Shown here: piece by piece, positions 1 to 64,000 of the stretch
Position numbering within the stretch: position 1 is the stretch's first letter
How the letters are laid out: the number at the start of each line of letters is the position of its first letter
Sequence record: OQ031495
Length of the DNA: 64,000 nucleotides
From: Escherichia phage MRostami-2023e
Direction: 5' to 3' (one strand)
Notes under the pieces: model-generated
The model's input: only the letters and a program-made list of their open reading frames with translations
Database searches by the model: none
What the model was told of the DNA's origin: nothing
Position numbers and translations under genes: made by a program

Positions 1-57
1 TAGAGCAACGGACTTCTAATCCGTAGGTTGAAGGTTAGAATCCTTCTGTCTCGACCA
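1..57 (+). tRNA. tRNA-Arg (anticodon UCU), 3' portion only; 5' end lies outside the window
   Basis: Anticodon stem-loop acgga/cttctaa/tccgt at 8-24 with TCT anticodon; T-arm gaagg/ttagaat/ccttc at 30-46; acceptor 3' strand plus encoded CCA at 47-57. Confidence 0.6.
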
Positions 58-75
58 ACTTCAAGTGAGGAAAAT

Positions 76-420
76 ATGAAAGGTAATGTTTACTTAGTAG
101 TTCATGATTTAACGTTTTATTTTAACGAACATGATACAGTTATTTCAGACCGATTGATTAATTTGTTATACCAACACGCAGATTACATCTATGTTCAAAA
201 TGAATTCGGCCATTGGAAGTTCATTAAAAATCGTTCTGGGTTAACTAGTTTTGAATACTTTGATCGTAAAGACCTTTTAAACGAAATCCCATTGCAACAT
301 CGGTTCCAGAAACGCGAATCATTATATTATTGCCGTCATATACCAAACGCCGAATGTGTTAATGAAGCGATTAATCTATGGAGACGGCGTCGAGAGCAAA
401 TTGATGATATGCCAAAATAA
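76..420 (+). CDS. hypothetical protein (114 aa)
   Basis: ORF with GAGGAAAATATG Shine-Dalgarno/start; no recognisable motif. Confidence 0.45.
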   Translation: MKGNVYLVVHDLTFYFNEHDTVISDRLINLLYQHADYIYVQNEFGHWKFIKNRSGLTSFEYFDRKDLLNEIPLQHRFQKRESLYYCRHIPNAECVNEAINLWRRRREQIDDMPK

Positions 421-722
421 GAAGCCGGGTCGCTACCGGTAAGTCGTCGGACTGATGTTCCCTGAGTAAGGACTGGTCTTAATAAATCTTTACGATTTGT
501 TAATATCCCCTTACACCACAGCAGAAACGGCGCACCGAATTATCGATTCGAGGAAATATCTTTGCCGTAAGCCGAGTAGCGTTTTTGACGGAACGTTCGG
601 ATATGGTCGAGATATGGCCTTTTAAAAATATTGAGTAGCGTCAACTACTTAATAACCGGGTTCAAATCCCGGCGTTTCGTACAAACACTTGCCTTAGCAG
701 GTGGAACCCCGACAAGGTATAT
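421..722 (+). ncRNA. ORF-free structured region, candidate stable RNA(s) with tRNA-like T-arm and acceptor stem
   Basis: No ORF over 300 nt; T-arm-like ccggg/ttcaaat/cccgg at about 656-672; possible acceptor pairing cggaacg (589-595) with cgtttcg (673-679); followed by terminator. No canonical anticodon arm found. Confidence 0.3.
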
Positions 723-751
723 AGCCCCTTCCGAAAGGTTGGGGCTTTTTT
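723..751 (+). terminator. rho-independent terminator
   Basis: agcccc...ggggct stem with inner cc-gaaa-gg, then T6. Confidence 0.6.
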
Positions 752-752
752 G

Positions 753-760
753 TATAAATA
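753..760 (+). promoter_or_regulatory. T4-type late promoter core TATAAATA
   Basis: Exact TATAAATA about 35 nt upstream of the internal-protein-like gene. Confidence 0.5.
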
Positions 761-795
761 TAGTAAACAATAAACCCACTTTCTAAGGACCATCA

Positions 796-1428
796 ATGTA
801 TACTTTTAATGAATTTTTAGCCGAAACGGAAGTAATCACCGAAGCCGGCGTACGTATGACAAAAGAGAAATGGCAAGCTGCTTACGATGCTATTTCTGGT
901 ACAAAAACTAGTACAGAGTTTTTCAAAAACGTTCAAGCCATGTACGGTATCGACACTTCCAGCCAAAAAGAATATTACAGAGCTTCTAAAGCATTCAAAG
1001 ATATTGTTAGTGGTGGTGTTTCTGCTAAATCGGGTTCGCCTAAAGTAAAACCTGCTCCTACCATTCCTAAACCTGCGACCCCTAAAGCAATAGCAAAACC
1101 TGAGCCTAAGCCTAAGCCTGAAGTAAAAGCAACTCCTAAAGCTCCTGCTCTTAAGTTTGATACTTCTAGCCTGGAAAAAAAATATAAACAACTATCTTCG
1201 CTTGTTCGCGATATTGAATCCGATACATCTTCACTCGTTCGTGAATTCAATAGTCTTCGTAATGGCCAACATATCAACAACCTTGATACCCCAGACCTTT
1301 ATCGTCTTTATTTGACTATCGAAGGTTTGAAGTATACTCAACCACTTCATGATGAGATTAAAGAAAAACTTCGTCAGGCAGGTCGTTTGGCTGCTGACGC
1401 TGCTCAGTATGCAAAAACTCGTAAGTAA
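796..1428 (+). CDS. internal-protein-like virion protein with N-terminal capsid-targeting-like sequence and Pro/Lys-rich repeat linker
   Basis: N-terminus MYTFNEFLAE resembles T4 IP capsid-targeting sequence MKTYQEFIAE; low-complexity PKPxxPK repeats; late promoter upstream. Confidence 0.6.
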   Translation: MYTFNEFLAETEVITEAGVRMTKEKWQAAYDAISGTKTSTEFFKNVQAMYGIDTSSQKEYYRASKAFKDIVSGGVSAKSGSPKVKPAPTIPKPATPKAIAKPEPKPKPEVKATPKAPALKFDTSSLEKKYKQLSSLVRDIESDTSSLVREFNSLRNGQHINNLDTPDLYRLYLTIEGLKYTQPLHDEIKEKLRQAGRLAADAAQYAKTRK

Positions 1429-1433
1429 AGAAT

Positions 1434-1453
1434 GGGGACTTCGGTCCCCTTTA
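1434..1453 (+). terminator. rho-independent terminator (UUCG tetraloop)
   Basis: ggggac-ttcg-gtcccc followed by ttta. Confidence 0.6.
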
Positions 1454-1480
1454 GGGGGTCTATAACTTACTGAAAAAGTT

Positions 1481-1512
1481 GTTTACTTCTTCCCTAGATG
1501 TGTTACTATAGA
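1481..1512 (+). promoter_or_regulatory. T4-type early promoter candidate
   Basis: GTTTAC -35 element, about 18-nt spacer, tgtTACTATag -10 region. Confidence 0.45.
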
Positions 1513-1537
1513 CCCATCAAAACATGAGGAGAATATT

Positions 1538-1798
1538 ATGAGTCTTTACACTGAACTGAATAAAAAATCTGAAGAATCTGCTGAAACTATTTTTAAAAAC
1601 GTGCAAAAGCGTATTTTAGAAAAGATGTATAACACTGCAGCTAAAGGTGAAAAATCTTGCCGGTTCCCGATGAGGTGTTCTTCTGATTTATGCGCAAATA
1701 CTATTGAATGGCTGGAAAGTGAAGGTCTTACGGTAGAGAAAAACCCGGCGATTTCTATTGACAGTGAATCATATATTAGTATTTCTTGGGATAAATCA
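1538..1798 (+). CDS. hypothetical protein, 3' end lost in masked region
   Basis: ORF with GAGGAGAATATTATG start; runs into N-run at 1799. Confidence 0.45.
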
Positions 1799-1912
1799 NN
1801 NNNNNNNNNNNNNNNNNNNNNNNNNNNAAATTTGAAAAATTAAAAATAAATGATGTACAAACGCCAAGGACGGTGATACTATAGACTTATCAACTACAGA
1901 GGAGTAAACAAA

Positions 1913-2077
1913 ATGACTACTTTAATTATTTGGTTCGATGAAAATGAAGAAACATACTGTGTGAATATTGGTGAAAGTCCAATGCCCGAATTTGAATCCT
2001 CAGATAAAAACTCTGTTGTATCTTGGGCTGAAGGTTATAAAGCAGCTAAAGGTGACGTTGAAATAATTTACATCTAA
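1913..2077 (+). CDS. hypothetical small protein (54 aa)
   Basis: GGAG Shine-Dalgarno 8 nt upstream of ATG; fits between flanking genes. Confidence 0.4.
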   Translation: MTTLIIWFDENEETYCVNIGESPMPEFESSDKNSVVSWAEGYKAAKGDVEIIYI

Positions 2078-2123
2078 GTAAGTTTATGTTATAGTAATCA
2101 CATCAAATCAAGAGGAAAACAAA

Positions 2124-2351
2124 ATGGCTAAAGTTAGTATTGATGTCGTTGATTATGAATACACAGAAGAAGTTATTCGCAACCGTCACCCTGAAGTTCG
2201 TATCGATTCAGTACAAGATTCCAAGTTCTGGACAACCGAGCTTAATCTGAGTGGTCCTTATGAAGCTGTTAAGAAGTTCATGGTTGAAGAATACTGCGAA
2301 GGCATGCACCCCGAAGACGCCAAGTTTTATGTCAATTTGATTAAAAAATAA
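2124..2351 (+). CDS. hypothetical protein (75 aa)
   Basis: AAGAGGAAAACAAAATG start context. Confidence 0.55.
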   Translation: MAKVSIDVVDYEYTEEVIRNRHPEVRIDSVQDSKFWTTELNLSGPYEAVKKFMVEEYCEGMHPEDAKFYVNLIKK

Positions 2352-2386
2352 TTTACAAACTCTTGAGAGCAGAGTATAATGCTCTC
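2352..2386 (+). promoter_or_regulatory. promoter candidate (TTTACA ... TATAAT) with the -10 inside an inverted repeat
   Basis: tttaca(2352-2357), TATAAT(2375-2380), inverted repeat gagagc/gctctc; near-identical copy at about 32994-33045. Confidence 0.45.
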
Positions 2387-2421
2387 GTTGGATAATAAAC
2401 CACCAATTGAAAGGTAATAAT

Positions 2422-3015
2422 ATGAACACACTGAAGAAACTTGTTGAATTCATCCGCACTAAACTGGGTACTGCTATGGCTAAAAATCTGACTGTCGAAG
2501 AACAGTATAACGCAGCTGCAGATAAGTTGATTACCCAAATCAAAGAACTAAAAACGGCTTCTGTTAAATCTATTAATGAAGAAAAACGTATTCGCGAACT
2601 TGTTAATGAAAAGAACAAGCAAGCCGCTTCTAAGGAACGTGAAATTCGTAAGCTCCTGGCCGAAGGACAAGATGTTACCATGCATGCTAAGCTTGGTCTT
2701 CTGTATCGTCGAACTGCCGAACAACTTAATACAAAAGCTGACGGGTATGCCGCTATGCGAATTGAAATTGCTCGTAAGGTGGTTGAACTTGACGATGCTC
2801 GTCAGAACCTGGCAATCAAACTCGAATACATTCGCGAAACTCGAGCAGCTAATGCCCTTGGTATCTCTACGGCCGATGATGTAATTGAAATCGCTGCACT
2901 GACTAAGGTTGATATCGAAGACACTCTGACTCGTGTTGAAACGTTCAATGGCACTCCAGCTGGTGTCGAAACCACTTCTGCTGATGTACAAGAATATATT
3001 AACTCTTTGAAATAA
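2422..3015 (+). CDS. coiled-coil protein (197 aa), weak PspA/IM30-like pattern
   Basis: Long heptad-like charged helices; assignment by eye only. Confidence 0.5.
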
Positions 3016-3023
3016 AATAATAC

Positions 3024-3046
3024 GGAGGACTCCGGTCCTCCTTTTG
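3024..3046 (+). terminator. rho-independent terminator
   Basis: ggaggac-tccg-gtcctcc followed by TTTT. Confidence 0.6.
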
Positions 3047-3064
3047 GATAATAAAGGAGTTAAC

Positions 3065-3667
3065 ATGCGAAACCAAAATAATGATATTGACTCAATGTTC
3101 GAAGAGTTCCGAGATAAGGTAAATCCACCTACGTCTTTAGTTGATTCATTACGATATGTTGCAACTGGGCGTAAATGGTACTGGTCGTCTTCTTATGAGA
3201 CTACTGAGAAAACAGCTAGCCATAGCAGAAAATCTTTATTAGCCCCAGGTATTATGATTCATGATATCGGAGCTATTGCTAAACTAGTTGCAGACCATGA
3301 TATTAGATTCACCGATTTCGTTGCTCCTACATGGTCTGTTTGTTGTTTAAACACCGAATGGGAATATATCAGCGAACGCTCTAAAGATTATTATGGTTTT
3401 AGAGATAAGCTTTTAAGGTCTAACATGTTTTATATTGATACAGAAGTTCTGGTCAATAATAAAAAATACTACTTCACTTTAATCGTCGATTCTGAAACTA
3501 TGTATGAAGGCAAGCCTTTGCTTAAAAGAGTTGATGCTTTAAGTGCTATTGATGCGCTTTATGAAACTATGGTTGTTAGTCCTAATTTCACTAACAATTT
3601 AATCCTTGAGCAATTTATTATGGAATGTAGAGAATATGTCAAAGCCAACCCTATACATGCCAAGTAA
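3065..3667 (+). CDS. hypothetical protein (200 aa)
   Basis: AAAGGAG Shine-Dalgarno plus ATG. Confidence 0.55.
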   Translation: MRNQNNDIDSMFEEFRDKVNPPTSLVDSLRYVATGRKWYWSSSYETTEKTASHSRKSLLAPGIMIHDIGAIAKLVADHDIRFTDFVAPTWSVCCLNTEWEYISERSKDYYGFRDKLLRSNMFYIDTEVLVNNKKYYFTLIVDSETMYEGKPLLKRVDALSAIDALYETMVVSPNFTNNLILEQFIMECREYVKANPIHAK

Positions 3668-4031
3668 GCCCTGGGCATACGAATACAAACGTAAATTAAT
3701 CCCAAACGAAGTACTATTTGGCCCTATTTTAGCTTTAGCATTTTTAATCTTTATGATTATAGGAGCTGTTTTAGATTCCAATAAAGTTATATCGTCCGAT
3801 GCAGCGTTTTCATTAATGTTCGTCGCACCACTTATTGTACCGTTTTTATTAATGCCTATTAATTGGGTAGGATATTGGCACCAAGGCCGTCATCACAGAG
3901 CTCGAGTTCGTGAGTGGAAAGTTCAGTGCGCAAAAGCCCAAGCTCAGTATGATGAAGCTGTTAAAAAGTATGAATATGAAGAAGCTATGGAATTCGTTAA
4001 GGAGATAAGATGCAAAAGCCACAACTCTTAA
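3636..4031 (+). CDS. small membrane protein; member of paralogous family with conserved C-terminal tail
   Basis: Two hydrophobic segments; C-terminal EFVKEIRCK related to the ENFIKECR tail of paralogs; start uncertain (alternative ATG at 3654). Confidence 0.45.
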   Translation: MSKPTLYMPSKPWAYEYKRKLIPNEVLFGPILALAFLIFMIIGAVLDSNKVISSDAAFSLMFVAPLIVPFLLMPINWVGYWHQGRHHRARVREWKVQCAKAQAQYDEAVKKYEYEEAMEFVKEIRCKSHNS

Positions 4032-4369
4032 CCGTATGGCCTTCTCTTGGTGAGAACATTCTAATTTTTATTATGAGTATTGGCATGGGATTTGCCTTTG
4101 GATTAGTTGGATTTCTTATTGACGGCGTTGTGTTAGGATTTATAGGGAACACTGGTGGATTCACAGACCAATGGCAGGACTTACGGTATACCCAAGCCTT
4201 TGCATCCATCGCATCCTTTTGTACTGTAGTCTATTTTTACTACGATTTTATAAACCGTAACAAGAAAAATAAAAAGGTTTACGCTTCTCAAATGGTTAGT
4301 TATAATGAACTCCTAGCTAGACGTGAAAATGAAACAATCGAAAACTTTATTAAGGAATGTAGAAAATGA
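4010..4369 (+). CDS. small membrane protein, paralog family (C-terminal ENFIKECRK)
   Basis: AAGGAG Shine-Dalgarno; hydrophobic N-terminal half; conserved C-terminal motif. Confidence 0.6.
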   Translation: MQKPQLLTVWPSLGENILIFIMSIGMGFAFGLVGFLIDGVVLGFIGNTGGFTDQWQDLRYTQAFASIASFCTVVYFYYDFINRNKKNKKVYASQMVSYNELLARRENETIENFIKECRK

Positions 4370-4671
4370 GTAAGATTATTGAAATTAAAGTACCAGAGTT
4401 TAATGATGCCAAATCCGCTTCAGACGCAATTTATAAACTTCTGAATCAAGCTGAACGTATCGAAGAAGAAGCAACAAAGATCGCAGACCAATATGCCGTA
4501 TCATTTTCTGTAGGTGATTATGGTAGCGGTCGTACTTATTATCCTAAGGGTGAAATCGTATCCCAGTGGATGAAAGATGAAATTGAAAATAATGGTGGCG
4601 ATGTTAAGCGTGAAGGTAATGGTTACGTTATTACTGAAGGTGCTTGGGTTTCGTCTTCTGCGTTGTGCTAA
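4366..4671 (+). CDS. hypothetical protein, first of three tandem paralogs (C-terminal GAWVSSSALC)
   Basis: ATGA overlap with upstream gene; shared C-terminal GWVSSSxxC motif. Confidence 0.6.
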   Translation: MSKIIEIKVPEFNDAKSASDAIYKLLNQAERIEEEATKIADQYAVSFSVGDYGSGRTYYPKGEIVSQWMKDEIENNGGDVKREGNGYVITEGAWVSSSALC

Positions 4672-4680
4672 GGAATCATT

Positions 4681-4953
4681 ATGTCTAAAGAACAAACCGA
4701 ACTGGCTGAAGCTGTAGCAAAAATCTATGCAGCTATTGAGGCTGCCAAAGAAATTGCTGATAAACAAAACACAACATTCAACTTGTACCCAGCTTATGGT
4801 ATGGGTGGAACCTATCATTCACCCGGACAGCTTAAAGCCGATCTTGAACGTTGTACAAAAAACGGCTATGCTGAATGGGCCGACGTTTACCAATACGACT
4901 ACAACCTGAGCCTCGAAACTGGTGGTTGGGTTGCATCTTCTCACACTTGCTAA
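4681..4953 (+). CDS. hypothetical protein, tandem paralog 2 (C-terminal GGWVASSHTC)
   Basis: Shared C-terminal motif and helical N-terminus. Confidence 0.6.
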   Translation: MSKEQTELAEAVAKIYAAIEAAKEIADKQNTTFNLYPAYGMGGTYHSPGQLKADLERCTKNGYAEWADVYQYDYNLSLETGGWVASSHTC

Positions 4954-4962
4954 GGAAACCAT

Positions 4963-5160
4963 ATGTCTCGTGAATTGGATTGTGCTGTACGTACGGCAGT
5001 AGCTGCTCTGGAAAACCTGTTCCAAATTGCAACAGAAGAACGCGAAGAAGTTACATTATGGATTGAAGATAACGCAGGTCTGAATCTCCAGGACGCGATC
5101 TCATTATCCCACAATAGTATCACTGTTCAAGGCTGGGTATCATCTAGTTATTCTTGCTAA
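4963..5160 (+). CDS. hypothetical protein, tandem paralog 3 (C-terminal QGWVSSSYSC)
   Basis: Shared C-terminal motif. Confidence 0.55.
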   Translation: MSRELDCAVRTAVAALENLFQIATEEREEVTLWIEDNAGLNLQDAISLSHNSITVQGWVSSSYSC

Positions 5161-5164
5161 AACA

Positions 5165-5195
5165 GTTTACAACAAGATAGGGCTATGTTATAGTA
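5165..5195 (+). promoter_or_regulatory. T4-type early promoter candidate
   Basis: GTTTACA, 18-nt spacer, TGtTATAGT; palindrome ataggact/agtcctat around the -10. Confidence 0.5.
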
Positions 5196-5222
5196 GTCCT
5201 ATCAAATTAAATGGAGTTCACA

Positions 5223-5462
5223 ATGATTTATTACGAAAGTATCGGAACCGAAGTAGTTGCTAAAACTATTACTCGTGAAAAGTTTGCAAAGATATTCGAT
5301 ATGCGTTATAAAAAATCTGAACACAAAGGCATCCGATTCGAAGATGCGCACTGTACAATTTGCCCTTATAATGAAGACATAAACGGTACAATCGTTCCAT
5401 TGGTAGAGGCTTCACATGTCGACCTCTGGGATGAATATGATATCGCATGTCGTGAAATTTAA
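5223..5462 (+). CDS. hypothetical protein (79 aa)
   Basis: GGAG Shine-Dalgarno upstream of ATG at 5223. Confidence 0.5.
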   Translation: MIYYESIGTEVVAKTITREKFAKIFDMRYKKSEHKGIRFEDAHCTICPYNEDINGTIVPLVEASHVDLWDEYDIACREI

Positions 5463-5490
5463 GTTAATGAATTAATCCGAGGAAAATATT

Positions 5491-6447
5491 ATGATGTTAG
5501 TTATTGGTTCTCGTGCACTTCACTATCACGGTCTTATTGATTCTAGCGCTATCAAAAATAGTGATTGGGACTTTATTGCGGACCAATGTTCTTGGAATGC
5601 ATTCAAAAATCAAATGATGGGTGTATATGTCCACCAAGATAACCCTGATGTCCAAGTTTTCAAATGCTTCCATAATGGACGCGAAACTCATTTTGAAGCA
5701 TATATTGTTCCGGCAATCACTAACGTTCGCGAACTAGTCGGTGAACTCACTCCTGAAGATTTCACGTCTTCTTATGACCTTTTAAAATACGCCAAGAAAA
5801 ATTTGACTAAAGACCGTTTGAACGGGTTTTACTGGGCAACTCCCGAGATATGTCTTGCAATTAAGATGTCTCATCGTTTCAAGAAAAATAATCCATTCTT
5901 TTTAAAGACTATGAACCATATTCAGTATCTTCGTGGTAAAGGTGTTACACTGAACGATGAACTTACTGAAATTATGCTGAAACGCCAGAAAGAAACCTTG
6001 AACTATGCTCACCCAGTTCTTGACACTTCTAAAAGTGCGTTCTTTAAAGATGACATCTATACATATGACCATGATACTATTCACGAAGCCATTGCGTTAA
6101 CAGGCCGCCCAGCGTATACATTTTATATGAAAGACGGTTCTGAAGTCATGACCTCACGTGAGAAGTTCGAATCGTTACCAGAAATGGTCAAATTGGCCGG
6201 TGTATATGAAGAATCATGTGTACTAGCATTAGAACGTTCTCAGATTCCTAATGACTTTAAAATTAACCCTGAAGCCAGTTTCATGATGGCATTAGAAAAA
6301 GTCTGCACAAGCATCACCTCCGGTTGGTTCCGTGAATACGCATACGAGAACTACAGCAAAGTTGTAAGTATGTATCATAAGCTCGGCAAAAATGATTACA
6401 TTAAACGGTTTAAAGAAAATTTTCATATGGTGAAACCTTTCAAATAA
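5491..6447 (+). CDS. hypothetical protein (318 aa), possible minimal nucleotidyltransferase fold
   Basis: N-terminal GS...(15 aa)...DWDF pattern resembles Pol-beta-type NTase hG[GS]/DxD motif; weak. Confidence 0.5.
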   Translation: MMLVIGSRALHYHGLIDSSAIKNSDWDFIADQCSWNAFKNQMMGVYVHQDNPDVQVFKCFHNGRETHFEAYIVPAITNVRELVGELTPEDFTSSYDLLKYAKKNLTKDRLNGFYWATPEICLAIKMSHRFKKNNPFFLKTMNHIQYLRGKGVTLNDELTEIMLKRQKETLNYAHPVLDTSKSAFFKDDIYTYDHDTIHEAIALTGRPAYTFYMKDGSEVMTSREKFESLPEMVKLAGVYEESCVLALERSQIPNDFKINPEASFMMALEKVCTSITSGWFREYAYENYSKVVSMYHKLGKNDYIKRFKENFHMVKPFK

Positions 6448-6728
6448 CTTCACAAAACTGTTTACANNNNNNNNNNNNNNNNNNNNNNNNNNNNNNNNNN
6501 NNNNNNNNNNNNNNNNNNNNNNNNNNNNNNNNNNNNNNNNNNNNNNNNNNNNNNNNNNNNNNNNNNNNNNNNNNNNNNNNNNNNNNNNNNNNNNNNNNNN
6601 NNNNNNNNNNNNNNNNNNNNNNNNNNNNNNNNNNNNNNNNNNNNNNNNNNNNNNNNNNNNNNNNNNNNNNNNNNNNNNNNNNNNNNNNNNNNNNNNNNNN
6701 NNNNNNNNNNNNNNNNNNNNNNNNNNNN

Positions 6729-6760
6729 GTTTACACAATTATAGGACTATGTTATAGTAG
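6729..6760 (+). promoter_or_regulatory. T4-type early promoter candidate
   Basis: GTTTACA ... TGtTATAGT immediately after masked region; same palindrome as at 5165. Confidence 0.45.
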
Positions 6761-6786
6761 TCCTATTAAAACATGAGGAGAATATT

Positions 6787-7092
6787 ATGAAATTAACAGA
6801 AACCAATCGAATTGGTCTTTTAACAATACTTGCATCACCTTTTTACGCAACTCTTTCTGTTGCGGTATTACAAAAGGCTTACAGTATGGATGGTGTTCCT
6901 GGTTGTATATTTTTATCACCATTTTTGCTATTCGTTGGAGCTTTGTTATTATATGCCACGTCTGGTTTCGACAATAATGTCTGGGTCAATTATAAACGTA
7001 AATTGTCTGAAGAAGAACACGCAGAAGCTCGTAAAAAAGCTATTGAATCTACCAATCTAGAAAATTTCATTAAAGAATGTCGAGGAAAATAA
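6787..7092 (+). CDS. small membrane protein, paralog family (C-terminal ENFIKECRGK)
   Basis: Two TM-like segments; conserved C-terminal motif. Confidence 0.6.
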   Translation: MKLTETNRIGLLTILASPFYATLSVAVLQKAYSMDGVPGCIFLSPFLLFVGALLLYATSGFDNNVWVNYKRKLSEEEHAEARKKAIESTNLENFIKECRGK

Positions 7093-7093
7093 T

Positions 7094-7780
7094 ATGAATA
7101 GTTCTAAAGTGTTTAATAGTCAAGCTCGTGCAGTAGGTGGTTTTGCTCATGCGATTAAAAACGACCAGATTAAAAACGAGCCTATGTTCTTCAACTGTAG
7201 TTTAGAATTTGCTTATAATAACGGCGGTCCTATTACTCGCAGCTTCATCATGAACTTGCCAGATGATTGGAACACCGACCAGGTTGTATTTGATTCACGA
7301 GTCCACATGCTGATGCCTGGTTGGTACCCTGCTATCCCAGGTTATCACCATGACGATGTACCACGCCCGGATATTCCGGTTGGTCAACACTTTATTACTG
7401 CAGGACAACCTGACTATGACAATCCTCGCTATTTGTCTGAACATATTCTTGGTCTTGTTAACGCTGATGTGTGTCCTACTCATTTTGCAACAGGAACTGC
7501 AGAGTTCAGTCAGATTCCTGATGGCGAACTTATCTATCGTCAGTGGCACAAAGAAGTCCTCGAAAAAATTGAAAAAGGCGAACTAGAGAAATGGGAAGCT
7601 CCAGATCGTACTCTTCTTCAGTTTGATTGGCAAACATGGCACACTGGTTCTCGTGCAATTAGTAACGGATGGCGTTGGTTCGGACGTGTATCTCGTAATA
7701 CAGACCGAGTTAAAAAGATTACCAATGAAATTCGTGTCAATGCCCAAGTTTATCTGGAATTCCCTATGGAAGGCTGGTAA
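7094..7780 (+). CDS. hypothetical protein (228 aa)
   Basis: ORF with coupled start; His/Asp-rich segment GYHHDD; function unknown. Confidence 0.55.
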   Translation: MNSSKVFNSQARAVGGFAHAIKNDQIKNEPMFFNCSLEFAYNNGGPITRSFIMNLPDDWNTDQVVFDSRVHMLMPGWYPAIPGYHHDDVPRPDIPVGQHFITAGQPDYDNPRYLSEHILGLVNADVCPTHFATGTAEFSQIPDGELIYRQWHKEVLEKIEKGELEKWEAPDRTLLQFDWQTWHTGSRAISNGWRWFGRVSRNTDRVKKITNEIRVNAQVYLEFPMEGW

Positions 7781-8271
7781 TGATTAACAAAACATATTGG
7801 TCTAATATAGACGATGGCAACGAAGGTATTTCATACTATTCAGTAGATTGGTCAGGATGTCCATCCTACTTAGTGAAGCATATTTGCCAAGAATTTAAAA
7901 TCGACCAGCCAGCAGGTATTATCGTGAACAGATACATTAATGGATATCAACCTATCGATGAAGTAATACGAACAACTCAAGCTGAGCTTGAAAAGTTTTT
8001 CAATAAGTGCCAATGGATAACAGGATGGATTATATTTGTACCGTCGGTATGGTTTTTTAGTACTAAGGTGAGTTCTTTCGGTTTTGTTGATATTATTGCT
8101 ATCTTATTAGCATCTACTATCGTAAGTATTATTGGTGGCATCATTGGCGGCGGTACCGCCGCCATCATTATTAATCTTGTTAAAAGTAGTTTACAGGAAC
8201 GTAAAGACAGGATAAAGGCCAAGAATAATGAAGTTGAACGTTTTATTACCGAATGCAGGAATTTGAGATGA
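7780..8271 (+). CDS. membrane protein, paralog family (C-terminal ERFITECRNLR)
   Basis: ATGA overlap; Gly/Ile-rich TM segments; conserved C-terminal motif. Confidence 0.55.
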   Translation: MINKTYWSNIDDGNEGISYYSVDWSGCPSYLVKHICQEFKIDQPAGIIVNRYINGYQPIDEVIRTTQAELEKFFNKCQWITGWIIFVPSVWFFSTKVSSFGFVDIIAILLASTIVSIIGGIIGGGTAAIIINLVKSSLQERKDRIKAKNNEVERFITECRNLR

Positions 8272-8504
8272 GTATAGCAATTTACATTAAATCAGAATCA
8301 TGTGATAGTTATCTATACACATACGATAAAGATGTGTCAGAAGAAAAAATCAAAGACGACCTTAATATGGACCTTGATATGTTCTGTCCTATTGCAGATT
8401 ACAAACTTGCGGTCTCTAATAGTGAAAGTCCATCTAAAGAAACGCGCATTGAAGAATTTATGTCCGAATTAATGGCCAAATCATGGGACCGAGATGATGA
8501 GTAA
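8268..8504 (+). CDS. hypothetical acidic small protein
   Basis: ORF; start ambiguous between 8253 and 8268. Confidence 0.45.
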   Translation: MSIAIYIKSESCDSYLYTYDKDVSEEKIKDDLNMDLDMFCPIADYKLAVSNSESPSKETRIEEFMSELMAKSWDRDDE

Positions 8505-8952
8505 GAAAAATAAAGTGAAAGAACTATCAGCCGGTATTATTTTCCTTACCGAAGATAAAGAATTATTCATGGGGCGTGTAACTGGTTCTCGTCCTAAAGG
8601 TTCTTTAGCTCATCGGTGGGATATTCCTAAAGGACGTGTCGAGCCCGGTGAATCTCCTATCGAAGCCGCTATTCGCGAATGCGAAGAAGAAACTGGGTTT
8701 ACACAATATGACCCTGCCTTCCTGAAAGACCTAGGTGAACATCATTACTCAGACAATAAGAATATTCATCTGTTCCTATATACCATCCCTGTAGAGCACG
8801 AGCAATTCAGAAACAGTGTTTGTAATTCCTATCATACGTTCCCAGACGGACGTCAGATTCCTGAATTTGATGCATTCGCTTTAATTAAACCTTCTCAATG
8901 GGAATATGTAATGGGCAAATCATTATATAAGGTGCTCACTACCCTCCTATAA
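8494..8952 (+). CDS. nudE: Nudix hydrolase NudE (T4 e.1 homolog)
   Basis: Nudix box GRVEPGESPIEAAIRECEEETG; position immediately upstream of e. Confidence 0.8.
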   Translation: MMSKKNKVKELSAGIIFLTEDKELFMGRVTGSRPKGSLAHRWDIPKGRVEPGESPIEAAIRECEEETGFTQYDPAFLKDLGEHHYSDNKNIHLFLYTIPVEHEQFRNSVCNSYHTFPDGRQIPEFDAFALIKPSQWEYVMGKSLYKVLTTLL

Positions 8953-8960
8953 GTAATAAA

Positions 8961-8984
8961 TACCTCCTATAAACGTGGGAGGTA
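8961..8984 (+). promoter_or_regulatory. RNA hairpin sequestering the Shine-Dalgarno of lysozyme gene e, with late-promoter-like TATAAAcg in the loop
   Basis: tacctcc (8961-8967) pairs with ggaggta (8978-8984), which contains the GGAGG SD 5 nt before the ATG. Confidence 0.55.
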
Positions 8985-8986
8985 TT

Positions 8987-9475
8987 ATGAATATATTTGA
9001 AATGCTTCGTAATGACGAAGGTCTTAGACTGACTTTATACAAAGACACTGAAGGCTTTTGGACGATTGGCATAGGCCATTTAGTAACAAAGAACCCGTCT
9101 TTAGCCGTAGCTAAAGCTGAACTTGACAGAATGATCGGACGTAAATGCAACGGTACAATTACCCTTGATGAGGCCGAAAAGCTATTTAATGAAGACGTTG
9201 ATAAAGCCGTTCGCGGAATCTTGGGTAATGCTAAACTTAAACCGGTATATGATTCTTTAGATGCGGTTCGTCGTTGTGCATTGGTCAATATGGTCTTCCA
9301 AATGGGTGTAGCAGGCGTCGCCGGTTTTACTAATTCTCTTCGTATGCTTCAACAGAAACGTTGGGATGAAGCGGCAGTAAATCTAGCCCAATCTAAATGG
9401 TATCGTCAGACACCTAATCGCGCGAAACGCGTAATCTCAACATTTAAAACAGGAACTTGGAAAGCGTATATATGA
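8987..9475 (+). CDS. e: T4-type lysozyme (endolysin, gene e)
   Basis: MNIFEMLR...DEGLRL..YKDTEG..TIGIGHL...[27 protein letters not shown] matches remembered T4 lysozyme nearly throughout. Confidence 0.95.
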
Positions 9476-9753
9476 AAACATATAGTGAATTTTTATCAGA
9501 ATCTATTCTTAACGAAGCTACTGACACATTTGCAACTAAGCTAGGTGCAGCTTTGGTTGAAGCCGAAAGTCTACTAGCACGTATTTCTGAACTTGCTAGT
9601 AAGATAGATACTCGCAAATTTGAACGTACTAGCGATATCGCTAAGCTTGAAGCCTTGTTACGTATGTGCAATAAACCGGAAGAAATCGCTAAGAACGGCT
9701 CGCTGATGAAACAACGTCTTGAAAAATATATTTCAGGCGCTTCAGAAAAATAG
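9472..9753 (+). CDS. internal protein (IPII/IPIII-like) with capsid targeting sequence
   Basis: N-terminus [10 protein letters not shown]; T4 position of ipIII/ipII between e and denV. Confidence 0.65.
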
Positions 9754-9754
9754 T

Positions 9755-9788
9755 GTTTACTTCCTCCAAGGGTTTTGATACTATACAT
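9755..9788 (+). promoter_or_regulatory. T4-type early promoter candidate upstream of denV
   Basis: GTTTAC ... gaTACTATac. Confidence 0.4.
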
Positions 9789-9811
9789 TCATCAACTACT
9801 TGGAGGAAATT

Positions 9812-10348
9812 ATGACTCGTATCAATTTAACACTTGTTTCTGAACTGACCGACCAACATCTTATGGCTGAGTATCGTGAATTACCACGCGTATTTGGTGC
9901 AGTCCGTAAACATGTTCAAAACGGTAAACGTGTAAAGGATTTTAAAATCTCTCCAACATTTATCTTAGGCACAGGTCACGTAACATTCTTTTACGACAAA
10001 CTTGAATTTTTACGTTTAAGACAAATCGAGCTAATCGCTGAATGTTTGAAACGTGGTTTCAAAATCAAGGACACGACAGTCCAGGATATTTCCGACATCC
10101 CTGCCGAATTTCGTAATAATTATGTCCCGTCCGAAGCGTCCATTGCGATAAGTCAAGCACGCTTAGATGAAAAAATTGCTCAACGTCCGACTTGGTACAA
10201 ATACTATGGTAAATCAATTTACCAAGGAAAAATGAAAATGTATCAAGAATTTATCATTGAAGCAGATGCCAAAGGTCCTAAAGTAGATGTTGACGATATT
10301 GGATACGATTTTAACAACTTCGGAATTATTTCTGGCGGTAAAGCTTAA
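9812..10348 (+). CDS. denV: endonuclease V (pyrimidine-dimer DNA glycosylase DenV) with about 40-aa C-terminal extension
   Basis: First about 136 aa match remembered T4 DenV ([34 protein letters not shown]..); normal stop position is read through into [16 protein letters not shown].. Confidence 0.85.
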
Positions 10349-10411
10349 ATTGTTTACGCTTAAGTATTAATATGGTATAATTACTCTATCAAAACAAACA
10401 AGGAAACAAAA

Positions 10412-10729
10412 ATGAAAACATATAAAGAATTTATCGCCGAATCTGCTGCAGGACAACGTGTAGAAGGTGGTTATATCTGGATTGAACAAGTTGAGCCGCC
10501 AAGTCGCACTTCTACAGGTAAATGGAAAATCACTGTTGATGGTCCTGGTGGTAAACGTAGGACTCTTAAAGAAATTAATGGGTACTATGAAGAAGCTCTT
10601 TCTGACGCGGGTACTTATATGATGCAAATCATGATTAAAAACCCAGAAAATCGTTTTGCGGCTAGAGTTTTCCGCCGTATTGGAAATAAGCTTTATGATG
10701 CATATTCTAAAAACTTCCCTAAAGAATAA
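10412..10729 (+). CDS. internal-protein-like protein with capsid targeting sequence
   Basis: N-terminus MKTYKEFIAES. Confidence 0.6.
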   Translation: MKTYKEFIAESAAGQRVEGGYIWIEQVEPPSRTSTGKWKITVDGPGGKRRTLKEINGYYEEALSDAGTYMMQIMIKNPENRFAARVFRRIGNKLYDAYSKNFPKE

Positions 10730-10745
10730 AAATTAAAGGAAACAT

Positions 10746-10777
10746 ATGAAAACATATCAAGAATTTATTACTGAAGC
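10746..10777 (+). CDS. internal-protein-like gene, 5' end only (continues into masked region)
   Basis: AAGGAAACATATG start; MKTYQEFITE capsid-targeting-like N-terminus; truncated by N-run. Confidence 0.5.
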
Positions 10778-11381
10778 NNNNNNNNNNNNNNNNNNNNNNN
10801 NNNNNNNNNNNNNNNNNNNNNNNNNNNNNNNNNNNNNNNNNNNNNNNNNNNNNNNNNNNNNNNNNNNNNNNNNNNNNNNNNNNNNNNNNNNNNNNNNNNN
10901 NNNNNNNNNNNNNNNNNNNNNNNNNNNNNNNNNNNNNNNNNNNNNNNNNNNNNNNNNNNNNNNNNNNNNNNNNNNNNNNNNNNNNNNNNNNNNNNNNNNN
11001 NNNNNNNNNNNNNNNNNNNNNNNNNNNNNNNNNNNNNNNNNNNNNNNNNNNNNNNNNNNNNNNNNNNNNNNNNNNNNNNNNNNNNNNNNNNNNNNNNNNN
11101 NNNNNNNNNNNNNNNNNNNNNNNNNNNNNNNNNNNNNNNNNNNNNNNNNNNNNNNNNNNNNNNNNNNNNNNNNNNNNNNNNNNNNNNNNNNNNNNNNNNN
11201 NNNNNNNNNNNNNNNNNTATTTACATTCAAATAACATGGGAACAACCTGGACCTCATGATTCTATGAGGGATTCCCGCCAACCTGTAATAAGGTCGAGCC
11301 CAAGTGCGGTAATGGGTTTACATAGCGAGTCGAAGGACCTAACATGTGCCACGGAATGGCCCAAACCTTAAGAGAAATAAT

Positions 11382-11921
11382 ATGAGAACATTTTTAACTG
11401 GACCTTATCTATCCCTGATGAATGCTTTTACACACCATTCTGATGCTAGAGTAGAAGAAATTTGTAAGAACGGATATGTCCCACCATTTGAAGACGTACT
11501 CAAGCAGTACTGTACACTTCGTTTAGACGGCGGCCGACAATCAGGTAAATCAATTGCTGTGACTAACTTTGCTGCTAATTGGCTGTATGATGGTGGAACG
11601 GTTATTGTTCTTTCTAATACTTCAGCTTATGCTAAAATTTCTGCTGGCAACATTGAAAAAGAATTTTCTCGTTATTCTAGCGACGATATTCGATTCCGTT
11701 TATTTACTGATTCTGTTCGTAGTTTTATTGGCAATGAAGGTTCTAAATTCCGTGGATTAACGCTTTCTCGTATTCTGTATATAATTGACGAGCCTATTAA
11801 AGCTCCTGATATGGATAAGATTTACAATGTCCATATTAAAACAGTACAGTACTGCTGTAAAAGCAAATATTGCATCGGCGGTAATGCTCGTCCTCAATTT
11901 TTTGTGATTGGAATGCAATGA
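11382..11921 (+). CDS. hypothetical P-loop protein (179 aa)
   Basis: Walker A-like GGRQSGKS. Confidence 0.5.
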   Translation: MRTFLTGPYLSLMNAFTHHSDARVEEICKNGYVPPFEDVLKQYCTLRLDGGRQSGKSIAVTNFAANWLYDGGTVIVLSNTSAYAKISAGNIEKEFSRYSSDDIRFRLFTDSVRSFIGNEGSKFRGLTLSRILYIIDEPIKAPDMDKIYNVHIKTVQYCCKSKYCIGGNARPQFFVIGMQ

Positions 11922-12226
11922 TGACCACTATTGAAGTTTTTGAATATTGTTATAACAGTCCAGTATGCAATAAAAGGGCCCTTGTAGAAAATTACGAGAT
12001 TTACCATTTTAAACCTAAACGATATCGTTTGACTAAAGGTCCGTTCGCAGGGCAGCAGGTTCTTTGTACTGCTCCTAATGCACGACTGATGACTAGTATT
12101 CCACATTTCAAAATGGAATTTATTGATGGGCCATTTAAGGGATTAATCACTCAAAGTTTAATGGCGTTTAATTCCGTCCCATTTTTGATTAAAGAAAAAA
12201 CTTGGATAAATTTATTTTCTAATTGA
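11918..12226 (+). CDS. hypothetical protein (102 aa)
   Basis: ATGA-coupled ORF. Confidence 0.5.
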   Translation: MMTTIEVFEYCYNSPVCNKRALVENYEIYHFKPKRYRLTKGPFAGQQVLCTAPNARLMTSIPHFKMEFIDGPFKGLITQSLMAFNSVPFLIKEKTWINLFSN

Positions 12227-12232
12227 GGTTAT

Positions 12233-12595
12233 ATGAAAGCATATCAAATTCTTGAAGGCACACACAAAGGCACTATTTATTTTGAAGACGGTACTCAAGC
12301 CCGGATTATTGTCTCTAAGACTTTTAAAGAAGACGCTATTGTAGACCCGGAAATTTTCTACGGTTTGCATGCCCGTGAAATTGAAATTGAACATCAACCT
12401 AAAGTTAAAATTGAAGGTGGTCAACATCTGAACGTTAACGTTCTGCGTCGTGAAACTCTGGAAGATGCAGTTAAGCATCCAGAAAAATATCCGCAGTTGA
12501 CCATCCGTGTATCCGGTTATGCAGTTCGCTTTAACTCTCTGACTCCGGAACAGCAGCGCGACGTTATCGCTCGTACCTTTACTGAGAGTCTATAA
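12233..12595 (+). CDS. GrcA/YfiD-like autonomous glycyl-radical cofactor protein
   Basis: C-terminal [56 protein letters not shown] contains the glycyl-radical motif RVSGYAV; 3' half is GC-rich with host-like codons. Confidence 0.8.
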
Positions 12596-12819
12596 TGGCT
12601 AAATTGATTATAGAAGGGTCTGAAGATGTTTTAAAATGTTTTGCCGCCTGGTTTAGTTGCTCAGGCGAGCAATCATTCATTGAAGCATTTAGAATGGGTG
12701 ATATTACTGGAAACTATCCGGCAACTGATATCACTGTACGTGGATATGGTATTAATGAGCCTATCCAATTGGTCGAATATGACCTTGCCACCGATGAGGA
12801 AATTCCTTATGTCGATTGA
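12595..12819 (+). CDS. hypothetical protein (74 aa)
   Basis: ATG overlapping upstream stop. Confidence 0.5.
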   Translation: MAKLIIEGSEDVLKCFAAWFSCSGEQSFIEAFRMGDITGNYPATDITVRGYGINEPIQLVEYDLATDEEIPYVD

Positions 12820-13075
12820 AGATATTAAAGGCTACAAGCCACATACCGACGATAAAATCGGTAAAGTGAACGCTATTAAAGATGCAGAAGTCCGTCTTGG
12901 ATTGTTGTTTGATGCTCTGATTGAAGAAGCATATATCTTGAAAGAAAATGAAACAGAGCAACAAACCAAAGAAGATATGGATGCAGTACAGGCTCTTAAG
13001 TATGCTAAGCAACATCTAAAAGAAGCCAGCATGTGGGCCTGTCGTGCAGTATTTCGACCTGAGGAAAAATACTAA
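12809..13075 (+). CDS. hypothetical protein (88 aa)
   Basis: ATG at 12809 overlapping upstream stop; long upstream reading frame judged not coding. Confidence 0.45.
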   Translation: MSIEDIKGYKPHTDDKIGKVNAIKDAEVRLGLLFDALIEEAYILKENETEQQTKEDMDAVQALKYAKQHLKEASMWACRAVFRPEEKY

Positions 13076-13293
13076 TGGCTNNNNNNNNNNNNNNNNNNNN
13101 NNNNNNNNNNNNNNNNNNNNNNNNNNNNNNNNNNNNNNNNNNNNNNNNNNNNNNNNNNNNNNNNNNNNNNNNNNNNNNNNNNNNNNNNNNNNNNNNNNNN
13201 NNNNNNNNNNNNNNNNNNNNNNNNNNNNNNNNNNNNNNNNNNNNNNNNNNNNNNNNNNNNNNNNNNNNNNNNNNNNNNNNNNATCAAAGAGTA

Positions 13294-13325
13294 GTTTACT
13301 TCTCCTCTAGTTGTGTTACTATAGA
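13294..13325 (+). promoter_or_regulatory. T4-type early promoter candidate
   Basis: GTTTAC ... tgtTACTATag. Confidence 0.45.
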
Positions 13326-13350
13326 CCTGTCAACTAGAGGAGAAATCAAA

Positions 13351-13809
13351 ATGACTATCAATTCAGACGTTTTTATCCGCCGTAATAAACTCCGTCGAAT
13401 CTTTGAAACGGAGTTCCGCAAAATAAATGCCAGTATAAAAGATGCTGCAAAGTCTCTTGGACTACCAGGCTTTCATATCAAGTATTCTCAACATCTCTTA
13501 GATCGTGCCATCCAGAGAGAAATAGATGAGAATTACGTTTTTGAATTATTTCGTAAAGTAAAAAATCATGTTAAAGAAGTTGCAGAATTTTTATCAATGC
13601 CGGCACGTCCAGATGTTGATGAAGATTTTGTCGAAGGCGTCGAATATCGCCCAGGCCGTTTAGAAATAACTGATGGAAATCTTTGGTTAGGACTTACAGT
13701 CTGTCGCGAAAATCCAGCATTCAAAATGAAGACTCTTCAATGCAGAATGGCTATTATTAACAGTAAACGACTACCAGGAAAAGCTTCTAAAGCCGTGATT
13801 AAAATCTAG
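13351..13809 (+). CDS. regB: RegB-like sequence-specific endoribonuclease
   Basis: MTINSDVFIRRNKLRR...HIKYSQHLLDRAIQREIDE...CRMAIINS.RLPGKASKAVIK matches my memory of T4 RegB (153 aa); correct map position. Confidence 0.65.
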   Translation: MTINSDVFIRRNKLRRIFETEFRKINASIKDAAKSLGLPGFHIKYSQHLLDRAIQREIDENYVFELFRKVKNHVKEVAEFLSMPARPDVDEDFVEGVEYRPGRLEITDGNLWLGLTVCRENPAFKMKTLQCRMAIINSKRLPGKASKAVIKI

Positions 13810-13817
13810 AGGTAAAC

Positions 13818-14360
13818 ATGAGAAAAGCACTACTCGCTGGTCTATTTGCTCTTTCATTATCAGCACATAGCTCCGAGCATACTTTTAGTAATGTCCAACT
13901 CGATAACTTGAATTATGCTTATCAGTTTGGGGAACAGTTTTCTAAGGATGGAAAATTTAAAACGCATGAAAATATGCATAAGAAAGGACTTGGATACATA
14001 ATGGCCGCAATACTATGGCAAGAATCATCTGCCGGTATTAATCTTAAAGATAAGAAAGGTCACCATGCGTATGGAATGTTCCAAAATTATCTACCAACAA
14101 TGAGGGCAAGAATTAACCAGCTTGGTTACAATATGACTGATGCCCAAATTAAGAAAATGCTATCTAAGCGGTCTAATTCAGCCAGATGGGCTTATATAGA
14201 ATTTTCTTATTGGTTAAATATACATAACGGGGATATAAGAAAAGCTATATCCTCATATAATGCGGGATGGAAGACAAGTGCTGGAAGTAAATATGCTTCT
14301 GAAGTCCTAGAAAAGGCTAATTACCTTAAATCAAATAAACTACTGGAAATAAAAGAATGA
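13818..14360 (+). CDS. secreted lytic-transglycosylase (SLT-domain)-like protein
   Basis: N-terminal signal peptide; ES...AYGMFQ pattern resembling SLT catalytic ES and GLMQ motifs. Confidence 0.5.
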   Translation: MRKALLAGLFALSLSAHSSEHTFSNVQLDNLNYAYQFGEQFSKDGKFKTHENMHKKGLGYIMAAILWQESSAGINLKDKKGHHAYGMFQNYLPTMRARINQLGYNMTDAQIKKMLSKRSNSARWAYIEFSYWLNIHNGDIRKAISSYNAGWKTSAGSKYASEVLEKANYLKSNKLLEIKE

Positions 14361-14704
14361 CCAAAATGTTGGCTTTAATAGTTGGCTTGGTTTCATTTAA
14401 CGCTCTTGCTAATACTACATATACTGATGTAACGGAGTATACAAACAGAACGGCGTCTGATTATTGTGGTAAAAGTCAAGAGTGTAAAGTAGATTTTTCA
14501 CAAAAATTGTTATATGCGTATAAAGACGGAGAAAAAGATGGGGCGTCTAGTAGGTTCAAGGCGTCTACCTTAATTAAAAGATACTATAAAAAATGGCAAA
14601 TATTAGAATGCTCGGTGGCGGAACCTAAAGATAAGGCAGCATGCAATTCTATGGTGGACCGTCTAGTTGACTCTTATAATAGAGGACTTGCAGCAAGTGA
14701 TTAA
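14357..14704 (+). CDS. secreted/periplasmic small protein (115 aa)
   Basis: Signal peptide MTKMLALIVGLVSFNALA; Cys-containing mature part. Confidence 0.5.
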   Translation: MTKMLALIVGLVSFNALANTTYTDVTEYTNRTASDYCGKSQECKVDFSQKLLYAYKDGEKDGASSRFKASTLIKRYYKKWQILECSVAEPKDKAACNSMVDRLVDSYNRGLAASD

Positions 14705-15154
14705 AAACTATATCAAGGGCGATATTGTCGCCCTGTTTTCTAAAGGTAATAATATTGCTCATGGGTGTAATTGTTTTCATACAATGGGCGCCGGTGTAGC
14801 AGGCCAATTAGCAAAGGCTTATCCAAAAATTTTAGAAGCCGATAAACTTCAAACTGCATATGGAGACGAGTCTAAACTCGGGTCTTATTCGGTTTATGAA
14901 AAATATTTTAAGACCCATAAAGCTTATTGCTTTAATCTTTATACGCAGTTTGAGCCTGGACCTAATTTTGAGTACTCTGCTTTAATGAATTGTATAATAG
15001 AATTAAATGAATTCGGAAAGAATAAGATAACAAAGCCTGTAATTTATATGCCAAGAATTGGTGCCGGTATTGGTGGTGGAAACTGGGATGTCATCGAAGA
15101 GATTTTAGATACGTATTCCACTAAACTAGAAATTGTGATTGTTGATTGGGAACC
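14697..15154 (+). CDS. macro-domain (ADP-ribose-binding/processing) protein, 3' end masked
   Basis: GDIV..(N)AHGCNCF..MGAGVAGQL resembles macro-domain NAAN/GGGV motifs; GTG start at 14697 assumed; runs into N-run. Confidence 0.45.
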
Positions 15155-15578
15155 NNNNNNNNNNNNNNNNNNNNNNNNNNNNNNNNNNNNNNNNNNNNNN
15201 NNNNNNNNNNNNNNNNNNNNNNNNNNNNNNNNNNNNNNNNNNNNNNNNNNNNNNNNNNNNNNNNNNNNNNNNNNNNNNNNNNNNNNNNNNNNNNNNNNNN
15301 NNNNNNNNNNNNNNNNNNNNNNNNNNNNNNNNNNNNNNNNNNNNNNNNNNNNNNNNNNNNNNNNNNNNNNNNNNNNNNNNNNNNNNNNNNNNNNNNNNNN
15401 NNNNNNNNNNNNNNNNATGGACTGTTTTTTTTACTTTATGTAACGATGAAATGATATGTGATTTTGATTATTGGTGTTATTGCTATTGATACAATAAAGG
15501 ATGTACAAATCATACAGGTGAAGGTTTCTATTCCGGGTTTCAACCGTATCCAGACTTTGTNNNNNNNNGTGAACCTAA

Positions 15579-15761
15579 ATGAAATTAACTAAAGAAGAGA
15601 AAGCTAAACTGTTCGAACTTATCCATGACCTATTGGACGAGCAAGCAGCCACCAATGCGTACGATGAATATGCTCCTTTAACAGATGAAGAATATCAAGC
15701 ATTGATGGAATCATTTGACAGGAAAGAACAAGAACTCATTGACTACGTGAATTCACTATAA
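15579..15761 (+). CDS. hypothetical acidic small protein (60 aa)
   Basis: ORF between masked region and tk. Confidence 0.45.
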   Translation: MKLTKEEKAKLFELIHDLLDEQAATNAYDEYAPLTDEEYQALMESFDRKEQELIDYVNSL

Positions 15762-15770
15762 GGGACTCTT

Positions 15771-16352
15771 ATGGCTAGTTTAATTTTTACATATGCCGCT
15801 ATGAATGCTGGTAAGTCTGCTTCATTACTTACTGCCGCACATAACTATAAAGAACGTGGCATGGGTGTATTAGTTCTTAAACCGGCTATTGATACTCGCG
15901 ATTCAAAAGGTGAAATAGTCTCTCGTATTGGTATTCGTCAGGATGCCAATATAATTACAAAAGACATGGATATCTTTGAATTCTATAAATGGGCTGCAGC
16001 ACAAAAGGATATTCACTGTGTATTTGTTGACGAAGCTCAGTTCTTAACTACTGAAAAGGTGTATCAACTTAGTCGTATTGTTGACGTATACAATGTGCCG
16101 GTAATGGCATATGGACTACGAACAGATTTTAAAGGTAATCTATTTGAAGGTTCTCAAGCATTAATGGCTATTGCCGATAAGCTTGTTGAACTTAAAGGTG
16201 TCTGTCATTGTGGTAAAAAGGCCACAATGGTAGCTAGAGTCACGGAAGACGGACTTCCAATTACAGATGGCAGTCAAATTGAAATTGGTGATACCGATAG
16301 ATATGTGTCATTATGCCGGAAGCATTGGAATGATTTGACAGGGTTGTTATAA
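15771..16352 (+). CDS. tk: thymidine kinase
   Basis: P-loop AMNAGKS, Zn-finger CHCG...C; 193 aa as in T4 Tk. Confidence 0.9.
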   Translation: MASLIFTYAAMNAGKSASLLTAAHNYKERGMGVLVLKPAIDTRDSKGEIVSRIGIRQDANIITKDMDIFEFYKWAAAQKDIHCVFVDEAQFLTTEKVYQLSRIVDVYNVPVMAYGLRTDFKGNLFEGSQALMAIADKLVELKGVCHCGKKATMVARVTEDGLPITDGSQIEIGDTDRYVSLCRKHWNDLTGLL

Positions 16353-16379
16353 ATACTAATATCTAACCAAGAGGTATAT

Positions 16380-16592
16380 ATGCAGCAATTAAACGAAAGA
16401 CAACTTCGTAATCTTACTGTAACCCAATTGGATGAAATCCGAAGAGAATTAGGACATTCTATTTCTCATTTAAACGAGGATATCCGTCAAACTGGTTCTA
16501 AAGCTGATTATACACGCAAGCGCAAGCTGGAAAAATACCTCACAGATGTTAAGGCCGTCCAAAGGCGAAAAATAAATACTGGCCAAAATTAA
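16380..16592 (+). CDS. hypothetical protein (position of T4 rI.1)
   Basis: ORF with AAGAGGTATATATG start. Confidence 0.5.
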
Positions 16593-16604
16593 CAGGAGGC
16601 CTAT

Positions 16605-16907
16605 ATGGCCTTAAGAGCGATAGCTGTCATGGCGATGCTGGGGTTTTTTGCAGCAACAACTCCTAACGTTGGTACTGCATATGTTGACCCATATTTTGAT
16701 AACTTTATGGAATCAGGGATTAAAAACGTATATACTTTGTTTGAAATTCAAAATGTCGAGAATTCTGAAAAATTCTATAAGTATATGGCAAAGCATTACA
16801 AAAATAGCCCCTGTGATGATGCATTTGAATGTCATGAACAAGGCATAAAAACTGCCAGACAATTTGCCGAGTTCATGAAAATAAAATTAGAGCCTACATC
16901 TATCTAA
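16605..16907 (+). CDS. rI: lysis-inhibition regulator rI (antiholin)
   Basis: Signal-anchor N-terminus and DPYFDNFMESGIKNVYTLFE...C..FEC match remembered T4 RI. Confidence 0.8.
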   Translation: MALRAIAVMAMLGFFAATTPNVGTAYVDPYFDNFMESGIKNVYTLFEIQNVENSEKFYKYMAKHYKNSPCDDAFECHEQGIKTARQFAEFMKIKLEPTSI

Positions 16908-16912
16908 TTTAC

Positions 16913-16940
16913 TAGCCCCTTCCTTATGGTTGGGGCTTTT
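16913..16940 (+). terminator. rho-independent terminator
   Basis: agcccc...ggggct then TTTTT; near-copy of terminator at 723. Confidence 0.6.
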
Positions 16941-16951
16941 TGGCATCTATC

Positions 16952-16981
16952 AGTTTACTTCTCCTCAGGTTGTGTTATAGT
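16952..16981 (+). promoter_or_regulatory. T4-type early promoter candidate
   Basis: GTTTAC ... TGtTATAGT. Confidence 0.45.
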
Positions 16982-17008
16982 AAACCTTACTTACTAGAGG
17001 AGAACGTT

Positions 17009-17188
17009 ATGACACGTAAAGAAAAAATTTCTAAGTTAATGTTTTTGATTGAAGAGTACGCTAATGCGGTATCTGATTGGGAAAATGCTCATGGTTGCGA
17101 AGATGGAGACATCGACATTAACAGAGCTATGAAAAAGATGGCTGACGCCCACACCGAATTGCAAATGTATGTTAACGAGATTATGTGA
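17009..17188 (+). CDS. hypothetical small protein (59 aa)
   Basis: GAGGAGAACGTTATG start. Confidence 0.45.
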   Translation: MTRKEKISKLMFLIEEYANAVSDWENAHGCEDGDIDINRAMKKMADAHTELQMYVNEIM

Positions 17189-17195
17189 GGATATT

Positions 17196-17288
17196 ATGCT
17201 TTACGATTATACTGGAAAATCTGAAGACGGTGTACTTGAACTTTTACCTGAAAGCGCTGAAGATGATGATATGGTGGTGATGTTTTGT
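17196..17288 (+). CDS. hypothetical protein, 3' end masked
   Basis: ATG after GAGG; runs into N-run at 17289. Confidence 0.35.
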
Positions 17289-17669
17289 NNNNNNNNNNNN
17301 NNNNNNNNNNNNNNNNNNNNNNNNNNNNNNNNNNNNNNNNNNNNNNNNNNNNNNNNNNNNNNNNNNNNNNNNNNNNNNNNNNNNNNNNNNNNNNNNNNNN
17401 NNNNNNNNNNNNNNNNNNNNNNNNNNNNNNNNNNNNNNNNNNNNNNNNNNNNNNNNNNNNNNNNNNNNNNNNNNNNNNNNNNNNNNNNNNNNNNNNNNNN
17501 NNNNNNNNNNNNNNNNNNNNNNNNNNNNNNNNNNNNNNNNNNNNNNNNNNNNNNNNNNNNNNNNNNNNNNNNNNNNNNNNNNNNNNNNNNNNNNNNNNNN
17601 NNNNNNNNNNNNNNNNNNNNNNNNNNNNCAAGTTGAAGAACTTTATCGACATTTAAAACACAATCGGTA

Positions 17670-17700
17670 GTTTACATCTTGGTAGGATTATGTTATAGTA
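17670..17700 (+). promoter_or_regulatory. T4-type early promoter candidate
   Basis: GTTTACA ... TGtTATAGT with the ataggact palindrome. Confidence 0.45.
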
Positions 17701-17834
17701 GTCCTATCAAAACGAACGGAGACCAAAATGAAACTTTTGCTTATCGCTTATGTTGTAGTACAATATAATTATCCGATGTTTACTTATAACATGGTAAACG
17801 GCATAGTGAATCTTATTGAAACGAGTATGGTAAA

Positions 17835-18014
17835 ATGACCCGTGAACAAGCTAATAAATTGATGGACCTTATCCGTGACTTACGTGAAGCCGATTCAGAT
17901 TTGAATGATGTAGCTTATCATGCGGTAAATGATAACGGAGATTTTTATGAAAATCAGGTTGACGCTTGCCAGAATGCTTTGGTGAATTTTGTTGAAACTT
18001 TAATTGGTGAATAA
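17835..18014 (+). CDS. hypothetical small protein (59 aa)
   Basis: In-frame ORF MTREQANKLMDLIRDL...; coupled to next gene. Confidence 0.4.
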   Translation: MTREQANKLMDLIRDLREADSDLNDVAYHAVNDNGDFYENQVDACQNALVNFVETLIGE

Positions 18015-18015
18015 T

Positions 18016-18546
18016 ATGAAAACTGTAATTGAAACAACCGAGTTGTTTGGCGATTTATGTATCGAAAAACGTGGTTATGCTTACGTTCTGACACAAGAAG
18101 ATGATGCTGTTACTATTCTTCCTATGGAACTGGACAAGATTTTGAAACTCAATCCGCCCGGCCATGCATCTGTAATTAACATTGATGAAGACCTTCAAGT
18201 TCGTTTTTATCACGGTCTTTATAGTGGGGTTAATATCGAAACAGAAGATGAATGCCTTTCTATCAATAATTGGAAAACATTCGTCACTAAGGTGAAAGAA
18301 TTCATAGAATCTGAAACTGCCAAAAAGGCCAAACTTCAATGGGCTAAATGCCGTAATGCTTTTATTACAAATCAGGACCGCCCTGACTATACAACAGTCC
18401 TAGGCGTTAATCCTTCTTATGAAGACGGTGATGTCGTAGTTATTCGCCAAATTGATGACCTTCGTCAACATATCATTACATTAGACAAAGATGAGGCAGT
18501 TGCTCTTAAAGCTTATCTCGATTCTATTATCCCAACTTTGAAATAA
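18016..18546 (+). CDS. hypothetical protein (176 aa)
   Basis: ORF. Confidence 0.5.
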   Translation: MKTVIETTELFGDLCIEKRGYAYVLTQEDDAVTILPMELDKILKLNPPGHASVINIDEDLQVRFYHGLYSGVNIETEDECLSINNWKTFVTKVKEFIESETAKKAKLQWAKCRNAFITNQDRPDYTTVLGVNPSYEDGDVVVIRQIDDLRQHIITLDKDEAVALKAYLDSIIPTLK

Positions 18547-18555
18547 GGAATTATT

Positions 18556-19029
18556 ATGATTATCAATGAAAACTCTTGGCACTTTAAACTTTATGCAGCG
18601 TTCAATAGTACATGGAATCGCCCGAAAACATTATGTGCTTATTTTTGGAAAACGTTAATCCCAGTATTGGCTGTTTCAATTATTGGATTTGCGATTTTAG
18701 CAGCAGTCACAATTATTGGCCAGGAAATTTTAACTAGATTCTTTGTTTTTAGCAGTCTATGGACATTAGTTCCGGCCTCAATTGGCGTAGGCATTTTAAT
18801 GGTAGCAGTCATGGCTTTTATTTCTGTAGGGTTGGTAATTGGCCCGTCTTGGTTGTTAGACAAATATAACGACAGAAAATATTATAAAGAAATTGAGTTC
18901 ATTGCACAAAACCAAGAACGAATTAAAAATGGACTTGAACCTATTGAACGTAAGAAATCATTAATAGGTGAATACCTTAAAGCTCGTAAAGAAAAAGTCT
19001 GTCCTACTCTTGAATATAAGGCTAAATGA
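18556..19029 (+). CDS. membrane protein (157 aa)
   Basis: Three or four hydrophobic segments. Confidence 0.5.
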   Translation: MIINENSWHFKLYAAFNSTWNRPKTLCAYFWKTLIPVLAVSIIGFAILAAVTIIGQEILTRFFVFSSLWTLVPASIGVGILMVAVMAFISVGLVIGPSWLLDKYNDRKYYKEIEFIAQNQERIKNGLEPIERKKSLIGEYLKARKEKVCPTLEYKAK

Positions 19030-20015
19030 TGAAAACAATTATGAAAGGCTACTTTGGTAGTCACCTTTATGGAACGTCCACTCCTGAATCTGACGTCGAT
19101 TTTAAAGAAATTTATGTCCCTCATGCTCGTGATATCTTGACCGGTAACGTTAAAGAACACATGAGCAAGAACACGAATAACACATCTTCTAAGAACACAA
19201 AAGACGACGTGGACCATGAGTTGTATAGTCTCAAATATTTCTTTAAACTAGCTGCGGATGGTGAAACTGTCGCATTAGATATGCTTCACACTCCACCAAG
19301 CCTAGTAGTTAAATCTGATTTGCCTGATGTATGGAAGTATATTCAAGATAACAGGTCTCGTTTCTATACCACTAACATGAAATCTTATTTAGGGTATGTC
19401 CGTAAGCAAGCTTCTAAATACGGTGTCAAGGGTTCTCGACTGGCTATTCTTCGACAAGCCCTTAAACGTTCTAATGAATGGGGACAATACTTTGATAATG
19501 GTGCAGTAATTCGTTTATCACATATGAAGAATGTTCTGCCTGTAGGTGAATTTGCTTCGTGGGTTGAAACCGAAAACGAGAAAACAGGTAAGCAAACATT
19601 CTATAATCTGTTGGACCGTAAATTCCAAGACACGTTAACCAATAAAGAGTTCAATGCCATCCTGGTTAAACTGGAAGAGAACTACGGTGAACGTGCTCGT
19701 AAGGCAGAAGCTAACGAAGGTATTGACTGGAAAGCATTGAGTCATGCGTGTCGTGGTGGACTTCAATTATTGGAAATTTACAAAACCGGCGACCTGGTTT
19801 ACCCACTTCAGGATGCTCCATTTATTCTCGATGTTAAGCTTGGTAAACATACGTTTAAAACTGTACAAGAATTCCTAGAAGATATCGTTGACCAAGTTGA
19901 ACATGCATCGGAACAAGCCGCTAAGAACGGTATGCAACAAAAAGTAGATATGAGTTTCTGGGATGATTTCCTTGAGCAAGTCTATCTCGAAAATCATAAT
20001 TCTTACTATAAATAA
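19026..20015 (+). CDS. predicted nucleotidyltransferase (Pol-beta-like NTase fold) with helical C-terminal domain
   Basis: N-terminal YFGSHLYGTSTPESDVDF matches G[GS]x9-13DxD NTase signature. Confidence 0.55.
   Translation: MMKTIMKGYFGSHLYGTSTPESDVDFKEIYVPHARDILTGNVKEHMSKNTNNTSSKNTKDDVDHELYSLKYFFKLAADGETVALDMLHTPPSLVVKSDLPDVWKYIQDNRSRFYTTNMKSYLGYVRKQASKYGVKGSRLAILRQALKRSNEWGQYFDNGAVIRLSHMKNVLPVGEFASWVETENEKTGKQTFYNLLDRKFQDTLTNKEFNAILVKLEENYGERARKAEANEGIDWKALSHACRGGLQLLEIYKTGDLVYPLQDAPFILDVKLGKHTFKTVQEFLEDIVDQVEHASEQAAKNGMQQKVDMSFWDDFLEQVYLENHNSYYK
20007..20014 (+). promoter_or_regulatory. T4-type late promoter core TATAAATA
   Basis: Exact TATAAATA overlapping the upstream stop, about 33 nt before the 20047 start. 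Confidence 0.45.
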
Positions 20016-20046
20016 ATAGATAAATAACCATTAACTTGAGGTAAAT

Positions 20047-20325
20047 ATGAAAAAATTAGTAATTGGTTTATTCGCAGTAATGATGGCATTCTCTGTTGGT
20101 GCTACCACGGGTGCAGCCAGCGGTGCAGGAGCTGGTGGTAACCAGTCTTCTGGGCCTTCCAATGGTTCGGTAAATGCATCACATTCTCAAGGTATTGAGA
20201 ACATTAAATCAAGCTATATTAATAGCACGGCCGGACAAGCAACTGAAGCATGGTCAAAGGGTCGAGTAGTTACTCACTCCGTATTCTGTGATATGCCTAA
20301 TTATGTTGCTAAGTGCGATAAGTAA
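20047..20325 (+). CDS. secreted Gly/Ala/Ser-rich small protein
   Basis: Signal peptide MKKLVIGLFAVMMAFSVGA. Confidence 0.55.
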   Translation: MKKLVIGLFAVMMAFSVGATTGAASGAGAGGNQSSGPSNGSVNASHSQGIENIKSSYINSTAGQATEAWSKGRVVTHSVFCDMPNYVAKCDK

Positions 20326-20330
20326 ATGTG

Positions 20331-20350
20331 GGGACCTTCGGGTCCCTTTA
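20331..20350 (+). terminator. rho-independent terminator (UUCG tetraloop)
   Basis: gggacc-ttcg-ggtccc then ttta. Confidence 0.6.
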
Positions 20351-20376
20351 GGGGGTTAAAATATTTTTAAAAAGTA

Positions 20377-20408
20377 GTGTACATGCTTTTAGGATATGTT
20401 ATTATAGA
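20377..20408 (+). promoter_or_regulatory. early promoter candidate
   Basis: GTGTAC ... TGtTATTATag. Confidence 0.4.
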
Positions 20409-20443
20409 CCTATCGAAACGAAATGAGTAAATTGGAGAATAAA

Positions 20444-21424
20444 ATGTTCAACGTTCAAATCAAAAAAGGTATCTATCGTAATAACGAAATCTCTGGTTCT
20501 TATGTTGCCACAAAGACCTGGTTCCCAGCAAAGCTTAATCCTGAATGTTCCCACTTAGGTGACGGTAAAATTTTCGTTATGATTGATGGTTCTGAACGTG
20601 GAGTATGGGTCTTCAAATCAGACATCGTAATGGAAGGAGTTGAGACATCACCAGTTGCAGTTGTTGAAAGCACTGAAGATATGAAAACTCGTATCAACAA
20701 ACGCTTTAAAGTAATGAACATGATGACGAATGGCATTATCGATGGCAAAATTCGTTCACTCATTATTTCAGGTGCAGCCGGTATTGGTAAGACGTATTCT
20801 CTGGATAAAGCACTTAATAATGCTAATGATAATGGTTTCATCAAATACAAAAGCATTAATGGTAAAATCTCTGGTATTGGCCTTTACGAACAACTTTGGC
20901 TCAACCGTGATGCAGACAGCGTTCTCTTAATCGATGACGTTGACGTATTCTCAGATATGGACATCTTGAATCTTCTTAAAGCAGCATTAGATACTGGAGA
21001 TAAACGCAAAGTTTGTTGGAGCACTGCGTCATCTTATCTCGATGATAAGGGTATTGATAAAGAATTTGAGTTTGAAGGTACTATCGTTTTCATTACAAAC
21101 GTTGATATCGATAAAGAGTTAGAACGCGGTTCGAAACTTGCTCCACACCTTCAAGCTTTAGTATCTCGCTCAGTGTATCTCGACCTTGGAGTACACTCTA
21201 ATGAAGAGATTATGGTTCGAGTTGAAGATGTAATATTATCTACTGACATGATGCAGAAACGTGGTCTGACTGATGCAGAAACGTATAAAGCATTGTCCTG
21301 GATGAAGGCTAATGTATCTCGTCTTCGCAATGTATCATTACGTACCGCTCTTTATGTAGCAGATTTTATTTCAACTGATAAAGATGGTTGGGAGGAAATC
21401 TCTGAAGTAACTTTACTGAAATAA
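20444..21424 (+). CDS. AAA+/P-loop ATPase
   Basis: Walker A GAAGIGKT, Walker B VLLIDDVD. Confidence 0.65.
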   Translation: MFNVQIKKGIYRNNEISGSYVATKTWFPAKLNPECSHLGDGKIFVMIDGSERGVWVFKSDIVMEGVETSPVAVVESTEDMKTRINKRFKVMNMMTNGIIDGKIRSLIISGAAGIGKTYSLDKALNNANDNGFIKYKSINGKISGIGLYEQLWLNRDADSVLLIDDVDVFSDMDILNLLKAALDTGDKRKVCWSTASSYLDDKGIDKEFEFEGTIVFITNVDIDKELERGSKLAPHLQALVSRSVYLDLGVHSNEEIMVRVEDVILSTDMMQKRGLTDAETYKALSWMKANVSRLRNVSLRTALYVADFISTDKDGWEEISEVTLLK

Positions 21425-21562
21425 GCTTATAGGAAGTTCTGAGGTAACAAAAGCCATAAAGATGAATAATCATATGGCTTACCTCAAAGAAGGACACCAG
21501 GAACCTACTGAGGGCATAGAAATATTTAAAAATAATGATGTACAAATCAAAGAGGATATGTT

Positions 21563-21850
21563 ATGGATTTTATGCAAAAAATTAAAGCCGCAGTCGAACT
21601 CTATGCTCATCGTATGGTTAGTTCTACAATGCAATATAGCGAGGAGGTTCGCCAGGACTCTTCCTTGAAAGGAAAAACTAAAGCCTTAATTACCTTAGAC
21701 CGTTTGCAAAAGAATGCCATAGAGATGCTCCAGTACGACAAGGGTGTATATAAGAAAGAACTGGAAGAGAAACTTAAATCTGAAAAATTACAAAAAATCC
21801 CGAAGTCTGTTTGGTTCAGTGGAAAAAATACCGAAAAAAGTTTCTTTTAG
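21563..21850 (+). CDS. hypothetical protein (95 aa)
   Basis: AGAGGATATGTTATG start; overlapping alternative ORF 21462-21668 judged less likely. Confidence 0.4.
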   Translation: MDFMQKIKAAVELYAHRMVSSTMQYSEEVRQDSSLKGKTKALITLDRLQKNAIEMLQYDKGVYKKELEEKLKSEKLQKIPKSVWFSGKNTEKSFF

Positions 21851-21853
21851 TTG

Positions 21854-21884
21854 TTTACAAGGTCTATAGTTATGTTATTATAGA
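21854..21884 (+). promoter_or_regulatory. T4-type early promoter candidate
   Basis: GTTTACA ... TGtTATTATag. Confidence 0.45.
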
Positions 21885-21908
21885 CCTATCAACTACTGGA
21901 GGTAAAAC

Positions 21909-22436
21909 ATGAACGCTAAAGATATTTTCAACCTGGTAAATTATAACGACGGTAAATTTAAATCTGAAGCACAAAGCAAGTTCTTTAATGACGTTGCTTA
22001 TGGTAACGAGATTACCGTGGACGGAGGTCAGATTTTCAAATCTCGCTGGAATTGGATTGTTATCATCGATTCAGTTGGAATTGTGGAAGTCTACAAAAAC
22101 ACTAACAAAAAACGTACATTATTCTGGTCTCGTGAAACTAACGAGCAGTACAAAAAGGATAAAGCATCTCGTTTATCCAAAGTAACCCAGGAAGATATCG
22201 AGTTTATCAAGAAAGATATCGAGATGTACGAAAATTTAATCGCTGAAGACCAGGCCGTACTCGATAAGTTTGATGAAATTAAAGCTTCTCGTGAAATCCC
22301 TGACTTCATGAAAGAAACAGTAAACGAACGATACGCTCTCACTTCAGAACGTATTGCAAACTATACAAAACAGAAAGCAGAACGTATTAGTACTCTTCGG
22401 AAATTTGAAGAACGTTTAAAGACGGTTCACGCATAA
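21909..22436 (+). CDS. hypothetical protein (175 aa)
   Basis: GGAGG Shine-Dalgarno plus ATG. Confidence 0.55.
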   Translation: MNAKDIFNLVNYNDGKFKSEAQSKFFNDVAYGNEITVDGGQIFKSRWNWIVIIDSVGIVEVYKNTNKKRTLFWSRETNEQYKKDKASRLSKVTQEDIEFIKKDIEMYENLIAEDQAVLDKFDEIKASREIPDFMKETVNERYALTSERIANYTKQKAERISTLRKFEERLKTVHA

Positions 22437-22463
22437 ACGCTTTACCCAAGGACGGGTTATAAT
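22435..22463 (+). promoter_or_regulatory. middle (MotA-box-like) promoter candidate
   Basis: aaaCGCTTTA box, 12-13 nt spacer, TATAAT. Confidence 0.4.
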
Positions 22464-22498
22464 GGTTCTGAGTTCCAATTCAATCTGAGGAAATAGTT

Positions 22499-23494
22499 AT
22501 GAGCATTACATCTGATGCGGTAAAACATGAAATTAACGGTTTATGTGCTTCACAGATTAAAGTGTGGTTTAAAGACCATAACGATCGCAGAGCACTTAAT
22601 TATGAACAAATTGCTATCCAAGTTCATCAATTACTGGTTAGTAAATTTGATTTTCATATGCCGTCTGAAATCTATACTAATCTGCCGCGAGCACTTATTA
22701 AAGCGTGTAAAGGTTATGGAAAATCAATGGCTGATGGAATCTTCAGCGCGCTGAATAAACTTAACGTTCTGTCGATGATTAACTCTAACAACATCCTGCG
22801 TAATCTAGGACGTACTGATTTGTTCGGTCGTGAACAGTGTAAAATGCCTTTGAAATGGATTGTTGCTCATCTTAACGAGAACCAAACACGTTTTATGGCC
22901 GTAACAGCACGCTTACAAATGGGCCTAGATCGTCAGATGAACTTTAAAACTCATCCACGTTATTCAGGTTCAACTGACTTTTATAAATGTGAGCTTCAAA
23001 AGGTTGCAGGTAAAACTGTCTTAGTAGTTCGTGTAACGTTTGAAGGACGACGTCAAGGATATTTTGACATAATCGGCTCCGGGCTTAAACATTGCGGATT
23101 TATCGACGAAGTTGATATCAAGCGAGACGGCACCGGATATCGTATTGGGTATGTTTGTACTCTTAAAGAAGAGATTTCAGGACCAGCACCAGGACTAAAA
23201 GACGTTAGATATAAAGACGAGCTCGTTGAAGAAATAAAAGAAGTTGAATATGATATCAACCAAGAAGATGCTCTTAAAGACCTTATTGATGAACTGAACC
23301 AAGACGTTATTCCTGTTCAGAAATTTGAATCAAAACATGCTGAGCAAATCAAATACTTTGAAGCTTTGATTAACGAACTTAATGTAACTATTCAACAGAC
23401 TGACGATGAAATCTCACGATTAGCAGGCTTAAATGGTAAAAATAAAACAGAACGAGCTAATCTTATTCAGGTAGTAAAACTTCTTAAGGAATGA
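22499..23494 (+). CDS. hypothetical protein (331 aa) with C-terminal coiled coil
   Basis: ORF; last about 70 aa heptad-rich. Confidence 0.55.
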   Translation: MSITSDAVKHEINGLCASQIKVWFKDHNDRRALNYEQIAIQVHQLLVSKFDFHMPSEIYTNLPRALIKACKGYGKSMADGIFSALNKLNVLSMINSNNILRNLGRTDLFGREQCKMPLKWIVAHLNENQTRFMAVTARLQMGLDRQMNFKTHPRYSGSTDFYKCELQKVAGKTVLVVRVTFEGRRQGYFDIIGSGLKHCGFIDEVDIKRDGTGYRIGYVCTLKEEISGPAPGLKDVRYKDELVEEIKEVEYDINQEDALKDLIDELNQDVIPVQKFESKHAEQIKYFEALINELNVTIQQTDDEISRLAGLNGKNKTERANLIQVVKLLKE

Positions 23495-23522
23495 TGTACA
23501 ACCAAGGATGGTTGGAGTATAA
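23495..23522 (+). promoter_or_regulatory. early promoter candidate
   Basis: aTGTACA accaaggatggttggag TATAAT. Confidence 0.45.
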
Positions 23523-23549
23523 TAAATTTTTCAACATGAGGAATATAAA

Positions 23550-24485
23550 ATGGCTTTTATTACACGTAAAGAACTTATCAAAGAATTTACCTCGAACGCA
23601 TATACTCCAGGACCTAATCCTATCCGTATGCCTGTAAAGACTCCTGAAGAGATTGAGGAAGTCTGTTCATATTATGGGATTACTTCTCGTAAGTTTACTC
23701 AATTTGAATGCGTTACTAACACACCCGTTAAAGAGTTCATTAAAAATGGTGAGTTCAGCCGTTTATTAGCCAAACAGAAACTTCGTAATTTTTGTATTGG
23801 CGGTGAAGGACAATATTTCGCTAAGCAGTTCCGGAATAACCTTAACAATCTGATGGCCATTGCTTCTCGTATTCGTCCTCAAGCAATTAACATGAAACAT
23901 TTGAAATATACTTACGATAAGTTGGAAATCATGGTTATCAGTGAGAATGAGTTCACTCTTACGTATAAACCTAAGAATGATAACGTTGCTCGTGTATTTC
24001 ACCAAGCGTTGGAAGTTTTAGGTGATAATATCCACCAGATTAAAGCAATTTATTCACGTGAGCTTAATATTATCAACCCCATCAAGAATAAGGGTCATAT
24101 TGCTATCCAGGCTCGTGTATCTATTGGTAAAAAGGTTCCTGCGCCATGGTGGCACAAAGACTCTGAATACTATCAAAATCTTAAAAAGGAAAATGCATTG
24201 TTTGAAGCATCGCTTACTGGAACCCCAATTGAACAGGCCGAAGTCCTAAGTGCTTATTCTACTTCTNNNNNNNNNNNNNNNNNNNNNNNNNNNAAACTAA
24301 AAGTTTCTAATGACCTTCTTCCGGCCGAAGATTACCATTACAATCAAATCAAGGCCACTATGGACCAACTGTCTGTTGAACTTGACAAAGCACAAGCTAA
24401 GCTTCGTGATGCTCAAAGTGTTGTAACGAATCTCCAGTTGCAGTATTCTAAACTTTTTAACGCAATGAATGCATTAAAATCATAA
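23550..24485 (+). CDS. hypothetical protein (311 aa) with C-terminal coiled coil; contains 27-nt masked stretch
   Basis: ORF; C-terminal heptad-rich tail. Confidence 0.55.
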   Translation: MAFITRKELIKEFTSNAYTPGPNPIRMPVKTPEEIEEVCSYYGITSRKFTQFECVTNTPVKEFIKNGEFSRLLAKQKLRNFCIGGEGQYFAKQFRNNLNNLMAIASRIRPQAINMKHLKYTYDKLEIMVISENEFTLTYKPKNDNVARVFHQALEVLGDNIHQIKAIYSRELNIINPIKNKGHIAIQARVSIGKKVPAPWWHKDSEYYQNLKKENALFEASLTGTPIEQAEVLSAYSTSXXXXXXXXXKLKVSNDLLPAEDYHYNQIKATMDQLSVELDKAQAKLRDAQSVVTNLQLQYSKLFNAMNALKS

Positions 24486-24489
24486 AATA

Positions 24490-24519
24490 GTTTACAACCA
24501 AGGATGGTTGGAGTATAAT
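24490..24519 (+). promoter_or_regulatory. T4-type early promoter candidate
   Basis: GTTTACA accaaggatggttggag TATAAT; same spacer as at 23495. Confidence 0.5.
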
Positions 24520-24547
24520 GAATCTATCTTAACGAGAGGAAAATATT

Positions 24548-25498
24548 ATGACACGTTCACATTACATTGAATACTTTGCAGGTCTTATCGCTAACGTTCA
24601 CGCCCAACGTGCTTCTGGTGCACTAGGATTTGATGTTCCACACCGAGATGTAGTAAGTGGTATTCTTCGCGATTTTGGTACATACATAGGCCAAGAAAAT
24701 CATATCTGTAAAGATACTCAAAATGCGTATTCTCATTCGTTAGGGACGTTGCTTCAATGGTTCAAACGTTCTCGTTTATTATCTTCTACTGTAGCTCGCG
24801 ATAACATTAAAAACTTTATGAAACCGAGCTTTATTAAATCTGTGACATCTAAAACTGATTTGGTTGAATTCACTATTGTTAATGATGTTAAAAAGACTCA
24901 TTTGGCTGATTGGTTATCTACCATTCCTGAAACTAAATTTGCTGATAAATTTGCTTGTGAATTCAATAACCAAGTGAATATGCTTTTTAAACATTCTCGT
25001 AAATTATTCACAGGCGGCGATGATCGTACAAATAAAGTTCATGTTAAAGATTGGGTTACTGCAGTATTCAAACCAACCGGTAATGGTAACGCATCATTAT
25101 CAATTGATATCCAGGTTCCTTATTACTACTCACGTAATCTCGGTACCATGAAAGCCGAAGAAATTAATAAGCGCAACAAAACCATTCGTTCGCTGTCTTA
25201 TAAACTTCGCATGATGTTAAGAATCATGGACGTGGTAGAAATGTATGATGAAACCGAAGATAATGGTTCAATGTTATACAGTTCTCGCATTCAAATTAAG
25301 TTGAAGAACCCTAACGAGTATAAGCCTAAGCCTATTAAAGAACCTAAAGTAGAAAAAGTTGATAACTTAAGAGAAGAACGCGAATATCTCAAATCTCGTC
25401 TGAAAGAAGTCGAAGCCCAGATTGCAGAACAAACTAAATCGTTAAAAGCTCTGAATGCGAAAGCGGATGGTTTACGAAATGCCATTGAGGTGTTATAA
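24548..25498 (+). CDS. hypothetical protein (316 aa) with C-terminal coiled coil
   Basis: ORF; C-terminal EEREYLKSRLKEVEAQIAEQTKSLKALNAK. Confidence 0.55.
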   Translation: MTRSHYIEYFAGLIANVHAQRASGALGFDVPHRDVVSGILRDFGTYIGQENHICKDTQNAYSHSLGTLLQWFKRSRLLSSTVARDNIKNFMKPSFIKSVTSKTDLVEFTIVNDVKKTHLADWLSTIPETKFADKFACEFNNQVNMLFKHSRKLFTGGDDRTNKVHVKDWVTAVFKPTGNGNASLSIDIQVPYYYSRNLGTMKAEEINKRNKTIRSLSYKLRMMLRIMDVVEMYDETEDNGSMLYSSRIQIKLKNPNEYKPKPIKEPKVEKVDNLREEREYLKSRLKEVEAQIAEQTKSLKALNAKADGLRNAIEVL

Positions 25499-25803
25499 TG
25501 AAACTACGTCTTTTAGAGGATATTGATATGAGCACTAATCATGGCTTGGTTAAGTTTATTGACGATAGTTCAAAGATCGAATTTGTTCAGCGAGATAAAA
25601 TCCACGGTGAAGAAGAGTTCGTTCCTCCGGCATGGAACGAAATAATGAAAATGGTTGAACGACGTGAAAATGCTGCCAAATCGGCAGCAAAACATCCATG
25701 TCCGGAATGTGGAACTATCCAAGTCCAACTGGTTAACTGGACCAGTGATAACTTGAAATTGAAATGCCGTAAATGCTTCCACAAATTTGAGAGAACATTA
25801 TAA
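25498..25803 (+). CDS. zinc-ribbon protein (about 100 aa)
   Basis: CPEC...(19 aa)...CRKC; start may be 25528. Confidence 0.5.
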   Translation: MKLRLLEDIDMSTNHGLVKFIDDSSKIEFVQRDKIHGEEEFVPPAWNEIMKMVERRENAAKSAAKHPCPECGTIQVQLVNWTSDNLKLKCRKCFHKFERTL

Positions 25804-26216
25804 TGAGATATAGCCTTCGTTGTTTTATCGCAGCTTTAGTTTTTGCTATTATTCCATTCATTTGGAACAGCCAGAATACTTACATGGAAACTAAAGTAAT
25901 TCCTGTGGAGGTAGTGGAATTAATTTCAGGTCAATCTACAGGAAAATATTCTAAATTAGAATTTATTGCAGTTTATAAAGATGAGCAAGGACGAGTTTTT
26001 GACAGGCGTGTATCTCCATCATTTTATACGCTTCTGAATAAAGGTGATACGATAGCTATAGAAATTCGTGAGATGGATATCAAACAAACTACTAAAGATA
26101 ACTTGATTTGGTTCTTTGGTACAGTGTTGTTGGTTTCTATCTGTATCACAGGTTTTATTACATGTATTGTATTTGGCATTGCATATTTAATCGATGAAAG
26201 GAAAAATAATGTTTAA
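25803..26216 (+). CDS. membrane protein (137 aa)
   Basis: N- and C-terminal TM segments. Confidence 0.5.
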   Translation: MRYSLRCFIAALVFAIIPFIWNSQNTYMETKVIPVEVVELISGQSTGKYSKLEFIAVYKDEQGRVFDRRVSPSFYTLLNKGDTIAIEIREMDIKQTTKDNLIWFFGTVLLVSICITGFITCIVFGIAYLIDERKNNV

Positions 26217-26472
26217 AGTGTACGGGTATGACTCTACTATTCATAAATGCATTTATTGTGATAATGCGAAACGATTGCTGGCTGTTAAGAAACAGCCGTT
26301 CGAATTCATTAATGTTATGCCAGAAAAAGGTGTTTTTGATGATGAGAAAATTGCTGAGCTTCTGGTTAAGCTTGGACGTGAATCACAAGTCGGATTGACT
26401 ATGCCTCAAGTGTTTGCTCCTGATGGAACTTCGATCGGTGGCTTTGACCAACTACGAGAATATTTTAAATGA
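26209..26472 (+). CDS. nrdC: phage thioredoxin/glutaredoxin NrdC
   Basis: MFKVYGYDS.IHKC.YCDNAKRLL.VKKQPFEFIN.MPEKGVFDDEKIAELL matches remembered T4 NrdC; 87 aa. Confidence 0.9.
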   Translation: MFKVYGYDSTIHKCIYCDNAKRLLAVKKQPFEFINVMPEKGVFDDEKIAELLVKLGRESQVGLTMPQVFAPDGTSIGGFDQLREYFK

Positions 26473-26825
26473 CATATTCATTAAATCTTAAAGATTTCCA
26501 AGATGTATACGAAGTTTGTGCCAATGAACTTGGTCCTGATGCTCCAACTATTATTGAAGTTTTAAATGTGCTCCCTTCATCATTAGCTTACGAAGCCAAA
26601 TCATGGGGTTGGAACGACACTGTCGTTCGTGATGACCTTTACGTCCTGATGAACGATATGATGGTTAAAAAGGCAGAACCGGTTGCACCAATGGTTACCA
26701 TTACCGTTGAAGAATATAATCGCCTGCAAGCCATTGAAGAGCTTCTGTGGAATATTGAATGTGACCTGCCGTCAGGGCTAGAATCCTGGATTGATTATGA
26801 AGAGCTCAATAAACTCCGGGGTTAA
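26469..26825 (+). CDS. hypothetical protein (118 aa)
   Basis: ATGA-coupled ORF. Confidence 0.5.
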   Translation: MTYSLNLKDFQDVYEVCANELGPDAPTIIEVLNVLPSSLAYEAKSWGWNDTVVRDDLYVLMNDMMVKKAEPVAPMVTITVEEYNRLQAIEELLWNIECDLPSGLESWIDYEELNKLRG

Positions 26826-26953
26826 ACCGTGGTATTCTGCTCGTTGGGAGACTGTCGAGCCAGACGTTGAAACAGTTTACAACGACGAAGAAACGTGTTA
26901 TGATGAACCTTCAATAAATGAATTAATTGATATGGAAATGGGAAGAGATTATT

Positions 26954-27124
26954 ATGCAAGTTAAATTATTGTACCGTTTATTAAAAAATGGCAAACATGA
27001 TTGGTATTTGCTTATTAAAACCGATCCGAATTTTTTCTCTGGACAACCATTTACAGTTCGTCCTACTAAACGTCAGCTTCGCAAAGCTAAACGTTCTCAT
27101 CGTAACTTTTATAGAGAATATTGA
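26954..27124 (+). CDS. hypothetical basic small protein (56 aa)
   Basis: ORF. Confidence 0.4.
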   Translation: MQVKLLYRLLKNGKHDWYLLIKTDPNFFSGQPFTVRPTKRQLRKAKRSHRNFYREY

Positions 27125-27125
27125 T

Positions 27126-27539
27126 ATGAATATTTCTGAAACTCGCGGTAAATGGTTCAAGATTGTTAAAGAAGATGAAGAACTACAAGTCAAGTTTCCT
27201 GAATTAAAGAAAGATACGATCATCAAGGTAATTGGTACTACTACCGAAGATGGTTATGGCGACCATGGCATTATCGAAGTGATGTTGAACACAGGTGAGA
27301 AACTTTGCATCTATGACCGTGATACTTCTCTTTGGTGCTTCTGGGAATCCCATTCAATAGATGAACTCGAAGAAATTGACCAAGTAGTTTGTGATGGTGG
27401 ACTTGGCGAATTCGAAGGTGAACGTATTTCTTATGCTTTAGCTAAATTAGCCGGACAAGAAAATAACGACGGCTATGAAGGTAACCTGATGCAAGCAGCC
27501 GCAGAATACATTGAATATTTAGAAAGACGTTTAAGTTAA
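27126..27539 (+). CDS. hypothetical acidic protein (137 aa)
   Basis: ORF ending immediately before masked region. Confidence 0.5.
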   Translation: MNISETRGKWFKIVKEDEELQVKFPELKKDTIIKVIGTTTEDGYGDHGIIEVMLNTGEKLCIYDRDTSLWCFWESHSIDELEEIDQVVCDGGLGEFEGERISYALAKLAGQENNDGYEGNLMQAAAEYIEYLERRLS

Positions 27540-27738
27540 NNNNNNNNNNNNNNNNNNNNNNNNNNNNNNNNNNNNNNNNNNNNNNNNNNNNNNNNNNNNN
27601 NNNNNNNNNNNNNNNNNNNNNNNNNNNNNNNNNNNNNNNNNNNNNNNNNNNNNNNNNNNNNNNNNNNNNNNNNNNNNNNNNNNNNNNNNNNNNNNNNNNN
27701 NNNNNNNNNNNNNNNNNNNNNNNNTTAAGTTAATAAAT

Positions 27739-27763
27739 ACCCTTATCTATTTAAGGTAAGGGT
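27739..27763 (+). promoter_or_regulatory. hairpin sequestering the ribosome-binding site of gene 49
   Basis: accctta (27739-27745) pairs with taagggt (27757-27763), 6 nt before the ATG; late-promoter-like aATAAATA just upstream. Confidence 0.45.
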
Positions 27764-27768
27764 TTATC

Positions 27769-28242
27769 ATGTTATTATCAGGCGCAAAATATAAAGAAGA
27801 AAAACAAAAATTTTATGATGCACAGAACGGTAAGTGTCCTATTTGCCACCGTGAATTAGACCCTGATGTTCAAGGTAACCATCTTGACCACGACCATGAA
27901 TTAAACGGGCCAAAAGCCGGTAGAGTTCGTGGATTACTCTGTAATCTGTGCAACGCAGCAGAAGGTCAAATGAAGCATAAGTTCAACCGTTCTGGTCTTA
28001 AAGGCCGTGATGTCGACTACCTAGAATGGCTTGAAGCTCTTCTCGCTTATTTGAAACAAGATTATTCTGATAATAATATCCATCCTAATTTTGTTCCAGA
28101 CAAAACTAAAGAGTTCTCAAGACTAGGTAAAGAGGAAATGATGACCGAGATGCTTCAAAGAGGATTTGAATATAATGAATCAGATACTAAAACACAATTA
28201 ATAGCTTCATTCAAAAAGCAGCTTAGAAAGAGTTTAAAATGA
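27769..28242 (+). CDS. 49: endonuclease VII (Holliday-junction resolvase, gp49)
   Basis: KEEKQKFYDAQNGKC.IC.REL.PDVQ.NHLDHDHELNGPKAG.VRGLLCNLCNAAEG matches remembered T4 endo VII; 157 aa. Confidence 0.95.
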   Translation: MLLSGAKYKEEKQKFYDAQNGKCPICHRELDPDVQGNHLDHDHELNGPKAGRVRGLLCNLCNAAEGQMKHKFNRSGLKGRDVDYLEWLEALLAYLKQDYSDNNIHPNFVPDKTKEFSRLGKEEMMTEMLQRGFEYNESDTKTQLIASFKKQLRKSLK

Positions 28243-30056
28243 AAATTGAAAAAGAAATTGAAGGATTAATTCATAAAACTAATAAAGACCTTTTAAACGA
28301 GAATGCTAATAAAGATTCTCGTGTTTTTCCAACTCAACGGGACCTTATGGCTGGTATTGTGTCTAAGCACATTGCCAAAAATATGGTCCCGTCTTTTATT
28401 ATGAATGCGCATGAAAGCGGAATCATTCACATGCATGATATTGATTATTCTCCTGCTCTTCCATTTACTAATTGCTGTTTAGTCGATTTAAAGGGGATGC
28501 TTGAGAATGGATTTAAATTAGGCAATGCTCAAATTGAAACGCCTAAATCTATTGGCGTTGCTACTGCAATTATGGCACAAATTACCGCACAAGTTGCTTC
28601 ACACCAATATGGCGGAACTACATTTGCGAATGTCGATAAAGTTCTTTCTCCTTATGTTAAACGCACATACGCTAAACATATTGAGGACGCAGAAAAATGG
28701 CAAATCGCTGATGCGTTGAATTATGCCCAATCTAAAACAGAAAAAGACGTATACGATGCATTCCAAGCTTATGAATATGAAGTAAATACTCTCTTTAGTT
28801 CAAACGGACAGACTCCTTTTGTAACAATTACATTTGGTACAGGAACCGACTGGACTGAACGAATGATTCAGAAAGCAATTCTTAAAAACCGCATTAAAGG
28901 CCTTGGTCGTGATGGAATAACTCCTATTTTCCCTAAGCTTGTTATGTTCGTTGAAGAAGGTGTTAATCTTTATAAAGACGATCCGAACTATGATATTAAG
29001 CAGCTTGCTTTAGAATGTGCAAGCAAAAGAATGTATCCTGACATCATTTCGGCTAAGAACAATAAAGCTATCACCGGCTCATCTATTCCTGTTTCTCCAA
29101 TGGGTTGCCGTAGTTTCTTGAGCGTATGGAAAGATTCAACTGGCAATGAAATTCTTGATGGACGCAATAATCTTGGCGTTGTAACACTGAATCTTCCTCG
29201 TATTGCGTTAGATTCTTATATTGGAACACAATTCAATGAACAGAAATTTGCCGAATTGTTCAATGAACGAATGGACCTGTGTTTTGAAGCTTTGATGTGT
29301 AGAATTAGTTCCTTAAAAGGAGTTAAAGCGACTGTTGCTCCTATTCTTTACCAAGAAGGTGCATTTGGGGTTCGTCTTAAACCTGACGACGATATAATTG
29401 AGTTATTTAAAAACGGTAGAAGTTCAGTGTCTTTAGGATACATCGGTATTCATGAATTGAATATTCTTGTCGGCCGTGATATTGGACAAGAAATTTTAAC
29501 TAAAATGAATGCTCATCTTAAACAGTGGACTGAAAGAACCGGTTTTGCTTTTAGCTTGTATTCTACTCCTGCTGAAAACCTGTGCTATCGCTTCTGTAAA
29601 CTTGATACTGAAAAATATGGAAGTGTAAAAGATGTTACTGATAAAGGCTGGTACACTAACAGTTTCCATGTTTCAGTAGAAGAAAATATTACTCCGTTTG
29701 AAAAGATTTATCGCGAAGCCCCATATCATTTCATTTCGNNNNNNNNNNNNNNNNNNNNNNNNNNNNNNNNNNNNNNNNNNNNNNNNNNNNNNNNNNNNNN
29801 NNNNNNNNNNNNNNNNNNNNNNNNNNNNNNNNNNNNNNNNNNNNNNNNNNNNNNNNNNNNNNNNNNNNNNNNNNNNNNNNNNNNNNNNNNNNNNNNNNNN
29901 NNNNNNNNNNNATTTGTTTGTTCTATGTGTGGAGAAACTGATCCTAAAAAGATGAACACAATAAGAAGAACGTGTGGTTATCTTGGAAACCCGAACGAAC
30001 GCGGATTTAATCTAGGCAAAAATAAAGAAATCATGCATAGGGTTAAACACCAATGA
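28239..30056 (+). CDS. nrdD: anaerobic ribonucleoside-triphosphate reductase NrdD (glycyl-radical region masked)
   Basis: 605 aa as T4 NrdD; C-terminal Zn/Cys cluster CSMCGE...RRTCGYLG; continuous ORF, no intron. Confidence 0.9.
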   Translation: MKIEKEIEGLIHKTNKDLLNENANKDSRVFPTQRDLMAGIVSKHIAKNMVPSFIMNAHESGIIHMHDIDYSPALPFTNCCLVDLKGMLENGFKLGNAQIETPKSIGVATAIMAQITAQVASHQYGGTTFANVDKVLSPYVKRTYAKHIEDAEKWQIADALNYAQSKTEKDVYDAFQAYEYEVNTLFSSNGQTPFVTITFGTGTDWTERMIQKAILKNRIKGLGRDGITPIFPKLVMFVEEGVNLYKDDPNYDIKQLALECASKRMYPDIISAKNNKAITGSSIPVSPMGCRSFLSVWKDSTGNEILDGRNNLGVVTLNLPRIALDSYIGTQFNEQKFAELFNERMDLCFEALMCRISSLKGVKATVAPILYQEGAFGVRLKPDDDIIELFKNGRSSVSLGYIGIHELNILVGRDIGQEILTKMNAHLKQWTERTGFAFSLYSTPAENLCYRFCKLDTEKYGSVKDVTDKGWYTNSFHVSVEENITPFEKIYREAPYHFISXXXXXXXXXXXXXXXXXXXXXXXXXXXXXXXXXXXXXXXXXXXXXXXXXXXXXXXXXXFVCSMCGETDPKKMNTIRRTCGYLGNPNERGFNLGKNKEIMHRVKHQ

Positions 30057-30523
30057 ATTATGATAGAATTTATCCTTGTGATTTTGTGAATGGCCCTGGT
30101 TGCAGGGTCGTTCTTTTCGTTACAGGTTGTTTGCATAAATGTGAAGGGTGTTATAATAAATCAACATGGAATGCTAGAAATGGTATTCCATTCACTGGTG
30201 AAACACTAAAACAATTAATTGAAATTTTGAATAATGATTAAATAGAAGGATTAACTATAACTGGAGGAGACCCTCTCTATCCTGATAACCGAGATGTTAT
30301 TCATTGCATTGTTCAAACTATTAAAAATCTTTATCCCAATAAAAGCATTTGGTTGTGGACAGGATATAAGTTTGAAGATATTAAACAACTAGAAATGCTT
30401 AAATATGTTGATGTTATTATTGATGGGAAGTATGAGAAAAATCTTCCGACCAAAAAGATATGGCGAGGATCAGATAATCAGCGACTTTGGTCAAATACCG
30501 ATGGGGTGTGGAAACATGATTAA
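30053..30523 (+). CDS. nrdG: anaerobic RNR activase NrdG, interrupted by in-frame TAA at 30239-30241
   Basis: N-terminal radical-SAM CxxxCxxC (CLHKCEGC); C-terminal TGGDPL...WLWTGYKFEDIKQLEMLKYVDVIIDGKYE in the same frame after the stop; total 156 codons as in T4. Confidence 0.75.
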
Positions 30524-30633
30524 ATTGAATTATATTATGGATACTATAAATGATATGATTTTTCGTTTTGGTCCAGAATTTTATTCCCAATATAGTTTAG
30601 TGCTTATCAATGCTTAGTTAATTAAGGGTAAAT

Positions 30634-30849
30634 ATGTATAAATTTCGTAAAGGTTTAGCTGATTTTCTTACAACTGTAACGTTCTTTTTGTTTATGGCAG
30701 TTGGAGCTATTTTTCTTATTCCTTTTACTGGAGTATTTTTCGTGATTAGTTTAATTTCTCCAGAAAAGGGTTTATCCTCCAGCGAATTCAATGAACGTTT
30801 GGACAAAATTACTAATAAACTGAATTCTGTTCTTGATAAAAAGGCTTAA
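30634..30849 (+). CDS. small membrane protein (71 aa)
   Basis: Two TM segments. Confidence 0.5.
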   Translation: MYKFRKGLADFLTTVTFFLFMAVGAIFLIPFTGVFFVISLISPEKGLSSSEFNERLDKITNKLNSVLDKKA

Positions 30850-30851
30850 TT

Positions 30852-31169
30852 ATGATTAGTTTTGAGCGGTATGTGGTAGAGAGTTGGAAAGGTTTTGATA
30901 TGTTCGGTAATGACTATTATTTCTATGAATGTAGTCTAAATCCTAGTTTTTGGGCTGGACGTGAACGAGATCTCGAAGAAATTAATGCTCGTGCCGAATT
31001 GTTAGGTGAATTGCCTACGGTTTATTTTACCTTTGATGAGTCTGGATTTGTTATCCAGGTTTATTTTCCTGAAGAAAACTCTGGTGAGGATTCTGTTAAT
31101 CCTCCTTATTGGGCTTACCAAGGAATTATTTCTCGTGGAACAAAACTCGAACTTAAAGAACAAGATTGA
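30852..31169 (+). CDS. hypothetical protein (105 aa)
   Basis: ORF. Confidence 0.5.
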   Translation: MISFERYVVESWKGFDMFGNDYYFYECSLNPSFWAGRERDLEEINARAELLGELPTVYFTFDESGFVIQVYFPEENSGEDSVNPPYWAYQGIISRGTKLELKEQD

Positions 31170-31458
31170 AATCTATGGCATCCCTGAAGAAGTAGGACGT
31201 TGTCCAGGATGTTATGCTGTTACAAAACTTTTAAAGGAGCTCAATGCTCCTTATACATTTTATAAAGTCCTCACTAATAATGGTAAGATTGAATATGACC
31301 GTCCTTTAATCGTATCTCTGGCTAAACGTGCAGGATTCACTTCACTTAATATTCGTTATCCTGTCATATTTTTAAATGATAAGAAACAAAAGAATATTGC
31401 AGAGTTTAAAAAGTCCTTGATTTCATTAGGATATGACTCTGATATCATAGAAGATTGA
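31135..31458 (+). CDS. nrdH: glutaredoxin-like NrdH
   Basis: KIEIYGIPEEVGRCPGCYAV CxxC redoxin motif; no in-frame ATG near the domain, so GTG at 31135 proposed (ATT at 31165 alternative). Confidence 0.6.
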   Translation: MEQNSNLKNKIEIYGIPEEVGRCPGCYAVTKLLKELNAPYTFYKVLTNNGKIEYDRPLIVSLAKRAGFTSLNIRYPVIFLNDKKQKNIAEFKKSLISLGYDSDIIED

Positions 31459-31480
31459 CCAGGTGCCGCCTGGTCTTCTT
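31457..31480 (+). terminator. rho-independent terminator candidate
   Basis: gaccagg-tgccg-cctggtc then T-rich. Confidence 0.45.
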
Positions 31481-31624
31481 TATCTCATTTCTAATATAAT
31501 CCATTGGAATCTTCACTTCATTATCTCCTTGTGCCCCTCTCAAATCAAAAATATTTTCATAAAACAGTTTACATCCTCGATAGATATGTTAAGATTAGCA
31601 CCATCTACCACAGAGGAAAACAAA

Positions 31625-31807
31625 ATGACAATTGAAGATAAAGAAATTAAGGTTGACCAGTACTATTCTGTCAATGGTAATGCCATACAGATAACCAGAG
31701 TTTCAAGCCTGGATGTTTGGTACCGTTCAATCAAATATCCAGAAATTGGTGAAATGCTTTGTGACCGTGGTATCTTCTGTTCAATTGCGAAGGAAATTAA
31801 GCCATGA
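31625..31807 (+). CDS. hypothetical small protein (60 aa)
   Basis: AGAGGAAAACAAAATG start. Confidence 0.45.
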   Translation: MTIEDKEIKVDQYYSVNGNAIQITRVSSLDVWYRSIKYPEIGEMLCDRGIFCSIAKEIKP

Positions 31808-32052
31808 TTAGTTTAGATTCAAAGAAAGTTGTTCTAACCCTTAAAGTTGATGACGAGCGTCTGGTATTCGTTACCATTTCCGATTTGCATGTTGAAATTG
31901 CTAATGGCGTTCGTACTTATCAAGCAAATAAAACTCAATGGGATTATATCCCGATGTTGACGCTTACTCAGCGTTTAGAATCAATCGGTCTTAAAGACCT
32001 TTCAGTAAGTGAAGTGAATTTTATCAAACGCATTGTATCAATCAACCTCTGA
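31804..32052 (+). CDS. hypothetical protein (82 aa)
   Basis: ATGA-coupled. Confidence 0.5.
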   Translation: MISLDSKKVVLTLKVDDERLVFVTISDLHVEIANGVRTYQANKTQWDYIPMLTLTQRLESIGLKDLSVSEVNFIKRIVSINL

Positions 32053-32059
32053 GGTACTT

Positions 32060-32353
32060 ATGGGTAAAACATATCGTCGTAAAGATTTGAAAGTTCGCGA
32101 TTACGACTATTTTGGTAAGCGTAAAGCTCCTGACGGTGTTAGCCACAAAGACATGGTTGAAAACATTTTCCGCTCAGATAAATGGAAACGTATGAAAGGC
32201 GTTGATTCTGAAGTCAAGAATGAAATGAATCGACAACTCCGCAAAGAAGTTCGTAAGTTGAAAAAAGATGTTTACAGTAAAGAAGATTATGATTATAATA
32301 CTTCTCATACTGAAGCCAAACGTAAAGCTAACGAATGTTATCGTTACAGTTGA
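32060..32353 (+). CDS. hypothetical highly basic protein (97 aa)
   Basis: GAGGT Shine-Dalgarno plus ATG. Confidence 0.5.
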   Translation: MGKTYRRKDLKVRDYDYFGKRKAPDGVSHKDMVENIFRSDKWKRMKGVDSEVKNEMNRQLRKEVRKLKKDVYSKEDYDYNTSHTEAKRKANECYRYS

Positions 32354-32360
32354 GGAAATT

Positions 32361-32495
32361 ATGAATATCAAACGAATGCTTTTTAAGCAGGGATTATATA
32401 CTTTAAATGTTAATCCAAAGGGCGATACAACTAAATGGTCTGTAAATGACTGGATTAAGTTCATCGATGAAAATGGGGCGTGGAACACAAAATGA
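32361..32495 (+). CDS. hypothetical small protein (44 aa)
   Basis: GAGGAAATTATG start. Confidence 0.4.
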   Translation: MNIKRMLFKQGLYTLNVNPKGDTTKWSVNDWIKFIDENGAWNTK

Positions 32496-32692
32496 ATCCT
32501 GAAAATATTGTGTCATGGCAACTTCGTGAAGAACGTGCCGAATTCTTTGCCAATATGAAACTCAACGGCGTTGAGGATGAAGACTTCTTACGCTGGTTCT
32601 GGATTTACAAATACAAAGAATGCCAGCACGTTGTACTACTGACTTGTGCAGTTATGTACGAAGGCTGGAAAGGCGCTAAAAAGTTCGGTTAA
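32492..32692 (+). CDS. hypothetical protein (66 aa)
   Basis: ATGA-coupled. Confidence 0.45.
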   Translation: MNPENIVSWQLREERAEFFANMKLNGVEDEDFLRWFWIYKYKECQHVVLLTCAVMYEGWKGAKKFG

Positions 32693-32755
32693 TAATGTAC
32701 AACGATAGGAAGACATGTTATTATCTTCCTATCGTCTTAAAATGAGTAAAATATC

Positions 32756-32995
32756 ATGGCCCAAGAATTAGATTTTATCAAATTCAAAAAACACCTCGAC
32801 GTTAAAATTGGGGATTCAATTGTTAGGATTGAGTATGACATTTTAACAGATGCTATTACTGTTAGTTGTGATGGAAATAGTTTCAGCTTCGATACAACCG
32901 AAAACAAATACCCAATCTATAAAGGCATCTTTGATATGGGTGTTGATATTACTCCACGTGATACAAATTACTTACTTTTCATGCTTAAAAAATAA
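32756..32995 (+). CDS. hypothetical protein (79 aa)
   Basis: ORF. Confidence 0.5.
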   Translation: MAQELDFIKFKKHLDVKIGDSIVRIEYDILTDAITVSCDGNSFSFDTTENKYPIYKGIFDMGVDITPRDTNYLLFMLKK

Positions 32996-33030
32996 TATAC
33001 AAACTCTTGAGAGATGAGTATAATTCTCTC
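32994..33030 (+). promoter_or_regulatory. promoter candidate with the -10 inside an inverted repeat; second copy of the element at 2352
   Basis: acaaactcttgagag..gagTATAATtctctcgttggataataaa, near-identical to 2355-2400. Confidence 0.45.
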
Positions 33031-33061
33031 GTTGGATAATAAAATAACCGAGGAAAATAAT

Positions 33062-33394
33062 ATGTCTACTAAAATCAAAAACGTAGTTAATTCTTTCGCT
33101 TTCGATAAAGTTGTTGCTCTTCTGGAATCCGGCAATATTGTTACTCCTCAAGTTCTTGACGCGTGGGAATTCCGTCTTTATGAAATCATGCAAAAACACG
33201 ACCAGAAAATTGGACGTAATTCTATTCGTGAAATTCTAGTACAATATATTCTTTCTGAATTTGACGTTGCTGCATTTGGTGTTGAATCTAAAGCTTATCA
33301 GAAACATGAAATCTCTGAAAAGACTATCCGTCGTATGAAAAATCAACGTAAGAAAAAATTCGTTGACCTGAAAATTGTTAAGGCGGTAAAATGA
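33062..33394 (+). CDS. hypothetical protein (110 aa)
   Basis: GAGGAAAATAATATG start. Confidence 0.5.
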   Translation: MSTKIKNVVNSFAFDKVVALLESGNIVTPQVLDAWEFRLYEIMQKHDQKIGRNSIREILVQYILSEFDVAAFGVESKAYQKHEISEKTIRRMKNQRKKKFVDLKIVKAVK

Positions 33395-33618
33395 GCGTAT
33401 TAACAGAAACTTTGATTAATGACCTGCGTCTAGCTGGTTACGAAGTTGGTACAAATAGCCTAGGTCTTCCTCAGATTGAAGGGCCTGGATTTATCCTAGA
33501 ATACGAATTCAAACAATGGTGGTTATATGCTACGGTTGACGATGCGTTGAATATTGATTTCGTTGACCAATTTGATTCGCTGGATGCTGCTCTTGAAGCA
33601 GCAAAGGAACTAGAATGA
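33391..33618 (+). CDS. hypothetical acidic protein (75 aa)
   Basis: ATGA-coupled. Confidence 0.5.
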   Translation: MSVLTETLINDLRLAGYEVGTNSLGLPQIEGPGFILEYEFKQWWLYATVDDALNIDFVDQFDSLDAALEAAKELE

Positions 33619-33884
33619 AAATAACTCGAATCAGTATAACTGAAGAAAAGCTGGGCGAATTTTATGTTGACGAATACATGAAAGTCACGTATTTTCCATT
33701 CGTTAAAGGTGTTGGTTTTTGGGAAACTCATGTATCTCAATTAAACGAAGGCGACTATAACGAAACACATGAGAACTTTTTAGATTTTCTTTATAATGCC
33801 GGTCTTACCGAGCTTTATATCGATATCCATGAGTTCAAACGTTTAATGGAAAAAGTGTTTCAGGCTTATTGTTTGATCCGATAG
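33615..33884 (+). CDS. hypothetical protein (89 aa)
   Basis: ATGA-coupled. Confidence 0.5.
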   Translation: MKITRISITEEKLGEFYVDEYMKVTYFPFVKGVGFWETHVSQLNEGDYNETHENFLDFLYNAGLTELYIDIHEFKRLMEKVFQAYCLIR

Positions 33885-33956
33885 TATCTCGTGCTTTAAG
33901 ATAGGTCTCTAAATATTATGATATAATAGACCTATGAATTGAGCCAAGAGGTACTT

Positions 33957-34514
33957 ATGACTGAACAAAAACCTAAAAATAACTATGTGAATAATAAAGA
34001 GCTTCTCGCCGCTATAATCGAGTGGAAAAAGGAGCTCTTAAATAATAAAGACCCAAACAAAATTATTCGTCAGAATGATACCATCGGTTTAGCAATTATG
34101 CTTATCGCCGAAGGCCTGTCCAAACGTTTCAACTTTTCAGGATATACCCAGTCTTGGAAGCAGGAGATGATTGCAGATGGGATTGAAGCCTCTATTAAGG
34201 GACTTCATAATTTCGACGAAACTAAGTACAATAACCCACATGCATACATAACTCGAGCTTGTTTTAATGCTTTTGTCCAACGTATCAAAAAAGAACGTAA
34301 GGAAGTTGCAAAGAAATATAGTTACTTCGTTCATAATGTCTACGACAGTCATGACGATGATATGGTAGCGTTGGTAGATGAAACGTTTATTCAAGACATC
34401 TACGATAAAATGACGCATTATGAAGAATCCGCTTATAAAGCTCCTGGGGCTGAAAAGAAGGAAGTTGTTAGCGATTCGCCTAGTTTGGATTTTTTATATG
34501 AGGATGACAATTGA
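33957..34514 (+). CDS. 55: late-transcription sigma factor gp55
   Basis: [73 protein letters not shown] matches remembered T4 gp55; 185 aa. Confidence 0.95.
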
Positions 34515-34713
34515 CATCTCTAACTACTTAGAAGAACCTTTTGACGAAGCAATCCCTTATTTGGTAAAACTGTTGGGTCGTGAATTTAAAATTAATTTTG
34601 ACATCGACCCTTTGAACCCACATGACGTGTCATTTTCGATAAATGGGACTCCGGTTGAGTACGAGTTCTGCATTGAAGAGGACGGACGTTTTTATTTTAA
34701 TTTAATGAGATAA
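34504..34713 (+). CDS. hypothetical small protein (69 aa)
   Basis: ORF overlapping gene 55 stop. Confidence 0.4.
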
Positions 34714-34714
34714 T

Positions 34715-35038
34715 ATGACTACCGAGATTATTGAAAATAAAGAAGCAGAAGATGCAGTAGCTAAAATGCTACAAGAAATCCAAAAGAAAAATGAAGCTGA
34801 AGCACGTAAAAAATCCGAAAAGATTCTTAAAAAGAATCGTTTTGAACTAAACCGTCTTTATGCTCATGCTCAAGAAGCAGCAATTCAAAACAACTTCGAA
34901 GCTTACGAATATGCTATTAAGAAATCTCGGGATATTCTACGACAACCATATAATGACAAGTTAATTAAAATCCAGTGGGTTACTACTCGTCAGGCTATTG
35001 AGGACATCATTAATGGCGCTAGTTCAAACAAAGTTTAA
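34715..35038 (+). CDS. hypothetical protein (107 aa)
   Basis: ORF. Confidence 0.5.
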   Translation: MTTEIIENKEAEDAVAKMLQEIQKKNEAEARKKSEKILKKNRFELNRLYAHAQEAAIQNNFEAYEYAIKKSRDILRQPYNDKLIKIQWVTTRQAIEDIINGASSNKV

Positions 35039-35219
35039 ACGTCTTAAGCTGAATGCAGGGTTCACCCTTAAATTGGGAGGTCCTCTTTGTGTTAAAATTT
35101 CTGAAAAGGAATATCACGACGGTTCTATTACAGAAATTTGTCCGCCTATTGTAAAGGCAGACCCAAAACAACTCGTATGGGTTGATTCATTTCAAGTTAA
35201 GAAATGGTGGAAACGATGA
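35013..35219 (+). CDS. hypothetical protein (68 aa)
   Basis: ORF overlapping upstream stop. Confidence 0.4.
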   Translation: MALVQTKFKRLKLNAGFTLKLGGPLCVKISEKEYHDGSITEICPPIVKADPKQLVWVDSFQVKKWWKR

Positions 35220-35258
35220 GAGAAATCGATTTAGGCATTTTCTGAGAGGTGCTTATGC

Positions 35259-35432
35259 ATGACGAACATCCCGACTTCTGAAAATTTCGATAAAATCCGT
35301 AAAGGCAAAGCAGAAAGAATGAGACGTTTTAAAGAGTCTTATGATAAAGCTAAAGCCGAAGGAACTATTACGTACAAGCCCATTCGATTTAAAAGTTCAA
35401 ATGAGCCTCTGTACGGTGTACTATGTGGATAG
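35259..35432 (+). CDS. hypothetical small basic protein (57 aa)
   Basis: GAGGTG Shine-Dalgarno; ends in terminator. Confidence 0.4.
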   Translation: MTNIPTSENFDKIRKGKAERMRRFKESYDKAKAEGTITYKPIRFKSSNEPLYGVLCG

Positions 35433-35456
35433 GAACTCTTCGGAGTTCCTTTTTTG
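35432..35456 (+). terminator. rho-independent terminator (UUCG tetraloop)
   Basis: ggaactc-ttcg-gagttcc then T6. Confidence 0.65.
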
Positions 35457-35501
35457 CTTTATAAACGGATGATAGAATGAATTAACTAATGAGGAAATAA
35501 T

Positions 35502-36521
35502 ATGAAAATTTTGCACTTAGGCGATTGGCATTTAGGTGTTAAAGCCGATGATGAGTGGGTTCAATCTATTCAGCTGGATGGAATTAAACAAGCAATAGAA
35601 TATTCTAAGAAAAACGGAATTACTGTATGGATTCAATACGGCGATATTTTTGATGTGCGAAAAGCAATCACACATAAAACTATGGAGTTCGCTCGTGAAA
35701 TAGTTCAAATGCTTGATGATGCTGGTATTACCCTACATACTGTTGTAGGAAACCATGATATGCACTTTAAAAATACTTTAACTCCAAATGCTTCTACTGA
35801 GCTTTTGGCTAAATATCCTAATGTTAAAGTATATGATAAGCCAACTACTGTAGATTTTGACGGATGTCTGATTGATATCGTTCCATGGATGTGTGAAGAA
35901 AATACAGGTGAAATCTTAGAGCACATCAAGACTTCTTCCGCAGCGTATTGTGTTGGTCACTGGGAACTGAATGGCTTTTATTTCTATAAAGGAATGAAGT
36001 CTCATGGGCTTGAACCTGATTTCTTAAAGACTTATAAACAAGTCTGGTCTGGCCACTTCCACACAATCTCTGAAGCTGCTAACGTCAAATATATTGGGAC
36101 ACCATGGACCCTTACTGCAGGTGATGAGAACGATCCGCGCGGATTCTGGGTATTTGACACTGATGTTGAACGTATGGAATTTATTCCTAATGAAACAACA
36201 TGGCATCGACGAATCACTTATCCGTTTAAAGGCAAAATTAATTATTCTGATTATACTAATCTAGCCGTACGTGTTATAGTATCAGAAATTGATTCAGAGT
36301 TGACTAAGTTTGAATCTGAACTTGAAAAAGTAGTTCACTCTCTTCGTATGGTTTCTAAAGTTGATAACAGTGTTGAATCTGATGACGACCAGGAAATCGA
36401 GATTAAATCACTTCAAGATATCATTAAAGAATATATTGACGCGATTCCAGATATCTCAGACGAAGACAGAGAAGCGCTGGTCAAATATTCCAACGAACTT
36501 TATATTGAGGCAACACAATGA
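35502..36521 (+). CDS. 47: recombination endonuclease subunit gp47 (Mre11-like)
   Basis: MKILHLGDWHLG phosphoesterase motif I, GNHD motif; 339 aa as T4 gp47. Confidence 0.9.
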   Translation: MKILHLGDWHLGVKADDEWVQSIQLDGIKQAIEYSKKNGITVWIQYGDIFDVRKAITHKTMEFAREIVQMLDDAGITLHTVVGNHDMHFKNTLTPNASTELLAKYPNVKVYDKPTTVDFDGCLIDIVPWMCEENTGEILEHIKTSSAAYCVGHWELNGFYFYKGMKSHGLEPDFLKTYKQVWSGHFHTISEAANVKYIGTPWTLTAGDENDPRGFWVFDTDVERMEFIPNETTWHRRITYPFKGKINYSDYTNLAVRVIVSEIDSELTKFESELEKVVHSLRMVSKVDNSVESDDDQEIEIKSLQDIIKEYIDAIPDISDEDREALVKYSNELYIEATQ

Positions 36522-36775
36522 CTTTAGATGAATTTAACAATGCTGGACTCAACCTTGAAGTTGAAATTGACGTTAAAGATGATGATGGATTCGAGAACAC
36601 TATCAAGTATTGGATTGAGCCATTACGCGTTGAAGGCAATGAAGTTAAAGCAGTTAATGTCTGCACCGACTGGGCTATTGAATTTAGCTTTAATATAATG
36701 GACAACGATACTCCTGGCTCTATTCTTAAAATGGCTGAAGCGTGTATTGAGGATGCGTATAATGACGAAGACTGA
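36518..36775 (+). CDS. hypothetical acidic protein (85 aa)
   Basis: ATGA-coupled. Confidence 0.5.
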   Translation: MTLDEFNNAGLNLEVEIDVKDDDGFENTIKYWIEPLRVEGNEVKAVNVCTDWAIEFSFNIMDNDTPGSILKMAEACIEDAYNDED

Positions 36776-37001
36776 TTATGAAATCCATCGTCATGAATTT
36801 AGTATTGGTGACGGTTATATTGGTATCGTTGAATGGACCGAGAATTACGAGGAATCAACTCCTCGTTTCTTTGGAACAATGTATGTTACCTGTGAGTACG
36901 CCCCAGGTGTTGTTATGTATGCAGAACTAGATGAATATTTTGCTGATAGGGATGACATGTTAAAATATGTAGAGGACTTCATTCGAAGAGAATACATATG
37001 A
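36762..37001 (+). CDS. hypothetical protein (79 aa)
   Basis: ORF coupled into gene 46. Confidence 0.45.
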   Translation: MTKTDYEIHRHEFSIGDGYIGIVEWTENYEESTPRFFGTMYVTCEYAPGVVMYAELDEYFADRDDMLKYVEDFIRREYI

Positions 37002-38686
37002 AATCATTTAAATTAAATCGTGTTCGTTATCAAAATATCATGTCGGTAGGTGGGAATCCTATTGATATCCAATTAGATAAAGTCCAAAAGACATTAATCA
37101 CTGGTAAAAATGGTGGTGGTAAATCTACGATGTTAGAAGCCATCACTTTTGGACTTTTCGGTAAACCATTTCGTGATGTTAAGAAAGGACAAATCATTAA
37201 TAGCACGAACAAGAAAGAGCTCTTAGTTGAGCTTTGGATGGAATTCGATGATAAAAAATACTTCATTAGACGTGGCCAAAAGCCCAATATTTTCGAAATC
37301 TCCGTTGACGGTGTTCGTCTCGATGAATCTGCCAGCAGTCGTGACTTCCAAGAAGAATTTGAACGTAGCATCGGAATGTCATACGCGTCTTTTAAACAGA
37401 TCGTTGTGCTTGGGACGGCAGGGTATACCCCTTTCATGGCTCTTAGCACCCCTGCTCGTAGAAAACTTGTCGAAGACCTTTTAGAAGTCGGCACACTCGC
37501 TGAAATGGATAAAATCAATAAGTCTCAAGTTCGAGAACTTAATTCCCAGGGACAAGTTCTCGATGCCAAGAAAGATGGTGTTATCCAACAAATTAAGATT
37601 TATAACGAGAATATCGAACGTCAAAAGAAATTATCTGGTGATAATGTAGCGCGTCTACAGAATATGTATGACGACCTAGCCAAAGAAGCTCGTTCATTAA
37701 AAGCAGAAATCGAAGAAGCTAATGAGCGACTACTTAATATCGTTCTTGATGAAGACCCTACTGAGGCATTCAACAAGATCGGACAAGAAGCATTCTTGAT
37801 TAAATCTAAAATCGACTCATATAACAAAGTTATTAAGATGTATCATGATGGTGGTACATGTCCTACTTGTGCATCACAGTTGCACCAGGGTGATCCTATT
37901 GTCTCTAAGATTACCGATAAGCTTCACGAATGTAATCACTCATTCGAGCAACTTACATGTCACAGAGATAACCTGAGTGTCCTAGTGGACGAATATAGAG
38001 CTAATGTTAAGACTAAACAGGACCTTGCATCTGATATTCGTACCAAGAAACAAGCAATGATTGCCACTATTGATAAAGCTAAGAAAGTTAAAGCTGCAAT
38101 AGAACAAGCCTCGGCGGAATTTATCGACCATGCCGATGAGATAGCTTTGCTTCAAAAAGAACTTGATAAAATCATTAAAACAAAATCGGATATCGTTCTT
38201 GAAAAATACCATCGTGGTATTATCACAGATATGTTAAAAGATTCTGGTATTAAAGGTGCTATCATTAAAAAATATGTGCCTTTGTTCAATAAGCAGATTA
38301 ACCAGTATCTTAAAATCATGGAAGCTGATTACGTGTTTTCTATTGATGAAGAATTCAATGAATCTATAAAATCACGTGGTCGTGAAGATTTTAGTTATGC
38401 TTCATTTAGTCAAGGTGAAAAGGCACGTATCGATATCGCATTGTTGTTTACATGGCGAGATATTGCTGAAAAGGTTTCTGGTGTTAAAATCAACACGTTG
38501 ATTCTTGATGAGGTTTTTGATGGTGCTGTCGATTCTGAGGCTGTTAAGGCTATAGATACCATTCTTGGAAGTTTACAAAATACTAATGTGTTCATTATCT
38601 CTCATCGAGACCATGACCCTCAACGTTATGGACAACATCTTCAGATGAGCAAAGTTGGACGATTTACGGTAATGACTGTTTCATAA
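36998..38686 (+). CDS. 46: recombination endonuclease subunit gp46 (Rad50/SbcC-like ATPase)
   Basis: Walker A GKNGGGKST, central coiled coil with CPTC zinc hook, C-terminal signature/Walker B LILDEVFD; 562 aa. Confidence 0.9.
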   Translation: MKSFKLNRVRYQNIMSVGGNPIDIQLDKVQKTLITGKNGGGKSTMLEAITFGLFGKPFRDVKKGQIINSTNKKELLVELWMEFDDKKYFIRRGQKPNIFEISVDGVRLDESASSRDFQEEFERSIGMSYASFKQIVVLGTAGYTPFMALSTPARRKLVEDLLEVGTLAEMDKINKSQVRELNSQGQVLDAKKDGVIQQIKIYNENIERQKKLSGDNVARLQNMYDDLAKEARSLKAEIEEANERLLNIVLDEDPTEAFNKIGQEAFLIKSKIDSYNKVIKMYHDGGTCPTCASQLHQGDPIVSKITDKLHECNHSFEQLTCHRDNLSVLVDEYRANVKTKQDLASDIRTKKQAMIATIDKAKKVKAAIEQASAEFIDHADEIALLQKELDKIIKTKSDIVLEKYHRGIITDMLKDSGIKGAIIKKYVPLFNKQINQYLKIMEADYVFSIDEEFNESIKSRGREDFSYASFSQGEKARIDIALLFTWRDIAEKVSGVKINTLILDEVFDGAVDSEAVKAIDTILGSLQNTNVFIISHRDHDPQRYGQHLQMSKVGRFTVMTVS

Positions 38687-38721
38687 ACGCTTTAACACGA
38701 TGTGGTTATAATGACCACATC
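38685..38721 (+). promoter_or_regulatory. middle (MotA-box-like) promoter candidate with hairpin around the -10
   Basis: aaaCGCTTTA box, TATAAT at about 38707-38712 inside 8-bp inverted repeat gatgtggt/accacatc. Confidence 0.4.
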
Positions 38722-38740
38722 AAATTAAATGGAGAACAAC

Positions 38741-38929
38741 ATGGAGTATTCAACCGGTCAACATCTTCTCGTTGTCCCTGAAATTAAAAAATATGTTTTG
38801 ACCAATACGTTTTCAGGTGAAGAACATATTGTTACTGAACAAATGCTCAAATCTGCTTTTAAAGATGAGTATAATAAAATAATGTCTAATCGCAATTCCG
38901 CATGGACAGTTACCGACTTCTACGAATAA
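38741..38929 (+). CDS. hypothetical protein (62 aa; position of T4 45.2)
   Basis: GGAG Shine-Dalgarno plus ATG. Confidence 0.45.
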   Translation: MEYSTGQHLLVVPEIKKYVLTNTFSGEEHIVTEQMLKSAFKDEYNKIMSNRNSAWTVTDFYE

Positions 38930-38941
38930 GAGAGAAATAAT

Positions 38942-39358
38942 ATGTTTACTACTGCTAAAGGTTTCACTGCTGCTGATCTGAAAGTTACTTCTATCCGTAC
39001 TGACGCTAACCCACATAACCATAATCGTGTTCGTAAAGCATGGGTCCTGCATTGTGATGACGCAAGTGCTAAAAAACTCCAATCTTTGCCACAAGAAACT
39101 CGTTTTATGATTTATGGTTTTATTGATAACGATGTATCTGATATGTGGATTCATCTGATGCGTAAGCATTATAAAGATTCTATTGAAGCTGGCGGAAAAA
39201 TCGTTCTTGATAAAGACGGTTCTGAGCGTCTTGAAGATTTCTACTGTGTTGATGCCGACGAACAACTAATTGCAGCTGGTGAAATTGTTGCTTCTAAAAT
39301 TCCAGAATATATTGAATCACTGCCTGAAGCTATTAAAAAGCAGATGGTTGCTGCATAA
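38942..39358 (+). CDS. hypothetical protein in rpbA position (RNA polymerase-binding protein candidate)
   Basis: Positional between 46 and 45; sequence not verified against RpbA. Confidence 0.4.
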   Translation: MFTTAKGFTAADLKVTSIRTDANPHNHNRVRKAWVLHCDDASAKKLQSLPQETRFMIYGFIDNDVSDMWIHLMRKHYKDSIEAGGKIVLDKDGSERLEDFYCVDADEQLIAAGEIVASKIPEYIESLPEAIKKQMVAA

Positions 39359-39400
39359 TAAATTTGTTATAAACTTTGAATTGTCTTGAAAGGAAATAAA

Positions 39401-40087
39401 ATGAAACTGTCTAAAGATACTATCGCTATTCTGAAAAACTTTGCCTCTATTAACTCCGGCATTCTGCTGAGTCAAGGTAAATTTATTATGACTCGTGCAG
39501 TTAATGGCACCACTTATGCGGAAGCAAATATCTCTGATGAAATTGATTTTGACGTAGCACTTTATGATTTGAATAGCTTCTTAAGCATTTTGAGTCTAGT
39601 GTCTGATGATGCTGAAATTTCAATGCACACTGATGGCAACATTAAAATTGCAGATACACGTTCCACAGTTTATTGGCCTGCCGCTGACAAGAGCACCATT
39701 GTTTTTCCTAATAAGCCAATTCAATTCCCAGTGGCTTCTGTGATTACTGAAATTAAAGCTGAAGACCTTCAACAATTGCTTCGAGTTTCACGTGGTCTTC
39801 AGATTGATACAATTGCTATTACAAATAAAGATGGTAAAATTGTTATCAACGGTTACAATAAAGTTGAAGATTCTGGCTTGACTCGTCCTAAGTATTCTTT
39901 GACTCTTACTGATTATGATGGTTCTAACAACTTTAACTTCGTAATCAATATGGCTAATATGAAAATCCAGCCAGGTAACTATAAAGTAATGTTGTGGGGA
40001 GCTGGTGATAAAGTTGCAGCTAAGTTTGAAAGCTCTCAAGTGAGTTATGTTATTGCGATGGAAGCCGATTCTACTCACGACTTCTAA
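39401..40087 (+). CDS. 45: sliding clamp gp45
   Basis: MKLSKDTIAILKNFASINSGILL...; 228 aa as T4 gp45. Confidence 0.95.
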   Translation: MKLSKDTIAILKNFASINSGILLSQGKFIMTRAVNGTTYAEANISDEIDFDVALYDLNSFLSILSLVSDDAEISMHTDGNIKIADTRSTVYWPAADKSTIVFPNKPIQFPVASVITEIKAEDLQQLLRVSRGLQIDTIAITNKDGKIVINGYNKVEDSGLTRPKYSLTLTDYDGSNNFNFVINMANMKIQPGNYKVMLWGAGDKVAAKFESSQVSYVIAMEADSTHDF

Positions 40088-40162
40088 GTCAAAGCTTTAC
40101 GTTTAATGTAGTACGATTATGGAGGAGAAATCCTCCAGTTTAATGATAATGAGGAAAATTAC

Positions 40163-41125
40163 ATGATTACTATCAATTCCAAAGAACACATTCTAGAACA
40201 GAAATATCGTCCTTCTTCCATTGACGAATGTATTCTGCCTGCGTATGACCATGAAACATTCAAGTCTTTAGTATCTAAAGGAAAACTTCCTCATATTATT
40301 TTGCACTCTCCTTCTCCTGGCACCGGTAAAACAACCGTAGCAAAAGCATTATGTAACGATATCAACGCTGAAATGATGTTCGTCAACGGTTCTGATTGTA
40401 AAATTGATTTTGTACGCGGTCCGTTAACTGCATTCGCTCGTTCAGTCTCAATGGAAGGCAAGCCGAAAGTTATCGTTATCGATGAATTTGACCGTAGTGG
40501 CCTCGCCGAATCACAACGTCACCTTCGTACGTTTATGGAAGAATTCTCTAGTAACTGTTCTATTATTATTACTGCCAACAACATCGATGGAATTATCGAA
40601 CCGTTACGTAGTCGTTGTCGAGTTATCGAATTCGGACGTCCAACCGAAGAAGATAAAATCTCGATGATGAAGAAAATGATTCATCGTATGGTTGAAATCT
40701 GTAAGAATGAAAATATCGAAATCGCTGATATGAAAGTTGTTGCAGCTCTGGTTAAAAAGAACTTCCCGGACTTTCGTCGTACAATTGGTCAATTAGACCA
40801 GTACTCGTCTAAAGGTGTTCTTGATGCAGGTATTTTGTCTATCGTAACTAATGACCGTGGCACAGTCTCTGATGTTATCGAAGCAATGAAGAACAAAGAT
40901 ATCAAACAACTTCGTGCATTAGCTCCAAAATACGCCGCAGATTATTCATGGTTCATCGATAAATTAGTTTCAGAATGTTATGACCAAGTTGCACCTGGTA
41001 AAAGTATTATTTCGCTTTACGAAATTGCAGGCGAAAATAATAAGTTTCATGGACTAGCAAGTAATATTGAATTACATGTTATGTATATGCTTCTTCAACT
41101 GACCTGCGAACTGACTTGGAAATAA
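40163..41125 (+). CDS. 44: clamp loader large subunit gp44 (AAA+)
   Basis: Walker [15 protein letters not shown] Walker B, SRC motif; 320 aa. Confidence 0.95.
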
Positions 41126-41126
41126 T

Positions 41127-41690
41127 ATGAACTTATTTGATGATGACGTCCAACTTAACGAGCACCAAATCGCATGGAAGTCTAATGACGCTGATGCGAT
41201 TCAAAAATGTGCTGACATGTTTAAAGAAAAACCTGAGAATGAATTCTTTAAAATCATTAATGCTATTAATGAAAAGAAATCTGTGTCAATTGCTCAGGTC
41301 GACTACTCAAAATTTATGGTTGAGAACTCATTATCCCAGTTCCCGGAATGTATGCCAGCTGTTTACATGATGAACTTAGTCGGTTCTGAATTAAGTGATG
41401 AAGCGCACTTCAACTATATGATGGCGGCAATTCCACGTGGCCGACGATTCTCTAAATGGGCTAAACTAGTCGAAGACACTTCAGAGTTACTAGTTATCAA
41501 ACTGTTGATGAAACGTTACACAATCAACATGAATGATGCTACCGAGTATAAGCGGCTCCTTGAAAAAAATAACAAGCTGCCAATAGTCCTTAAAGAACTG
41601 AAGGCCATGGTCACTGATGAGTTTCTCAAAGAAGTTACAAAAAATGTGAAAGAACAAAAACAATTTAAAAAATTAGCATTGGAATGGTAA
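41127..41690 (+). CDS. 62: clamp loader small subunit gp62
   Basis: 187 aa, position between 44 and regA. Confidence 0.85.
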
Positions 41691-41692
41691 AA

Positions 41693-42061
41693 ATGATCGA
41701 AATTAAATTGAAGAACCCCGAAGATTTTCTTAAAGTCAAAGAGACTCTGACCCGTATGGGCATCGCTAATAACAAGGATAAAGTTCTTTATCAGTCCTGT
41801 CATATCCTCCAAAAGCAAGGTAAATATTACATCGTCCACTTTAAAGAAATGTTGCGTATGGACGGGCGTCAAGTTGATATTGATGGTGAAGACTACCAAC
41901 GACGTGATTCGATTGCCCAGTTGCTTGAAGACTGGGGATTGATTGTTATTGAAGACTCTGCTCGTGAAGATCTGTTTGGCCTGACTAATAACTTCCGAGT
42001 TATCTCTTTTAAACAGAAAGATGACTGGACTTTGAAAGCAAAATATACAATTGGTAATTAA
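41693..42061 (+). CDS. regA: translational repressor RegA
   Basis: MIEIKLK.PEDFLKVKETLTRMGIANNKDKVLYQSCHILQK.G.YYIVHFKEMLRMDGRQV matches remembered T4 RegA; 122 aa. Confidence 0.95.
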   Translation: MIEIKLKNPEDFLKVKETLTRMGIANNKDKVLYQSCHILQKQGKYYIVHFKEMLRMDGRQVDIDGEDYQRRDSIAQLLEDWGLIVIEDSAREDLFGLTNNFRVISFKQKDDWTLKAKYTIGN

Positions 42062-42066
42062 AGCAA

Positions 42067-42086
42067 TGGGACTTCGGTCCCATTTG
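42067..42086 (+). terminator. rho-independent terminator (UUCG tetraloop)
   Basis: tgggac-ttcg-gtccca then ttt. Confidence 0.6.
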
Positions 42087-42142
42087 GAGTATAATAAGTT
42101 CATCAACAAACAAAAGACAATAACTCGTCTAAAGGAAATTAA

Positions 42143-44854
42143 ATGAAAGAATTTTACTTAACGGTTGAACAGATTGGTGATTCAATTTTTGAACGTTACA
42201 TCGATTCTAATGGCCGTGAACGTACTCGTGAAGTAGAATATAAACCATCACTGTTTGCTCATTGTCCAGAAAGTCAGGCTACGAAATATTTCGATATCTA
42301 CGGTAAGCCGTGTACTCGTAAGTTGTTCGCCAATATGCGTGATGCCTCCCAATGGATTAAACGCATGGAAGATATCGGACTTGAAGCACTTGGCATGGAC
42401 GATTTCAAATTGGCGTATTTGTCTGACACTTATAACTATGAAATCAAATACGACCATACAAAAATTCGTGTGGCTAACTTCGACATCGAAGTAACATCTC
42501 CGGATGGGTTCCCTGAGCCTTCACAAGCAAAACATCCTATTGATGCTATCACCCATTATGACTCAATTGACGACAGGTTCTACGTATTTGATCTATTGAA
42601 TTCTCCATATGGTAATGTAGAAGAATGGTCTATTGAAATCGCTGCTAAGCTTCAAGAACAAGGCGGTGATGAAGTTCCATCTGAAATTATCGATAAAATC
42701 ATTTATATGCCGTTCGATAACGAAAAAGAATTGTTGATGGAATATCTCAACTTCTGGCAACAGAAAACTCCTGTCATTTTGACTGGATGGAACGTTGAGT
42801 CATTTGATATTCCATATGTGTATAACAGAATCAAGAATATTTTTGGCGAATCTACTGCGAAACGGTTGTCACCACATCGTAAAACTCGTGTTAAAGTTAT
42901 CGAAAACATGTATGGTTCTCGTGAAATCATTACATTGTTCGGTATCTCTGTTCTTGATTACATTGACCTTTACAAAAAATTCTCTTTCACAAACCAACCG
43001 TCGTATTCTCTGGATTACATTTCAGAATTTGAATTGAACGTTGGTAAACTGAAATATGACGGCCCTATTTCTAAGCTTCGTGAAAGCAATCACCAACGAT
43101 ATATTTCTTATAACATTATCGACGTGTATCGTGTATTGCAAATTGATGCTAAGCGTCAGTTCATCAACTTGAGTTTAGACATGGGTTATTATGCTAAGAT
43201 ACAGATTCAATCTGTGTTTAGCCCAATTAAAACATGGGATGCTATTATTTTTAATAGCCTTAAAGAGCAGAACAAGGTGATTCCACAAGGTCGTTCGCAT
43301 CCAGTTCAACCTTACCCGGGTGCTTTTGTTAAGGAACCTATTCCAAATCGATACAAATATGTAATGAGTTTCGACCTTACATCTCTGTATCCAAGTATTA
43401 TTCGCCAAGTGAATATTAGCCCAGAAACAATAGCAGGAACGTTTAAAGTAGCTCCATTGCATGATTATATTAACGCTGTTGCTGAACGTCCTTCAGATGT
43501 GTACAGTTGCTCTCCTAACGGCATGATGTATTATAAAGACCGTGACGGTGTAGTTCCAACTGAAATCACTAAGGTCTTTAATCAACGTAAAGAACATAAA
43601 GGTTACATGCTTGCAGCTCAACGTAATGGTGAAATAATTAAAGAGGCATTGCATAATCCTAATCTTTCTGTTGACGAACCATTAGATGTTGATTATCGTT
43701 TCGACTTCAGCGATGAGATTAAAGAAAAGATTAAAAAGTTGTCTGCTAAATCTCTTAATGAAATGTTGTTTAGAGCTCAACGTACTGAAGTTGCAGGTAT
43801 GACTGCCCAAATTAACCGTAAATTGCTTATCAACTCACTTTATGGTGCACTTGGAAACGTTTGGTTCCGTTATTACGATTTGCGTAATGCAACTGCAATC
43901 ACAACATTTGGTCAAATGGCTTTACAGTGGATTGAACGTAAAGTTAATGAATATCTGAATGAAGTTTGTGGTACAGAAGGTGAAGCTTTCGTTCTTTATG
44001 GTGATACAGACTCTATTTACGTATCTGCTGATAAAATTATCGATAAGGTTGGTGAATCTAAATTCCGTGATACTAACCATTGGGTAGACTTCTTAGATAA
44101 GTTTGCACGTGAACGTATGGAACCAGCTATTGATAGAGGTTTCCGTGAAATGTGTGAATACATGAACAATAAACAACACTTAATGTTCATGGACCGAGAA
44201 GCTATCGCTGGTCCTCCACTCGGTTCTAAAGGTATTGGTGGATTCTGGACTGGTAAGAAACGTTATGCATTAAACGTGTGGGATATGGAAGGTACTCGTT
44301 ACGCTGAGCCTAAACTCAAAATCATGGGTCTAGAGACTCAGAAATCTTCGACCCCTAAAGCAGTACAGAAAGCTCTTAAAGAATGTATTCGTCGTATGCT
44401 TCAAGAAGGTGAAGAATCATTACAAGAATATTTTAAAGAGTTTGAAAAAGAATTCCGTCAATTGAATTATATTAGCATCGCGTCGGTATCTTCTGCGAAT
44501 AACATTGCTAAATATGACGTCGGTGGATTCCCTGGTCCCAAATGCCCGTTCCATATTCGTGGAATTCTGACGTATAACCGGGCTATCAAAGGTAATATCG
44601 ATGCGCCGCAAGTTGTAGAAGGTGAAAAAGTATATGTTCTGCCTTTACGTGAAGGAAACCCATTCGGTGATAAATGTATCGCATGGCCTTCTGGTACTGA
44701 AATCACAGATTTAATTAAAGACGACGTACTTCATTGGATGGACTACACTGTTCTCCTTGAGAAGACATTTATTAAACCACTTGAAGGATTCACATCAGCA
44801 GCGAAACTCGATTACGAGAAGAAAGCATCTCTGTTCGATATGTTCGATTTTTGA
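42143..44854 (+). CDS. 43: DNA polymerase gp43 (family B, RB69-type)
   Basis: 903 aa; exonuclease motifs FDIEV and YNIIDV; polymerase motifs DLTSLYPSI, KILINSLYG and YGDTDS. Confidence 0.97.
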   Translation: MKEFYLTVEQIGDSIFERYIDSNGRERTREVEYKPSLFAHCPESQATKYFDIYGKPCTRKLFANMRDASQWIKRMEDIGLEALGMDDFKLAYLSDTYNYEIKYDHTKIRVANFDIEVTSPDGFPEPSQAKHPIDAITHYDSIDDRFYVFDLLNSPYGNVEEWSIEIAAKLQEQGGDEVPSEIIDKIIYMPFDNEKELLMEYLNFWQQKTPVILTGWNVESFDIPYVYNRIKNIFGESTAKRLSPHRKTRVKVIENMYGSREIITLFGISVLDYIDLYKKFSFTNQPSYSLDYISEFELNVGKLKYDGPISKLRESNHQRYISYNIIDVYRVLQIDAKRQFINLSLDMGYYAKIQIQSVFSPIKTWDAIIFNSLKEQNKVIPQGRSHPVQPYPGAFVKEPIPNRYKYVMSFDLTSLYPSIIRQVNISPETIAGTFKVAPLHDYINAVAERPSDVYSCSPNGMMYYKDRDGVVPTEITKVFNQRKEHKGYMLAAQRNGEIIKEALHNPNLSVDEPLDVDYRFDFSDEIKEKIKKLSAKSLNEMLFRAQRTEVAGMTAQINRKLLINSLYGALGNVWFRYYDLRNATAITTFGQMALQWIERKVNEYLNEVCGTEGEAFVLYGDTDSIYVSADKIIDKVGESKFRDTNHWVDFLDKFARERMEPAIDRGFREMCEYMNNKQHLMFMDREAIAGPPLGSKGIGGFWTGKKRYALNVWDMEGTRYAEPKLKIMGLETQKSSTPKAVQKALKECIRRMLQEGEESLQEYFKEFEKEFRQLNYISIASVSSANNIAKYDVGGFPGPKCPFHIRGILTYNRAIKGNIDAPQVVEGEKVYVLPLREGNPFGDKCIAWPSGTEITDLIKDDVLHWMDYTVLLEKTFIKPLEGFTSAAKLDYEKKASLFDMFDF

Positions 44855-44894
44855 TATAATGCCATGGACGGTAAACTAATTAAATGAGAGAAAT

Positions 44895-45530
44895 ATGAAA
44901 ACTACTCCTATTACTATCGCTATTGACGCAATCATAAAACAAGCTTCTTCTTTGGCCGCTATGGCCAAAGTAATTAGTCAAAACCCTGCTCGTTATAATG
45001 CTATTCTAGAAACTCTTCGACGCCCTGGACTTAGTAATTATGAAAGCCGAGTAATTATTACAGGTGTTGGTAAGAATGCTAATATTGCAACTAAAGCGTC
45101 TGAGACATTTGCTTCACTCGGTATCCCGAGTATGTACTTGAACACTGGGCATTATTCTCACGGTGATGCAGGATTTATTGCGCCTAATGATGTGTTGATT
45201 CATATTAGTCGTTCTGGTAAAACTGAAGAAATGATAGGCGTGGCTAAGCATCTTAAAATGATTCGCCCGAACGTCAAACAGATTCTGTTGCATTGTAACC
45301 CAGACATTCCACAAGAATACGAAGCCCTTTTTGATTACTCTTTCTGTACAGGCATCGCGGTAGAAGTTGATGAGAATTCTCTGGCTCCGACTATGTCCAC
45401 TACATTGTTGTTAGCGCTTATCGATACGTTTGCTATCAACCTTTCGTCTGAACGTGGATTTACCTCTAATGACTTCCTTAAGTTCCACCCTGGCGGTGCA
45501 CTAGGTGCCATGTTACGAGGCGAACAATGA
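44895..45530 (+). CDS. SIS-domain sugar-phosphate isomerase, arabinose-5-phosphate isomerase (KdsD/GutQ)-like, no CBS domains
   Basis: ITGVGKNANIATKASETFASLGIPSMYLNTGHYSHGDAGFIAPNDVLIHISRSGKTEE resembles the KdsD SIS core (GxGKS...HGDxG...SxSG). Confidence 0.7.
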   Translation: MKTTPITIAIDAIIKQASSLAAMAKVISQNPARYNAILETLRRPGLSNYESRVIITGVGKNANIATKASETFASLGIPSMYLNTGHYSHGDAGFIAPNDVLIHISRSGKTEEMIGVAKHLKMIRPNVKQILLHCNPDIPQEYEALFDYSFCTGIAVEVDENSLAPTMSTTLLLALIDTFAINLSSERGFTSNDFLKFHPGGALGAMLRGEQ

Positions 45531-45670
45531 AAGCAATAACAATAGGACTTTTACTATTGATGCTTGTCATGACTATCTACTGGAGCTTAACGGCTCCAGT
45601 AATGATTCCAACACTTGTAATTGGATGGATTATGATTGGACTACAAGCAAAGTATGAATGCTTTAACTAG
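45527..45670 (+). CDS. small hydrophobic membrane peptide (47 aa)
   Basis: ATGA overlap with SIS gene stop; MKAITIGLLLLMLVMTIYWSL...; below the ORF-track size cutoff. Confidence 0.35.
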   Translation: MKAITIGLLLLMLVMTIYWSLTAPVMIPTLVIGWIMIGLQAKYECFN

Positions 45671-45711
45671 AATAGTGTACAATACTCCTACTTACCAATG
45701 AGGACCACAAC

Positions 45712-47397
45712 ATGAAAAAAGCTGTTATTCTTGGTGCTGGACTGGCAACTCGTTTGTATCCAATAACGCATCATATTCCTAAGGTGCTTGTTAACTATAA
45801 ACAAGACACTATTCTGAGCAATTTGTATACAATTTATTCTGACCTTGGCGCAGATGAAATTATTGTAGTAGTTCATTCAAAATTTGCTGAAACTGTTCGA
45901 GCTTATTGTGAGCAAGAAGGGTTCAATGTGACTATTCGTACAGTTGATGAAGCGTATGGTTCTGCTTATGCTCTTGCTAAATTACACAAAGATTTAGACG
46001 GCCATAATGTAATTGTTAACTGGTGTGATATTATTCCGGATTTTGGTTCATGGTCTTGGAATGTTAACGCAATCTATGTTAAGGGTGACGAATGTCGATA
46101 TAATTTCGACGGTGAAAATATCACTAACGTAGGTTCAACAGGTGGTAATGTTGTAGGAATTTATCAGTTCAAAGACTGGGAATTCTATATGGGTTCTACC
46201 GATGAGGAAATTCATGAATACTGCAAAGGACGTGATTTCGTAGAATTCCTTTACGGCAGCGCATTCAATAAATCAGAGCTTATGAATCTAATTGATTTAG
46301 GTGATATGCCTAAACTTGAAAAAGCTCATGAAGTTCGTGAACTTAATCGTAGTTTTAATGCAGTTGAAATTGGTGAAGAAACTGTAACTAAATTCGCATT
46401 AACCGAACAGGGTCGAGCTCTTCAGAAAGATGAGATTTCATGGTATCTTAAAGTGAAATCAGATTCAGTTCCTCAGTTAGTTTCTGTTAATGAAAATAAC
46501 TTTGAAATGGAACGCATTAAAGGTAAGCCGGCATTTGAATATATTAAATCAAAATCAAGTCTTGCTCGTCCACAAATTATTGATGCAATTTTAGATGCAC
46601 TGAAATTCAGCACAGACACTTATTTTGTAAGTCCTGAAACTGTTCGCCGTGATTTCACTAAAGAATTCTATACGAAAGTTATTGATCGTTGTGAAAGTAT
46701 TCAACCATTGATTGATTCATTTGGTAAAATCACACATGTGAACTACACTAAGATTGGGCGTCTGAAGCCAATGTTGAAACAAGCTTTAGAACATCTTATT
46801 CGTTATCATAACCGTTCTCAGGGACAGTACTCTGTTATTCACGGTGACCCGAACTTCAGTAATACTATGATTACTGATAACGGCGAAGTCAAGTTTATCG
46901 ACCCTCGTGGATATTTTGGCGAAACCAAGATTTACGGGCCAAAATTGTATGATGAAGCTAAAGTGCTTTATGCTGTTTCAGGTTATGATGAATTCAATGC
47001 TAATCCGGCCTGGGGACAGTTTACTATTGATGAAACAACTTGTAATGTGACTATTAACATCAATCCATTAGTTTACAAATATGGAAAGATGAGTTCGTTT
47101 AACGAGTATCATCATTTGGCAGTGGCAATTATCTGGATTGCATTAGGTGGTTATTTCAAGAATAATCCACTTAAAGCGGTTGCCGCATATTATAAAGGTA
47201 TGGAACTTCTGACTAAGCAATTACGTAACATGGGCCGTGTACTTCAAGACGGCTCTATTAGTTATGACGTAGCAGAACCTGTAACGGCTACTCTGATTAC
47301 AAAAAATCCGGGTAAATGGGTACTAACTGATAAAGAAACTGGTGTTTCCTATCGTCCAATCGGTGGCGATATCACTCATCAATGGGAACGAATCTAA
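45712..47397 (+). CDS. bifunctional sugar-1-phosphate nucleotidylyltransferase (N-terminal) / aminoglycoside-phosphotransferase-type sugar kinase (C-terminal)
   Basis: N-terminal KKAVILGAGLATRLYPIT (GxGxRL NTP-transferase motif); C-terminal HGDPNFSNTMI...KFIDPRGYFG (APH/choline-kinase Brenner motif plus D-x-R/G). Confidence 0.7.
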   Translation: MKKAVILGAGLATRLYPITHHIPKVLVNYKQDTILSNLYTIYSDLGADEIIVVVHSKFAETVRAYCEQEGFNVTIRTVDEAYGSAYALAKLHKDLDGHNVIVNWCDIIPDFGSWSWNVNAIYVKGDECRYNFDGENITNVGSTGGNVVGIYQFKDWEFYMGSTDEEIHEYCKGRDFVEFLYGSAFNKSELMNLIDLGDMPKLEKAHEVRELNRSFNAVEIGEETVTKFALTEQGRALQKDEISWYLKVKSDSVPQLVSVNENNFEMERIKGKPAFEYIKSKSSLARPQIIDAILDALKFSTDTYFVSPETVRRDFTKEFYTKVIDRCESIQPLIDSFGKITHVNYTKIGRLKPMLKQALEHLIRYHNRSQGQYSVIHGDPNFSNTMITDNGEVKFIDPRGYFGETKIYGPKLYDEAKVLYAVSGYDEFNANPAWGQFTIDETTCNVTININPLVYKYGKMSSFNEYHHLAVAIIWIALGGYFKNNPLKAVAAYYKGMELLTKQLRNMGRVLQDGSISYDVAEPVTATLITKNPGKWVLTDKETGVSYRPIGGDITHQWERI

Positions 47398-47783
47398 TGC
47401 ACCGTGTAGAAAACATGCTTAATCTTTATTTTGATGTCGATGATTGTATAACAGAGTGGAATAACAATCGTGATTACGTGAACTTCAAGCCAGACGTCGA
47501 AATGGTGTCTGCCATTAATGCCCTGTATGATGCAGGGCATACCATAACGCTTTACACTGCTCGCGGTATGAAGTCAGTAGGTCCTGGACGTATAGCAATT
47601 GACATTCTCCCAAGTCTGATTCAGAACTTGGCAAACATTGGCTTGAAGTACCATAATTTGCTAACACATAAACCAGTATATGATTGGATTATCGACGACA
47701 AAGCTATGCGTCCTGACGAATTCAAAGCTCTTATGAATAAAGGCGAATTCGAAACATTTAAATCATATAAACCGAATCTATAA
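47397..47783 (+). CDS. HAD-superfamily phosphatase (subfamily IIIA-like)
   Basis: Motif I FDVDDCIT, motif II TITLYTAR, motif III HKP, motif IV IIDDK; TAATG coupling to upstream gene. Confidence 0.65.
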   Translation: MHRVENMLNLYFDVDDCITEWNNNRDYVNFKPDVEMVSAINALYDAGHTITLYTARGMKSVGPGRIAIDILPSLIQNLANIGLKYHNLLTHKPVYDWIIDDKAMRPDEFKALMNKGEFETFKSYKPNL

Positions 47784-47840
47784 TAATTTAAGTAAGACCT
47801 GCAAAAACCATCGCATCAATTAACGTGAGATGCAAAAAAA

Positions 47841-49001
47841 ATGAATACTTTTAAAATCGGAACGAATTTTGATTTAGCTCTTCTTGATAAAATCGTAGAG
47901 CTCAATAAAACTTATCCTAATAGCTTGATAAACGAAGTATACGGCTCTACAAGAGAAATGGCTTTTGTAGCAGCCAGACCTGATTTTAGGCTTCCTGACG
48001 TTGACAAAAAGATGTTAGAAGATTACGTTAAACGTTGTAACGAATTAGGTATTTGCTTTAACTATACACTCAACACGATAAATCCGGGTTCAAAAAGAGA
48101 ACTAGTTGAGTGGAAGAAGAAAGCTATTCAGGACTATGTTCAGTATCTTTGGTCAATAGGCGTATGGCGTATTACTATCGCTAACCCTGTTGTTATGGAA
48201 ATTGTTCGTGAAGTCAATAAAGACATTGAGATTGAAGTTTCAACAATTCTACATGTCGATGCTGTAACTCAAATCAAATACTTGCATGACCAGTATAATA
48301 TCAAAAAGGTCTGCTGTGGAATTCATAAGAACCGTTCAGTTTCTTTCCTGAAGCGTGCAGCAGAGTTTTGCAATAAGAACAATATAATATTTGAAGTTCT
48401 TGTAAATGAGTTCTGTTCTAATGCTGGTAAAGGGTATACAACACATTGTAGCTATCGTGACTCTTGCTATATTTTCCATAGTACTGATGTTACAGCTGAT
48501 GATGCTAAATCCTTAAATGGATATCCTATGCAGCACTGTATTAAAGCTCGTGATACAGACCCATTTAACTGGTTGAGAACTCGTTTTGTTCGTCCACAAG
48601 ATTTGAAACTTTATAATGATATTGGTATCACTCAATTTAAAGTTTCGGGACGTACAGGTAGCACAGACTACATTTTGAAAGTTCTTGAAGCATACGCTTC
48701 TGAAAAGTTTGAAGGTAATTTGTTAGAATTGTGGAAGCCTTTAGAGACCATTTTCACTCTTGAAAATGAGACCGAGTTTTCACATACGGTAAATATTGAA
48801 ACCTCTTTGTTAGATGGCTTTTTAGAAAAAAGGTGGTTCAGACATCCAGATTTCGATTGTGCTAATGAAATCTGCGGGACGACGTGTACATATTGTGAAA
48901 GATATTATAAACGTCAGTTATCTAAAAACGGGTTAGCAGAAAACTCTATATCTATTATTGATATAACTAACTCTGATGACGCTTTGAGGTACCCGGAATG
49001 A
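47841..49001 (+). CDS. Cys-rich protein (386 aa), possible TIM-barrel/U32-like or Fe-S enzyme
   Basis: Cys clusters KVCCGIH, EFCSNAGKGYTTHCSYRDSC and C-terminal CANEICGTTCTYC; fold assignment tentative. Confidence 0.55.
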   Translation: MNTFKIGTNFDLALLDKIVELNKTYPNSLINEVYGSTREMAFVAARPDFRLPDVDKKMLEDYVKRCNELGICFNYTLNTINPGSKRELVEWKKKAIQDYVQYLWSIGVWRITIANPVVMEIVREVNKDIEIEVSTILHVDAVTQIKYLHDQYNIKKVCCGIHKNRSVSFLKRAAEFCNKNNIIFEVLVNEFCSNAGKGYTTHCSYRDSCYIFHSTDVTADDAKSLNGYPMQHCIKARDTDPFNWLRTRFVRPQDLKLYNDIGITQFKVSGRTGSTDYILKVLEAYASEKFEGNLLELWKPLETIFTLENETEFSHTVNIETSLLDGFLEKRWFRHPDFDCANEICGTTCTYCERYYKRQLSKNGLAENSISIIDITNSDDALRYPE

Positions 49002-49237
49002 TTTCTAGAAAAACTTTTAATTATAATCTTAACGAAGAGATTTTGACTATTAAACTGAACACTAACGAACAAATTCTTAAAAAGGCCCTTATGGGCCTGT
49101 TTGAAACCAAAGCGGCTAAAGTGATTAAAGAACCTGTTCAATTGGAATACTACACTGATGCATTCCTTCATAGTGTTCTTGGAAGTATAGATTCTGAAGC
49201 TTTACGTTATATCAACATTGCCAAGAAATTCAAATAA
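48998..49237 (+). CDS. hypothetical protein (79 aa)
   Basis: ATGA-coupled. Confidence 0.45.
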   Translation: MISRKTFNYNLNEEILTIKLNTNEQILKKALMGLFETKAAKVIKEPVQLEYYTDAFLHSVLGSIDSEALRYINIAKKFK

Positions 49238-49260
49238 GCTTTATGAATTGAGTATATAAT
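49237..49260 (+). promoter_or_regulatory. middle (MotA-box-like) promoter candidate upstream of gene 42
   Basis: aaGCTTTA box, about 11-nt spacer, TATAAT. Confidence 0.4.
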
Positions 49261-49278
49261 AACTGTATTGAGGTAAAC

Positions 49279-49995
49279 ATGGGAAAACATAACACAATGA
49301 AATATATCAAAGCCGCAGATTTTCAAACCGCATTTAAAGCAGTCAATCGTGAAATTTTAGAAAACCCGGAATTCGTAACTGATTCTCGTATTGGACGTTG
49401 TAATGAAATTGGGTCTATGACAGTAGTTGTTGACACTCCATCATCATTCAAAATGACCGACCCACGTATTAACCGCATCTCTTATGAATATGCCGAAGAC
49501 TTCTGGAAGTTTATGATTTCTGGTGGTACTGATGCAGAAGAAGCGTTTAAGGCATATCCTAATGTCGCTAAATTTATTTCTAAACCTAAATCAGACGCTT
49601 TGCCTGCAAACTTCAACACTTTCTACGGTCCTCGCATTGCGGCCCAATTACCGGCTCTTCTAAAAGAACTTAAAGAGAAGCCTAACTCTCGAAGAGTTGT
49701 GTTCCAAATTCTAGAAAGTTCTGATCAGGCTTTGCTTGATTCGGACGAAACGCTTGAATATCCATGTACTGACTCAGTGACTTATTATATTCGCGATGGT
49801 AAGCTTTATACCCACTGTCATATGCGTTCTCAGAACTGTGCTGTTGTTATGCAGTTGGATTTTTATCTCCAAGGAAAATTACTTCATTATATCGCTAACG
49901 AATGTGGTGTAGAAGTTGGTGATTATACTCATACCATGGTAAGTGCCCATGTGTTTGAACGTGATTTTGATTATGTTAAAGGGTTTCTTGACTAA
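49279..49995 (+). CDS. 42: dCMP hydroxymethylase gp42 (thymidylate-synthase fold)
   Basis: Position between 43 and uvsX; YPCTDSVTYYIRDGKL and HMRSQN resemble the catalytic-Cys region of T4 gp42; start may be 49297. Confidence 0.7.
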   Translation: MGKHNTMKYIKAADFQTAFKAVNREILENPEFVTDSRIGRCNEIGSMTVVVDTPSSFKMTDPRINRISYEYAEDFWKFMISGGTDAEEAFKAYPNVAKFISKPKSDALPANFNTFYGPRIAAQLPALLKELKEKPNSRRVVFQILESSDQALLDSDETLEYPCTDSVTYYIRDGKLYTHCHMRSQNCAVVMQLDFYLQGKLLHYIANECGVEVGDYTHTMVSAHVFERDFDYVKGFLD

Positions 49996-50894
49996 TGGCT
50001 ATTTTCCGCGTACCTATTTTGAGTATGCGGTCTTATGAAACTGGACAGTATGCTATCCTTAAGGATGGCAACTTCCAACTTCATTTGCACCGTGCTAATC
50101 CAGGCGATGTGATTACATATCCACGTAATGCATCTGATATTAAAGAATGTGAACGTCTTTTCCCAGAATTTAAGTTTGTTCCATTATGGTATAAAGATAA
50201 CGCGTATAACACTCGTAAATATTTCTGGTCTGAAAATGAATTTGTGGTTGATTCATTAATTGCTTATTATGATTGTGATTTTCTAATCACAGATATCACT
50301 GGATATGATGGCGCTTTTGACGTAGAATTCAATTTCAATATCACTGCAGACCCTAATAAACCACGTTTTTATATTGACGAATTCTTAAAAACCGACATGT
50401 TGTCGGTTAATCGTTCACTTCAAACTACTGTGTTGAATGAACGTCAAAAAGAAGTGCTGGTTAACGCAGGTGCAGATGGTAATAAGATTATCGTAACGCA
50501 GAAAGTTATACGTCCTTCCGTCATGCAGCGTCTTGTAGGTGATTTGGCTCCTATTCATCTAGATGGTATTTTTCATCCATTTCGAATTAGTGACCCATGC
50601 TATCGTTTTGAACAAGTTGTTGAATGCGCAATTCAATTAGGTCAACCGCTTTATATAACTGATCCAAATAATAGTTTCGACAGAAATAAGTATCCTGAAG
50701 AAGCGCTGATTCGAATTTTTAATCCAACTAAAACTGAGTACTATCAAATTCTTAAAGGACGTCCGAAGATTCAATATTTCGAAAATCCTGAAGAAGTATT
50801 CCATCCAGGTCTTGGTGAGTTCATCTACTTTAACGCTTTAATTTCTTCGCCGTATAATATACCTAAATACGAAGATGTCGTAATCGAGGAATAA
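49995..50894 (+). CDS. hypothetical protein (299 aa) occupying the T4 beta-glucosyltransferase position
   Basis: ATGA-coupled to gene 42; no recognisable motif. Confidence 0.55.
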   Translation: MAIFRVPILSMRSYETGQYAILKDGNFQLHLHRANPGDVITYPRNASDIKECERLFPEFKFVPLWYKDNAYNTRKYFWSENEFVVDSLIAYYDCDFLITDITGYDGAFDVEFNFNITADPNKPRFYIDEFLKTDMLSVNRSLQTTVLNERQKEVLVNAGADGNKIIVTQKVIRPSVMQRLVGDLAPIHLDGIFHPFRISDPCYRFEQVVECAIQLGQPLYITDPNNSFDRNKYPEEALIRIFNPTKTEYYQILKGRPKIQYFENPEEVFHPGLGEFIYFNALISSPYNIPKYEDVVIEE

Positions 50895-50895
50895 A

Positions 50896-51444
50896 ATGGC
50901 TAAAATTATTTTAGTAGATGGCCCAGATAATGCTGGTAAAACAACTTTCATTAATGACATAATGGAAATTAGTGAAAGATATGTAAAGATTGATTTCCCT
51001 AAACGAACAGTTGATGGACGTTTCGATGTTAAGTCTCGAAATGAAGTTGGCTGTTTCGAAACGATGTTGAATTATTTAGACCCTACTAAGATTTATCTGT
51101 TAGACCGTGGATATATTAGTAACTGGGTTTATGGACGTATTCGACAAGATGCGGATTCGGTTCTTGACGTTTATGAACAGGATTATATTCGTCTTTGCCA
51201 AAACCATGATGTGTTCACAATTATTTTAACACGTAACGAAATGACTGAAAGTTTTGAAGACGACCTTATTACTTTGTCTTCATTCGGTTTTAATACAGTC
51301 ATTTCACATTTTGAAGAGTTTGCAATTCATAACAAAATCCAAACGTATCAATTACTTAATCATGATGGTGCTAACAAAGTTATAGGATTTAATGCAAGCG
51401 AACGTAATGATTTGATTACAGAAATCATCAAATGGGCTCGTTAA
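50896..51444 (+). CDS. thymidylate-kinase-like P-loop nucleotide kinase
   Basis: P-loop LVDGPDNAGKTT and LDRGYISNWVYG (Tmk-like DRY-type motif). Confidence 0.55.
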   Translation: MAKIILVDGPDNAGKTTFINDIMEISERYVKIDFPKRTVDGRFDVKSRNEVGCFETMLNYLDPTKIYLLDRGYISNWVYGRIRQDADSVLDVYEQDYIRLCQNHDVFTIILTRNEMTESFEDDLITLSSFGFNTVISHFEEFAIHNKIQTYQLLNHDGANKVIGFNASERNDLITEIIKWAR

Positions 51445-51462
51445 GAGCCATTTAAAGTTTTA

Positions 51463-51489
51463 AATGCTGTATAACCATTAGTATATAAT
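51463..51489 (+). promoter_or_regulatory. middle (MotA-box-like) promoter candidate upstream of uvsX
   Basis: aaaTGCTgTA box, 12-nt spacer, TATAAT. Confidence 0.4.
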
Positions 51490-51542
51490 CGTCTTATCTT
51501 TTAAACATGAGTAAAATATAATGATGCCTATGGAAAAATACA

Positions 51543-52715
51543 ATGTCTGATTTAAAATCTCGTCTGATTAAAGCTTCTACTTCTAAAATGACTGCAGACT
51601 TGACTAAGTCTAAGCTGTTTAATAATCGTGATGAAGTCCCTACTCGTATTCCGATGTTGAATATCGCACTAGGTGGTGCTCTGAATGCAGGATTGCAATC
51701 AGGCTTGACTATTTTTGCTGCTCCTTCTAAACACTTTAAAACGTTGTTTGGGCTGACTATGGTCGCAGCGTATATGAAGAAATATAAAGATGCAATCTGT
51801 TTGTTTTATGACTCAGAATTCGGTGCTTCAGAATCTTATTTTCGTTCAATGGGTGTTGATTTAGACCGTGTAGTTCATACTCCGATTCAATCTGTCGAAC
51901 AACTTAAAGTTGATATGACTAATCAGCTTGACGCGATTGAACGCGGTGATAAAGTTATTATCTTTATCGATTCAATTGGTAATACTGCATCTAAGAAAGA
52001 AACCGAAGATGCGTTGAACGAGAAAGTTGTAGGTGATATGTCTCGTGCTAAGGCACTTAAATCTCTTTTCCGTATTGTGACTCCTTATCTGACTATTAAA
52101 GATATTCCGTGTGTTGCAATCAACCATACAGCAATGGAAATCGGCGGACTATATCCTAAAGAGATTATGGGTGGCGGTACAGGTATTCTTTACTCTGCTA
52201 ACACTGTATTCTTTATCTCTAAACGTCAGGTTAAAGAAGGTACAGAATTGACCGGTTATGACTTCACGTTGAAAGCAGAAAAATCTCGTACAGTTAAAGA
52301 GAAATCTACTTTCCCGATCACGGTTAATTTTGATGGCGGTATTGATCCATTCAGTGGCTTGTTAGAAATGGCAACTGAAATTGGTTTTGTAGTTAAGCCT
52401 AAAGCTGGTTGGTATGCTCGTGAATTCCTTGACGAAGAAACAGGTGAAATGATTCGTGAAGAGAAATCGTGGCGTGCTAAAGCTACTGATTGTGTAGAAT
52501 TCTGGGGTCCGTTGTTTAAACACAAACCTTTCCGAGATGCAATTGAAACTAAATATAAACTAGGTGCTATCTCTTCTATTAAAGAAGTTGATGACGCTGT
52601 TAATGACCTTATTAATTGCAAAGCAACAACTAAAGTTCCTGTTAAAACTTCTGATGCTCCGTCTGCAGCAGATATAGAAAACGACCTTGACGAAATGGAA
52701 GATTTCGATGAATAA
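51543..52715 (+). CDS. uvsX: recombinase UvsX (RecA-like)
   Basis: RecA fold with Walker A-like PSKHFKT, acidic C-terminal tail; 390 aa. Confidence 0.95.
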   Translation: MSDLKSRLIKASTSKMTADLTKSKLFNNRDEVPTRIPMLNIALGGALNAGLQSGLTIFAAPSKHFKTLFGLTMVAAYMKKYKDAICLFYDSEFGASESYFRSMGVDLDRVVHTPIQSVEQLKVDMTNQLDAIERGDKVIIFIDSIGNTASKKETEDALNEKVVGDMSRAKALKSLFRIVTPYLTIKDIPCVAINHTAMEIGGLYPKEIMGGGTGILYSANTVFFISKRQVKEGTELTGYDFTLKAEKSRTVKEKSTFPITVNFDGGIDPFSGLLEMATEIGFVVKPKAGWYAREFLDEETGEMIREEKSWRAKATDCVEFWGPLFKHKPFRDAIETKYKLGAISSIKEVDDAVNDLINCKATTKVPVKTSDAPSAADIENDLDEMEDFDE

Positions 52716-53049
52716 TCTCGATGATTTAAATCTAGAAATCGTTGATGAATCCCCTTCTTCGGAAGGGGAAGACTTTCGCAAAGAACGAGTGTTTAATGAA
52801 TCTCTTAAAATTGTCCGTTCAGCAATGGAAAATGTCATTCAAGAGATTCTGATTACGCTTGAAGATGGTTCTCATCATATAGTCTATATTACAAAACTAG
52901 ACTGGGTTGATGGTAAAATCGTAATGGACTTTGCAGTTCTTGACCAGGACAGAAAAGCAGAACTTGCACCACATGTTGAAAAATGTGTTACAATGCAAGT
53001 ACAACAAGCTTTTAATGAACGAACCAAGAAAAAATTTAAATTCTTTTAA
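52708..53049 (+). CDS. hypothetical protein in the T4 gene 40 position (head vertex assembly chaperone candidate)
   Basis: Positional between uvsX and 41; sequence not verified. Confidence 0.45.
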   Translation: MNNLDDLNLEIVDESPSSEGEDFRKERVFNESLKIVRSAMENVIQEILITLEDGSHHIVYITKLDWVDGKIVMDFAVLDQDRKAELAPHVEKCVTMQVQQAFNERTKKKFKFF

Positions 53050-53058
53050 GGAGTTATC

Positions 53059-54501
53059 GTGGTAGAAATTATTTTGTCTCATCTAGTATACGACCAGGCT
53101 TATTTTTCTAAGGTCTGGCCTTATATGGATTCTGAGTATTTTGAGCGTGGACCGGCAAAAAATGTCTTTAAAATTATAAAGAGCCACGTTAACGAATATA
53201 ATGCAATGCCATCTATCAATGCGTTAAAGGTGGCTTTAGATAACAGTTCTTTAACTGAAGCCGAATATAAAGGAACTTCAGACCTAATTGAAAAATTGGC
53301 TGATACTCCTGAAGACCATGAATGGCTGGTTAAAGAAACTGAGAAATATGTCCAGCAAAAAGCGATGTATAATGCTACATCCAAAATCATTGAGATTCAG
53401 TCTAATGCTGAACTACCTCCAGAACAACGTAACAAGAAAATGCCTGATGTAGGAGCTATTCCTGATATTATGCGTCAAGCACTTTCAATTTCGTTTGATA
53501 GTTATGTTGGACATGACTGGATGGAAGACTACGAAGCACGCTGGCTTTCTTATCTAAATAAAGCACGTAAGGTCCCGTTCAAATTAAACATTCTGAATAA
53601 AATCACTAAAGGTGGTGCTGAAACCGGTACACTGAATGTTTTAATGGCCGGTGTTAACGTTGGTAAATCTTTAGGCCTTTGTTCACTTGCTGCAGATTAT
53701 CTTCAAACAGGTCATAATGTTCTTTATATTTCCATGGAAATGGCTGAAGAAGTTTGTGCTAAGCGTATAGATGCAAACATGCTTGACGTATCGCTCGATG
53801 ATATCGATGATGGTAACGTATCTTATGCTGAATATAAAGCCAAGATGGAAAAATGGCGTTCAAAATCCACATTAGGACGTTTAGTAGTTAAACAGTATCC
53901 TACTGGTGGAGCTAATGCTAATACATTCCGTGCATTGCTTAATGAGTTAAAACTTAAGAAGAACTTTGTGCCGTCTGTAATCATGGTTGATTACTTAGGT
54001 ATTTGTGGGTCTTGTCGTATCAGAGTTTACACTGAAAATAGCTACACATTAGTTAAAGCTATCGCAGAAGAACTTCGTGCATTAGCAGTAGAATCTGAAA
54101 CAGTTCTATGGACTGCAGCTCAAGTAGGACGTGCAGCATGGGATGCTTCAGACATGAACATGAGTGATATCGCAGAATCAGCAGGTTTACCAGCAACGGC
54201 AGATTTCATGTTGGCCGTAATTGAAACCGAAGAACTTGCACAAGCTGAACAACAACTTATCAAACAAATAAAATCACGATATGGTGATAAGAATAAGTGG
54301 AATAAATTCCTGATGGGTGTACGTAAAGGCAACCAGAAATGGATTGAGATTGAGCAAGAAGGCATGAACACACCTAACACAGTAAATGAAAACGCAGGTG
54401 CTCAGATGCGTCAGGCAGAGGTGAATCGTACGGAACGCGTAGGTAAAGCCAAAGCAACACGTGCTGACCTAGATAGCTTAGCCAATGAGTTAAAATTTTA
54501 A
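53059..54501 (+). CDS. 41: replicative DNA helicase gp41 (DnaB-like)
   Basis: GTG start MVEIILSHL..DQAYFSKVWPYMDSEYFE matches remembered T4 gp41 N-terminus; Walker A GVNVGKS; 480 aa. Confidence 0.93.
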   Translation: MVEIILSHLVYDQAYFSKVWPYMDSEYFERGPAKNVFKIIKSHVNEYNAMPSINALKVALDNSSLTEAEYKGTSDLIEKLADTPEDHEWLVKETEKYVQQKAMYNATSKIIEIQSNAELPPEQRNKKMPDVGAIPDIMRQALSISFDSYVGHDWMEDYEARWLSYLNKARKVPFKLNILNKITKGGAETGTLNVLMAGVNVGKSLGLCSLAADYLQTGHNVLYISMEMAEEVCAKRIDANMLDVSLDDIDDGNVSYAEYKAKMEKWRSKSTLGRLVVKQYPTGGANANTFRALLNELKLKKNFVPSVIMVDYLGICGSCRIRVYTENSYTLVKAIAEELRALAVESETVLWTAAQVGRAAWDASDMNMSDIAESAGLPATADFMLAVIETEELAQAEQQLIKQIKSRYGDKNKWNKFLMGVRKGNQKWIEIEQEGMNTPNTVNENAGAQMRQAEVNRTERVGKAKATRADLDSLANELKF

Positions 54502-54507
54502 TAAAAA

Positions 54508-54527
54508 GGAGACTTCGGTCTCCTTTC
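54508..54527 (+). terminator. rho-independent terminator (UUCG tetraloop)
   Basis: ggagac-ttcg-gtctcc then ttt. Confidence 0.6.
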
Positions 54528-54589
54528 GGGGTTTACATCTTCCTCTAGGCATGATATGATGTACTTACACAAACCAAGAGGAAAACATT

Positions 54590-54964
54590 ATGAATATGTC
54601 TCAAGCAATTTTTACTGCAATCACCGAAAACACAACTGTTGAAGTAGTTTCTCCGCTGGCAACCTACGTTATTCTTGCTCCTAAAACTATTGTATCTCGT
54701 ATGGAAAACATGGGCAAACGTATCGTACAAATAGTTGGAGCTGGAAATCAAAAACTTGATTATCTGCGAACCATCAAAGCTTATGAACATTTCCAACTCG
54801 AAAAAGGTTCTCCTATCCAGGTAGAACTCGTAAATGGTGATATCGTTCGAGCAATGTTCCATCATTTCTATGCATTGAATGACCCATCTAAAGCGGTTCG
54901 TTTAATTGCATATGACGCGAACCAAAACGAAATCAACGCAGATATATCTAAATTACGTTTTTAA
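54590..54964 (+). CDS. hypothetical protein (124 aa)
   Basis: AAGAGGAAAACATTATG start. Confidence 0.55.
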   Translation: MNMSQAIFTAITENTTVEVVSPLATYVILAPKTIVSRMENMGKRIVQIVGAGNQKLDYLRTIKAYEHFQLEKGSPIQVELVNGDIVRAMFHHFYALNDPSKAVRLIAYDANQNEINADISKLRF

Positions 54965-55019
54965 GTTTACTTCTCCAGTAGTTGTGTTATTATAGACCTA
55001 TCAACTACTGGAGAACAAA

Positions 55020-55337
55020 ATGAAAACCATCGATTGTAAAGCAGAATTTAAGATTTTTTATCACGGTTCAAGTAGTTCAGCTAACATCGAAAACATGCTT
55101 TGTCCTCCTGAGGAAACAGGAGTTCTGTCTGAAACTGGACGTAAGAAAAACTTGGATCGTGTATTCTTTACTGAAGATATCGGTTTAGCAAAGATTTATG
55201 CAGGACGAGCTGCACGCTCTTATGGAGGTGAACCACGTCTCTATCGAGTAATTTCTCCGGTAGATGTAGTTCAAATGAATGATACTAAAGGTGCTACAGT
55301 TTATCACGCTGAATGGGCATTTTGCGAGGAAATATGA
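55020..55337 (+). CDS. hypothetical protein (105 aa)
   Basis: GGAG Shine-Dalgarno; early promoter-like GTTTAC ... TGtTATTATag at 54967-55000. Confidence 0.55.
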   Translation: MKTIDCKAEFKIFYHGSSSSANIENMLCPPEETGVLSETGRKKNLDRVFFTEDIGLAKIYAGRAARSYGGEPRLYRVISPVDVVQMNDTKGATVYHAEWAFCEEI

Positions 55338-55525
55338 GCAAATTAACTAAAGTTACTTTTATCGGTTGGTTTAAAAGCGGTGAGATGTTCACTAAAGATA
55401 TCATGTTATCAGGTGATCGCGAAGAAATCGAGTGGGTTACGGTACAACTTGCTGAAGTGAACAAAGCATTAGTTAAAGCATTTGTTAATGACGAGAAAGT
55501 TTTCGAAGCTGATTTCAGAGGATAA
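55334..55525 (+). CDS. hypothetical protein (63 aa)
   Basis: GAGGAAATATG start. Confidence 0.45.
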   Translation: MSKLTKVTFIGWFKSGEMFTKDIMLSGDREEIEWVTVQLAEVNKALVKAFVNDEKVFEADFRG

Positions 55526-55526
55526 T

Positions 55527-55739
55527 ATGTATTCAACTGTGTTTAAACCATCAACATACGAATTTGCATCAACTACACAATGGAAAGCTCTTATTCTAGA
55601 AGGATGGGAACTAATGATGGACTGTGAAGCATCTGAAAAGTTTCCACACGGCAAAGTGGACTTCGTTAAATTTGCTGTACGTCCGACTAAACGACAAATT
55701 CGTCAAGAAAAACGCAAATTTCGCAAAAGTTTAAAATAG
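55527..55739 (+). CDS. hypothetical protein (70 aa)
   Basis: AGAGGATAATATG start. Confidence 0.45.
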   Translation: MYSTVFKPSTYEFASTTQWKALILEGWELMMDCEASEKFPHGKVDFVKFAVRPTKRQIRQEKRKFRKSLK

Positions 55740-55799
55740 CTGTTTACAAGCCCCACATACTGTGTTACTATCTTTCTATCAACTACAGAGGAAATTGAA

Positions 55800-56168
55800 A
55801 TGAAAAAATTAATCGCTTTAGCAATGGTATTCGGATTAACCGGATGTGGTGCCCATGGCTTTATCCCTAATAACGTTGGCCAACTGATTTACAATCCAAA
55901 TGTTAAACAGTATGACCAACCTAAAGTTGAAGTGGAAGACCCAGTTACTGTAGGTAATCGAATGATTCAAGCTGATGCTCATGCTCAACGTTATCGTGAC
56001 TCTGATACTGTAGCATTGTCAAAAGAACAACGCGTTAAAGAACATTGTCTACAGGCTACTGAAATCGCATTCATTCGCTATGTTGAAACAACCGGTAAAG
56101 AGCCTACCCAGAAACAAATCGCGAATAACTACATCCAGTGTATTGAACGTTTAAACAAATTTAACTAA
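55800..56168 (+). CDS. lipoprotein (122 aa)
   Basis: Signal peptide with lipobox LTGC (MKKLIALAMVFGLTGC). Confidence 0.6.
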   Translation: MKKLIALAMVFGLTGCGAHGFIPNNVGQLIYNPNVKQYDQPKVEVEDPVTVGNRMIQADAHAQRYRDSDTVALSKEQRVKEHCLQATEIAFIRYVETTGKEPTQKQIANNYIQCIERLNKFN

Positions 56169-56229
56169 TTGGTTTACGCCAAAGCCAAAACAAGATATTA
56201 TAAACATAACAAATCAAGAGGAAATTAAC

Positions 56230-56478
56230 ATGGAATTATTCGTAGCTAGTTCAATAGCAGTTTTAATCGCAGGTATTGGTTCAATCATCATTTACATGTT
56301 GCCTTGGGTAATCGCACTTATTCGTGGCACAAAAAGCACAACAGCAATCTTCTTTGTATCTTTACTCTTTAACTGGACGATGGTTGGTTGGATTGGAACT
56401 TTAATTTGGTCTATCGTTGCCGAAAAGAAATCTGCTCAGCAGCCTCAACAAGTAATTATTATTCGCGAAAAAGAATAA
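56230..56478 (+). CDS. small membrane protein (82 aa)
   Basis: Two TM segments. Confidence 0.5.
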   Translation: MELFVASSIAVLIAGIGSIIIYMLPWVIALIRGTKSTTAIFFVSLLFNWTMVGWIGTLIWSIVAEKKSAQQPQQVIIIREKE

Positions 56479-56541
56479 ACTTGTTTACATTATAGATGGA
56501 CTATAGTATAGTAGTCCTATCAAATCAACTAAGGAGTTAAA

Positions 56542-56835
56542 ATGAAAAAGTTATCATTGGCAGCAATCTTACTTGCAGTATCATGTGCACCAGCTCCAGT
56601 TACGGCAGGTTATGATAAAGACCTCTGTGAGTGGTCAATGACTGCAAATCAAGAAGATGTTGAACAACAAATCTTCTCTGATATCATGAACATCACTAAA
56701 CGAGACCGTCCTAATATGGTTAATAAAGTTGTTGAACAACTTAAGTCTGGCGGTATCATGCAGTACAATTATGTTTTGTATTGTGACCCTAATTTCGATA
56801 ACAAAGATATCGTAACCGAAATCACAGGTGAATAA
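56542..56835 (+). CDS. sp: spackle periplasmic protein Sp (superinfection exclusion / gp5 lysozyme inhibitor)
   Basis: Signal peptide then GYDKDLCEWSMTA.Q..VE.QI..DIMNI.KRDRP.M...V..QLKSGG.MQYNYVLYCD matches remembered T4 Sp; 97 aa. Confidence 0.85.
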   Translation: MKKLSLAAILLAVSCAPAPVTAGYDKDLCEWSMTANQEDVEQQIFSDIMNITKRDRPNMVNKVVEQLKSGGIMQYNYVLYCDPNFDNKDIVTEITGE

Positions 56836-56836
56836 T

Positions 56837-57487
56837 ATGATTTATTACATGCACAAAAACGCACCATTTAAATATGGTAAATTTCCTAATGCACAATGTT
56901 ATAATATAACGCCGAATGAAAATAATAACGGATACCATATTGGTGTAATTTTTGTAATTGTTAAAGATAACGAAATCGTTGCCTGGGCAGATTTTAAAGG
57001 TACAACATATGATGTTAATCCTGTGCCTTTCACGTATTACAATATAATGGATTTGGCATATGATTATAATTGGTTTACTCATGACACGTTGGCTCATATT
57101 GAAGGTGTAGGATTTGACATCTCTTATTCTAGTTATTCATTATGTCCTATGAGCCGAGCTCACGGTAAAGATGTATCATATCTTTCAATTCGGAAACGTG
57201 TAAACTTCAAACGTAGCACAGAGTATGTTGGTGGACTCTTTGTTAAAGATAATAAAATAATCCGTATTAGTTATCCTTTAAGTGTAGGTCAAAAAGATGT
57301 TGATGTTGATTTAGACTTAACCGAAAATAACATTAATCGTATTGCTTCTGTATATTTTGATATCGATGAAAAAATTGTAGTGTGTGGATACGAATTACCA
57401 CCTGAAGAAAAGGCTGAAGCAATTGAAGTCGAATTAGAAATTTCTGTTGATGACCAAATATTTAATGCATTTATGAATCGAGGTTAA
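56837..57487 (+). CDS. hypothetical protein (216 aa)
   Basis: ORF coupled to sp. Confidence 0.55.
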   Translation: MIYYMHKNAPFKYGKFPNAQCYNITPNENNNGYHIGVIFVIVKDNEIVAWADFKGTTYDVNPVPFTYYNIMDLAYDYNWFTHDTLAHIEGVGFDISYSSYSLCPMSRAHGKDVSYLSIRKRVNFKRSTEYVGGLFVKDNKIIRISYPLSVGQKDVDVDLDLTENNINRIASVYFDIDEKIVVCGYELPPEEKAEAIEVELEISVDDQIFNAFMNRG

Positions 57488-57488
57488 A

Positions 57489-57686
57489 ATGACTACTGCA
57501 ATTTGCACTGGTTCTAAAATTAGTGTTTTTACAAGTTTTGAAGATTATGAAGTTGTTTCAAAACACCAATACCATATTAGCGTAAAAGCTAATGATGGGG
57601 TAATTTGGAATATTCCACAGTATGAAGGCACTACATATGAAGTCACAGATATAAATGGTGACAAAGCAATCTTTGTAATTGATTAA
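57489..57686 (+). CDS. hypothetical protein (65 aa)
   Basis: ORF. Confidence 0.45.
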   Translation: MTTAICTGSKISVFTSFEDYEVVSKHQYHISVKANDGVIWNIPQYEGTTYEVTDINGDKAIFVID

Positions 57687-57705
57687 ATATACTCAGGAGG
57701 TACCT

Positions 57706-58173
57706 ATGGGTATTATTAACACTGCAATAGATTCTGTTTATGCATATAAGTTTATTCGACTAATGCAAAAACCTTTTACCGAATGGAAAGCATACGAAGC
57801 CAAAATCATCGATGAACGTGGAAGTGTTCTTAAACGTCCTTCTACTCCCGAAGAAAAAGCGGCGTATACACCTTTTCATGCTTCAGTTCGTTCAATGAAG
57901 CGAATGATGAGCACTGTTCCAGGTCTTAATGGAATGGCCTCAATGATGTCTGCCTGGAGTGCTGTAGCTTCACGCTATAACATTACGGAAGAACAACAGA
58001 AAGAAATATTTAAAGAACTCCCTTTATTTGAGGATATGGTTGCTGGTGATTCAGGTGGCAACCCTCAAGCTATTGCATCAGGAACTACTTCAGGTGCAGT
58101 CGTAAATAAAGGTCCAGAACAAATTCCTTCCAAGAAAAGAAAGCGAATTAAAGTAAATATTAATAAGTTGTGA
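57706..58173 (+). CDS. hypothetical protein (155 aa)
   Basis: AGGAGG Shine-Dalgarno plus ATG. Confidence 0.55.
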   Translation: MGIINTAIDSVYAYKFIRLMQKPFTEWKAYEAKIIDERGSVLKRPSTPEEKAAYTPFHASVRSMKRMMSTVPGLNGMASMMSAWSAVASRYNITEEQQKEIFKELPLFEDMVAGDSGGNPQAIASGTTSGAVVNKGPEQIPSKKRKRIKVNINKL

Positions 58174-58212
58174 TATGATGGCCTTAAATTAATAAGGCCT
58201 CTGGAGAATACT

Positions 58213-59235
58213 ATGGCTGAATGGATAGATAATGAATTTGCTTATCGTGCGTTTTCTCACCTACCTCGTTTTAGACAAATCAATAATTCAAGCACATTTA
58301 AATTAACATTTCGATGTCCAGTTTGTGGCGACTCCCAGACAGATGCAATGAAAGCTCGCGGATGGTATTATGGCGGTACTCCTGGTAATGTACATTGTTA
58401 TAACTGTCAATACCATAATACAATTTCCGGATACTTAAAAGAGTATGATGAAGAGCTTTATCGTGAGTATCTAATGGAAGTTCGTAAAGAAAAAGCTAGA
58501 ATGGAACCAAAGATTGAAAAGGTTTCTGAACATAAACCAGAACCGGAGAAAAAGACTATAAATTCTTTGCCGTCTTGTTCTCGTCTGGACAAGCTGCCTG
58601 AAGAGCATCCTATTGTGAAATATGTTAAGTCTAGATGCATTCCTAAAGAATCATGGAACAGATTATGGTTCACATTAGAATGGCCTAAATTGGTCAACAA
58701 GATTCAACCTGGTACGTATAAGAAAGAGATTCCCGAACCACGTTTAGTTATTCCTATTTTTAATAAAGATGGGAAGGCCGAGTCATTTCAAGGACGTGCA
58801 CTTCGTAAAGATGCTCCTCAGAAATATATCACTATTAAAGCGTTTGAGTCTGCAACAAAAATTTATGGTGTTGAACGTGTTAAGGAAGGAGACGTCTGGG
58901 TAATGGAAGGCCCTATTGATAGTTTATTCATACCCAATGCAATCGCTATTACAGGCGGCTCAATAGATTTAGATGTGGTACCATTTAAAGAGCGTCGGGT
59001 ATGGGTAATGGATAATGAACCTAGGCATCCGGATACTATAGCTCGTATGAAGCGATTAGTTGATGCAGGCGAACGTGTCATGTTCTGGGACCGAGCTCCA
59101 TGGAGATCAAAGGATGTGAATGATATGGTAATGAAAGAAAATGCAACACCACAAGAAATTTTAGAATATATGAAACAGAATATTTCAAGTGGGTTGCATG
59201 CTAAAATGAGATTATCTCGTTATTCGAAGATTTAA
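58213..59235 (+). CDS. 61: DNA primase gp61
   Basis: N-terminal zinc ribbon CPVCGDS...CYNC, TOPRIM-like core; 340 aa. Confidence 0.9.
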   Translation: MAEWIDNEFAYRAFSHLPRFRQINNSSTFKLTFRCPVCGDSQTDAMKARGWYYGGTPGNVHCYNCQYHNTISGYLKEYDEELYREYLMEVRKEKARMEPKIEKVSEHKPEPEKKTINSLPSCSRLDKLPEEHPIVKYVKSRCIPKESWNRLWFTLEWPKLVNKIQPGTYKKEIPEPRLVIPIFNKDGKAESFQGRALRKDAPQKYITIKAFESATKIYGVERVKEGDVWVMEGPIDSLFIPNAIAITGGSIDLDVVPFKERRVWVMDNEPRHPDTIARMKRLVDAGERVMFWDRAPWRSKDVNDMVMKENATPQEILEYMKQNISSGLHAKMRLSRYSKI

Positions 59236-59429
59236 ACAAGCCCTATAATAGCAAAGGCCAAATCAACTACAGTATCCAATGGAACAGAAGGAACTATAAT
59301 ACCATGGGCAACTAACAATGGTGCAATCCCGAAGTTCCATGAAATAATGCCACCTACAACTATTGCAGCGATAGCAGTTTTCTTTTTATTGCCTTTAATA
59401 GCGTTGATTAACGATGGAAGTTTAAACAT
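59232..59429 (-). CDS. small membrane protein on the minus strand (65 aa)
   Basis: Only intergenic minus-strand ORF; strong AAGGAG Shine-Dalgarno 6 nt before ATG on the reverse strand; two TM-like segments. Confidence 0.5.
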   Translation of the reverse strand: MFKLPSLINAIKGNKKKTAIAAIVVGGIISWNFGIAPLLVAHGIIVPSVPLDTVVDLAFAIIGLV

Positions 59430-59517
59430 AATATCTCCTTAGTTACCTATTATTTATTACGCTTTATAAAATTAATGTTAGAATTAACTCTCTTATACTG
59501 AATTGAAAGGAAAAATA

Positions 59518-60039
59518 ATGGCACACTTTAACGAATGTTCACAACTTATTTCTGGTGTTGATAAAGCAGAAGAAGCTTATTTTAATGCTCTGATTCACGA
59601 AGATAAAGACCCACTGCAGGTAATGCTTGATATGCAGAAATCTTTACAGGTTCGTCTGGCAAATGACAAGCCTGAACATAACAAACATCCTGATGAATTG
59701 GCTACCGCTGGTGATGTTGTTGATTGGCTGCGTAATCAGAAAGATTATATTGATGATGAATTCCGCGAACTGCTGACTTCTCTTGGTGGTATGAGCAATG
59801 GCGAAAAAGCCGCCAGCAGTGTATGGAAGCCGTGGAAGGCACAACATGCTGAATATCGAAATCGTCGTATCGATGAACTGTCTCCTGAAGACCAGCTTGA
59901 AATTAAATTCGAGATGATTGATATCCTCCACTTTGTTCTGAATATGTTCCAAGGTCTGGGTCTTTCCGCTGAAGAAATCTTTAAACTTTACTACTTGAAA
60001 AACCAACACAACTTTGAACGTCAGGATAATGGTTACTGA
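59518..60039 (+). CDS. 56: dCTP pyrophosphatase gp56 (MazG-like)
   Basis: MAHFNEC...DPLQVMLDMQ...RLAN...SPEDQLEIKFE..D..HFVLNMF.GLG...EEIFKLYYLKN matches remembered T4 gp56. Confidence 0.9.
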   Translation: MAHFNECSQLISGVDKAEEAYFNALIHEDKDPLQVMLDMQKSLQVRLANDKPEHNKHPDELATAGDVVDWLRNQKDYIDDEFRELLTSLGGMSNGEKAASSVWKPWKAQHAEYRNRRIDELSPEDQLEIKFEMIDILHFVLNMFQGLGLSAEEIFKLYYLKNQHNFERQDNGY

Positions 60040-60045
60040 TTAAGT

Positions 60046-60053
60046 TATAAATA
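60046..60053 (+). promoter_or_regulatory. T4-type late promoter core TATAAATA upstream of soc
   Basis: Exact TATAAATA about 30 nt before the soc start. Confidence 0.55.
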
Positions 60054-60084
60054 CACCTGTAATTAAACAACAAAGGAGTTAATT

Positions 60085-60321
60085 ATGGGTGGTTATGTAA
60101 ACATCAAAACCTTTACGCATCCTGCTGGTGAAGGTAAAGAAGTTAAAGGTATGGAAGTTTCTGTACCGTTTGAGATTTATTCAAACGAACATCGGATTGC
60201 AGATTCTCATTACCAAATCTTTCCATCAGAAAAGGCAGCTTATTCTACTGTAGTTTCTGATGCAGCTGACTGGAAAACTAAGAACGCTGCAATGTTTACC
60301 CCTACACCAGTAAGTGGTTAA
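60085..60321 (+). CDS. soc: small outer capsid protein Soc
   Basis: GYVNIKTF....YQ.FPSEKAAYSTV matches remembered T4 Soc; 78 aa. Confidence 0.85.
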   Translation: MGGYVNIKTFTHPAGEGKEVKGMEVSVPFEIYSNEHRIADSHYQIFPSEKAAYSTVVSDAADWKTKNAAMFTPTPVSG

Positions 60322-60330
60322 ATAATTTAA

Positions 60331-60359
60331 GGAATCCTTCGGGATTCCTTTTTTTTTTT
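60331..60359 (+). terminator. rho-independent terminator (UUCG tetraloop)
   Basis: ggaatcc-ttcg-ggattcc then T11. Confidence 0.75.
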
Positions 60360-60426
60360 GTTTCTACAGTTTACAACCACTAAAAACTGTGTTAAGATAT
60401 TCTTACTTACTCAAGAGGAGAACAAT

Positions 60427-60654
60427 ATGTTAAATCGTTGGATTAAACCTAATAACACATTAGGTGCTTTGATTGCTCAAGAAGTTTCGTTGAAATACGG
60501 TCTTGGATATTACGATGATGTAGTCGTACACTCATTTATGATGGATGGTGAAGACGTCAAATTTAATGCCGAAATCCGTTGGGATGATGGTGGTGTTCGT
60601 TTTGTTCGAGGAACAATTAATGCTTACGATACTGAAGAAGTTATTTGCTGTTAA
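60427..60654 (+). CDS. hypothetical protein (75 aa)
   Basis: AAGAGGAGAACAATATG start. Confidence 0.5.
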   Translation: MLNRWIKPNNTLGALIAQEVSLKYGLGYYDDVVVHSFMMDGEDVKFNAEIRWDDGGVRFVRGTINAYDTEEVICC

Positions 60655-60667
60655 ACCAGGCGAAGGT

Positions 60668-60868
60668 ATGATGCCTATTCCTGATACACACGAAAAAAGT
60701 TGGGAATACATTGGTGACGGAATGATGGAAGAAGTTGTTCGTCCAAAAACAAAACAGGTTAATGCTTCAAGCTCTTCAAGTTATGATCATTCATACGTAT
60801 CGTCTTGGCCTGGTGATTCTGGGTCAAGTTATTCTGATTGTGGTTCAAGCTCAGGGAGCTGCGAATGA
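60668..60868 (+). CDS. hypothetical Ser-rich small protein (66 aa)
   Basis: ORF; C-terminal Ser/Gly/Cys-rich tail. Confidence 0.4.
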   Translation: MMPIPDTHEKSWEYIGDGMMEEVVRPKTKQVNASSSSSYDHSYVSSWPGDSGSSYSDCGSSSGSCE

Positions 60869-61044
60869 ACAAGATAGTTAAATGGTTTAAAAGCTGGGAC
60901 GATGGTGTCGGTCCAGAAGATTGGCTGGATGTTCTTGAAGAGAATATGGCTAAAGAATTCCAGAAACACGAAGAGAAGCTCGTCGAAGATGAAGGCGAAC
61001 GTATTGTAAAACTTTATATGGGTGAACCATCGAGGAAATTATAA
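60865..61044 (+). CDS. hypothetical acidic protein (59 aa)
   Basis: GGGAG Shine-Dalgarno plus ATG. Confidence 0.45.
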   Translation: MNKIVKWFKSWDDGVGPEDWLDVLEENMAKEFQKHEEKLVEDEGERIVKLYMGEPSRKL

Positions 61045-61508
61045 TGGATGCTATGTTATTTAAAATGTACTTGCTTGAAGCCAAGTCGTTTAAACATATA
61101 CCAGTAGAAGATAAGACTCCACTAGAAATAGCTATTCTCATTAACAAAAGTCTAAATAATCCGCAATATATCGTAGAAGAATTCTGCAAATTGCAGATTC
61201 CTAAAGGTTACAAAATTCGTGTAGAGCGAGTTGGAGCTATTACTCATTCTAAAAATTCTCCGTTTAGTCTTGAAGAAGGCATAAAGGACTTAGGTTATGA
61301 ATCTACGGAAAATGCCGTTTATGTGAATCCAGAAAAGCGTTTAGACCTGTTTGAAAAGCGAGACCATAAGTATTTTGCCAAAAAATACTTTATTACATCA
61401 TTAGCAGATTTAACCCATTTGCAACGAGCTATTTGGAAATTTTTTAAGACAAAAGGTGTAGCGCTAGAAACATTCTCCGAGCAGCCTAGTTTTTATTTAG
61501 GTGAATAA
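61044..61508 (+). CDS. hypothetical protein (154 aa)
   Basis: ATGA-coupled ORF. Confidence 0.5.
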   Translation: MDAMLFKMYLLEAKSFKHIPVEDKTPLEIAILINKSLNNPQYIVEEFCKLQIPKGYKIRVERVGAITHSKNSPFSLEEGIKDLGYESTENAVYVNPEKRLDLFEKRDHKYFAKKYFITSLADLTHLQRAIWKFFKTKGVALETFSEQPSFYLGE

Positions 61509-61509
61509 T

Positions 61510-61689
61510 ATGGACCTTATGAGTATGTTTGACGAGCCTGAAGTTGAGGCTCCTAAAGTGCATCGTAGTGAACTTGTTGATGAACTAGATAGTATTATAC
61601 AACGACACGGCTTTAGTTTACCTGTTGAAGCCCTGAAAGACCTTGCCTCTTATTATGACGACCCTCCACCATGGAGTCCTTGGAAATGA
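61510..61689 (+). CDS. hypothetical acidic protein (59 aa)
   Basis: ORF. Confidence 0.45.
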   Translation: MDLMSMFDEPEVEAPKVHRSELVDELDSIIQRHGFSLPVEALKDLASYYDDPPPWSPWK

Positions 61690-61850
61690 AAGAGAAATTT
61701 AAAGAGAAATTCTTACTAGAAATCAAGGAAAAAGACTTTGAGACATGGTATCGAATGGTGAAAGGGTTGACATTGCTTTTTAAAGCATCGTTATTCATGT
61801 TAGAACAACCTGGCCCTGATGGACCTTTAGTAGGAAAGCTTAAAAAGTAG
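61686..61850 (+). CDS. hypothetical small protein (54 aa)
   Basis: ATGA-coupled ORF. Confidence 0.35.
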   Translation: MKEKFKEKFLLEIKEKDFETWYRMVKGLTLLFKASLFMLEQPGPDGPLVGKLKK

Positions 61851-61905
61851 TTTACATTCCCTCCTCTCGTGTTATGATAGGCTTATCTTTAAATGGAGGT
61901 CTATC

Positions 61906-62487
61906 ATGACATGTCAATCTGAACTTCAAGAACGTGAATACCTAACAAATCTGATTGATAGCAAATTCACCCGCCAAGAACAAAACATTCTCTGGGCTTG
62001 CACCGATTCTAAGGAAGACCCGGATTTCCACTATGAATTAGACCATCTTGTTCGTAAGCATATGACTTCTACAGTACCAGTAGAACTCTACCGTGGTGTA
62101 ACTCCAGAAGAAGTAGAACGTCTTTCCCTTCTTTCTGTTGGATGCCATTGGTCTCCTGGGCGAGTAACATCGTTCACAACTGATTTCAGTACAGCTCGTC
62201 AATTCTCTGGGAGATGGGAATATCAGACGTACACTATTCTTAGTCTCAGGAATGCTCCATTCATTTTTGATTACTACCAAAACATGATTAACATTGTACT
62301 CGCCGGAAAGAACCCTAAGCATGTTATGGAAGAAACGCGTGTTGACGTCCTAGATATGATTGAATCTGAACAAGAGTACATGGTCTCAGGCATCTCTCGA
62401 TTTGAGATTGTGGAAATTGAAGACTTAGAATATGACCCTTTATCTCGATTATACAAAATCATTCATTTGAAAATGTTGAATTTTTAG
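61906..62487 (+). CDS. ModA/ModB-family ADP-ribosyltransferase, paralog 1
   Basis: R-S-E pattern: LYRGV (Arg), FSTA (Ser-Thr), ESEQEYM (catalytic Glu-x-Glu); position beside soc as T4 modA/modB. Confidence 0.6.
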   Translation: MTCQSELQEREYLTNLIDSKFTRQEQNILWACTDSKEDPDFHYELDHLVRKHMTSTVPVELYRGVTPEEVERLSLLSVGCHWSPGRVTSFTTDFSTARQFSGRWEYQTYTILSLRNAPFIFDYYQNMINIVLAGKNPKHVMEETRVDVLDMIESEQEYMVSGISRFEIVEIEDLEYDPLSRLYKIIHLKMLNF

Positions 62488-62544
62488 TGTACAAACTCTT
62501 TAGATGATGATACTATACCTTTATCAACCACAGGAGAAACCTAA

Positions 62545-63153
62545 ATGTTTATGCCGTATAACGAGTGTGAAATTGAAGAAATGGTTCGTCGTGCTCAAAA
62601 CCCCGAATATCAAGATGTATTGCAGTACGAAATTGATAGTCAATTCAACGATAATGAACAAAGCATCCTTTGGCAGTGTATGGAAAACAAGCCAGACTGT
62701 ATTCAACAGGAGTTAAGTTCAATCGTTCGTAGAAATTGGACGTCTTCTGTTCCTGAGACAATGTATCGTGGAATCTCTAAGAAAACTATGGCCACACTTG
62801 ATGATAAAGGCATTGGTAGTATTATTAAATTTGACAGAGTAATGAGCTTCAGCCCAGTGTTCGGTGTAGCACGTAACTTTGCTTCGTATAATTTTTACGG
62901 AACATTTAATATGTTCTGCATCAAAGATGCACCATTTGCTTTCAACTTCCGTGAACATATGCTTAACATGATTCTGGCTGCGCCATCTTGTGAGTTCAAT
63001 GGAGCTTTCCCTGAAGCGACAAGACGGTCTAATGCTAGACTTATATCTGACGAATGTGAATTTATGCTCCCTATAGGGACTACACTGCGTGTAGATTCTA
63101 TTATTCAAGATGGACGTTATACAATCTGGAATCTGTCTATTGTCAGTTACTGA
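62545..63153 (+). CDS. ModA/ModB-family ADP-ribosyltransferase, paralog 2
   Basis: MYRGIS, FSPVFGVAR, DECEF; N-terminal region alignable with 61906 product (ILW.C...K.D). Confidence 0.6.
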   Translation: MFMPYNECEIEEMVRRAQNPEYQDVLQYEIDSQFNDNEQSILWQCMENKPDCIQQELSSIVRRNWTSSVPETMYRGISKKTMATLDDKGIGSIIKFDRVMSFSPVFGVARNFASYNFYGTFNMFCIKDAPFAFNFREHMLNMILAAPSCEFNGAFPEATRRSNARLISDECEFMLPIGTTLRVDSIIQDGRYTIWNLSIVSY

Positions 63154-63306
63154 CTGAATTGGAATAACCGGATGGAACTCAGAACCATTATAACACATAA
63201 AAAATTAAAGCATTTTATGAAAAAAGAGTGTACACTACCTGAGGGCATGATATTATAAGCTTATCAGCTAAATGACCTTAACGTCCGTAAGACAGAGGAA
63301 AATATT

Positions 63307-64000
63307 ATGTTATCAAATAATAAAATTAACAAAATCAATCGTCGTCTTGACCACACCAGAGCTTCTGCGAAGAGACGCTCTAAGGATTTTAACTTAGACT
63401 TTAATTACCTTAAAAACATTCTTGATCAAAAGGTCTGCGCTTACTCAGGTGAATCTTTTAATAACTCTGTTGAAGGTGAGAAATTATCCTTAGAACGTTT
63501 TAATAATGATATAGGCTACATTAAAGGTAATGTCATCCCAGTTAAGAAAAAATATAACACGGCTCGTTCTGATTTAACATTAGAAGAACTTATTGAGAAA
63601 CGTGATGCCATTGCAAGACGTATCGCTAATCCTTCTGCCCGTAAAGTAGAGAAACTTAATCTCGACGAGAAGAAATGGGCCCAAATTAAAAAGGTTTATG
63701 GCACTATTTTAAAAATCCGAGCAAAACGTGAAAATCGTGTTAAGCATATGGCGAACATGATGAAAAATCAACCTTTATCTAACGAATCTAAACTTAGAAT
63801 TGTTGCTTTGAAAGCACGCATTAATGGCTCACATCAAGCAGAAGGCCATGAACTTACTAAACTCAATGTTCTTCTTAAAGGCTCTGACTGGAAAACTAAA
63901 ACTAAATTAACTGACGCTGAATCGCTTTTCGATACATATGATAAAGTTATCCAAGGTCTGCAACGTTTTGAAAAGATTGGTTTCATTGGTAAATTAAAAT
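63307..64000 (+). CDS. hypothetical protein, 3' end beyond window (position of T4 srd)
   Basis: GAGGAAAATATTATG start; ORF open to window end. Confidence 0.5.
   Translation, partial: MLSNNKINKINRRLDHTRASAKRRSKDFNLDFNYLKNILDQKVCAYSGESFNNSVEGEKLSLERFNNDIGYIKGNVIPVKKKYNTARSDLTLEELIEKRDAIARRIANPSARKVEKLNLDEKKWAQIKKVYGTILKIRAKRENRVKHMANMMKNQPLSNESKLRIVALKARINGSHQAEGHELTKLNVLLKGSDWKTKTKLTDAESLFDTYDKVIQGLQRFEKIGFIGKLK

Follow-up and report, generated by a model that had tools for sequence, protein, structure and literature searches.

The genes between DNA polymerase and a thymidylate-synthase (TS) homolog in Escherichia phage MRostami-2023e (OQ031495; the 64,000-nucleotide stretch analysed here is referred to as the window) raise the question of what they contribute to the modification of the phage's DNA. 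A preliminary description had read four of them as one pathway that leads from ribulose-5-P to NDP-arabinose and thereby to arabinosyl-hmC. The window comes from an RB69-like Mosigvirus: the cluster matches phage vB_EQ1 at 100% and RB69 at 98.2% nucleotide identity, and the encoded proteins are 98-100% identical to RB69 gp45-gp55. Taken as a whole, with both of its parts judged jointly, the interval from DNA polymerase to uvsX is probably an arabinosyl-5-hydroxycytosine DNA hypermodification cluster made up of two functional blocks, one for the sugar donor and one for the acceptor base. Its genes are the following:

44895..45530, plus strand: predicted SIS-only arabinose-5-phosphate isomerase, RB69 gp55 equivalent, 211 aa
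45560..45670, plus strand: conserved hydrophobic mini-ORF, RB69 ORF054c equivalent, 36 aa
45712..47397, plus strand: bifunctional AfhE-like nucleotidyltransferase-kinase fusion, 561 aa
47397..47783, plus strand: AfhF-like Mg-dependent HAD phosphatase, RB69 gp51 equivalent, 128 aa
47841..49001, plus strand: U32-family Cys-rich protein, RB69 gp50 equivalent, 386 aa with 13 Cys
48998..49237, plus strand: 79-aa ORF, RB69 gp49 equivalent, overlapping the U32 stop codon
49279..49995, plus strand: TS homolog, RB69 gp48 equivalent (100% identity)
49995..50894, plus strand: putative DNA arabinosyltransferase 1, RB69 gp47:46 equivalent, intact frame
50896..51444, plus strand: thymidylate-kinase-like nucleotide kinase, RB69 gp45 equivalent (98.9% identity)
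Inside the stop-to-stop segment 59488..60036, plus strand: gene 56-like dCTP pyrophosphatase, phmmer match

The four plus-strand ORFs were found where the preliminary description had placed them, together with every motif it quoted: GVGKNANIATKASETFASLG, HGDAG and ISRSGKT in the SIS protein; ILGAGLATRLYPIT, HGDPNFSN and FIDPRG in the fusion; DVDD, TITLYTAR, HKP and IIDDK in the HAD protein. They do replace the imm/imm.1 interval, as T4 carries 43-imm.1-imm-42 at the corresponding position. Their tight coupling holds for the fusion and the HAD gene, whose start overlaps the fusion stop codon (TAATG), and not for the 181-nt gap after the SIS gene or the 57-nt gap before the U32 gene. Nor does the module lie directly beside the TS homolog, since the 79-aa ORF (48998-49237) intervenes.

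The SIS protein is 99.5% identical to RB69 gp55, matches Pfam SIS (E 5.7e-10) and PDB entries 3etn, 5uqi and 2xhz (E 1e-19 to 1e-25), and is recognised by the NCBIfam models KpsF/GutQ (E 2.7e-32) and KdsD (E 1.2e-30). These NCBIfam matches are confined to the SIS half, in keeping with the claimed lack of CBS domains. RB69 gp55 has been assigned the role of a ribulose-5-P to D-arabinose-5-P isomerase (PMC13326640); carried over to the window protein, this role would have it convert host ribulose-5-P to D-arabinose-5-P. The gap that follows contains the mini-ORF, MLVMTIYWSLTAPVMIPTLVIGWIMIGLQAKYECFN. Phages PM2, TG1 and X20 have homologs of it behind their SIS genes, with the common motif PVMIPTL...LQAK(Y/F)xCF. 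The mini-ORF is already annotated in RB69 (ORF054c).

The fusion shares 99.1-99.5% identity with RB69 ORF053c and ORF052c, which are a single gene broken by a sequencing error. Pfam finds NTP_transferase at residues 3-99 (E 8.8e-10) and weak kinase-fold matches at residues 344-409, and the protein matches LicC (PDB 1jyk, E 2e-5). The HAD phosphatase is identical to PDB 9iqw at 127 of 128 residues and 98.4% identical to RB69 gp51, and it belongs to the capsule-phosphatase HAD family TIGR01689 (NCBIfam, E 6.9e-13). Candidate starts at 47382 and 47397 give 133 and 128 aa, respectively; the latter, chosen earlier, matches both the RB69 annotation and the 9iqw construct. Profile searches in Pfam and NCBIfam thus agree with the original SIS, NTP_transferase, kinase-fold and HAD assignments.

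How these proteins would act together can be taken from published work on proteins that are identical or nearly so, as can the activity of the TS homolog. The RB69 equivalents of the three sugar genes (gp55, gp52:53 and gp51; 98-99.5% identity) were proposed to make UDP-arabinose in 2018 and are given roles in that pathway in PMC13326640. According to Lee et al. 2026, AfhE and AfhF of HY126, near-identical to the window proteins, have been biochemically characterised. Three HY126 enzymes alone are reported to rebuild UDP-arabinose from ribulose-5-P, with an Ara-1,5-bisphosphate intermediate detected. In the summary of He et al. 2026 given in PMC13326640, Ara-5-P is converted by the kinase to Ara-1,5-bisphosphate, by the HAD enzyme to Ara-1-P and then to UDP-Araf; the same text describes AfhE as an Ara-5-P kinase and a UDP-arabinofuranose-forming nucleotidyltransferase. 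Transferred to the window, the C-terminal kinase domain of the fusion would phosphorylate C1 of Ara-5-P to give arabinose-1,5-bisphosphate, the 128-aa HAD protein would strip the 5-phosphate to leave Ara-1-P (a role taken from PMC13326640), and the N-terminal domain of the fusion would join Ara-1-P and UTP into UDP-arabinofuranose. The text of PMC13326640 has no free arabinose on this route, contrary to the step order first suggested, although Table 1 of that paper retains the older order via free arabinose. The window's donor pathway is therefore the already published RB69-type pathway and, as far as the HY126 reports go, it was not biochemically undefined as had been thought. It involves three of the four genes: a donor route of the phage's own stands for the SIS, fusion and HAD genes, by their identity to RB69, and not for the fourth.

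The acceptor base also has to be revised. Experiments on RB69 gp48 have shown that it makes 5hodCMP and that the oxygen comes from 18O2, and the RB69-type TS homolog by itself is enough for 5hoC formation in E. coli (PMC13326640). The base in RB69-type DNA is 5-hydroxycytosine, not hmC (PMC13326640, PMC13390438), so that the earlier arabinosyl-hmC acceptor falls away. With 100% identity to RB69 gp48, and 235 of 238 residues identical to PDB 9iqc/9ir2, the window's TS homolog is by sequence a flavin- and O2-dependent 5-hydroxy-dCMP synthase and not the dCMP hydroxymethylase, 42, that had been named. In the second block, this enzyme would accordingly hydroxylate dCMP with flavin and O2. The stretch also encodes a nucleotide kinase (PHROG 761, thymidylate kinase) and a dCTPase segment, matched by the annotated Thanatos-2 dCTPase as phmmer query (E 4.5e-73). 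A dCTP pyrophosphatase is listed as a pathway member in Table 1 of PMC13326640, and here it would clear dCTP so that the modified nucleotide takes the place of C. The downstream glycosyltransferase, 98-99% identical to RB69 ORF047c and ORF046c, would finally move arabinofuranose from UDP-arabinofuranose onto 5-hydroxycytosine in DNA; the role of RB69 gp47:46 as DNA arabinosyltransferase 1 was assigned in PMC13326640.

This leaves the Cys-rich protein. It carries the Pfam domain Peptidase_U32 (PF01136; E 7.3e-11, 42.2 bits with the cutoff at 22.4), and its AF2 model (pLDDT 90.6) has its best fold match in 5d88, the "U32 peptidase" Mk0906. The best profile match is RlhA, an rRNA 5-hydroxycytidine synthase (E 2e-5 over 203 columns), whereas profile comparisons with UbiU, UbiV and TrhP gave no significant matches. 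Its invariant E190, C203 and C209 align on E161, C169 and C176 of RlhA, residues required for ho5C formation; of the four cysteine positions canonical for U32, only two are confidently aligned. The subfamily has ten invariant cysteines, including a C-terminal CX4CX3CX2C, and across genera the U32 protein is the most conserved of the cluster (79-87% identity).

Outside Mosigvirus, U32 is followed by chorismate mutase, with CM_2 domains above the Pfam cutoff downstream of it in 7 genera (51 phage records); in Thanatos-2 the two move as one unit, and distant phage contigs have a DAHP synthase beside U32, either fused to chorismate mutase or standing alone. RlhA and UbiU/V depend on prephenate and Fe-S (PMC5727448, PMC6747719, PMC10990095). 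Chorismate mutase is missing in the window and in all Mosigviruses, where the 79-aa ORF at the corresponding position is unrelated: the chorismate mutase HMM gives it -0.5 bits, it has no Pfam match even at E 10, and it falls in PHROG 8601 (unknown function). PM2 and TG1 have homologs of this ORF, small ORFs placed between U32 and chorismate mutase (E 1e-12 to 1e-13). Among 26 distant U32 lineages, a Tmk-like nucleotide kinase is found in 22 and a glycosyltransferase in 19, a TS-like gene in a single one; direct phmmer places arabinosyltransferase homologs next to U32 at 14 distant loci. Kinase-glycosyltransferase and kinase-methyltransferase fusions flank U32, and all matches in cellular assemblies come from anaerobe lineages.

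From its sequence and neighbourhood, we give about an even chance to the U32 protein being a prephenate-dependent, O2-independent Fe-S cytosine C5 hydroxylase of the RlhA/TrhP/UbiU-UbiV class; such a role for a phage U32 protein was not found in the accessible literature. Like other members of this class, it would take the oxygen atom from prephenate via Fe-S clusters, and it could provide 5-hydroxy-dCMP, or hydroxylate C in DNA, in hosts growing without oxygen. The fusion, HAD and TS genes are all present in Acinetobacter phage Berthold and Dhakavirus IME08, but U32 is missing there. Because such Acinetobacter phages and Dhakaviruses have the other three, or the core of them, without U32, the sugar pathway does not need it, and since Dhakaviruses infect E. 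coli, U32 is not obligatory in facultative anaerobes either.

The original reading, which joins all four genes in a single NDP-arabinose pathway to arabinosyl-hmC, the HAD enzyme giving free arabinose, the kinase Ara-1-P and the Cys-rich protein an unspecified fourth member, is improbable. The genes are adjacent on the same strand, the free-arabinose order recurs in Table 1 of PMC13326640, and 12 of the 26 distant lineages have SIS, fusion and HAD homologs next to U32. Against this, the text of PMC13326640 reports that HY126 AfhE phosphorylates Ara-5-P and that the 1,5-bisphosphate is the substrate of AfhF, the base is 5hoC, the pathway occurs without U32, and bare kinase-glycosyltransferase-U32 triads have no sugar genes; U32's own gene associations point to base hydroxylation. 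A related idea, unlikely but somewhat less so, is that U32 works on a sugar or sugar nucleotide, for instance in a redox or tailoring step that alters arabinose or a precursor. Table 1 of PMC13326640 (NAR) labels it a "sugar or heterocycle reductase", the sugar genes often adjoin it, and TIM barrels are common among sugar-enzyme folds. However, the characterised U32 members all hydroxylate aromatic carbons, none a sugar; pentose chemistry offers no reason for a linkage to chorismate mutase and DAHP synthase; U32 occurs with just a kinase and a glycosyltransferase, or with a kinase-methyltransferase fusion; and the same arabinosylated base is reported for phages that do not have it (DLP3).

Genomes of T4-like phages include tRNAs and RNA-modifying functions, and with RlhA as the best profile match the U32 protein might instead be an RlhA/TrhP-like hydroxylase of host or phage rRNA or tRNA that tunes translation during infection. 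We hold this to be quite doubtful, as the protein is without the C-terminal DUF3656 region of RlhA (386 aa against 653 aa), sits within a DNA-modification cluster, travels with dNMP-type kinases, glycosyltransferases, dCMP deaminase, UDG and dUTPase, and is almost confined to loci with an adjoining glycosyl or methyl transferase. A true collagenase-like peptidase, as most phage records annotate it ("peptidase" or "collagenase-like protease") and as the fold match to Mk0906 might suggest, is very improbable: the annotation stems from the family name, and the ten invariant cysteines, the RlhA motif and the prephenate-supply linkage fit the Fe-S hydroxylase class.

The window shares genes and gene order with the arabinosyl-5-hydroxycytosine clusters of RB69, HY126 (Afh), Bas46/47 and DLP3, and its three sugar genes do not differ materially from theirs; two frameshift errors in the RB69 reference fall where the window's frames are intact, and DLP3 and other Acinetobacter phages are without U32 and the small ORF after it. 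With the glucosyl-hmC system of T4 (gp42, gp1, alpha-/beta-glucosyltransferases) it has its genomic position and logic in common: a TS-superfamily enzyme modifies dCMP, kinase and polymerase incorporate it and a glycosyltransferase decorates the DNA. It differs in placing a hydroxyl directly on C5 by flavin/O2 chemistry rather than a hydroxymethyl group, in drawing its sugar, arabinofuranose, from a donor that the phage makes and not from the host's UDP-glucose, and in having sugar genes in place of imm/imm.1. The Kdo enzymes KdsD/GutQ (SIS), KdsC (HAD) and KdsB (nucleotidyltransferase) share superfamilies and the first step, ribulose-5-P to Ara-5-P; unlike them, the window has a SIS protein without a CBS pair, no Kdo8P synthase and, following the HY126 reports, activation to UDP-arabinose that passes through the 1,5-bisphosphate, with kinase and nucleotidyltransferase joined in one protein.

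The candidate hydroxylase shares the PF01136 domain with RlhA (23S rRNA ho5C2501), TrhP (tRNA ho5U34) and UbiU-UbiV (ubiquinone), as well as extra conserved C-terminal cysteines and a genomic link to prephenate supply. With RlhA, which carries out on cytosine C5 the chemistry proposed for the phage protein, it has the E...C-x5/6-C-Y-I-x-H motif on essential residues in common. It nevertheless forms a separate subfamily (aligned core about 23% identical, ten invariant Cys, CX4CX3CX2C tail), is phage-borne with neither DUF3656 nor a partner subunit, and presumably acts on a deoxynucleotide or DNA, where those enzymes act on RNA or a quinone. As in UbiI/H/F and UbiU/V, TrhO and TrhP, or NrdAB and NrdDG, an O2-dependent flavoenzyme stands beside a candidate O2-independent Fe-S enzyme for the same product, although in the window this redundancy is hypothetical and most distant phages have the U32 type alone. 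If the proposed function is true, the U32/TS pair would parallel the aerobic/anaerobic pairs UbiIHF/UbiUV and TrhO/TrhP.

The cluster lies within a T4-type replication module, preceded by genes 45, 44, 62, regA and 43 and followed by uvsX. The interval that holds its first four genes matches Escherichia phage vB_EQ1 at 100% nucleotide identity and RB69 ORF050c-055c at 98.2%, and it is covered to at least 80% in 152 further phage records. All four plus-strand ORFs of the preliminary description were found at the coordinates listed here, along with every motif quoted for them, and the claim that they occupy the place of imm/imm.1 agrees with the T4 order, 43-imm.1-imm-42-beta-gt-segA-uvsX. The tight coupling ascribed to them holds for the fusion and HAD genes, which overlap (TAATG), and not throughout, as 181 nt separate the SIS gene from the fusion gene and 57 nt precede the U32 gene, which in turn overlaps the 79-aa ORF after it (ATGA).

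Features of the cluster in the window
44895-45530, + strand, SIS-domain protein (211 aa)
45560-45670, + strand, 36-aa strongly hydrophobic ORF, MLVMTIYWSLTAPVMIPTLVIGWIMIGLQAKYECFN, in the gap between the SIS and fusion genes
45660-45695, + strand, MotA-box-like TGCTTTA, 12 nt, TACAAT, resembling by eye a T4 middle promoter, just upstream of the fusion start
45712-47397, + strand, nucleotidylyltransferase-kinase fusion (561 aa)
47397-47783, + strand, HAD phosphatase (128 aa)
47841-49001, + strand, Cys-rich U32 protein (386 aa), the RB69 gp50 equivalent
48998-49237, + strand, 79-aa Cys-free ORF of the PHROG 8601 small-protein family, overlapping the U32 stop codon
49279-49995, + strand, TS homolog, the RB69 gp48 equivalent
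49995-50894, + strand, GT, the gp47:46 equivalent
50896-51444, + strand, kinase, the gp45 equivalent
59488-60036, + strand, gene 56-type dCTP pyrophosphatase about 8 kb downstream, E 4.5e-73 to the Thanatos-2 enzyme

The last of these is a type of enzyme that keeps unmodified dCTP out of phage DNA. The 36-aa ORF is probably a genuine small membrane peptide, since homologous mini-ORFs sharing the motif PVMIPTL...LQAK(Y/F)xCF follow the SIS gene in PM2, TG1 and X20. Scans for generic sigma-70 promoters and for terminators performed at chance (26 found against 25.9 expected) and are thus uninformative on operon structure. Two genes that are split in the RB69 reference (L001) are intact in the window: ORF053c/052c (L001 4819-6505) corresponds to the single ORF at 45712-47397, and ORF047c/046c (L001 9102-10002) to the one at 49995-50894. 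The intact reading frames fit the published explanation of the RB69 splits as sequencing errors.

Across the cluster the proteins share 98-100% identity with their RB69 counterparts, the TS homolog standing at 100%. Profile searches placed the three sugar genes in the families that had been foreseen for them. The SIS protein matches Pfam SIS (E 5.7e-10; 39.5 bits, with the cutoff at 25) and the NCBIfam KpsF/GutQ/KdsD model, and the arabinose-5-phosphate isomerases in the PDB, 2xhz and 3etn, match it at E 1e-19 to 1e-25. Unlike full-length KpsF, GutQ and KdsD, which carry C-terminal tandem CBS domains, it has none, as had been noted: of the 268 positions in the KpsF model, its 211 residues cover 2-153 and no more, scoring 112 bits, below the curated cutoff of 203.7. 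The fusion is one 561-aa ORF, 99% identical to RB69 gp53 plus gp52, with an N-terminal NTP_transferase domain (Pfam, residues 3-99, E 8.8e-10) and C-terminal kinase-fold motifs (weak matches at 344-409); by sequence it qualifies as a bifunctional arabinose-5-phosphate kinase/UDP-arabinose pyrophosphorylase of the type of AfhE from phage HY126. The HAD protein, with its DVDD nucleophile motif, belongs to NCBIfam TIGR01689, a capsule-phosphatase HAD family, and is identical at 127 of 128 residues to PDB 9iqw, entitled "capsule biosynthesis protein", while the TS homolog is identical at 235 of 238 residues to 9iqc, 9ir2 and 9iqu ("thymidylate synthase"). These identities are consistent with all four entries being HY126 structures. 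The GT adjoining the TS homolog is a 299-aa ORF, 98-99% identical to RB69 gp47:46, to which the role of arabinosyltransferase 1 has been assigned (PMC13326640).

Much of what these genes do is already in the literature. Thomas et al. (2018) reported arabinose in RB69 DNA, recognised ORF053c and ORF052c as a single 561-residue gene and proposed that this gene and ORF055c serve UDP-arabinose synthesis; gp55, gp52:53 and gp51 are reported to convert ribulose-5-phosphate to NDP-arabinofuranose (PMC13326640). According to He et al. [quoted passage not shown] On that account, the order first suggested for the window, in which free arabinose is released before the kinase acts, is superseded, although it still stands in Table 1 of PMC13326640; likewise, a donor pathway that had been described as biochemically undefined has been defined on essentially these proteins. 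The notion of a four-gene NDP-arabinose module therefore stands for the three sugar genes and fails for the fourth, with which the sugar pathway can dispense, as the phages Berthold and IME08 lack it.

The acceptor base has to be revised as well. In RB69 and in Mosigvirus NP, cytosine is replaced by mono- and di-arabosylated 5-hydroxycytosine, as established by LC-MS and NMR (PMC13326640, PMC13390438); in RB69 DNA, which contains both the mono- and the di-arabinosylated form, the sugar is ether-linked straight to C5 and the base is not hmC (PMC13326640), and an independent paper from 2026 calls the hydroxymethyl assignment "erroneously identified" (PMC13390438). An hmC acceptor is thus unlikely for the window phage, and from 98% nucleotide identity we infer that the DNA of the window phage carries mono- or di-arabosylated 5-hydroxycytosine. 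The downstream gene taken for a dCMP hydroxymethylase ("42") is in fact the TS homolog, identical to RB69 gp48, a flavin-binding 5-hydroxy-dCMP synthase that draws its oxygen from O2, is active in vivo with 18O2 and alone suffices in aerobic E. coli (PMC13326640). It makes 5hodCMP, in contrast to the dCMP hydroxymethylase of the T4 glucosyl-hmC system, which makes 5-hmdCMP. The donor pathway and base chemistry of RB69-like phages are consequently already published, and the finding as originally posed adds nothing to them. The main residual interest is in the fourth gene, as the published hydroxylase requires O2, yet these phages infect enterobacteria in a largely anoxic gut.

The product of this gene contains a Peptidase_U32 domain (PF01136; residues 94-286, scoring 42.2 bits where the gathering cutoff is 22.4). 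The U32 proteins characterised so far are not peptidases; they are O2-independent, prephenate-dependent Fe-S hydroxylases (PMC5727448, PMC6747719, PMC10990095): RlhA forms 5-hydroxycytidine in 23S rRNA, TrhP forms 5-hydroxyuridine in tRNA and UbiU-UbiV hydroxylates precursors of ubiquinone, the oxygen coming from prephenate. Because the phage DNA base is 5-hydroxycytosine, gp50 was examined as a second hydroxylase. Its only label in the NAR paper of Lee et al. (2026) is "sugar or heterocycle reductase", in a table, and that paper does not mention U32, prephenate or chorismate (PMC13326640); nor does the Thanatos paper discuss the U32 homolog found there.

An AF2 model of the protein is confident (pLDDT 90.6), and a Foldseek search of the PDB with it puts the U32 structure 5d88 on top, followed by generic TIM barrels; searching the PDB by sequence gave zero matches. 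The subfamily has 268 database homologues, and in an alignment of 32 members reaching down to 46% identity ten cysteines are invariant (C158, C177, C192, C203, C209, C233 and C340-x4-C345-x3-C349-x2-C352), including the spacing C192-x10-C203-x5-C209-x23-C233 and a C-terminal CX4CX3CX2C. Against the canonical four ligand cysteines (CX6CX15CX3/4C or family variants), confident alignment is obtained at two positions only. The one useful profile match of the subfamily is RlhA (E 2e-5 over 203 columns); single sequences of UbiU, UbiV and TrhP gave nothing significant against the subfamily profile. In the hhalign alignment the invariant E190, C203 and C209 fall on E161, C169 and C176 of RlhA. In RlhA, ho5C is no longer formed once either cysteine is mutated, E161A comes close to the same effect, and two C-terminal cysteines are needed as well. 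Residues 340-352, at the C-terminus of the U32 barrel, hold within the invariant C-x4-C-G-x-x-C-x-Y-C a radical-SAM-like CX3CX(aromatic)C, which could bind a second Fe-S cluster. Between genera the U32 protein is the best conserved of the cluster, at 79-87% identity, where the TS homolog reaches 72-84% and the fusion 42-73%.

Of the records of sequenced phages, 373 carry the fusion gene, 57 of them Acinetobacter phages, and 221 carry U32, all at 80% identity or more and with Enterobacterales or Shewanella as hosts. Acinetobacter phage Berthold has SIS-fusion-HAD-TS-GT-kinase, and precisely U32 and the small ORF that follows U32 are absent from it; the same two are missing from the Dhakavirus IME08, which grows on E. 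coli, and in Thanatos-2 the pair stands after the kinase rather than before the TS gene. Thus U32 belongs to a separable cassette that is dispensable for the sugar pathway. A strict rule by which phages of aerobic hosts lack U32 fits the Acinetobacter phages and is broken by IME08.

One or two ORFs after U32, a type II chorismate mutase is encoded in Entb_45, PM2, TG1, Pm5461, X20, Thanatos-2 and a Klebsiella phage. In these seven genera all score above the Pfam gathering threshold, and the one from Entb_45 has a PDB match in 1ybz (E 3.5e-8). Prephenate is the product of chorismate mutase. In all 51 phage records with this gene it lies beside the TS homolog, and none of them is a Mosigvirus; a six-frame scan of the whole window with an HMM of the phage chorismate mutases found nothing (best E 0.12). 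The 79-aa ORF, which stands where Entb_45 has its annotated chorismate mutase, was considered as an AroQ (type II) enzyme and rejected, as it has no Pfam match, CM_2 included, at E up to 10 and scores -0.5 bits against the HMM of seven phage enzymes. Its identity to RB69 gp49 is no more than 90%, compared with 98-100% for its neighbours, and its homologues lie between U32 and chorismate mutase in PM2 and TG1. For prephenate the window phage would depend on host PheA/TyrA, as do E. coli's own U32 enzymes.

More distant relatives come from 35 loci on viral or metagenomic contigs, which form 26 lineages at 90% identity, and from 11 genome-assembly loci, all of anaerobe lineages (Oscillospiraceae, Romboutsia, Tannerella, Phocaeicola and Gastranaerophilaceae, for example). 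A Tmk-like kinase accompanies U32 in 22 of the 26 lineages and a gp46:47-like GT in 19, and homologues of the sugar genes are less frequent (fusion in 12 lineages, or 17 of the 35 loci; HAD in 10; SIS in 9). A TS-like gene was found within 10-kb flanks in just one lineage, and six lineages have a bare kinase-GT-U32 triad without sugar genes. At four or five loci, kinase and GT are themselves fused beside U32, so that at sequence level a single gene ties the two functions together. Some neighbours are shikimate-pathway genes, and a further set recurs as an array of a GP88-like protein, a guanylate-kinase-SAM-methyltransferase fusion (414-443 aa), a protein of about 267 aa with no Pfam match, and U32.

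Neighbours of U32 in distant loci (L handles denote individual contigs or assemblies)
Kinase-GT fusions, 525-606 aa: L040:2594-4411, L049:5237-7057, L055:5354-7006, L061:5237-7057, L068:9133-10710
DAHP synthase-chorismate mutase fusions adjoining U32: L042:8411-9433, L045:7302-8357, L046:8332-9387, L056:11079-12197, L068:6931-7959
Stand-alone DAHP synthases adjoining U32: L005:11145-11891, L031:9384-10130
Guanylate-kinase-methyltransferase/U32 array, around position 8000: L066 (=L003), L072, L073, L074, L075 (Phocaeicola faecalis isolate)

DAHP synthase opens the shikimate pathway and chorismate mutase acts at its branch point; on these contigs of uncultivated phages their genes are phage-borne. 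That the DAHP_synth_1 neighbours are Kdo8P synthases, which consume arabinose-5-phosphate, was considered and rejected: DAHP-synthase models match them at E 1e-36 to 1e-70 as against 1e-12 to 1e-18, a margin of 20 to 50 orders of magnitude, and four of them carry a fused chorismate mutase. For phages or prophages of anaerobes, the guanylate-kinase array suggests a hydroxylate-then-methylate modification of nucleotides, possibly yielding a 5-methoxy pyrimidine. Two unrelated contigs also encode radical SAM/SPASM proteins a few genes from U32 (L002:1314-2249 and L003:14160-15185), and L003/L066 has a second, divergent U32 paralog (L003:15227-16360).

Drawing on sequence and gene neighbourhood, we tentatively propose, giving the idea slightly less than an even chance, that these proteins form a subfamily of phage-borne Fe-S hydroxylases that depend on prephenate, work without O2 and produce 5-hydroxypyrimidine deoxynucleotides. 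On the simplest reading, U32 would provide the hydroxyl group, which the adjacent transferase would then decorate; it would work on nucleotides, and its constant kinase partner would be explained by this. Prephenate would be the oxygen source, which would account for the chorismate mutase and DAHP synthase genes nearby, through which the phage could raise the prephenate supply. We speculate that in RB69-like phages U32 is an anaerobic counterpart that duplicates the flavin- and O2-dependent TS-type hydroxylase and matters under anoxia, and that in most of the distant phages, many of them uncultivated phages of anaerobes, it is the sole hydroxylase.

Several observations count against this proposal: the Mosigviruses have no chorismate mutase, the Dhakaviruses have no U32, the cysteine pattern aligns only in part with that of known U32 enzymes, and the sufficiency of gp48 in aerobic E. 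coli weighs against the need for a U32 hydroxylase. Another possible role is in sugar tailoring, for which it speaks that U32 frequently adjoins sugar genes; the six bare triads and the dispensability of U32 for the sugar pathway have to be set beside this. No statement of a U32 hydroxylase acting on DNA precursors was found in the accessible literature, to which He et al. (2026) and Mahler et al. (2025) did not belong.

Should the hydroxylase proposal be true, it would provide the first DNA-precursor substrate for any U32 hydroxylase, so that the recently discovered chemistry of organic oxygen donors would reach beyond RNA and quinones to DNA precursors, and it would give a reason for the shikimate-pathway genes in phages. 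New glycosylated and methoxylated DNA bases would then be predicted in phages of anaerobes. For phage therapy, the modification state of the DNA in a stock could vary with the oxygen level during growth. It would also account for an O2-requiring DNA modification in phages of the anoxic gut, where full modification, and hence resistance to restriction and CRISPR, would be kept without oxygen.

Follow-up and report, generated by a model that had tools for sequence, protein, structure and literature searches.

The U32-family gene and the surrounding DNA-modification module

The window, a 64,000-nucleotide (64-kb) stretch of Escherichia phage MRostami-2023e (OQ031495), comes from an RB69-like Mosigvirus. 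Positions 47841..49001 of the plus strand, stop codon included, hold a gene with an ATG start that encodes a 386-aa protein, the ortholog of RB69 gp50 (ORF050c). The opposite strand of 47841..49001 contains no open reading frame of comparable size. Amino acids 94-286 (48120..48698, plus strand) correspond to a Peptidase_U32 domain (PF01136) located in a (beta/alpha) barrel. The Pfam match reached 42.2 bits with an E value of 7.3e-11 (cutoff 22.4), and the same domain is among the precomputed assignments of nearly all homologs. An earlier sequence-only reading had described the resemblance to U32 proteins as weak; the match is nonetheless significant, and the protein does belong to the family, as a divergent member. 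It also has the U32 barrel fold of 5d88, the only solved U32 member. Sequence searches of the PDB with the phage U32 protein and with a profile of gp49, the product of the next gene, yielded nothing useful, and none of the PADLOC defence-system models matched the phage U32 protein, gp49 or a cellular U32 homolog. The published labels of gp50 are "peptidase" or "sugar or heterocycle reductase" (the latter in PMC13326640, Table 1), and the label was given without experiment. Many records annotate the homologs as "peptidase" or "collagenase-like protease".

The neighbors place the gene within a DNA-modification module, as had been proposed. Upstream, on the same strand, are the genes for an arabinose-5-phosphate isomerase (gp55, 44895..45530; PMC13326640), an AfhE-like bifunctional sugar kinase/nucleotidyltransferase that is here a single intact 561-aa ORF (gp52:53, 45712..47397; PMC6024577, PMC13326640) and an AfhF-like HAD phosphatase (gp51, 47382..47783; PMC13326640). 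Downstream, also on the plus strand, a 79-aa ORF (RB69 gp49, 48998..49237), the start of which overlaps the U32 stop codon (ATGA), is followed by a thymidylate-synthase homolog of the 5-hydroxy-dCMP synthase type (RB69 gp48, 49279..49995; Pfam TS), a glycosyltransferase proposed to be arabinosyltransferase 1 and present here as a single intact 299-aa ORF (gp46:47, 49995..50894; PMC13326640), and a thymidylate-kinase-like nucleotide kinase (gp45, 50896..51444; PMC13326640). Scans of the module found promoter-like sites at the rate of the shuffled background and no terminators on the plus strand.

The neighbor that had been read as "gene 42" has the signature L143E/D169N/N177D, which marks it as a 5-hydroxy-dCMP synthase rather than a dCMP hydroxymethylase (PMC13326640). 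Enzymes of the gp48 type are flavin-dependent and take their oxygen from O2 (PMC13326640), and the re-assignment of the RB69-type base in 2025-2026 made it arabinosyl-5-hydroxycytosine, the product of an O2-dependent flavoenzyme. The identity of this neighbor as a flavin- and O2-dependent synthase changes the meaning of the neighborhood. The three enzymes that lead from Ru5P to UDP-Araf are all accounted for without the U32 gene (PMC13326640), and the published gene table of DLP3, the reported maker of tri-arabinosylated 5-hydroxycytosine (5hoC), shows no U32 entry (PMC13326640).

Conserved cysteines and predicted metal sites

The phage U32 protein contains 13 cysteines (3.4%; the median among the 57 ORFs of at least 150 aa in the window is 1.2%), which gives it rank 56 of 57. 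The three Cys clusters described in the sequence-only reading are all where it had put them: KVCCGIH at aa 156-162 (nt 48306-48326), EFCSNAGKGYTTHCSYRDSC at aa 190-209, and CANEICGTTCTYC at aa 340-352 (nt 48858-48896), the last including C345-x3-C349-x2-C352. Among 121 homologs sharing 48-87% identity, nine cysteines never vary (C158, C192, C203, C209, C233, C340, C345, C349 and C352), and C177 is kept in 98%. In a deeper set with a median identity of 31%, C192, C203 and C233 are kept at 99-100%, position 209 is Cys or His, and the four C-terminal cysteines are kept at 94-95%, while C158 falls to 59% and C177 to 16%. Judged by these alignments, the Cys pattern is not a product of chance. Deep conservation also defines two predicted four-ligand sites, C192/C203/C209(His)/C233 and C340/C345/C349/C352, the ligand sets of which were deduced in this way. 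The U32 gene is under purifying selection, with dN/dS = 0.07 against Yersinia phage TG1, the one pair for which the ratio is usable because dS is saturated in the other comparisons.

The first predicted site lies in a variant U32 motif at aa 185-237 (48393..48551, plus strand) that comprises E185, C192, C203, C209, C233 and the invariant R237, as located by alignment with UbiU, UbiV, RlhA and TrhP. The classical U32 signature is E-x-F-x2-G-[SA]-[LIVM]-C-x4-G-x-C-x-[LIVM]-S. It matches UbiU, RlhA and TrhP but none of the 121 members of the phage clade, which carry the variant E185...EFC192-x10-C203-x-[YF]RD[SA]-C209-Y. The canonical 4Fe-4S motif of the family is CX6CX15CX3/4C (PMC6747719). Compared with it, the phage protein keeps C203, C209 and C233 with the spacing CX5CX23C, and R237 occupies the position of the canonical fourth Cys, as an Arg does in UbiU. 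The central segment that had been likened to the U32 Cys motif is indeed that motif, with three proven 4Fe-4S ligand positions of UbiU conserved (PMC6747719). C192 is the best candidate for a replacement of the fourth ligand, a prediction based on its 99% conservation at depth while C209 alternates with His. The Glu and two motif Cys that are essential in the U32 hydroxylases RlhA and TrhP (PMC5727448, PMC6599085) are retained as E185 (Glu in 116/121, Asp in 5/121), C203 and C209 (both 121/121).

The second predicted site, C340-x4-C345-x3-C349-x2-C352 (48858..48896, plus strand), is specific to the clade and could hold a second Fe-S cluster or Zn. This four-Cys motif was found in 119/121 family members, and none of the four U32 proteins of E. 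coli has it. The CxxxCxxC spacing to which the sequence-only reading had drawn attention is present as a part of this site and is not a radical-SAM signature.

Chorismate mutase linkage and distribution of the U32 gene

Chorismate mutase (CM) makes prephenate. Prephenate has been shown to be the oxygen donor for UbiU/UbiV (PMC10990095), and RlhA and TrhP require it. The U32 gene is followed by a CM gene in six other T4-like lineages that were checked directly and in 13/15 T4-like IMG/VR loci. In those six lineages the slot orthologous to gp49 holds a CM that scores above the cutoff and has an invariant catalytic set; Entb_45 and PM2 are examples of CM-bearing relatives. The U32 gene of unrelated jumbo phages and of prophages in anaerobes adjoins CM or fusions of DAHP synthase and CM; no CM or DAHP synthase was found within the flank examined in 26/36 distant lineages. 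We regard the genomic context as the decisive evidence for reading the phage U32 protein as a hydroxylase.

In the phage analyzed here, gp49 does not qualify as an AroQ CM, as defined by the CM_2 profile together with the catalytic Arg/Arg/Lys/Glu/Ser/Gln set: the 79-aa ORF gave no CM_2 match even at E<=10. Its hhalign probability against the phage CMs was 0.08%, its homologs are confined to Mosigviruses, and its AF2 model consists of three helices at low confidence (pLDDT 62). The possibility that gp49 is a decayed CM was rejected on these results. No CM was found elsewhere in the whole 64-kb window, and the Clarke_MM3-type Klebsiella phages also lack one. The RB69-like lineage of this phage has lost CM. 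The key CM linkage is thus inherited from the orthologs for this phage, since its own lineage has none.

The U32 gene always lies inside DNA-glycosylation modules, and these modules, which combine glycosylation with nucleotide kinases, occur in at least three unrelated phage groups. Its immediate partners are enzymes acting at the dNMP level: dCMP deaminase, thymidylate-kinase-like and guanylate-kinase-like kinases, NT5C and dNK. In all the T4-like carriers the gene adjoins the flavin-dependent 5-hydroxy-dCMP synthase, and in distant loci it co-occurs with AfhE and the A5P isomerase; at seven genomic loci it is part of a different operon with a kinase-methyltransferase fusion, of which a prophage of the cultivable Phocaeicola faecalis FXJYN30E22 is an example. 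A TS-type synthase was not detected in 33 distant U32-bearing contigs by a pattern-seeded scan that could miss divergent homologs or incomplete genomes; 13 distant contigs are at least 100 kb long. The Acinetobacter phages, which infect strict aerobes, have the same arabinose genes without U32 in the modules checked (DLP1 and Melin). The Dhakaviruses, with E. coli hosts and the same module, lack it too, so enteric phages can do without the U32 gene. The correlation between U32 presence and host ignores phylogeny and includes MAG host labels that can be wrong. No paper linking U32 or CM to phage 5hoC was found in the full texts searched, a set that excludes He et al. 2026 (Nat Chem Biol) and also Mahler et al. 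2025 (Cell Host Microbe), where a mention of the gene would be most expected. Lee et al. 2026 refer to the pathways of RlhA and TrhP without relating them to gp50.

Proposed function and comparison with known systems

The remark in the sequence-only reading that the U32 family includes Fe-S dependent pyrimidine C5 hydroxylases proved to be its best lead. We consider it probable that the phage U32 protein is an O2-independent, prephenate-dependent Fe-S cytosine C5-hydroxylase. Metal binding, prephenate use, the substrate and the physiological role are inferred: hydroxylation without O2 is suggested by the family, the context and the host distribution, and the use of prephenate by the linkage with CM, DAHP synthase and DAHP synthase-CM fusions in T4-like and unrelated phages. 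The substrate would most likely be dCMP and less likely cytosine already in DNA, and the product, 5-hydroxycytosine, would be the base to which the arabinosyltransferases from the neighboring genes attach their sugar. For RB69-like and other enterobacterial T4-like phages, U32 may be the anaerobic counterpart of the adjacent flavin- and O2-dependent 5-hydroxy-dCMP synthase, following the same dual aerobic/anaerobic logic as TrhO/TrhP for tRNA ho5U and UbiI,H,F/UbiU,V for ubiquinone. It could be the sole hydroxylase of phages and prophages in obligate anaerobes. In a mechanism modeled on PMC10990095, a two-electron oxidation of the substrate ring would be followed by exit of the electrons through the C192/C203/C209/C233 cluster and the second site, C340/C345/C349/C352; decarboxylation of prephenate would then free its hydroxyl for transfer to C5, yielding phenylpyruvate and CO2. 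Most lineages carry their own CM, some with a DAHP synthase as well, which would supply the prephenate; the lineage of this phage, having lost CM, would have to rely on host PheA and TyrA.

Other functions were weighed against the proposed hydroxylase. An accessory redox protein, either an Fe-S electron-transfer partner or flavin reductase for the FMN-dependent 5hodCMP synthase or a reductase of a sugar or base intermediate, would agree with the position of U32 beside that synthase in all the T4-like carriers, with the two conserved Cys sites and with the "sugar or heterocycle reductase" label in PMC13326640, Table 1. We judge it improbable: it leaves unexplained the repeated linkage to CM and DAHP synthase and the 33 U32-bearing contigs without a detected TS-type synthase, U32 keeps the residues that RlhA and TrhP need for hydroxylation, and the Acinetobacter phages and Dhakaviruses run the synthase without U32. 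The CM linkage, as a source of prephenate, would fit equally well a phage analog of TrhP or RlhA that adjusts translation in the infected cell by hydroxylating RNA (ho5U in tRNA or ho5C in rRNA). T4-like phages encode their own tRNAs, and the only characterized pyrimidine-directed U32 proteins act on RNA. However, the extra domains of TrhP (Peptidase_U32_C) and RlhA are absent, PF01136 being the only one found, and the gene is embedded in DNA-glycosylation and nucleotide-kinase modules of at least three unrelated phage groups with partners that act on dNMPs, which makes action on RNA quite unlikely.

The sequence-only reading was correct about the U32 family and the module, but its suggestion of an epimerase or transferase of the sugar branch is not supported. 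An epimerase, mutase or transferase that makes or attaches arabinose would account for the location of U32 directly after the three UDP-arabinose genes and for its company of AfhE and A5P isomerase in distant loci. We find such a role very unlikely because the Acinetobacter phage modules (DLP1, Melin) and, according to its published table (PMC13326640), the tri-arabinosyl-5hoC phage DLP3 have the arabinose route without U32; moreover, the route from Ru5P to UDP-Araf already has its three enzymes, no sugar-enzyme family or fold matched above U32, and the CM linkage would go unexplained. A radical-SAM-like enzyme, suggested by C345-x3-C349-x2-C352, and a genuine collagenase-type peptidase, suggested by the annotations of many records, were rejected as hardly credible on the grounds of profile, motif position and gene context. 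No Radical_SAM match was obtained with Pfam or NCBIfam even at E<=0.1, and the motif lies in the C-terminal part together with a fourth conserved Cys, C340, and therefore implies no open iron site. The name peptidase is historical, the characterized U32 members being needed for hydroxylation, and a protease would leave the CM and nucleotide context without an explanation.

If the phage U32 protein is the proposed hydroxylase, several consequences follow. The O2-dependent synthase leaves the question of how phages of gut bacteria replace all their cytosine without oxygen, and a U32 gene with a CM partner is a concrete and testable answer. We give an even chance to the broader claim that the clade is the first case of U32/prephenate hydroxylases working on DNA building blocks, that is, a virus-encoded O2-independent dCMP C5-hydroxylase that permits enteric T4-like phages to make fully 5hoC-substituted glycosylated DNA in the anoxic gut and that is the sole hydroxylase, fed by phage-encoded DAHP synthase and CM, in jumbo phages and prophages of obligate anaerobes. 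Such phages and prophages would then hide a diversity of O-glycosylated, possibly O-methylated, pyrimidine DNA, and their DAHP synthase-CM fusions beside a prephenate consumer would be a new type of auxiliary metabolic module. In vitro hydroxylation by any U32 protein is still to be demonstrated, and assays are lacking (PMC10990095). With 386 aa and dCMP as its possible substrate, the phage enzyme would be much simpler to work with than ribosome precursors, tRNA or lipid-bound quinone intermediates, and, being a small single chain with a small soluble substrate, it could give the first in vitro reconstitution of U32 hydroxylase chemistry. Therapeutic Mosigviruses are predicted to depend on U32 and the host prephenate supply for their fitness and host range under anaerobic conditions, and the relatives without U32 (Dhakaviruses and Acinetobacter phages) to be oxygen-dependent.

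The kinship to characterized hydroxylases is remote: TrhP (YegQ) is the only E. coli U32 protein touched, weakly, by a profile of the phage clade. The structurally solved Mk0906 of Methanopyrus kandleri (PDB 5d88), a U32 domain, is a 247-residue chain with 14% identity to the 386-aa phage protein. RlhA (YdcP), the E. coli synthase of 5-hydroxycytidine C2501 in 23S rRNA, shares the U32 domain at a similarity beyond the reach of the clade profile. Its E161, C169 and C176 align with phage E185, C203 and C209, its C192 aligns with phage C233, and it has essential cysteines in the C-terminal region, where the phage protein also has conserved ones. RlhA needs prephenate and Fe-S biogenesis and makes 5-hydroxy-cytosine, the base chemistry proposed for the phage protein. 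Unlike the latter, which is encoded in DNA-precursor modules, RlhA is 653 aa long, carries additional domains and modifies a single cytidine of pre-50S particles. It has the canonical CX6CX15CX3C motif in place of CX10CX5CX23C with an Arg in the fourth position and the phage protein's own CX4CX3CX2C tail. TrhP has the motif residues in common with phage U32 and is prephenate-dependent and O2-independent; TrhP and TrhO provide dual prephenate- and O2-dependent routes to tRNA ho5U34. The substrate of TrhP is a tRNA uridine and the protein includes Peptidase_U32_C, whereas phage U32 has PF01136 alone, and the O2-dependent partner is a rhodanese for TrhP and a flavin-binding thymidylate-synthase homolog for phage U32.

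UbiU and UbiV, also of the U32 family, each have a proven 4Fe-4S cluster, the UbiU ligands being C169, C176, C193 and C232 (PMC6747719). Three of these four positions are invariant Cys in the phage clade, which shares with UbiU an Arg in place of the canonical fourth Cys. For UbiU and UbiV the oxygen donor was shown to be prephenate (PMC10990095). UbiU-UbiV is a heterodimer that acts on a lipid-bound aromatic ring with the carrier UbiT, whereas phage U32 is a single chain with two predicted sites that possibly combines the roles of both subunits; the ubiUV genes have no linked dedicated CM. The thymidylate-synthase-like 5-hydroxy-dCMP synthases (RB69 gp48, DLP3 gp80 and the HY126 enzyme) have the same proposed product, 5hodCMP, and belong to the same module as phage U32, but their fold is unrelated, and they depend on flavin and use O2 as the oxygen source.

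The U32-family gene and its module

The ORF at 47841-49001 (plus strand; ATG start, 386 codons) encodes a protein that belongs to the U32 family in sequence and fold and conserves the essential positions; the linkages and distributions of the gene were likewise established. The likeness to U32 proteins, proposed by eye in the sequence-only reading, was therefore confirmed, and the three cysteine segments quoted there were all found: KVCCGIH (aa 156-162), EFCSNAGKGYTTHCSYRDSC (aa 190-209) and CANEICGTTCTYC (aa 340-352). The opposite strand is closed over this interval, with no comparable ORF. The protein has 13 cysteines (3.4%; median 1.2%, rank 56/57 among the window's long ORFs). In 121 homologs sharing 48-87% identity nine cysteines are invariant and one is 98% conserved, a pattern that the alignment indicates is conserved and not due to chance. 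The dN/dS of the gene is about 0.07 where synonymous sites are unsaturated.

The 6.5-kb module is 100% identical to that of Escherichia phage vB_EQ1 and 98% identical to that of RB69, and for this reason the window was assigned to Mosigvirus. The RB69 ortholog, ORF050c/gp50, shares 99.5% protein identity. On the same strand lie genes for an arabinose-5-phosphate isomerase (44895-45530), a 561-aa AfhE-like kinase/nucleotidyltransferase (45712-47397) and a HAD phosphatase (47382-47783), followed after the U32 gene by a 79-aa ORF, RB69 gp49 (48998-49237), a thymidylate synthase (TS) homolog (49279-49995), a 299-aa glycosyltransferase (49995-50894) and a thymidylate-kinase-like kinase (50896-51444). 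The AfhE-like and glycosyltransferase genes are each one intact ORF, which fits the published view that sequencing errors split them into ORFs 052c/053c and 046/047 in RB69's GenBank entry. According to a recent revision, the RB69 DNA base is arabinosylated 5-hydroxycytosine (5hoC), not hydroxymethylcytosine, and 5-hydroxy-dCMP is made by the TS homolog gp48, a flavin-binding enzyme whose oxygen source is O2 (PMC13326640). The window TS homolog has the signature L143E/D169N/N177D (E. coli ThyA numbering), common to its orthologs in Acinetobacter, Dhakavirus and Shewanella phages, and Ala at W80. Because this is the 5-hydroxy-dCMP synthase signature, the gene is no counterpart of T4 gene 42, the name given to it from sequence, and the database names thymidylate synthase and dCMP hydroxymethylase are misleading.

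The homologs were aligned with E. coli UbiU, UbiV, RlhA and TrhP. Phage residues C203, C209 and C233 align with UbiU C169/C176/C193, RlhA C169/C176/C192 and TrhP C170/C177/C193, and E185 aligns with RlhA E161 and TrhP E162. The proven 4Fe-4S ligands of UbiU are C169/C176/C193/C232 (PMC6747719), and RlhA E161/C169/C176 and TrhP E162/C170/C177 are essential in vivo (PMC5727448, PMC6599085). The canonical fourth cysteine is replaced by an invariant arginine in the phage clade, as it is in UbiU, and the classical U32 signature matched 0 of the 121 clade members. When the alignment was deepened to 129 sequences, at a median of 31% identity to the window protein, C192, C203 and C233 were kept at 99-100%, position 209 was Cys in 61% and His in 38%, and conservation of C158 and C177 decayed. 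Because of this deep conservation, the first metal site is likely to be C192-x10-C203-x5-C209-x23-C233. The C-terminal motif C340-x4-C345-x3-C349-x2-C352 was found in 119 of the 121 clade members, with 94-95% conservation in the deeper alignment, and was absent from the four E. coli U32 proteins; it is clade-specific. RlhA, too, has essential cysteines near its C-terminus, which this motif brings to mind.

Chorismate mutase beside the U32 gene

In the Enterobacter phage Entb_45 a 79-aa ORF overlapping the U32 stop codon is annotated as chorismate mutase (CM), and its profile match (CM_2, 40.9 bits; cutoff 27) marks it as a true AroQ enzyme. The ORF after U32 is likewise a CM (32.8-46.8 bits) in Pectobacterium PM2, Klebsiella PhiKpNIH-6, Yersinia TG1, Proteus Pm5461 and Shewanella Thanatos-2, the last with the pair at a different module position. 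The invariant residues of the phage enzymes match the AroQ catalytic set, with residue roles as in EcCM. In all 51 phage records that carry this CM, its gene is flanked by U32 and the TS homolog. Among 37 IMG/VR TS-type hydroxylase loci with full flanks, 13 had both U32 and CM, two U32 only, 22 neither and none CM only (Fisher p 3e-8, phylogeny not corrected for). This linkage matters because CM makes prephenate, which is needed by RlhA and TrhP (PMC5727448, PMC6599085, PMC10990095) and is the oxygen donor of the UbiU/V reactions, as determined by 18O labelling (PMC10990095).

The linkage has two exceptions, the Mosigvirus lineage of the window and the Clarke_MM3-type Klebsiella phages. The 79-aa ORF at 48998-49237 resembles the CM of other genera in size, position and ATGA overlap with the U32 stop. 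Its identification as a CM was rejected: no CM profile matched even at E<=10, and profile-profile comparison with phage CMs gave no similarity (0.08%). Its homologs are restricted to Mosigviruses, its predicted model has three helices at low confidence, and it may be either a substitute for the CM or a gene in decay; some database copies are truncated to 47-58 aa. No CM was found elsewhere in the 64-kb window. The lineage has lost its CM, and for the window phage the argument from U32-CM linkage therefore comes from orthologs. In Clarke_MM3-type phages the CM slot holds no ORF whatever: the TS homolog starts 43 bp after U32, with no small ORF (L064, Klebsiella phage Clarke_MM3; L017:7161-7205). 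Their module order also differs (AfhE, HAD, kinase, U32, TS), which shows that the surroundings of a conserved U32-TS pair have been rearranged repeatedly. In such lineages the U32 enzyme would rely on host PheA and TyrA.

Distant homologs and hosts

Homologs with 40-58% identity are numerous on phage-like contigs, many of 127-466 kb. A CM, DAHP synthase (DAHPS) or DAHPS-CM gene lies within 6 kb of U32 in 10 of 36 dereplicated lineages. CM overlaps or comes after U32 in L048 and the L051 group. DAHPS-CM fusions (L042:4411-5430, L045:4321-5373, L046:4332-5384, L056:7079-8194, L068:4931-5959) follow U32 in L056 and stand about 1 kb upstream in L042, L044/45 and L046, and stand-alone DAHPS genes (L004:9145-9888, L030:7080-7823) follow it, with DAHPS models scoring 237 bits versus 63 for KDO8P synthase. 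In the viral fusions the CM is C-terminal, the reverse of the NCBIfam bifunctional model, where it is N-terminal. These fusions occur in jumbo phages and in anaerobes' prophages, and they have the look of a viral module that drives carbon toward prephenate.

The 26 viral loci also carried AfhE-like genes (12/26), arabinose-5-phosphate isomerase (9/26), gp46:47-type glycosyltransferases (at least 13/26), thymidylate-kinase-like kinases (6/26) and dCMP deaminase (4/26), with the recurring orders kinase - glycosyltransferase - U32 and isomerase - AfhE - x - U32. Only one distant locus had a TS gene within 4.5 kb of U32, a canonical ThyA. An IMG/VR scan, which used aligned TS-type hydroxylases and two short seed patterns, detected this enzyme on 15/15 T4-like U32 contigs and on 0/33 distant ones, 13 of them at least 100 kb long; by this pattern-seeded scan, the hydroxylase's functional slot in distant phages is occupied by the U32 gene. 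The genes directly after U32 in L038 (7086-7979) and L033 (7090-8160) show weak likeness to TAGT, the family of TET-associated DNA glycosyltransferases (22.6 bits), and to a GT47 glycosyltransferase, a hint that a hydroxyl made by the U32 enzyme may then be glycosylated on DNA.

A second conserved operon occurs at about 3000-7100 in each of L066 (=L002) and L072-L077, where the genomes belong to anaerobes, among them Phocaeicola faecalis, Tannerella and Lachnospiraceae. Its order is GP88 (PF17338), a guanylate-kinase-like NMP kinase/SAM methyltransferase fusion (415-453 aa), a 264-282-aa protein and U32. Analogy with tRNA mo5U/cmo5U suggests that its product could be a pyrimidine nucleotide of the 5-methoxy type. 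An Abi_2 gene adjoins it in L075; these loci matched no PADLOC system. Ten further loci from Clostridia, Desulfobacteraceae and relatives (L078-L087) encode proteins with only 27-30% identity to the query; they probably form a cellular U32 subfamily adjacent to this one.

At identities of at least 80%, all 221 phage records with the U32 gene came from Enterobacterales or Shewanella and none from Acinetobacter, which accounts for 57 of the 373 records with an AfhE-type module. DLP1 (Lazarusvirus) and Melin (Hadassahvirus) have no U32 gene, and their HAD gene directly adjoins the TS homolog. Since Dhakaviruses of E. coli also lack U32, as well as CM, absence is uninformative. GTDB species representatives yielded 13 loci at 44-52% identity, from Erysipelotrichales, Oscillospiraceae, Lachnospiraceae, Romboutsia, Gastranaerophilaceae, Tannerella, Phocaeicola faecalis, colon Clostridia and a few environmental MAGs; most of these hosts are obligate anaerobes. 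Five of the 13 showed CM, DAHPS-CM, AfhE, isomerase and glycosyltransferase partners. U32 presence is so far limited to hosts able to live without O2, a correlation uncorrected for phylogeny.

Proposed role and alternatives

We hypothesize, as more likely than not, that C192/C203/C209/C233 of the U32 protein hold a 4Fe-4S cluster and its four C-terminal cysteines a second metal centre, and that it hydroxylates cytosine C5 with a hydroxyl taken from prephenate. The ring would first lose two electrons by oxidation, and decarboxylation would then drive release of the prephenate hydroxyl, as proposed for U32 enzymes (PMC10990095). The mononucleotide dCMP is favoured as substrate over cytosine in DNA because the U32 partners are dNMP-level enzymes (kinases, dCMP deaminase, NT5C, dNK), and because, as in T-even biology, a phage that degrades dCTP and replaces all cytosine needs its modified nucleotide to be ready when replication begins.

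The published table entry for gp50 is 'sugar or heterocycle reductase', with fold matches to 5d88 and no comment in the text (PMC13326640). A reductase, or a redox helper for gp48, is nevertheless unlikely, since it would leave unexplained both the CM/DAHPS linkage and the contigs on which no TS-type enzyme was detected. Hydroxylation of RNA is conceivable but less probable still, as the phage protein is without the additional domains that TrhP and RlhA carry, and its gene is always inside DNA-modification modules. That module placement supports the role in the modification pathway proposed from sequence, but the epimerase or transferase then suggested is unlikely, and any enzyme of the sugar pathway is very improbable: DLP3, the reported maker of tri-arabinosyl-5hoC, has no U32 in its published gene table (PMC13326640), and neither do the examined Acinetobacter phage modules (DLP1, Melin). 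Least credible are a radical-SAM enzyme and a peptidase, which failed their tests; the C-terminal motif was rejected as a radical-SAM signature on its four cysteines, its C-terminal position and the lack of a profile match. A defence-system role found no support (no match).

The gene itself is already known and annotated. The accessible literature, two relevant subscription papers being outside its scope, holds no link of the U32 gene or the phage CM to 5hoC synthesis. What would be new is a U32/prephenate hydroxylase of viral setting that acts on a new class of substrate, has a variant pattern of ligands and is served by dedicated genes for prephenate supply. In the window phage this C5-hydroxylase would serve as an O2-independent back-up for gp48, and the two proteins would then be analogous to the TrhO/TrhP and UbiIHF/UbiUV pairs.

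Follow-up and report, generated by a model that had tools for sequence, protein, structure and literature searches.

The region upstream of uvsX in Escherichia phage MRostami-2023e (record OQ031495) raises the question of what has come to occupy the slot of the T4 beta-glucosyltransferase gene. In T4 the gene order is 42, b-gt, segA, uvsX. In the window, by which we mean the whole stretch of 64,000 nucleotides that was analysed, this slot lies between a thymidylate-synthase (TS) homolog and uvsX (from 51543; Pfam T4_UVSX_C, E 1e-38), and it holds, just as the original prediction had placed them, two open reading frames on the plus strand: one for a 299-aa protein (49995-50894) and one for a 182-aa P-loop protein (50896-51444), the T4 region being without such a kinase gene. 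The 299-aa frame begins in a TAATG junction, where the A of its ATG is the final A of the TS-homolog TAA stop codon; its own TAA is followed by one base and then by the ATG of the kinase gene, with GAGGAA shortly upstream. A scan for promoters and terminators gave counts not above those of shuffled sequence. Both are evidently real genes and not chance ORFs, because homologs occur in hundreds of phage records (348 for the 299-aa protein and 343 for the kinase by tblastn, with the same genus distribution). Over the 5.8 kb queried, the sequence is 100% identical to that of the RB69-like Escherichia phage vB_EQ1 and 98% identical to those of PhAPEC2 and JS09. We conclude, with a probability of roughly 0.55, that the genes at 49279-51444 are the core of an RB69-type 5-O-arabinosyl-hydroxycytosine pathway running through the four steps proposed below. 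The earlier guess about this locus is correct, its interpretation being supported in part, and the system is already published; new here are the co-occurrence of the genes in 44 of 44 clusters, the usual gene overlap and the fusions in both orders.

The gene preceding the pair (49279..49995, plus strand; Pfam Thymidylat_synt, E 2e-15) had been called gene 42, that is, a dCMP hydroxymethylase, and this was wrong. Its product carries D169N, N177D and L143E, the signature of 5-hydroxy-dCMP synthases (Lee et al. 2026, PMC13326640), in the motifs 'MRSQN...QLD' and 'EYPC', where T4 gp42 has 'MRSND'. It differs at 3 of 238 positions (about 99% identity; E 5e-162) from the crystallised protein of phage HY126 (PDB 9iqc/9ir2), and flavin- and O2-dependent 5-hydroxy-dCMP synthase activity has been demonstrated for its RB69 counterpart, gp48 (Lee et al. 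2026, PMC13326640). Judged by these likenesses, the product is a 5-hydroxy-dCMP synthase and no hydroxymethylase. The signature therefore points to 5-hydroxycytosine, not hmC, as the acceptor and, with arabinose as the sugar, the transfer assay on hmC DNA that was suggested earlier would therefore be the wrong assay.

Further upstream on the same strand lie genes fitting the supply of an arabinose donor. The first (44895..45530) encodes a SIS-domain arabinose-5-phosphate isomerase of the RB69 gp55 type (NCBIfam KpsF/GutQ, E 3e-32; KdsD, E 1e-30), labelled arabinose 5-phosphate isomerase in record PQ516281, a role that opens the route to the sugar donor (Lee et al. 2026, PMC13326640). It is followed by a bifunctional 561-aa protein of the HY126 AfhE / RB69 gp52:53 type (45712..47397; PHROG 4098, E 8e-295) with an N-terminal sugar-1-phosphate nucleotidyltransferase (Pfam NTP_transferase, E 9e-10, residues 3-99) and a C-terminal kinase (weak Pfam matches to APH/fructosamine-kinase at residues 350-405). 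By its likeness to HY126 AfhE, whose activities, including that of a pyrophosphorylase, are reported in work cited by Lee et al. (PMC13326640), it is predicted to yield UDP-arabinofuranose. The HAD-family phosphatase at 47382..47783 (NCBIfam TIGR01689, capsule biosynthesis phosphatase, E 7e-13; PHROG 1238) is of the AfhF / RB69 gp51 type, which converts Araf-1,5-bisphosphate to Araf-1-phosphate (Lee et al., PMC13326640). Next comes a U32 'peptidase'-family protein (RB69 gp50; 47841..49001; Pfam Peptidase_U32, E 7e-11), a candidate O2-independent C5 hydroxylase that matches E. coli RlhA (hhalign, E 7e-5) and, at 79% identity to its Thanatos-1 homolog, shows the highest conservation in the cluster. 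The start of the gene for a basic 79-aa protein of pI 9.2 in the RB69 gp49 position (48998..49237; PHROG 8601, 'unknown function', E 5.5e-50) overlaps the stop codon of the U32 gene.

The 299-aa protein was said to have no recognisable motif, which is true at the level of sequence. Pfam yielded no family for it, NCBIfam a single match far under its cutoff (E 0.096, 11.7 bits against 262), a PDB profile search no chain, and PHROG only the family 3891, 'unknown function' (E 1e-155). An alignment of 40 family members found no glycosyltransferase family even at E<=1, Pfam Glycos_transf_1 included, and comparison with the phage's own 366-aa GT4-like transferase gave an hhalign probability of 0.4%. 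Sequence searches having found nothing, the assignment was reached only through structure prediction, the check for a GT-A or GT-B fold that had been proposed, which returned a GT-B fold with two Rossmann-like alpha/beta domains and an interdomain cleft. In place of an EX7E motif the C-terminal domain has [ED]263, an invariant H270-P-G272 and [ED]275, the two conserved acidic positions standing eleven residues apart; E267 would complete an E-x7-E, and most members have K or T there. A protein collection holds 138 homologs with identities as low as 36%, and the family makes up just 229 clusters (50% identity) in a set of 1.84 billion representatives, all genomic contexts examined being phage-like or viral contigs. 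We regard the protein as a putative base-proximal 5-hydroxycytosine arabinofuranosyltransferase. Its candidacy as a DNA glycosyltransferase gains from the predicted fold and loses its claim to novelty, since Lee et al. (2026, PMC13326640) already name its RB69 ortholog gp46:47 as a putative 'arabinosyltransferase 1' and call the kinase a 'nucleotide kinase'. RB69ORF047c (182 aa) and RB69ORF046c (116 aa) jointly cover the length of the 299-aa protein at 98% identity, the gene being split in two in the RB69 record by a sequencing error and intact in OQ031495. From these and the other orthologs, Acinetobacter phage DLP3 gp79 and Shewanella phage Thanatos TH1_063, all of predicted function, it does not differ in substance.

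The resemblance of the 182-aa protein (RB69 gp45, DLP3 gp78) to thymidylate kinase is borne out by its NMP-kinase fold, nearest to Tmk, and by its motifs. Residues 6-17 are LVDGPDNAGKTT and include GPDNAGKT, a P-loop with the Asp typical of Tmk; FPKR is present as well, and LDRGY at residues 69-73 supplies the DR motif. The P-loop and DR align with GLEGAGKT and DRH of E. coli Tmk, the DR here being followed by Gly and then Tyr, and 17 homologs show no variation at G9-P-D11-N-A-G-K15-T16 or at D70-R71. The T4 gp1 structures 1dek and 1del are absent from its 60 best structural matches. We consider it a putative deoxynucleotide kinase of Tmk fold. A sugar, the other substrate once suggested for it, is unlikely because the upstream 561-aa protein already supplies a sugar kinase domain; with the Tmk-type P-loop Asp also in view, that role was dropped.

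Transferase and kinase are closely linked. Among IMG/VR loci, 44 clusters were informative and had a transferase at 33% identity or above; every one of them encodes the kinase too, along with a TS homolog that is of the D169N type or related to it. In seven metagenomic contexts the kinase always abuts the transferase and the D169N-type TS signature is always in the neighbourhood; in six of them the two reading frames share 3-25 nt, and L006, the seventh, has kinase and transferase in the opposite order and overlapping by 1 nt. The kinase does not adjoin the transferase in 11 of the 44 loci, where the order is kinase-TS-GT or HAD-kinase-U32-TS-GT. Fusions of transferase and kinase occur in both orders (hhalign probability 95.9%, E 5.6e-9), in clusters with the U32 enzyme; a narrow kinase HMM left their P-loop domains undetected, and they emerged after the alignment was broadened and profiles were compared with profiles. 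These fused domains may be inactive as kinases, because their Walker A is non-canonical (GKD) and TR stands where DR is expected. Finally, some loci (L004, L005, L046-L059) are without the sugar-activation genes and retain hydroxylase, transferase and kinase. That such minimal clusters keep the 299-aa-type transferase suggests that this is the transferase that touches the base.

According to the pathway we favour, the TS homolog would use flavin and O2 to convert dCMP to 5-hydroxy-dCMP, as shown for near-identical orthologs. The 182-aa kinase would then form the diphosphate and host Ndk the triphosphate, which the phage polymerase would insert in place of dCTP. In the third step, for which fold, synteny and distribution argue, the 299-aa GT-B enzyme would transfer the first, base-proximal D-arabinofuranose from UDP-Araf to the 5-OH of hydroxycytosine in new DNA, the donor coming from the isomerase, the bifunctional enzyme and the phosphatase at 44895-47783. 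A separate 366-aa GT4-like transferase, encoded beside rIIA, would add the second arabinose, and phage DNA so modified would be shielded both from restriction and from CRISPR systems. A second arabinosyltransferase of the RB69 gp3 type, the proposed adder of the second arabinose (Lee et al., PMC13326640), is absent from the window; in vB_EQ1 the 366-aa protein, which matches PDB 9iqz, is encoded between rIIA.1 and the topoisomerase large subunit, past the window's end. Thanatos, whose DNA is mono-arabinosylated, is reported with the 299-aa-type transferase only (Lee et al., PMC13326640). With DLP3 gp79 as the sole enzyme, no product formed from 5hoC-containing DNA and either UDP-Araf or UDP-Arap, and the authors could not assign the first arabinosylation to the mononucleotide or to DNA (Lee et al., PMC13326640).

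DNA carrying arabinosyl-hydroxycytosine escapes restriction enzymes, DNA glycosylases and some CRISPR systems, and the phages concerned are a large T4-like therapeutic group that takes in Mosigvirus and no fewer than ten further genera. The T4 beta-glucosyltransferase slot would here hold a putative transferase unrecognisable by sequence together with a dedicated kinase, both serving a different chemistry, 5-hydroxy and not 5-hydroxymethyl.

The order of events may be otherwise. One may speculate that the 299-aa transferase arabinosylates free 5-hydroxy-dCMP, that the kinase is specific for arabinosyl-5-hydroxy-dCMP, and that the polymerase uses the glycosylated dNTP, only later arabinoses being added on DNA; we think this unlikely. 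The linkage of transferase and kinase, with overlapping ORFs in most contexts and fusions in both orders, is tighter than a shared pathway demands, and fusions often unite consecutive steps; yet the 11 loci with separated genes and the degenerate motifs of the fused kinase domains weaken the point. 5-Hydroxycytosine in DNA is mutagenic and a substrate of host Nth and Nei, so that a phage would benefit if the bare base were never exposed. Virion DNA is reported to lack bare 5hoC, with which such a route is consistent. It would also account for the inactivity of DLP3 gp79 on 5hoC DNA, and the transferase family is acidic. 5-Hydroxy-dCMP is already a substrate of the gp1-type dNMP kinase of RB69, which is sufficient in E. 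coli (Lee et al., PMC13326640). A second kinase for this step, as the favoured pathway has it, therefore looks redundant in T4-like phages, and glycosylation before replication would explain why they keep it beside gp1. However, gp48 and a gp1-type kinase together place unglycosylated 5hodC in E. coli DNA (Lee et al., PMC13326640), and 5hodCTP is therefore a competent precursor. Moreover, gp1 and the transferase would be rivals for 5-hydroxy-dCMP. We know of no natural precedent for pre-replicative DNA glycosylation, characterised phage DNA glycosylations being post-replicative; if true, this would be, as far as we know, the first.

With the favoured pathway the kinase belongs to the modification. 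That it is instead a supplementary thymidylate or dNMP kinase of the ordinary kind, boosting dTTP or dNTP supply with no tie to modification, is improbable, despite its Tmk fold and the label 'thymidylate kinase' in many records. Its distribution tracks the hydroxylase/transferase cluster and not T4-like phages generally; unlike Tmk and T4 gp1 it is found only alongside the hydroxycytosine cluster. It falls below all curated Tmk thresholds, scoring 16.4 bits against the dTMP kinase model TIGR00041 (cutoff 83.25), and it has no match to Pfam PF02223, for which only 'faint' matches were seen in two homologs. Nor could any Arg in the kinase be confidently aligned with the Arg of Tmk that contacts thymine O4.

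Quite improbable, too, is a kinase that acts on the polymer, as do the 5-hmdU DNA kinases of thymidine-hypermodifying phages, or that serves as a non-catalytic partner or nucleotide-binding subunit of the transferase. The fusions lend themselves to such a role, occurring as they do in clusters that encode a U32 enzyme, a family with the polymer-acting members RlhA and TrhP in cells, and having degenerate catalytic motifs. But the stand-alone kinase has a canonical GxxxxGKT, and its P-loop Asp and DR are conserved without exception among the homologs aligned, and the final modification, as Lee et al. (PMC13326640) give its structure, carries no phosphate. Least credible is a role for the 299-aa protein as a UDP-pentose pyrophosphorylase that helps to make the sugar donor, with another protein performing the transfer: His-tagged Thanatos TH1_063 (47.5% identical) with UTP and xylose-1-phosphate did give UDP-xylose by LC-MS/MS, but in the available part of that account the sole control described is 'no enzyme', leaving carry-over of host GalU possible, the predicted GT-B fold is not a nucleotidyltransferase fold, the cluster already has an NTP-transferase domain (with pyrophosphorylase activity of the HY126 ortholog reported in work cited by Lee et al., PMC13326640), and clusters without sugar-pathway genes retain the protein. 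The same part of the account gives no transfer by the Thanatos homolog to DNA, dCMP, dCTP or cytosine, all of them acceptors without a 5-OH.

As a putative arabinofuranosyltransferase, the 299-aa protein stands apart from the characterised enzymes. It has no detectable sequence similarity to T4 beta-GT (351 aa) or alpha-GT (400 aa), which transfer glucose from UDP-glucose to 5-hydroxymethylcytosine, whereas its own putative donor and acceptor are UDP-arabinofuranose and 5-hydroxycytosine, with an ether link direct to the ring. Bacterial GT4-type GT-B transferases (sucrose-phosphate synthase 6kih, BshA 6n1x, PimA 2gej, WaaG 8b5s) are 7-12% identical to it, and its family, in contrast to theirs, lacks a strict EX7E; the HY126 / RB69 gp3-type 366-aa glycosyltransferase (PDB 9iqz, 9ir0) is unrelated to it in sequence. 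The family is acidic, with a median pI of 5.1 (the 299-aa protein has a pI of 5.05 and a charge of -11), against a pI of 9.05 for T4 beta-GT, a difference that was counted against DNA as the acceptor. The argument is weak because UvsX of this phage is equally acidic, and as an arbiter between DNA and nucleotide acceptors the pI is suggestive only.

Both reading frames of the original prediction lie on the + strand where it placed them, the 299-aa protein at 49995-50894 and the 182-aa protein at 50896-51444. The gene overlap behind the proposed translational coupling to gene 42 is present as well: the TAA stop of that gene (49279-49995) shares its last A with the 299-aa ATG. One base separates the end of the 299-aa gene from the kinase ATG, with GAGGAA as the ribosome-binding site, and uvsX starts at 51543. 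Since the corresponding T4 stretch reads 42, b-gt, segA, uvsX, the argument that the two genes occupy the beta-glucosyltransferase slot holds. The kinase stop codon lies within a small hairpin (GGCTC-GTTAA-GAGCC, 51435-51449, + strand), not called by the terminator scan, and an A/T-rich stretch comes after it, ahead of uvsX.

Over 45700-51500 the sequence matches Escherichia phage vB_EQ1 at 100% identity and PhAPEC2, JS09 and >150 further RB69-like phages at ~98%. This relationship matters because RB69 does not synthesise glucosyl-hydroxymethylcytosine. Its DNA contains arabinose (Thomas et al. 2018), and the available text of Lee et al. (NAR 2026, PMC13326640), to which all our statements on that report refer, shows that the base is 5-hydroxycytosine, to which one or two D-arabinofuranoses are joined by an ether link. 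The thymidylate synthase (TS) homolog encoded by gene 42 of the window bears the diagnostic substitutions of the hydroxylating branch, namely MRSQN (D169N; MRSND in T4 gp42), QLD (N177D) and EYPC (L143E), and only 3 of 238 positions distinguish it from the phage HY126 enzyme of known crystal structure (PDB 9iqc). The acceptor chemistry is therefore not that of hydroxymethylcytosine, which had been wrongly assumed. In two related loci (L numbers denote phage records and metagenomic or viral contigs) a Flavodoxin_2 gene, NAD(P)H:flavin reductase-like, is found immediately upstream of the TS-type hydroxylase (L004 4739-5293; L005 4715-5275), and it also occurs at the cluster edge in L003 (1-523) and L012 (1-23). 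This neighbour, absent from the window cluster, agrees with reports that 5-hydroxy-dCMP synthases need flavin.

At the level of sequence the 299-aa protein is indeed devoid of recognisable motifs: Pfam, NCBIfam and PDB gave no match, the sole sequence-level match was a PHROG of unknown function, and none of 40 diverse family members matched a glycosyltransferase model even at E<=1. By sequence it stands outside the T4 transferase families and outside GT4. Structure prediction, suggested earlier as a check for a GT-A or GT-B fold, yielded a confident AlphaFold2 model from a 40-sequence alignment (pLDDT 94.3, pTM 0.89), by which the protein is predicted to be a GT-B enzyme. Foldseek against viral models recovered RB69ORF047c (182 aa) and RB69ORF046c (116 aa) as its two halves, each 98% identical to it, in agreement with Lee et al., who attribute the split RB69 gene to a sequencing error; in their list gp46:47 appears as "arabinosyltransferase 1". 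Conserved in the family are P-I-x-S-M-R-S (7-13), K-D-G-N (23-26), F-x-P-F-R-[IL]-S-D (193-200), T-D-P-N (222-225), K246 and H270-P-G272 followed by [ED]275, while a strict EX7E motif is not present; residue-level statements on this protein and on the kinase are based on conservation only. With 229 clusters at 50% identity in a set of 1.84 billion representatives the family is small, and every genomic context examined was phage-like or a viral contig.

The 182-aa protein, which is RB69 gp45, resembles thymidylate kinase as predicted, and the kinase motifs quoted for it are found in its sequence. It matches PHROG 761 "thymidylate kinase", has a Tmk-like fold (structure model pLDDT 87) and aligns with E. 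coli Tmk over the P-loop and DR motif (hhalign E 1.3e-5). The P-loop, GPDNAGKT, carries the Tmk-type Asp, and FPKR and D70-R71 are invariant among 17 homologs. It nonetheless falls below all curated Tmk thresholds. T4 gp1 is not close to it either, its structures being missing from the top 60 structural matches; Lee et al. name gp45 just "nucleotide kinase".

Previous work on RB69, DLP3 and Thanatos has described orthologs of both genes and annotated their function, so the transferase is not the novel enzyme once envisaged and the arabinosyl-hydroxycytosine system is already known; the function of transferase and kinase is a prediction. The addition of this analysis is the linkage seen in tblastn, metagenomic, IMG/VR and fusion data. 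A tblastn search placed the transferase in 348 and the kinase in 343 phage records; the counts per genus were nearly the same for the two (Escherichia 176/176, Acinetobacter 57/57, Shigella 15/15, Proteus 7/7). All seven metagenomic contexts, among them a 355-kb jumbo-phage contig and some in which none of the called neighbours is a T4-like DNA-replication gene, have a kinase homolog as the neighbouring ORF (E 3e-26 to 2.5e-42) and the TS homolog motif MRS[QN]N. In six of these contexts the reading frames of transferase and kinase share 3-25 nt; in the seventh (L006) they share 1 nt and stand in reversed order. Among 58 IMG/VR loci, 44 were informative with a transferase of >=33% identity; the kinase was found in all 44 and adjoins the transferase in 33. 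Dhakavirus-type phages (L027-L031, L036) have the order kinase-TS-GT, and some Klebsiella- and Proteus-type phages (L021-L023, L041-L042) HAD-kinase-U32-TS-GT. Both U32 and the SIS isomerase are missing within 10 kb in the Dhakavirus-type loci, and arabinose-5-phosphate may therefore be host-derived there. Hydroxylase, transferase and kinase are kept in clusters that lack sugar-activation genes (L004, L005, L046-L059); these three thus form the minimal module, and it is this type of transferase that would be expected to act at the base.

In the reading we favour, with a probability of about 0.55, the TS homolog would make 5-hydroxy-dCMP, the Tmk-like kinase would convert it to the diphosphate and the polymerase would incorporate the nucleotide. 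On DNA, the GT-B enzyme would then add the base-proximal arabinofuranose from UDP-Araf, supplied by the genes at 44895-47783, and a 366-aa transferase of the RB69 gp3 type the second arabinose. The module would thus work like the T4 trio of 42, gp1 and glucosyltransferase. Lee et al. demonstrate the first step and report sugar activation second-hand; the roles of the 299-aa transferase and the 182-aa kinase are ones that we infer. The 366-aa gene lies outside the window (L002 13442-14542, equal to PQ516281.1 125441-126541), and its product is ~99% identical to the "phage HY126 glycosyltransferase" structure (9iqz/9ir0), which makes HY126 essentially the same phage type as that of the window.

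Alternatively, the first sugar could be placed on the free nucleotide before replication, with the kinase acting on the glycosylated nucleotide, an order that we hold to be unlikely. The data of Lee et al. do not separate the nucleotide from the DNA level for this sugar, and the first-transferase ortholog they assayed showed no activity with 5hoC DNA. They also report that a gp1-type kinase already phosphorylates 5-hydroxy-dCMP, so that a second kinase needs a reason, but 5hodCTP was a competent precursor. Fusions in some phages would suit glycosylation before phosphorylation: the representative protein search returned seven transferase-kinase fusions (P0256, P0257, P0268, P0271, P0281, P0287, P0243) and one kinase-transferase fusion (P0260), and hhalign shows homology between their P-loop domains and the window kinase family (probability 95.9%, E 5.6e-9, 133 columns). 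However, these domains read GFDRIGKD[TS], with GKD instead of GKT, and TR replaces DR, a degenerate Walker A and motif change suggesting that catalysis may be altered. Kinase and transferase genes are non-adjacent in some loci, and we know of no precedent for pre-replicative glycosylation. That the 299-aa type is a UDP-xylose pyrophosphorylase, as published for the Thanatos homolog, is very improbable, as the available account rests on a no-enzyme control and the activity is at odds with the fold.

In the two fusion loci inspected (L013 5412-7064; L014 6001-7662) U32 is present and the TS homolog was not found within the flanks. Other transferase homologs (P0166, P0176, P0178, P0193, P0194, P0179, P0226, P0246) carry a KdsC-like HAD phosphatase domain at the N-terminus (~185 aa), assigned from the motifs DFDGIF...GDS...GDDxYD read directly in the sequences, without HMM confirmation. 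Such a fusion would place transferase and sugar-phosphate phosphatase in one polypeptide.

The U32 "peptidase" gene of the same cluster (47841-49001, + strand) has relatives at L013 10053-11153, L014 8179-9276 and L018 5962-7098. Its product is 79% identical to the Thanatos homolog, the highest value of any cluster protein, and a three-sequence alignment has ten invariant Cys, including a C-terminal Cx4Cx3Cx2C. Its alignment with E. coli RlhA, which synthesises 5-hydroxycytidine in 23S rRNA, covers 212 columns (hhalign E 7e-5, probability 63%), against a probability of 1.5% for UbiU. In the fetched flanks of L013, L014/15, L065, L067, L069 and L071 U32 is the only hydroxylase candidate detected; the TS homolog was not found in those of at least six transferase clusters with U32, although contig edges cut some of these flanks short. 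Cellular U32 enzymes (RlhA, TrhP, UbiU/V) are O2-independent hydroxylases, and the phage protein may therefore be an O2-independent cytosine C5 hydroxylase, providing an anaerobic route to 5-hydroxycytosine that complements the O2-dependent TS-type enzyme. We looked in the available literature for a link between U32 and the 5-hydroxycytosine pathway and found none; Lee et al. list the RB69-type protein (gp50) as a "sugar or heterocycle reductase". The U32 stop codon overlaps the start of a basic 79-aa ORF (48998-49237, + strand, pI 9.2, PHROG 8601 "unknown function"), which could encode a U32 partner; a short ORF (101 aa) lies downstream of U32 in L014/L015 as well.
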